From: a virus
Lineage: Duplodnaviria; Heunggongvirae; Uroviricota; Caudoviricetes
Reading direction: 5' to 3' (one strand)
Virus record (IMG/VR): IMGVR_UViG_3300048850_000064
Span: 103,743 to 115,768 of that record
Length of the DNA: 12,026 nt
The notes under the pieces were generated by a model. It made no database searches. It was not told the origin of the DNA and saw only the letters and a program-made list of their open reading frames with translations. Shown piece by piece: positions 1-12,026 of the stretch (within the stretch, counting starts at the first letter, position 1; every line of letters begins with the position of its first letter). The position numbers were made by a program, and so were the translations under genes.

Positions 1-2
1 AC

Positions 3-1379
3 CGCTTCAATCATACCCGCGAAGCCGTCGACCTGGTGCAGAAATACCTGTTCAAGGGCGCGATCGCCCGCAACGAGGACAATGCGCCCGAGGTCGTCAA
101 GCAGTTCTGGAAGGCGACGACGCTCTCCAACCTGCCGATCGACCAGCTCATGCGCATCGCCTCGACGGGCAACTCGATCTTCGGTCGCGTCGCCATCTTC
201 GTCGACAACAACATGCCGCCCGAGGGCGCCGTCACGCTCGCCGAGGTCAAGCGCTCCGGCGTGAAGATCTACGCCTACATGGTCACCGCGCAGGATCTGC
301 TCGACTATGCCTGGGACGAGGATGGCGACGGTGGCCTGCTCTGGGTCAAGGTGCGCGAATATGCCCGCGACGACCGCGATCCGCTCAATTCGTCCGGTGA
401 GACCGTCGAGCGCGTGCGTCTGTGGACCCGCACCGAATGGAGGCTCTACGAGGAAGTCGAGAAGAAGGGCAGGGGCGGCACGTCGCAGCTCCTCGTCCAG
501 GAGATCGCTTCCGGCACGCACGACCTCGGCGTCGTTCCTTGCGTCTTCGTCGACCACAATCTCGGCTCCGATCCCTACGAGGCTCCGGGACTGATCGACG
601 ATATCGCCTATCTCGATCGCGCCGTCGCCAACTACCTGTCGAACCTCGACGCGATCATCCAGGACCAGACCTTCTCGCAGCTCGCCATGCCGGCGCAGGG
701 CGTGCTGCCGGGCGAGGACGCCTATTCCAAGGTCGTCGACATGGGCACCAAGCGGGTGTTCATCTATGACGGCGGCCCCGGCTCCTCGGCCAAGCCCGAA
801 TATCTGGCGCCCGACCCGAAGCAGGCCGGCGTCATCCTGACGGTGATCAACAAGATCATCAACGAGATCTACCACACGATCGGCCTCGCCGGCGAACGCA
901 CCAAGGAAGACAATGCCGTCGGCATCGACAATTCCTCCGGTGTCGCCAAGGCCTATGACTTCGAGCGGGTCAACTCGCTGCTGCGCGCCAAGGCGCTGTC
1001 CTGCGAGAACGCCGAGAACGAGCTGGTGAAGCTCGTCTGCCTCTGGGCCAAGGAGAAGGCGCCGGCCGAGAAGCTGGTGCGCTATCCGGAAAGCTTCGAC
1101 GTCATGCGGCTTGCCGACGAGCTCGCCGTTGCCGAGCAGCTCGCCAAGATCCAGGCGCCGATCGAGGTGCGCCGCGAACAGATGCGGATCGTCACCGACA
1201 AGCTGTTTGCGCGGCTGGCCGCCGACGTCCAGGCGCGCATCAAGACCAACATTGACGACTGGCTCGAAGGGACGGACGACCCCGACCTTCTCTTCGGCGC
1301 CCCGACCAGTTTCGCAGGCAAGCCCGCGACCGCCCGGCCCCGCCAGGGCCAGGTGACCAAGGACACGCCTTCGAAGTAA
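3..1379 (+). CDS. Phage portal protein (5'-truncated; true start upstream of the window)
   Basis: Frame is open from base 3 (RFNHTREAVDLVQKYLFK...), so GTG at 36 is not the start. SPP1-like portal features (LGVVPCVFVDH, DIAYLDRAVANYLSNLD, SGVAKAYDF); lies immediately before scaffold and capsid genes. Confidence 0.88.
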   Translation, partial: RFNHTREAVDLVQKYLFKGAIARNEDNAPEVVKQFWKATTLSNLPIDQLMRIASTGNSIFGRVAIFVDNNMPPEGAVTLAEVKRSGVKIYAYMVTAQDLLDYAWDEDGDGGLLWVKVREYARDDRDPLNSSGETVERVRLWTRTEWRLYEEVEKKGRGGTSQLLVQEIASGTHDLGVVPCVFVDHNLGSDPYEAPGLIDDIAYLDRAVANYLSNLDAIIQDQTFSQLAMPAQGVLPGEDAYSKVVDMGTKRVFIYDGGPGSSAKPEYLAPDPKQAGVILTVINKIINEIYHTIGLAGERTKEDNAVGIDNSSGVAKAYDFERVNSLLRAKALSCENAENELVKLVCLWAKEKAPAEKLVRYPESFDVMRLADELAVAEQLAKIQAPIEVRREQMRIVTDKLFARLAADVQARIKTNIDDWLEGTDDPDLLFGAPTSFAGKPATARPRQGQVTKDTPSK

Positions 1380-1401
1380 CCGCGCCCCGGCGCATGAACG
1401 A

Positions 1402-1498
1402 AACCGCCCAAGATACCGGGCACCGATACCTGGCCGAGATACTGGCTATCAGACTGCCGTAATACGTAACCGCCCGAGAGACTGGGCAAAGGAGACTG
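1402..1498 (+). promoter_or_regulatory. Array of short hairpins with a shared 8-nt loop (RAGAKACY) in the scaffold leader
   Basis: GCCC-AAGATACC-GGGC (1406-1421), TGGCC-GAGATACT-GGCTA (1431-1448), GCCC-GAGAGACT-GGGC (1472-1487). 21-bp imperfect direct repeat 1402-1422 vs 1468-1488 (18/21). The SD region GGAGACTG (1491-1498) carries the same GAGACT core. Confidence 0.55.
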
Positions 1499-1501
1499 AA
1501 A

Positions 1502-2395
1502 ATGAAGACTGCAATTGCTCGCGTAGGCGCATTTCACGCGTCCTCGATGATGTATCCCGGCGCTCCGCAGATCATGTTCGATGCGCCGAACGACGGTGGC
1601 GTGAACCCCGATCCGAATCCTAATCCGAATCCCGACCCGGCCCCGAAGCCGACTGACCCCGCTCCGGCTCCGAAGAACGACCCGGCGCCGTCGAACGACA
1701 AGACCGACGACGAGAAGCGCGAGCTGCTGCGCGAGGTCATGGACAAGAAGAATAAGCTCAAGGACGCCGAGGCCGAAAAGGAACGCCTTGCCGCCGAGCT
1801 GAAGAAATACGAAGGCATCGACGTCGACAAGGTCAAGGCGCTGATCGAGGCCGAGGCCGCGCGCGAGGCGCAGGAGCTCGAGGCCAAGGGCGAATGGGAC
1901 CGCCTGAAGCAGATGATGGCCGACCAGCACGCTGCCGAGAAGAAGACGCTCGAGGAGCAGATCGAGGCGCTGCGCCAGTCCGACAGCCAGAAGGCCAAGG
2001 CGATCGACGAGCTGACCGTCGGCCAGAACTTCGCGATGTCGACCTTCATCAAGGACGACCTGGTGCTGACGCCGGCAAAGGCCCGCCAGCTCTACGGCGC
2101 CTATTTCGAGCTGAAGGACGGCCGCACCGTCGGCTATGACAAGCCGGCCGGTTCCGAGAACCGCACCATGCTGATCGATTCCGCCGGCAATCCGCTGTCC
2201 TTCGACGAGGGTCTGAAGAAGATCATCGATTCCGATCCGGAGAAGGACACGCTGCTTCGCGCCAAGATCCAGCCCGGCGCCAACTCGAAGACGGTCCAGA
2301 ATCCGACGCCTGGCAGCGACAAGTCGCTCGAAGGTGTAACCGGGGTAAATCGTCTCTCGGCGCTGCTCGCCAAGAAGATGAAGCCGGCCAGCTAA
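1502..2395 (+). CDS. Capsid scaffolding protein
   Basis: 297 aa; SD AAAGGAG at 1488-1494; Pro-rich N-terminal linker and long E/K-rich coiled coil; C-terminal TPAKAR..YG..FE and GYDKPAG motifs; between portal and capsid genes. Confidence 0.8.
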   Translation: MKTAIARVGAFHASSMMYPGAPQIMFDAPNDGGVNPDPNPNPNPDPAPKPTDPAPAPKNDPAPSNDKTDDEKRELLREVMDKKNKLKDAEAEKERLAAELKKYEGIDVDKVKALIEAEAAREAQELEAKGEWDRLKQMMADQHAAEKKTLEEQIEALRQSDSQKAKAIDELTVGQNFAMSTFIKDDLVLTPAKARQLYGAYFELKDGRTVGYDKPAGSENRTMLIDSAGNPLSFDEGLKKIIDSDPEKDTLLRAKIQPGANSKTVQNPTPGSDKSLEGVTGVNRLSALLAKKMKPAS

Positions 2396-2408
2396 GTCGA
2401 AAACAGTA

Positions 2409-2426
2409 TCAGTCATTACTGACTGA
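2409..2426. promoter_or_regulatory. Palindromic site 1: TCAGTCA-TTAC-TGACTGA
   Basis: Perfect 7-bp inverted repeat starting 14 nt after the scaffold stop; member of a 7-copy family. Confidence 0.8.
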
Positions 2427-2435
2427 ATTTTCTGC

Positions 2436-2465
2436 TTGCAGTGTGGATCGCCATCAAGGTAAGAT
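2436..2465 (+). promoter_or_regulatory. Putative sigma70-type promoter of the capsid gene (TTGCAG-N18-TAAGAT)
   Basis: -35-like TTGCAG 2436-2441 (preceded by C) and -10-like TAAGAT 2460-2465; same 18-bp geometry recurs at 7757-7786. Confidence 0.5.
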
Positions 2466-2493
2466 ATTGGTCAGTCACCAATGACTTTACCTT
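2457..2493 (+). repeat. 37-bp exact direct repeat, copy 1 (AGGTAAGATATTGGTCAGTCACCAATGACTTTACCTT)
   Basis: Identical to 7778-7814. Confidence 0.97.
2471..2488. promoter_or_regulatory. Palindromic site 2: TCAGTCA-CCAA-TGACTTT
   Basis: AGTCA-N4-TGACT core starting 6 nt after the putative -10, i.e. over the expected transcription start. Confidence 0.8.
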
Positions 2494-2530
2494 GATGGCG
2501 ATCTTTTCGCATTGCTAAGGAGAATTACCG

Positions 2531-3433
2531 ATGCCGCTGCTTATTACGGAAGCTGAAAAGCTGTCCCAGGAGGACATGGAGCGTGGCGTGATCGAAGAGA
2601 TCATCGAAAAGGATGAGCTCTTTGCTCTCGTGCCCTTTATGTCCGTCTCGGACAAAACCTACACCTATGTTCGCGAAGGCGACCTGCCGGACGTCGCGTT
2701 CCTTGATCCTTACGAGGATTTCGAAGAGAGCGCCGCGACCTTCGTGGAAGTCTCGAGCAAGCTCAAGGTGCTCGGCGGCGACCTGCTCATGGACAAGTTC
2801 ACGACCGCTACCCAGTCGTCCCTGAACGACCAGGTCGCGATCCAGATCCAGAAGAAGGCCAAGTCGATCAACCGCACCTTCCGCAATGCGATGGTGAACG
2901 GCGACACCGCGGTCAACCCGAAGTCCTTCGACGGCATCAAGAAGCTCACCCCGAGCTACCAGACGCTGGTTGCCGGCGCCAACGGCGCTGCCGTCAGCCC
3001 GGAAATGCTCGACGAGCTGCTCGACGCGGTCAAGCTCGGCGCAGACTGCCTGATGATGCGTCAGGGCACCTGGCGCGCGATCCGCTCCATCATGCGCTCC
3101 TTCGGTGGCAACACCGGCGACATGATCCAGATTCCGAACTTCGGACATCCGGTTCGCGCCTATGATGGCATCCCGGTCATCATCAACGACTACATGACGG
3201 CCGACGAAGTCCAGGGCACGGCGAACGAGACCGCCTCGATCTACGCGCTCCGCCTCAACGAGGCCGACGGCTTCCACGGCATCTACGGCGGTGGCCCGGC
3301 CGGCGTCCAGCTCGAGCACATCGGCACGTCCCACACCAAGGACGCCGACAAGTGGCGCGTCAAGTGGTATGCCGGCACGGCTCTGAAGGCGACCCACTCG
3401 GTTGCCCGTCTCAAGGGCGTGACCAACATTTAA
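2531..3433 (+). CDS. Major capsid protein (HK97 fold presumed)
   Basis: 300 aa; SD AAGGAG upstream; strongly biased codon usage; follows scaffold gene; C-terminal DADKWRVKWYAG...LKGVTNI resembles SSU5-type capsids (recalled). Confidence 0.9.
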   Translation: MPLLITEAEKLSQEDMERGVIEEIIEKDELFALVPFMSVSDKTYTYVREGDLPDVAFLDPYEDFEESAATFVEVSSKLKVLGGDLLMDKFTTATQSSLNDQVAIQIQKKAKSINRTFRNAMVNGDTAVNPKSFDGIKKLTPSYQTLVAGANGAAVSPEMLDELLDAVKLGADCLMMRQGTWRAIRSIMRSFGGNTGDMIQIPNFGHPVRAYDGIPVIINDYMTADEVQGTANETASIYALRLNEADGFHGIYGGGPAGVQLEHIGTSHTKDADKWRVKWYAGTALKATHSVARLKGVTNI

Positions 3434-3435
3434 TC

Positions 3436-3464
3436 TTGATAGTCAGTCACTACTGACTTAATAT
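3436..3464 (+). promoter_or_regulatory. Putative sigma70 promoter TTGATA-N17-TAATAT
   Basis: -35 at 3436-3441, -10 at 3459-3464, 17-bp spacer occupied by palindromic site 3. Confidence 0.6.
3443..3460. promoter_or_regulatory. Palindromic site 3: TCAGTCA-CTAC-TGACTTA
   Basis: AGTCA-N4-TGACT core starting 10 nt after the capsid stop. Confidence 0.8.
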
Positions 3465-3465
3465 G

Positions 3466-3498
3466 AGGGGCGGGTTTTTCCCGCCCCTTTTAGTTTTT
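3466..3498 (+). terminator. Intrinsic terminator after the capsid gene
   Basis: 9-bp stem AGGGGCGGG-TTTTT-CCCGCCCCT followed by TTTAGTTTTT. Confidence 0.85.
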
Positions 3499-3507
3499 GG
3501 CGAGAAT

Positions 3508-3762
3508 ATGAACGAAATCACGATCTACGGACAGGACCGCTGCGGCCATTGCGTCAGAGCAAAGGTGCATCTTGAGCGGGCTAATATTCCCTTCACCTAT
3601 CGCGACATCGCCGATCCGGCCGACAAGGCAGAAATGTTCCGGCGCAATCCGAAGGCAAAGACCGTTCCGCAGATCTTCATCGGGGAGCGGCTCATCGGCG
3701 GCGCTGATCAGCTTGTCGCGCTCCCTCTTTCCGAACTGCAACAGATGATCGGTGGAAAATGA
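3508..3762 (+). CDS. Glutaredoxin (GrxC/NrdH-like) with CGHC active site
   Basis: 84 aa from ATG 3508 (MNEITIYGQDRCGHCVRAK...TVPQIFIGERLIGGADQL): CxxC, cis-Pro TVP and GG motifs. The track's ATG 3463 lies in the -10/terminator region. Confidence 0.9.
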   Translation: MNEITIYGQDRCGHCVRAKVHLERANIPFTYRDIADPADKAEMFRRNPKAKTVPQIFIGERLIGGADQLVALPLSELQQMIGGK

Positions 3763-4928
3763 ACTATCTCAAGATCGTATCGAAGGGCTGGGCTGGCTAT
3801 TCCGGCAATCTCGGCAGTCTCATCTTCAAGGACGGCGTCTCGACCGAGCCCGTCTCCCAGCTCATCGGCGACCGGCTCGCAGCCGTTGCCCAGATGATCT
3901 GGGTCGATGCCGACGGCAACGAGATCGGCCCGACCGGCGTTGCTCACCGCCTGGCGACCGAAAGCAAGGGTCGCGCTCCGGTGACGGCCGCACTTGCCCG
4001 TCAGAGCGACACCGAAAAGAGCCGCGAACAGGCCTTCGATGCGGTGCGCAGCGAACAGGCGCCGACCCGCTTCTACACCCGCGAGGAGCTCGAGGAGGTC
4101 GGCGACAAGCACGGTATGAAGGGTCTGCGCGCGATCGCCGACAAGTGGGGCGTCAAGGAACGCTCGATGACGGCGCTGATGAACGAGCTGCTCAAGGTCC
4201 AGGCCGAGTTCCTGGAAAAGCGCAATCTCAAGCTCCAGCAGCACTCCGAAAAGACCGCGGCTGCGATCAAGGAGGCCGAGGAGGAAAAGAAGCGCCTGGC
4301 CGAAGAGACGCGCAAGGCTCAGGAAGAGGCTGACCGGCTTGCCGGCATTCTCGAGGGCACCGATGCGATCGCTTCAGTCTACACCTCCGGCGAGCTGATC
4401 ATCCCGGCCGCGGCGATCATCGAATCCGCCTGGAAGCGCTCGCTGATGACGGTCACCGGCTTCAACGCGCTCGACAAGGTCAAGCGTGACGAGAAGATCG
4501 TCGCCGAGCTCGAGGAGCTTGCCGCTCTTCACGGCGCACCGCTCGTCGCTCAGTCGATCGAAAAGACCGAAGCTCCGACCAGCAAGCCGGAACTGATTGT
4601 TGATGGCGTCATTCATGCGGATAAGCTCGTCGCCGACAAGATCGTGCCCGCCACCATCAACGCCGGTCTTATTCGCTCCTCGGATGGCAAGATGCAGGTC
4701 GATCTGACCAATAAGAGTATTGCCATCGATGCCGAGACGCTTCTCGGTTCCTCGGTCCTGGCTTCCACCTACGAGATCGGTGGCGAGACGGTGCAGCTTG
4801 GCGACATCGTCGCGGCCGCGCATGTCACCTTCGGCGGCACGGTCGCCGAGTGGAACGCTCTTGCCGATGACGACCGCGAGGCTCTCCTCCGGCTCGAGCT
4901 CGACAAGCGTCTCGCCGCTGCGGAGTAA
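3759..4928 (+). CDS. Multi-domain accessory protein (HeH/Rho-N-like helical domain, coiled coil, duplicated 50-aa module)
   Basis: 389 aa; ATGA overlap with the glutaredoxin stop; YTREELEEVGDKHGMKGLRAIADKWGVK resembles helix-extension-helix domains often encoded after capsid genes. Function unknown. Confidence 0.65.
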   Translation: MNYLKIVSKGWAGYSGNLGSLIFKDGVSTEPVSQLIGDRLAAVAQMIWVDADGNEIGPTGVAHRLATESKGRAPVTAALARQSDTEKSREQAFDAVRSEQAPTRFYTREELEEVGDKHGMKGLRAIADKWGVKERSMTALMNELLKVQAEFLEKRNLKLQQHSEKTAAAIKEAEEEKKRLAEETRKAQEEADRLAGILEGTDAIASVYTSGELIIPAAAIIESAWKRSLMTVTGFNALDKVKRDEKIVAELEELAALHGAPLVAQSIEKTEAPTSKPELIVDGVIHADKLVADKIVPATINAGLIRSSDGKMQVDLTNKSIAIDAETLLGSSVLASTYEIGGETVQLGDIVAAAHVTFGGTVAEWNALADDDREALLRLELDKRLAAAE

Positions 4929-4931
4929 GCG

Positions 4932-5810
4932 ATGAACCTCTACCCCGACAATTACGACGTCACCGTCACCATTGCCTTCACCGACCTCAATGGCGCGCCT
5001 ATCACGCCGAGCGCGGTAAAGGCCGTTCTCTCCGATGGCGACGACCAGGTCGTGAACGACTTCGGCGCGATCACCTTCGATCCGGCAGAGGCCGGCGTCG
5101 AGATCACGATCCCGGCCGAATTCAACCAGCTCGGGGCAGGGGAGCTTTCCGACGCGCGCATCCTGCGCGTGACCCTTGAGACGGCCGCCGGCGAGATCCG
5201 GCGTTCGTCCTCCTACATCATCCAGGGCGAGCGCCGCCTGGAGATCATGACCAATTCCTTCGTCTCGATCGAATCGGCCGCGATCATCGCCCGCGACATT
5301 CCCGGCCTTTCCGGCTGGTCGAGCGCCTCCGACGACGAGCGCTATGCCGCGCTGATCTCCGCCTATCACCGGCTCACCCGCATCCCGATGAAGTTCTATC
5401 CGGAAGCCGAGGGTCCGATCGAGACGCGCGAGAACTGGGGCTATGGCAACGACCACAATGCCGAGCCGTTCAAGCGCCCCTATCACTGGACCAAGGATCT
5501 CGTCGGCAGCTACGGCCGCGCCGAGACGATCATCCCGGCCTCTGCCTGGCCGGTCGTCACCGAGACCGAGTTCATGGGCTGGCCGGCGCATTTCCGCAAG
5601 GCCGTGCGCTTCGCCCAGGTGGCCGAGGCAGGCGAACTGCTCGAGGATGACGTCGTCACCAGGAAGCATCGCCAGGGCATCATCTCCGAGACCGTCGGCG
5701 AAAGCTCGGTCATGCTGCGCGGCGGGCGCCTCGATCTCGGCATCAGCCGGCGCGCCCTCGAATATCTGACCGGCTACGTCTATTACAACTGGCGGGTAAG
5801 CCGCGCATGA
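4932..5810 (+). CDS. Head-tail adaptor / head completion protein (putative)
   Basis: 292 aa; NSFVSIESA...WSSASDDERYAALISAYHRL and IISETVGESSVM motifs typical of adaptor proteins; position after capsid region. Confidence 0.65.
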   Translation: MNLYPDNYDVTVTIAFTDLNGAPITPSAVKAVLSDGDDQVVNDFGAITFDPAEAGVEITIPAEFNQLGAGELSDARILRVTLETAAGEIRRSSSYIIQGERRLEIMTNSFVSIESAAIIARDIPGLSGWSSASDDERYAALISAYHRLTRIPMKFYPEAEGPIETRENWGYGNDHNAEPFKRPYHWTKDLVGSYGRAETIIPASAWPVVTETEFMGWPAHFRKAVRFAQVAEAGELLEDDVVTRKHRQGIISETVGESSVMLRGGRLDLGISRRALEYLTGYVYYNWRVSRA

Positions 5811-6580
5811 TCCTGCAGCGACTGAGCCATGAGGCCGAGACTGCGGCAATGCGTTACGGCCTGCTCACCGAAGCCTGGCGCTCGATCTTTCACCAGGCGC
5901 TGAACGCCTCGAACTTCGGCTATCCGGCCGTCACCGACAAGGCGATCGGCGAAGCTTTCCGGGTCGCCGAGACCTATCTTTCCGAAGAGCGGCATGCGGC
6001 CGAGCGGACGCTGAGTGAAATCGCTACAGAAGCGCGCACAGTGACGCTTGCAGATTTGCAGAGCATCGACGCGTCAGAGATGACGGAGCGAGCCCTCGAG
6101 CATCTGAGCGTGACCCGCAGCTATCTCGTAGACGAACTGATTGCGCAGTGTCATCGCGATATCGCGCTGATGCGTCAGACGATGCAGCGGGTGTCGCTCG
6201 AGGTCTCGATCTCCTCGCGCAGTCGCGGCATTTCCGAACGCACCGCGCTCGTCGAATACCGCATCGGCAACCAGGCCGACCTGCAGTTCATCTTCCACGA
6301 CCGGCACGCCCGCAAGTGGGCCTCGAAGAAGTTCGTGCGCGCCCTTTGGCGCCATACGCTGCTCTCGACCTATAACGAGTCGGTTCTCTTCACGCTCGCC
6401 GATCACGGCCTGGCCCGCGCCCGGGTGGCGCATGAGGATCATGGCGCTGCCTCGCACGGCATGATCGTCGCGATCGGCTCGAACAGCGAGTTTCCGACCT
6501 ATTCCGAGATCCGGAACGAGGTCTTCCACCCGAACGCCAATGCGGTCCTGGAAATGGAGAAGCCCGATGTTCACGCCTAA
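5807..6580 (+). CDS. Putative minor capsid / head morphogenesis protein
   Basis: 257 aa; ATGA-coupled to the upstream gene; FHDRHARKWASKKFVR and C-terminal FHPNA resemble minor capsid protein (SPP1 gp7/Mu F-like) motifs. Confidence 0.5.
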   Translation: MILQRLSHEAETAAMRYGLLTEAWRSIFHQALNASNFGYPAVTDKAIGEAFRVAETYLSEERHAAERTLSEIATEARTVTLADLQSIDASEMTERALEHLSVTRSYLVDELIAQCHRDIALMRQTMQRVSLEVSISSRSRGISERTALVEYRIGNQADLQFIFHDRHARKWASKKFVRALWRHTLLSTYNESVLFTLADHGLARARVAHEDHGAASHGMIVAIGSNSEFPTYSEIRNEVFHPNANAVLEMEKPDVHA

Positions 6581-6905
6581 CCGCTCGGCGCTTTTGCTGA
6601 AGCGCACCGGCCGCGACAAGCATGCCCGCGAGATCTTCGCGCCGGCCAGCGACGTCCGCATCGCCATCGTGCGCCGCATCACCCGCATCGGCAAGACGAC
6701 GGTGCGCCAGGATTCGTCCGCCTCCCGCGGCGCTGCCGAGGAGACGCTCGCCGACATCAAGATCCTGATCAAGCCGACCGCGATCGCCAAGGACGACCGC
6801 ATGATCATCGACGGCGACACGTTCCGGGTCGTCGAGGTGCATCCGCGCTACACCGTCTATGGCGGGCTCGATCACTACGAGGTCGATCTGGGGATCGTCG
6901 TATGA
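6567..6905 (+). CDS. Head closure / head-tail joining protein (putative)
   Basis: 112 aa from ATG 6567 with GGAG SD at 6556-6559; beta-rich C-terminus IIDGDTFRVVEVHP...HYEVDL typical of stopper proteins. Confidence 0.6.
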   Translation: MFTPNRSALLLKRTGRDKHAREIFAPASDVRIAIVRRITRIGKTTVRQDSSASRGAAEETLADIKILIKPTAIAKDDRMIIDGDTFRVVEVHPRYTVYGGLDHYEVDLGIVV

Positions 6906-7336
6906 TCAAGCTGCGCGCCCATAATGTCGGCAAGGTCGTCATCGAGCTTGGTCACTTGGGCGAGCGCGTCGTCGACAATGCCCGCAAGACCATGCACGCC
7001 GCGGCCAAGCGCATCGAGAACAAGGCCAAGCTGCAGGCGCCGGTCGACGAGCACAATCTCGAGGAGTCGATCCATATCGAGCGCTACACGGTCGAACGCG
7101 GCCGCCTGGCGCTCGAGGTCGTCGCCGGCGGAATGGTCGACGGCATCAATGTCGACGACTACGCCGCCTACATGCACGAGGGCGATTACAATCTCGGGCC
7201 GAAATCGGTCGCCAAGCAGAATGCCAACCCCGACGTCGTCGTCGGCCGCAAGTTCCTGGAGCGCGCCCGGGACGAAGAGGAAGAGACCCTCGACGAGAAG
7301 ATGATCCACGCACTGAGAAGGATCCTGCCAAAATGA
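6902..7336 (+). CDS. HK97 gp10-like neck/tail-component protein
   Basis: 144 aa; AKLQAPVDEHNLEESI, YAAYMHEG and GRKFLERA motifs; ATGA coupling at both ends. Confidence 0.75.
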   Translation: MIKLRAHNVGKVVIELGHLGERVVDNARKTMHAAAKRIENKAKLQAPVDEHNLEESIHIERYTVERGRLALEVVAGGMVDGINVDDYAAYMHEGDYNLGPKSVAKQNANPDVVVGRKFLERARDEEEETLDEKMIHALRRILPK

Positions 7337-7743
7337 TCTGGGATATCATCGAGCAGAAGCTCGCTGCGGCCGAAATTGCCTCCGAGGCGGAGGGCACGCT
7401 GTTCCTCGACGAAATGCCGGCCGACGTGCGTGTCGGCGTCCTCCTGAAGTCGCCGCTGACCGGCATCCGCTTCGATCCACACATGCCCGGCTATCACAAG
7501 CCGCGCCTGCAGGTGATCGTGCGCCATACCGATCCGGTCGAAGGCGCTGCGATGGCCGCGGCCGTCATGCGGGCGCTGATCATTCCGGGTGTCGAGAACT
7601 ATCCGGCCACCGTCGAGCGCGGCGCCGTGCAGCTCAATCTGTTCTATCCGGATGCATTGCCGATCCGTTATCCAAGACTTGACGGCGACACGATCGAGTG
7701 GAGCTGCAATTTCAATACGTCCTTTTCGATACAGCCGCAGTAA
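7333..7743 (+). CDS. Tail terminator / tail completion protein (putative)
   Basis: 136 aa directly before the tail tube gene; LFLDEMPADVRVGVLL...LQVIVR pattern typical of tail terminators. Confidence 0.65.
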   Translation: MIWDIIEQKLAAAEIASEAEGTLFLDEMPADVRVGVLLKSPLTGIRFDPHMPGYHKPRLQVIVRHTDPVEGAAMAAAVMRALIIPGVENYPATVERGAVQLNLFYPDALPIRYPRLDGDTIEWSCNFNTSFSIQPQ

Positions 7744-7759
7744 AGTCATTACTGACTTG
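7742..7759. promoter_or_regulatory. Palindromic site 4: AAAGTCA-TTAC-TGACTTG
   Basis: Overlaps the TAA of the upstream gene and the putative -35; same TTAC spacer as site 1. Confidence 0.8.
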
Positions 7760-7786
7760 CTTCAAGGCTTCCGTTCGAGGTAAGAT
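7757..7786 (+). promoter_or_regulatory. Putative sigma70-type promoter of the tail tube gene (TTGCTT-N18-TAAGAT)
   Basis: Same CTTGC...N18...TAAGAT geometry as 2436-2465 despite a different spacer sequence. Confidence 0.5.
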
Positions 7787-7814
7787 ATTGGTCAGTCACC
7801 AATGACTTTACCTT
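7778..7814 (+). repeat. 37-bp exact direct repeat, copy 2
   Basis: Identical to 2457-2493; flanked by a different outer stem CTTCCGT (7768-7774) / ACGGGAG (7816-7822). Confidence 0.97.
7792..7809. promoter_or_regulatory. Palindromic site 5: TCAGTCA-CCAA-TGACTTT
   Basis: Identical to site 2; starts 6 nt after the putative -10. Confidence 0.8.
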
Positions 7815-7830
7815 CACGGGAGTAACAATC

Positions 7831-8346
7831 ATGCCTTCGAGCACCGAAAACGTTAAGCTCGGCGTCTGCACCGTTCTGTTCAACGAGGTCGACCTCGGCT
7901 TCACGAAGGGCGGTGTCGAAGTCGAAGTTGCCACCAACACCCACGAAGTCACCGTCGACCAGCTCGGCGAAACTCCGATCGACGAAATCATCACCGGCCG
8001 CACGGTCACGGTGACGGTTCCGCTCGCCGAAACGACCCTCGAGAACCTGGTCAAGATCATGCCGGGCGCGACGCTCGTCACCGACGGCACGACCCCGACC
8101 AAGAAGAAGGTCGCTGTCTCGACCGGCGTGTCGCTGTCGCTGCTCGACCTCGCCCAGAAGCTGGTGCTGCGCCCGAAGGGCACGACCGGCGCCGAGGACT
8201 TCACCGTCCTCAAGGCAATGACCGCCGGCGCGATCTCGTTTGCCTACAACACGGACACCGAGCGTGTCTTCAATGTGACGTTCAAGGGTTACGCCGACGC
8301 AGCCGGCAACCTGTTCTCCGTCGGCGACGACACCGCAGTTGCGTAA
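7831..8346 (+). CDS. Major tail (tube) protein
   Basis: 171 aa, T/V-rich beta protein (DLGFTKGGVEVEV, VTVTVPLAE, ERVFNVTFKGY); SD GGGAG 7818-7822; precedes chaperone and tape measure genes. Confidence 0.88.
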   Translation: MPSSTENVKLGVCTVLFNEVDLGFTKGGVEVEVATNTHEVTVDQLGETPIDEIITGRTVTVTVPLAETTLENLVKIMPGATLVTDGTTPTKKKVAVSTGVSLSLLDLAQKLVLRPKGTTGAEDFTVLKAMTAGAISFAYNTDTERVFNVTFKGYADAAGNLFSVGDDTAVA

Positions 8347-8356
8347 GGTCGGATAA

Positions 8357-8374
8357 TCAGTCATAAATGACTGA
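8357..8374. promoter_or_regulatory. Palindromic site 6: TCAGTCA-TAAA-TGACTGA
   Basis: Perfect inverted repeat extending to 8 bp (8356-8375), starting 11 nt after the tail tube stop. Confidence 0.8.
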
Positions 8375-8409
8375 TCGCTCTGGAAACAGGGCGGTCAGTC
8401 TTTTTGTTT
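8369..8409 (+). terminator. Intrinsic terminator after the tail tube gene
   Basis: 14-bp stem GACTGATCGCTCTG-GAAA-CAGGGCGGTCAGTC (two G-U pairs) followed by TTTTTGTTT. Confidence 0.85.
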
Positions 8410-8430
8410 GGACAAAGGAAATAGCACCGT

Positions 8431-8808
8431 ATGACCACCAAGTTCCTCGATCTCGATGCAGTCTCCTCCGATGCCGAGTTCTCGCTGAAGCTGAACGGCA
8501 AGGAGCACGCGCTCAGTGAACCGAGCGTCGATACCTTCATCACCAATATGCGTGAGCTGGAAACCCTGTCTCTGAACGCCTCGCCGCGCGAAGAGATCGA
8601 GATGTCCATCCGCATGATCCAGCGCTCGTTCCCGACCATTCCGGAAACCGAGCTGCGCGCGCTGAAGCTCACCCAGTTGAAGGCGATCGGCGACTTCGCC
8701 CGCCAGGCTTCCGGCCAGGATGCGAAGTCCGAGATCGCCTCTGACGGCGCTGAAGCGGGCGAGGGGGCTGCCGAGGGCGCCGAGGGAAACGTAGTCGCGG
8801 CGAGCTGA
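8431..8808 (+). CDS. Tail assembly chaperone (gpG-like)
   Basis: 125 aa between tube and tape measure genes; slippery heptamer near its 3' end. Confidence 0.8.
   Translation: MTTKFLDLDAVSSDAEFSLKLNGKEHALSEPSVDTFITNMRELETLSLNASPREEIEMSIRMIQRSFPTIPETELRALKLTQLKAIGDFARQASGQDAKSEIASDGAEAGEGAAEGAEGNVVAAS
8784..8790 (+). other. Programmed -1 ribosomal frameshift site G-GGA-AAC
   Basis: In-frame X XXY YYZ heptamer; the -1 frame is open from here to TGA 9168-9170. Confidence 0.85.
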
Positions 8809-9170
8809 AGTCGATCGACTTCGGTCTTCTGTTCGCCCGCATAGTCAAGCACTTCGGCTTTCGCCACGAGGATGTCCTGGCGATGCCGATCAAGCGGTTC
8901 TGGTTCTACCACAAGCAGGTCGACCGGCTCGCCGCTGAAGAAGATCTGCGAATGCTCAATCTGCTTGCCGCCGTGACCTCGAGCGAGGCCTACGGCAATA
9001 CGGTCGAGAAGCTTCGCAGGAGCATGGGCGAGATCTACGTGATGATGCCGGTCCAGAACACGCTGGTCGTGGTCGACGGCAAGGTCGAGGAGCTCGATCC
9101 GGAATACGACAGGGGTGCTCTGCTCGCGCTCAAGCGACATTGCACGCGCAAGGTGGAAAGTCAGGAGTGA
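8790..9170 (+). CDS. C-terminal part of the gpGT-like frameshift fusion (join 8431-8790, 8790-9170; about 246 aa)
   Basis: -1 frame reads RSRGELKSIDFGLLFARIVKHFGFRHEDVLAMPIKRFWFY..., continuous with track ORF 8883-9170. Confidence 0.78.
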   Translation, partial: RSRGELKSIDFGLLFARIVKHFGFRHEDVLAMPIKRFWFYHKQVDRLAAEEDLRMLNLLAAVTSSEAYGNTVEKLRRSMGEIYVMMPVQNTLVVVDGKVEELDPEYDRGALLALKRHCTRKVESQE

Positions 9171-9174
9171 CTGA
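9157..9174. promoter_or_regulatory. Palindromic site 7: AAAGTCA-GGAG-TGACTGA
   Basis: Spacer is the tape-measure SD (GGAG 9164-9167); right arm contains the GT stop codon TGA 9168-9170. Confidence 0.75.
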
Positions 9175-9177
9175 GCA

Positions 9178-12026
9178 ATGGCAGCGATTCGCGTTGAGCT
9201 AGAACTGGTCGACGGTCAGTTTCAGACCCGCATGATGCATGCGGGCCAGACGCTCGCGCAGTTCAACAAGGCGGTCGCTGCCTCTACTCCCGACCTCGCC
9301 AAGATGGCCGACCAGGGCCAGAACGTCGTCAAGTCGATCAGTCTTGCCGATCGTTCCTCCCGGGGCTTTCTCTCGACGCTGCGCGACGTGGCGATCGTTT
9401 CCGGCGTCGTCTCCGTCGCCTTCGGCAAGCTCGCCAATATCCAGTCGACCTGGGTTGGCGACATCGTCCGAATCAACTCCGAGTTCGAGCGGCTGAACTA
9501 TCAGATGCGCTCCATGTCGACCGCTGCCGACCCGATCAAGGAAGCCGGCGACAACGTCCGTTACCTGCGCGAGCAGGCGCTCGACATGCCCTTCAAGCTG
9601 TCGACCATCAACAACGCCTTCGTGAAGCTGAAGGCGACCGGCACGGATCCGCTCAACGGTTCGCTGCAGTCGCTCGCCGACGGCGTCGCGGCCTTCGGTG
9701 GCACCGACGAATCCTTCAACCGCGTCGTGCTCGGCATCAGCCAGATGTCGGGTAAGGGCGTGATCCAGATGGAAGAGCTTCGCCAGCAGCTCGGCGAGCA
9801 GATGCCGACGGCCGTTGCCATCATGGCGCGCTCGATGGGCGTATCCATGTCGCAGCTCATCAAGGACATCTCGACCGGAACGGTCAACGCCAAGGAGGCG
9901 CTGAGCCTGTTCTTCGCCGAGCTCGACCGCTCCTATGGTGGCCGCGCCCGCTACATGATGGAGACCTTCTCCGGTCAGATCAGCCGCGTTCACACCCAGC
10001 TCCAGAACCTCGCGCTCGTCGTCGGCGGCATGGATGATGCCGGTGGCTACCAGGCCGGCGGGTTCATGGATACGCTGCGCACCCAGCTCAAGGACATCAA
10101 CGAGCTGCTTGGCTCGCAGATGGGCAAGGCGCTCGCCCGCGAGCTCGGCGAGGCACTGACCTCGATCGTCGAATTCACCCGCTCGGGCATCGAGACGCTG
10201 ATCGAATACCGCGGCGAGATCATGCGCTTTGCGACGATGGTCGCCGGCGCCTTCGTCTTCAAGACGGCGATCAGCGGCATCACCAATATGTCGATGGCGC
10301 TCGTCGAATGGGTGCAGAAGGTGCGGCTCGCGCATCTCGCCTGGCAGACCTATTCGACCGCGCTCACCGGCCGCGGCTTCCTCAACGCTCTTGCCCAGAC
10401 CGCCTCGGCGCTGGCGCTGACTGCGGCTGCGGCAACCCCGGCGATCGTCGGCGTCGGCCTCGCCGTCTATGGCGTCGCCGAATATTTCGACCTGTTCGAC
10501 GACAAGGGCAAGGATGCGATCGAGACGCTGAAGAACTTCGGCGCCACCTCGCGCGAGCAGATGGACCTCGCCAGCGATGCCGTCAGGCGCCAGGAAGAGG
10601 AGTTTAAGAAGCTCACCGACGAGCGCGAACGCTATATCCGCAACGCCGCCCGCATGTCGCTTCCGGGACTGACCGCCCGGCGCAAGGGCATCACGCGCGA
10701 AGAGGCCTACCAGCAGGCGGCAGAGGAAGCCGCAAAGGCCTTCGACGCGGAGAACGGCTATGCCGAAAAGCGCGCCGAGATCGACGCCAACCGGGCGATG
10801 ATCACCCAGCGCAGCACCGAATTCCAGGCCGAGCAGCAGAAGAAGTATGTCGACGGCGTGCTTGACGGTCTCGATGACCTGCAGCGCGCCCATCAGGCGA
10901 CCTACAACCGGCTGCAGATCGACACCCAGGACAAGTGGGACAAGCGCGTTGCGGCCGCCCGTGTCGCCGGCGAGGCGATTTCCGAACTCGAGAAGGAGCG
11001 CGGCAAGGAACTGCTCGACAACCAGCGCAAGCTGCTCGAACAGCAGGAAAAGGAACTGCGCGACGCGCTCGCCGGTCAGGAGCGTCTGTTTATCGAAAAT
11101 GGCAGCGGCGGACATAAGGCCGCGGCCGACGCGATCACCGAGCGTCTTGCCCGCACCATCGAACAGCGCCAGCAGCTTGCAGAAATCACGGCCGGCACGC
11201 CGATGATCCCGGGCGCTGCCAACGACAAGGAGCGCTTCGAGAAGGGTCAGAAGCACCTCGAGCGCCTGAAGGCGGAAGTCGCCGGTCTCCAGGCCTCGCT
11301 CTCCGGTGCCAACGCCGAAGTCGTCGAGCTGCAGGAGCTGCTTACGCGCTCGCAGAAATACGGTCACCTCGAAGCCGAGGGCGTGCAGGAGCTGATCGAC
11401 AATCTTGTCGAGGCGCAGGCCCAGAAGGAACTGCTCGACGAGCTGATGGGCGGCAAGAACAAGCTCGAATCCGATATCGAGCGCGTTCGCATGAACAATA
11501 TCGAGCGCGAGATGGAGCTGCGCGAGAAAGCGCTCGGCCGTCAGCTCTCGGAAGCCGAAAAGATCAAGATGCGGATCCAGGAAGGCTACTATGCCGGCTT
11601 TGGCCCGCAGTCGCAGACCCAGAAGTGGCTGGAGCTGACGATCCGCACGCTGGGCGCACAGGGTGAAACCGCCGCCGAAAGCGGGCGCGTGCTGCGCGAG
11701 AACATCTTCGGCGATCAGACCCGGCAGAGCATCCGCACCACGGCCGACGAGCTGCGCAACATTGCCACGCTGCTCGGCCAGATCGGCGAGCAGGCGGGTG
11801 GCATCAGCTTCAACGGTTTCGCCGGCGCGCAGTTCAGGGCGGGCGGCACGGGTCCGGCAAGCTTCCAGTCCTTCGCCGGCGCCGGCTCTGTCATGGAAAC
11901 GGCCGGCCGCTTCCAGGGCATGAATGAATCGACCGACCGCAACACGCTGTCGCAGTTCTTCAAGGAAGCCGGTCAGAACGTCGATCCGGAAATGACCGCC
12001 TGGTGCGCAGCCTTCGTCAATGCGGT
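9178..12026 (+). CDS. Tail tape measure protein (3'-truncated, at least 949 aa)
   Basis: ATG 9178; frame open to the window end. Contains the tape-measure N-terminal motif PFKLSTINNAFVKL...QMSGKGVIQMEELRQQLGE, hydrophobic segments near 10220-10490, long coiled coil, and terminal TAWCAAFVNA. Missing from the ORF track because its stop is outside the window. Confidence 0.92.
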   Translation, partial: MAAIRVELELVDGQFQTRMMHAGQTLAQFNKAVAASTPDLAKMADQGQNVVKSISLADRSSRGFLSTLRDVAIVSGVVSVAFGKLANIQSTWVGDIVRINSEFERLNYQMRSMSTAADPIKEAGDNVRYLREQALDMPFKLSTINNAFVKLKATGTDPLNGSLQSLADGVAAFGGTDESFNRVVLGISQMSGKGVIQMEELRQQLGEQMPTAVAIMARSMGVSMSQLIKDISTGTVNAKEALSLFFAELDRSYGGRARYMMETFSGQISRVHTQLQNLALVVGGMDDAGGYQAGGFMDTLRTQLKDINELLGSQMGKALARELGEALTSIVEFTRSGIETLIEYRGEIMRFATMVAGAFVFKTAISGITNMSMALVEWVQKVRLAHLAWQTYSTALTGRGFLNALAQTASALALTAAAATPAIVGVGLAVYGVAEYFDLFDDKGKDAIETLKNFGATSREQMDLASDAVRRQEEEFKKLTDERERYIRNAARMSLPGLTARRKGITREEAYQQAAEEAAKAFDAENGYAEKRAEIDANRAMITQRSTEFQAEQQKKYVDGVLDGLDDLQRAHQATYNRLQIDTQDKWDKRVAAARVAGEAISELEKERGKELLDNQRKLLEQQEKELRDALAGQERLFIENGSGGHKAAADAITERLARTIEQRQQLAEITAGTPMIPGAANDKERFEKGQKHLERLKAEVAGLQASLSGANAEVVELQELLTRSQKYGHLEAEGVQELIDNLVEAQAQKELLDELMGGKNKLESDIERVRMNNIEREMELREKALGRQLSEAEKIKMRIQEGYYAGFGPQSQTQKWLELTIRTLGAQGETAAESGRVLRENIFGDQTRQSIRTTADELRNIATLLGQIGEQAGGISFNGFAGAQFRAGGTGPASFQSFAGAGSVMETAGRFQGMNESTDRNTLSQFFKEAGQNVDPEMTAWCAAFVNA

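Follow-up and report, generated by a model that had tools for sequence, protein, structure and literature searches.

Dispersed AGTCA-N4-TGACT palindromes on promoters and gene junctions of a Rhizobium-type phage-plasmid: a candidate operator of a phage-encoded regulator

Palindromes and promoters of the virion-gene window

The stretch of DNA analysed here (the window, 12,026 nt) holds, among others, the scaffold, capsid, major-tail, chaperone and tape-measure genes. An exact search for AGTCA-N4-TGACT returns seven copies, the number given in the preliminary description, while 200 dinucleotide shuffles gave a mean of 0.01 and none of the 200 gave seven. The start coordinates first reported are each 2 nt lower than the exact-match starts, but 2409-2426 does fit an 18-bp extended palindrome, TCAGTCATTACTGACTGA. 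One-mismatch copies are absent from the window, and its six two-mismatch matches, among them the 3445 site in a shifted register, are close in number to the 2.75 given by chance.

All seven sites lie at gene junctions, as had been claimed. The scaffold, capsid and major-tail stop codons lie 15, 11 and 12 nt before sites 2411, 3445 and 8359, respectively, and site 7744 is directly 3′ of a TAA at 7741-7743. The capsid ATG is found 44 nt beyond site 2473 and the major-tail ATG 23 nt beyond site 7794. Site 9159 spans the TGA of the chaperone ORF (9168-9170, in its right arm), has the Shine-Dalgarno sequence AGGAG in its spacer, and is followed 5 nt further on by the tape-measure ATG at 9178. The features of these junctions are collected in Table 1.

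Table 1. Palindromes, predicted promoters and folded elements at the junctions of the window
Feature	Position	Strand	Remarks
Candidate operator O1 of capsid promoter, AGTCATTACTGACT	2411-2424 (extended palindrome 2409-2426)		Exact match; 11 nt upstream of -35
Predicted capsid promoter	2436-2465	+	TTGCAG 2436-2441, 18-nt spacer, TAAGAT 2460-2465; read from sequence
Long hairpin, 19-pair outer stem (17 bp a perfect inverted repeat), then TTTT	2445-2504	+	-37.4 kcal/mol, z -8.4
37-nt promoter/operator cassette (-10 and O2)	2457-2493	+	Identical to 7778-7814
Candidate operator O2 of capsid promoter, AGTCACCAATGACT	2473-2486		7 nt downstream of -10, over expected start region
Sigma-70-like promoter TTGATA-17-TAATAT	3436-3464	+	Spacer contains candidate operator 3445-3458, AGTCACTACTGACT; 9/12 consensus matches
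Intrinsic terminator after capsid gene	3465-3497	+	-28.7 kcal/mol for 3441-3495; begins directly after -10 of the 3436-3464 promoter
Candidate operator O1 of major-tail promoter, AGTCATTACTGACT	7744-7757		Last T is first base of -35 TTGCTT
Predicted major-tail promoter	7757-7786	+	TTGCTT 7757-7762, 18-nt spacer, TAAGAT 7781-7786
Candidate operator O2 of major-tail promoter, AGTCACCAATGACT	7794-7807		Within duplicated 37-nt cassette 7778-7814
Candidate operator after major-tail gene, AGTCATAAATGACT	8359-8372		1 nt after GATAAT 8352-8357; right arm begins terminator stem
Intrinsic terminator after major-tail gene	8369-8405	+	14-pair stem; folded stretch 8355-8408, -26.7 kcal/mol, z -7.6
Candidate operator at chaperone/tape-measure junction, AGTCAGGAGTGACT	9159-9172		Exact match

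The sites overlap a promoter spacer (3436-3464), start regions (as expected at 2473) and a -35 (7757), in agreement with the preliminary description. The geometry of the capsid promoter recurs in relatives. RNA contigs begin at 2491, with none over 1605-2406, and at 7812, which is weak evidence for the capsid and major-tail promoters, respectively; at the post-capsid terminator, the RNA contig stops at 3474 with adapter sequence. The capsid -10 and O2 lie within the long hairpin, whose formation would require read-through RNA coming from upstream; in the relatives Y2_11 and B1VFA, O2 is likewise flanked by inverted repeats, of a different sequence. In run X1, the DNA contigs are interrupted at each of the two copies of the 37-nt cassette.

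The genome-wide set and its turnover among relatives

The preliminary description had proposed a regulon of the virion operon, and here it was too narrow. A scan of the whole element (115,768 bp) finds 29 exact sites where 0.05 are expected, and 29 further one-mismatch windows representing about 20 distinct sites where 1.9 are expected. The total set comprises about 30-50 sites, placed on the promoters and at the gene junctions of a Rhizobium-type phage-plasmid of 116 kb. According to a crude GC3-based gene map, 24 of the 29 exact sites are fully intergenic (binomial P ~7e-13) and the rest are at or near gene ends, excepting 56650, near a gene start; with the one-mismatch sites included, nearly all are intergenic. 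In 61 Hyphomicrobiales genomes, of the order to which the host of the one bacterial relative belongs, we counted 43 sites in ~242 Mb; at 250 per Mb, the density in the phage is ~1400 times higher than the 0.18 per Mb of these genomes.

The spacer does not vary freely, contrary to what had been thought from the window. Since it prefers T-T-A-A/C genome-wide, the full consensus is a palindrome of 14-22 bp, tagTC-AGTCA-TTAA-TGACT-GActa. Upstream of plus-strand genes one finds both of the asymmetric spacers, TTAC five times and GTAA three times; a further GTAA lies in the minus-strand block. Five sites fall within the 17-nt spacer of near-consensus TTGATA/TTGCTA...TAnnnT promoters, others lie 1-12 nt 3′ of -10 boxes such as TAAGAT, GATAAT and GCTATAA, and still others at, or upstream of, a -35. 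This variable position relative to the promoter core fits an operator and not a promoter element. The motif goes with promoters of at least three types and with genes from every functional module, and most sites have only the palindrome in common, their flanks being different.

Palindromes are present at the same junctions in RHph_Y2_11, RHEph10, B1VFA and the IMG/VR records G003, G004 and G005, at ~20-33 copies per genome. The shared junctions are those upstream of the capsid gene (two sites), downstream of it (in the promoter spacer before the terminator), upstream of the tail gene (two sites), downstream of it, and between the chaperone and tape-measure genes. The promoter with an operator-like palindrome in its spacer after the capsid gene occurs in 7 of 7 relatives compared, including the 43% GC record G005 (G001 and G002, with minus-strand hits, were left out). 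Orthologous sites, of lineage-specific sequence, exist for the capsid O1 in Y2_11, B1VFA, G003 and G004. The 9159 site has orthologues in Y2_11, RHEph10, B1VFA, G003 and G004, and the 8359 site in Y2_11, RHEph10, G004 and G005, being absent from B1VFA and G003. In a related isolate, run X3, 88 other letters stand in place of the 86-nt tail promoter region, and the flanking genes still align at ≥90% identity.

What is conserved, then, is the position of the palindrome, but not its half-site, which is AGTCA in this phage and ARTCA, AGTAA or GTCAGT in relatives. Between lineages, one and the same half-site change distinguishes whole sets of ~20-30 sites, which requires a selective reader of the sequence. 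Base pairing between the arms is not under constraint: in Y2_11, 12 of the 20 sites are hybrids (AATCA...TGACT) with an A.C mismatch if paired, and the counts of 6/12/2 agree with R assorting independently in the two half-sites.

A candidate operator, its alternatives and its reader

We propose that AGTCA-N4-TGACT is probably the core of a DNA operator for a phage-encoded dimeric regulator of this RHEph10/pLM21S1-type phage-plasmid, which would mainly repress lytic promoters while the element is a plasmid prophage. The fixed symmetric arms fit a dimeric DNA-binding protein, as the preliminary description suggested; a dimer would place one helix-turn-helix on each half-site, the half-site centres being 9 bp apart. 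Given that a site either occupies the -35/-10 spacer, covers the start region or abuts the -35, a bound protein should exclude or block host RNA polymerase, at ~30-50 places at once, so that virion, replication and other lytic genes would be silent in the prophage. In the window, two operators would surround each of the strong capsid and major-tail promoters and one would lie inside a restart promoter after the capsid gene, while the sites at the junctions that follow the tail gene and precede the tape-measure gene may be roadblocks or operators of weak promoters. The re-coding of the half-site in each lineage is as expected of diverging immunity specificities. Cooperative looping is not indicated, since the spacings of double sites (62, 50, 48, 51 and 58 bp) are not phased with the DNA helix.

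It is from the geometry of the sites that we infer repression rather than activation. In P1 late promoters, a palindrome for the activator Lpa lies in the spacer region; therefore, location in a spacer is by itself no proof of repression, and the sites adjoining the -35 of the capsid and tail promoters occupy positions also used by activators. A phage protein, possibly with a phage sigma-like factor, might bind the palindrome to switch phage promoters on, as Lpa does in P1. In favour of this are the resemblance to P1 late promoters of palindromes in a spacer beside a -10, and a divergent protein of the phage that is like sigma-70 (Sigma70_r2, E 1e-4, under the Pfam cut-off) and whose B1VFA homologue is annotated as a sigma factor; the capsid and tail contigs of the RNA library also begin just after O2. 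We consider this unlikely, however, because many sites cover the start region, 3′ of the -10, where a bound protein obstructs instead of helping, and because the spacer-type promoters already have a near-consensus -35 and -10 with a 17-nt spacer. A single type of site at so many kinds of promoter and gene, with some sites (9159, for example) having no promoter-like element nearby, also argues against an activator.

Quite improbable, in our judgement, is that one of two conserved ParB_N-domain proteins (genome 97399-98136 and 98302-98973) loads at or binds the sites and acts across the plasmid prophage as a global silencer of the KorB type, perhaps with a role in partition as well. Their genes stand beside a parA-like operon, an exact site (97370) lies directly upstream of the first, and KorB of RK2 is a ParB-family repressor with palindromic operators near and far from promoters (PMC11790492). 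Nevertheless, Pfam detects only the N-terminal domain in both, and neither an HTH nor a DNA-binding domain of another kind; in relatives, such proteins bear the annotation ParB-like nuclease, and their identity of 44-57% is higher than expected of a factor that re-codes its site between lineages.

The RNA-level role offered earlier as an alternative is disfavoured, and it is very unlikely that the palindromes work as hairpins, whether of RNA or of single-strand DNA (terminators, processing signals, 5′ stabilisers or antitermination signals). In favour of such a role, five of the seven window sites are close to a stop codon (≤15 nt); moreover, isolated palindromes can fold (2405-2430, -8.3 kcal/mol) and the right arm of 8359 overlaps a terminator stem. 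But the mispairing hybrids of Y2_11 show that arm sequence and not pairing is kept, there is no orientation preference, and minimum-energy RNA folds at 2473, 7794 and 8359 use pairings other than the palindrome's own, while shuffled sequences fold as well as 9159 does (z -0.95). None of the palindromes has its own U-tract, strong terminators being separate elements nearby, and sites in promoter spacers or upstream of a -35 would be absent from the RNA of that promoter. There is hardly more to be said for mobile or recombinogenic regulatory cassettes spread by recombination with no dedicated binding protein, like the promoter-stem-loop cassettes of T4-type phages, a reading we regard as scarcely probable: the identical 37-nt block at the capsid and tail promoters and the exchanged tail promoter region of the run X3 isolate speak for it, yet the likeness of most sites ends with the palindrome, and the concerted half-site change of each lineage's set stands against it.

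If the palindromes are operators, which protein would read them? The preliminary description held that the trans factor is not identifiable, which is true within the window, but the genome encodes a conserved candidate outside it. This is a 144-aa Xre-type HTH protein (genome 28393-28827), present in all relatives; no other gene conserved as far as G005 encodes a clear HTH regulator, and we consider it the most likely factor. Other conserved DNA-binding candidates are the two ParB_N proteins, the sigma-like protein and a TerS-like HTH protein. The Xre-type protein matches transcriptional regulators in PHROG (phrog_8, E 2e-6), and its best match among PDB sequences is 8bny_A, 'Immunity repressor protein' (E 1e-4), which is Rco of plasmid pLS20 (PMC9986798). 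Modelling supports its pairing as a homodimer: ipSAE is 0.54 against 0.10 for the best control (of 30 proteins solved as pairs, 20 attained that mark, as did 1 of 23 solved as single chains), runs have ≥76% of contacts in common with pLDDT ≥77, and the modelled interface, C-terminal residues 92-139, leaves the HTH free.

In most lineages, this candidate gene has imperfect sites on either side: in 8 of 8 Rhizobium-type genomes a one-mismatch site lies ~137-156 nt upstream, and in 7 of 8 another site lies 56-111 nt downstream. In G005, upstream sites are at 114 and 185 nt, with none downstream. The gene's proximal TCCC...GCTATA promoter has no start-region operator, whereas many other such promoters have one. 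Against the candidate, the recognition helices of this phage and G005 are only partly alike (AQPQALSMMK and KRPNVLSMIK) for one and the same DNA core. Matching HTH groups to motif groups does not single out the Xre-type protein, because the match follows phylogeny.

Relation to known systems

The papers searched contain no description of this motif for this phage family, and in that sense it is undescribed, as first stated. P1 is a plasmid prophage in which one repressor, C1, has many operators scattered over a ~100-kb genome and overlapping lytic promoters; each of these operators is an asymmetric site of 17 bp to which C1 binds as a monomer, and control of the virion genes is indirect, by way of the late activator Lpa. 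The likeness to dispersed P1-type operators drawn in the preliminary description is apt, because the element belongs to a family described as putative phage-plasmids with repC and parAB (PMC12509600, PMC4447125), and many dispersed operators on lytic promoters would again serve one repressor. Here, in contrast, the sites are palindromic and directly on virion-gene promoters, and the candidate factor is of the Xre type; Pfam and PHROG scans of ~30 proteins named no C1 homologue.

Phage L5 and its Cluster A relatives have 20-30 repressor sites through the genome, including the virion operon, with a lineage consensus that tracks repressor and immunity (PMC6550527). The similar number, spread and lineage-specific consensus of our sites recall these stoperators, which are asymmetric 13-bp elements oriented with transcription, most not at promoters, that block elongation (PMC6550527), whereas the present sites are symmetric, in both orientations and mostly on promoter cores. 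Xre/Cro-CI repressors, including Rco (PDB 8BNY; PMC9986798), share with the candidate an N-terminal Xre HTH and a C-terminal oligomerisation region, and their palindromic operators, like the sites here, have half-sites about one helical turn apart. The similarity of Rco to the candidate is nevertheless weak and limited to the HTH, and Rco acts on a single promoter region, by looping between two operators, and not on ~30-50 dispersed sites.

The IncP plasmid RK2 has a dozen OB sites, fewer than are found here. KorB, its plasmid-encoded global repressor, likewise uses palindromic operators across the replicon at varied positions relative to promoters (PMC11790492), and ParB-family proteins are encoded by this phage too, although its ParB_N proteins have no detected HTH and no evidence linking them to the motif. 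Control of many operators by one repressor is thus a known style, represented by the C1 operators of P1 and the stoperators of L5.

Genome-wide repetition of the palindrome

An exact search for AGTCA-N4-TGACT finds seven copies in the window, against a mean of 0.01 after dinucleotide shuffling, and none of 200 shuffles reached seven; one-mismatch copies are absent from the window. All seven lie at gene junctions, as the preliminary description had it, and they are the same seven sites, although the starts that it gave are each 2 nt too low. The first palindrome, at 2409-2426, extends to 18 bp. The proposed restriction of the regulon to the virion operon does not survive a wider search. The window forms the final 12 kb of a 115,768-bp IMG/VR phage record, which has 61% GC and direct terminal repeats. 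The whole record contains 29 exact sites where 0.05 are expected; stretches with one mismatch also number 29 (some 20 distinct sites, almost all intergenic) where 1.9 are expected. On a crude GC3-based gene map, 24 of the 29 exact sites are fully intergenic (P about 7e-13), and the others are at or near gene ends, except the one at genome position 56650, which is near a gene start.

Alignment of the sites gives the consensus tagTC-AGTCA-TTAA-TGACT-GActa, a 14-22 bp palindrome of tandem AGTC units. Because the alignment yields a consensus for the spacer also, the spacer is constrained, with TTAA preferred, and is not the freely variable element suggested by the window sites.

It had also been considered that the motif might be equally frequent in host DNA. 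Searching genome contigs with the capsid protein recovered one bacterial relative, in Ancylobacter rudongensis (62% identity), whose 4.5-Mb genome has zero exact copies of AGTCA-N4-TGACT and which served only as the centre of a background sample. In that sample, 61 genomes (~242 Mb) from the order holding this host, from which the phage's true host may differ, there are 43 sites, or 0.18 per Mb, compared with 250 per Mb in the phage, a density about 1400 times higher. We conclude that the palindrome is a real, functional DNA motif.

Coordinates of palindrome sites and associated features (O1 and O2, paired operator sites at a promoter; X2, a soil metatranscriptome run; L handles denote sequence stretches)
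Feature	Position	Placement
Scaffold-gene stretch	window 1605-2406	
Capsid O1	window 2411	15 nt 3' of scaffold stop
Capsid promoter TTGCAG-18-TAAGAT	window 2436-2465	between O1 and O2
Capsid hairpin	window 2445-2504	encloses -10 and O2
37-nt block, capsid copy	window 2457-2493	-10, O2, 3' arm of stem
Capsid O2	window 2473	44 nt 5' of capsid ATG
X2 contig, capsid	window 2491-3474	
Capsid ATG	window 2531	
Spacer-type promoter TTGATA-17-TAATAT	window 3436 (-35), 3464 (-10)	element 3436-3497
Site 3' of capsid gene	window 3445	11 nt 3' of capsid stop
Capsid terminator	window 3465-3489	element 3436-3497
Tail O1	window 7744	immediately 3' of TAA at 7741-7743
Tail promoter TTGCTT-18-TAAGAT	window 7757-7786	between O1 and O2
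37-nt block, tail copy	window 7778-7814	identical to capsid copy
Tail O2	window 7794	23 nt 5' of major-tail ATG
X2 contig, tail	window 7812-8473	
Major-tail ATG	window 7831	
Site 3' of tail gene	window 8359	12 nt 3' of major-tail stop
First tail-chaperone ORF	window 8431-8808	
Slippery heptamer GGGAAAC	window 8784-8790	near end of first chaperone ORF
Second chaperone ORF	window 8883-9170	
Site 5' of tape-measure gene	window 9159	across TGA of chaperone ORF; 5 nt 5' of tape-measure ATG
Candidate factor gene, 144 aa	genome 28393-28827	beside repC region
Spacing variant	genome 28883-28900 (L041:8883-8900)	3' of HTH-gene terminator
Sigma-70-like protein gene	genome 33271-33915	
Low-GC island	genome 89900-91300 (L044:9900-11300)	
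Exact operator	genome 91529	~580 nt upstream

Kept positions and changed sequences in related phages

The phage is a distant relative of the Rhizobium phages RHEph10, RHph_Y2_11 (here Y2_11) and B1VFA. Megablast against GenBank phages finds no close relative; nucleotide matches are confined to the portal and capsid genes, at 77-79% identity. At the protein level, identity to these Rhizobium phages is 35-80%, and gene order is conserved. Together with the Sinorhizobium plasmid pLM21S1, they have been classed as putative phage-plasmids carrying repC and parAB (PMC12509600, PMC4447125, PMC7969092). The relatives encode repC and parA/parB, and pLM21S1 is a resident plasmid; for the window phage, a temperate state is putative. 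The papers searched on RHEph10, pLM21S1 and B1VFA, and searches on SSU5, contain no mention of an operator of this kind.

A de novo count of palindromes across nine genomes, including the relatives G001 to G005 (G003 to G005 are IMG/VR records), gives each lineage its own version. AGTCA-N4-TGACT occurs 29 times in the window phage and 24 times in G005; ARTCA-N4-TGAYT is found in Y2_11, RHEph10, G001 and G002 (19-27 each), AGTAA-N4-TTACT in B1VFA (31) and G003 (28), and GTCAGT-N4-ACTGAC in G004. G005 (L069-L074) is a 109.7-kb record of 43% GC with direct terminal repeats and the common core genes, and presumably has a host very different from that of the window phage; the spacer of its palindrome is mostly GTAC.

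The window junctions were compared with those of the relatives, leaving out G001 and G002 (minus-strand hits) and using RHEph10 only where its record covers the junction. Nearly all of the compared junctions carry their own lineage's version of the palindrome. The capsid promoter has a site on either side in most compared relatives, and two sites are likewise present at the tail promoter in most; the site in the spacer of the promoter set against the capsid terminator occurs in all seven, including G005. The site 3' of the tail gene is present in Y2_11, RHEph10, G004 and G005 and absent from B1VFA and G003, and the one 5' of the tape-measure gene is present in all but G005. Since the positions are kept while the sequences have changed in concert, we propose that the palindrome is read by a sequence-specific protein encoded by the element itself. 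A host factor is unlikely to be the reader, given that phages of one host genus carry different motifs. As for particular host factors, the consensus sites of IHF, FixK/CRP, LexA and CtrA do not fit the motif.

DNA site, hairpin and promoter architecture

Given the nearness of several sites to stop codons, an RNA-level role (hairpin, antitermination or processing signal) had been raised as an alternative to a DNA site. The palindromes could in principle pair as RNA, and at the 8359 site the right arm is in fact taken up by a terminator stem. However, the 20 sites of Y2_11 comprise 6 AATCA/TGATT, 12 hybrid AATCA/TGACT and 2 AGTCA/TGACT, the pattern of an independent A/G choice in each half-site, and a hairpin formed by any of the 12 hybrids would contain an A.C mismatch. 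Both asymmetric spacers, TTAC and GTAA, are found 5' of plus-strand genes. In the best RNA folds at 2473 and 7794, ATTGGT is paired with ACCAAT, so that with 8359 the palindrome is bypassed at three of the seven window sites, and the 9159 site folds no better than shuffled sequence. None of the palindromes has a U-tract of its own; thus, the conserved pairing, U-tract and strand specificity of a terminator or structured RNA are not seen. Because hybrids would mispair, spacers run both ways and several folds avoid the palindrome, the RNA reading is disfavoured, and the palindrome is very probably a protein-binding operator.

The sites overlap the cores or start regions of promoters, as predicted from sequence, in three geometries. 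In the first, the site is within the 17-nt spacer of a near-consensus promoter; one such promoter is in the window, where a promoter scan detected it independently, and four more are elsewhere in the genome. In the second, the site is 1 to 12 nt 3' of the -10 box, as with TAAGAT before each O2 site and GATAAT at 8352. A distinct promoter type elsewhere in the genome, TCCC-N14-GCTATAA, also has the palindrome 3' of its -10; in B1VFA this type is very common, and the palindrome immediately follows about ten examples. In the third, the site is at or upstream of the -35: capsid O1 is 11 nt before TTGCAG, and tail O1 overlaps TTGCTT by 1 nt. Such variable position, at several promoter types and in both orientations, is the behaviour of an operator and not of a promoter element. 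On this evidence, we lean towards repression as its main role.

The TCCC-N10-15-GCTATAA promoters, without a TTGACA-like -35, are seen at genome 45608, 67183 and 28300-28330 and at many places in B1VFA (stretches L038 and L039); many small genes of early appearance lie behind them, the palindrome usually coming directly after the promoter, and the sigma-70-like protein of the phage itself may read them.

The capsid and tail promoters share an identical 37-nt block. DNA assemblies of run X1 break at both copies of this cassette, and in a related isolate (run X3) 88 other letters stand in place of the 86-nt tail promoter region, between flanking genes that are still at least 90% identical. The O1-O2 distances (62, 50, 48, 51 and 58 bp) are without helical phasing, and looping through phased O1-O2 pairs was accordingly set aside. 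The hairpin at the capsid promoter has 19 pairs followed by TTTT (-37.4 kcal/mol, z -8.4). It could form only in RNA reading through from upstream, and might terminate portal/scaffold read-through RNA or be a site of its processing; Y2_11 and B1VFA have inverted repeats of different sequence in the same place.

Downstream of the capsid gene, the operator-bearing promoter abuts a strong terminator. With a start ~7 nt after the -10, inside the 5' arm of the terminator, transcripts from this promoter would escape it; we infer that transcripts from upstream would stop at the capsid terminator and that this promoter would begin new ones. The two X2 RNA contigs have zero differences from the window, and the capsid contig runs into adapter sequence at the terminator; the scaffold-gene stretch is without an X2 contig, an absence of cover that carries no weight. 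The contigs give a weak hint of separate capsid and tail transcription units starting at or just after O2. They do not establish transcript starts or ends; both starts fall in the identical cassette sequence, and their equal offset in the two cassettes may reflect sequence-dependent coverage.

The slippery heptamer of the first chaperone ORF is kept as GGGAAAC or GGGAAAG in all compared relatives and fits the usual -1 frameshift for the longer chaperone; the last window operator sits in the 3' end of this frameshift extension.

A candidate repressor and its likeness to known systems

The preliminary description held the trans factor to be beyond identification from the window. The genome does encode a candidate, a 144-aa Xre-type HTH protein with a one-mismatch site upstream of its gene, and it is the only clear transcription-regulator match among the genes conserved in all nine genomes. 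It matches phrog_8, phrog_2967 and phrog_638 ('transcriptional regulator', E 2e-6 to 7e-4), and among PDB sequences it comes closest to 8bny_A, 'Immunity repressor protein' (E 1e-4), which is Rco of pLS20 (PMC9986798). The Pfam HTH_3 match (E 0.05) is below the cut-off, and the assignment to an HTH_3-like domain follows from the PHROG and PDB profile matches. A homodimer model reaches ipSAE 0.54, with 0.10 for the best control, and passes the mark set for such models; among proteins of solved structure, 20 of 30 pairs attained that mark, as did 1 of 23 single chains. The runs agree in at least 76% of contacts, with pLDDT of 77 or more. The modelled symmetric interface, residues 92-139, leaves the HTH free, and the model supports pairing as a homodimer without establishing it.

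The HTH sequence groups match the motif classes: the HTH does not vary among members of the ARTCA group, nor among those of the AGTAA group, and the three GTCA-type genomes have a common L/I-S-M in the recognition helix; as this match tracks phylogeny, it is compatible evidence only. The eight Rhizobium-type genomes have a one-mismatch site ~137-156 nt 5' of the gene, and seven of the eight have a further site 56-111 nt 3' of it, exact in G001 and G002. In G005 there are two sites 5' of the HTH gene (114 and 185 nt) and none 3'. The proximal TCCC...GCTATA promoter of the gene is without a start-region operator. This pattern is as expected for an autoregulated repressor gene that is on while others are off. 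Just beyond the gene's terminator in the window phage, the operator recurs with altered spacing: AGTCA-GTAATTAC-TGACT is a perfect 18-bp palindrome with half-sites 8 and not 4 bp apart.

Pfam and PHROG scans of about 30 proteins, mostly small and conserved, gave no match for most of them. The other candidates are two ParB_N proteins, the sigma-70-like protein (Sigma70_r2, E 1e-4) and a TerS-like HTH protein. An island of 43-49% GC, missed by the GC3-based gene finder, has two ORFs on the minus strand, 196 and 59 aa long, whose products have no family match in Pfam or PHROG; an exact operator is ~580 nt upstream.

Taken together, the likeliest role of the palindrome is as operator of a dimeric repressor that the phage encodes, and we put forward the 144-aa protein, tentatively, as that factor. 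A bolder scheme, which we think improbable, would treat the tandem 4-mers (AGTC-AGTC-A, AGTA-AGTA-A, AATC-AATC-A) as an immunity code: each lineage would have altered one base of the unit across ~30-50 sites together with its repressor, creating heteroimmune groups of co-occurring Rhizobium phage-plasmids, and the site pairs bracketing the capsid and tail genes, on promoter and terminator sides, would make these insulated, separately silenced cassettes, the same protein perhaps also acting positively beside a -35.

If the repressor reading is true, a small protein and a short palindrome would explain the silencing of nearly the whole lytic programme in the widespread, little-studied Rhizobium/Sinorhizobium phage-plasmids (RHEph10, pLM21S1, B1VFA). 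The lineage-specific half-sites would then predict mutual immunity among these phages, which is relevant to phage ecology in legume soils and to inoculant strains. The motif also maps transcription units (the capsid and tail cassettes, and the restart promoter set against a terminator) and provides orthogonal repressor/operator pairs for genetic work in alphaproteobacteria.

As in a dispersed repressor-operator regulon, the motif is far above chance and concentrated intergenically throughout the genome. The operators of P1 C1 are asymmetric, 17 bp long and read by a monomer, unlike the dyad-symmetric 14-22 bp palindromes described here. The stoperators of Cluster A are asymmetric too, 13 bp long, keep one orientation with respect to transcription and lie mostly outside promoters (PMC6550527), whereas the present sites are palindromic, occur in both orientations and are mostly at promoter-like elements. 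Because of the asymmetry of both, and the orientation and mostly off-promoter location of stoperators, the present system belongs to neither network. It is like the P1 C1 and L5/Cluster A networks in having many sites, in a consensus that differs by lineage and in a proposed link to immunity (PMC6550527). With respect to a KorB/ParB-type silencer, the two proteins with ParB_N domains have no detected HTH; the regulon itself resembles the KorB-OB regulon of RK2 (PMC11790492), and the nearest protein class of the candidate factor is Xre/Cro-CI.
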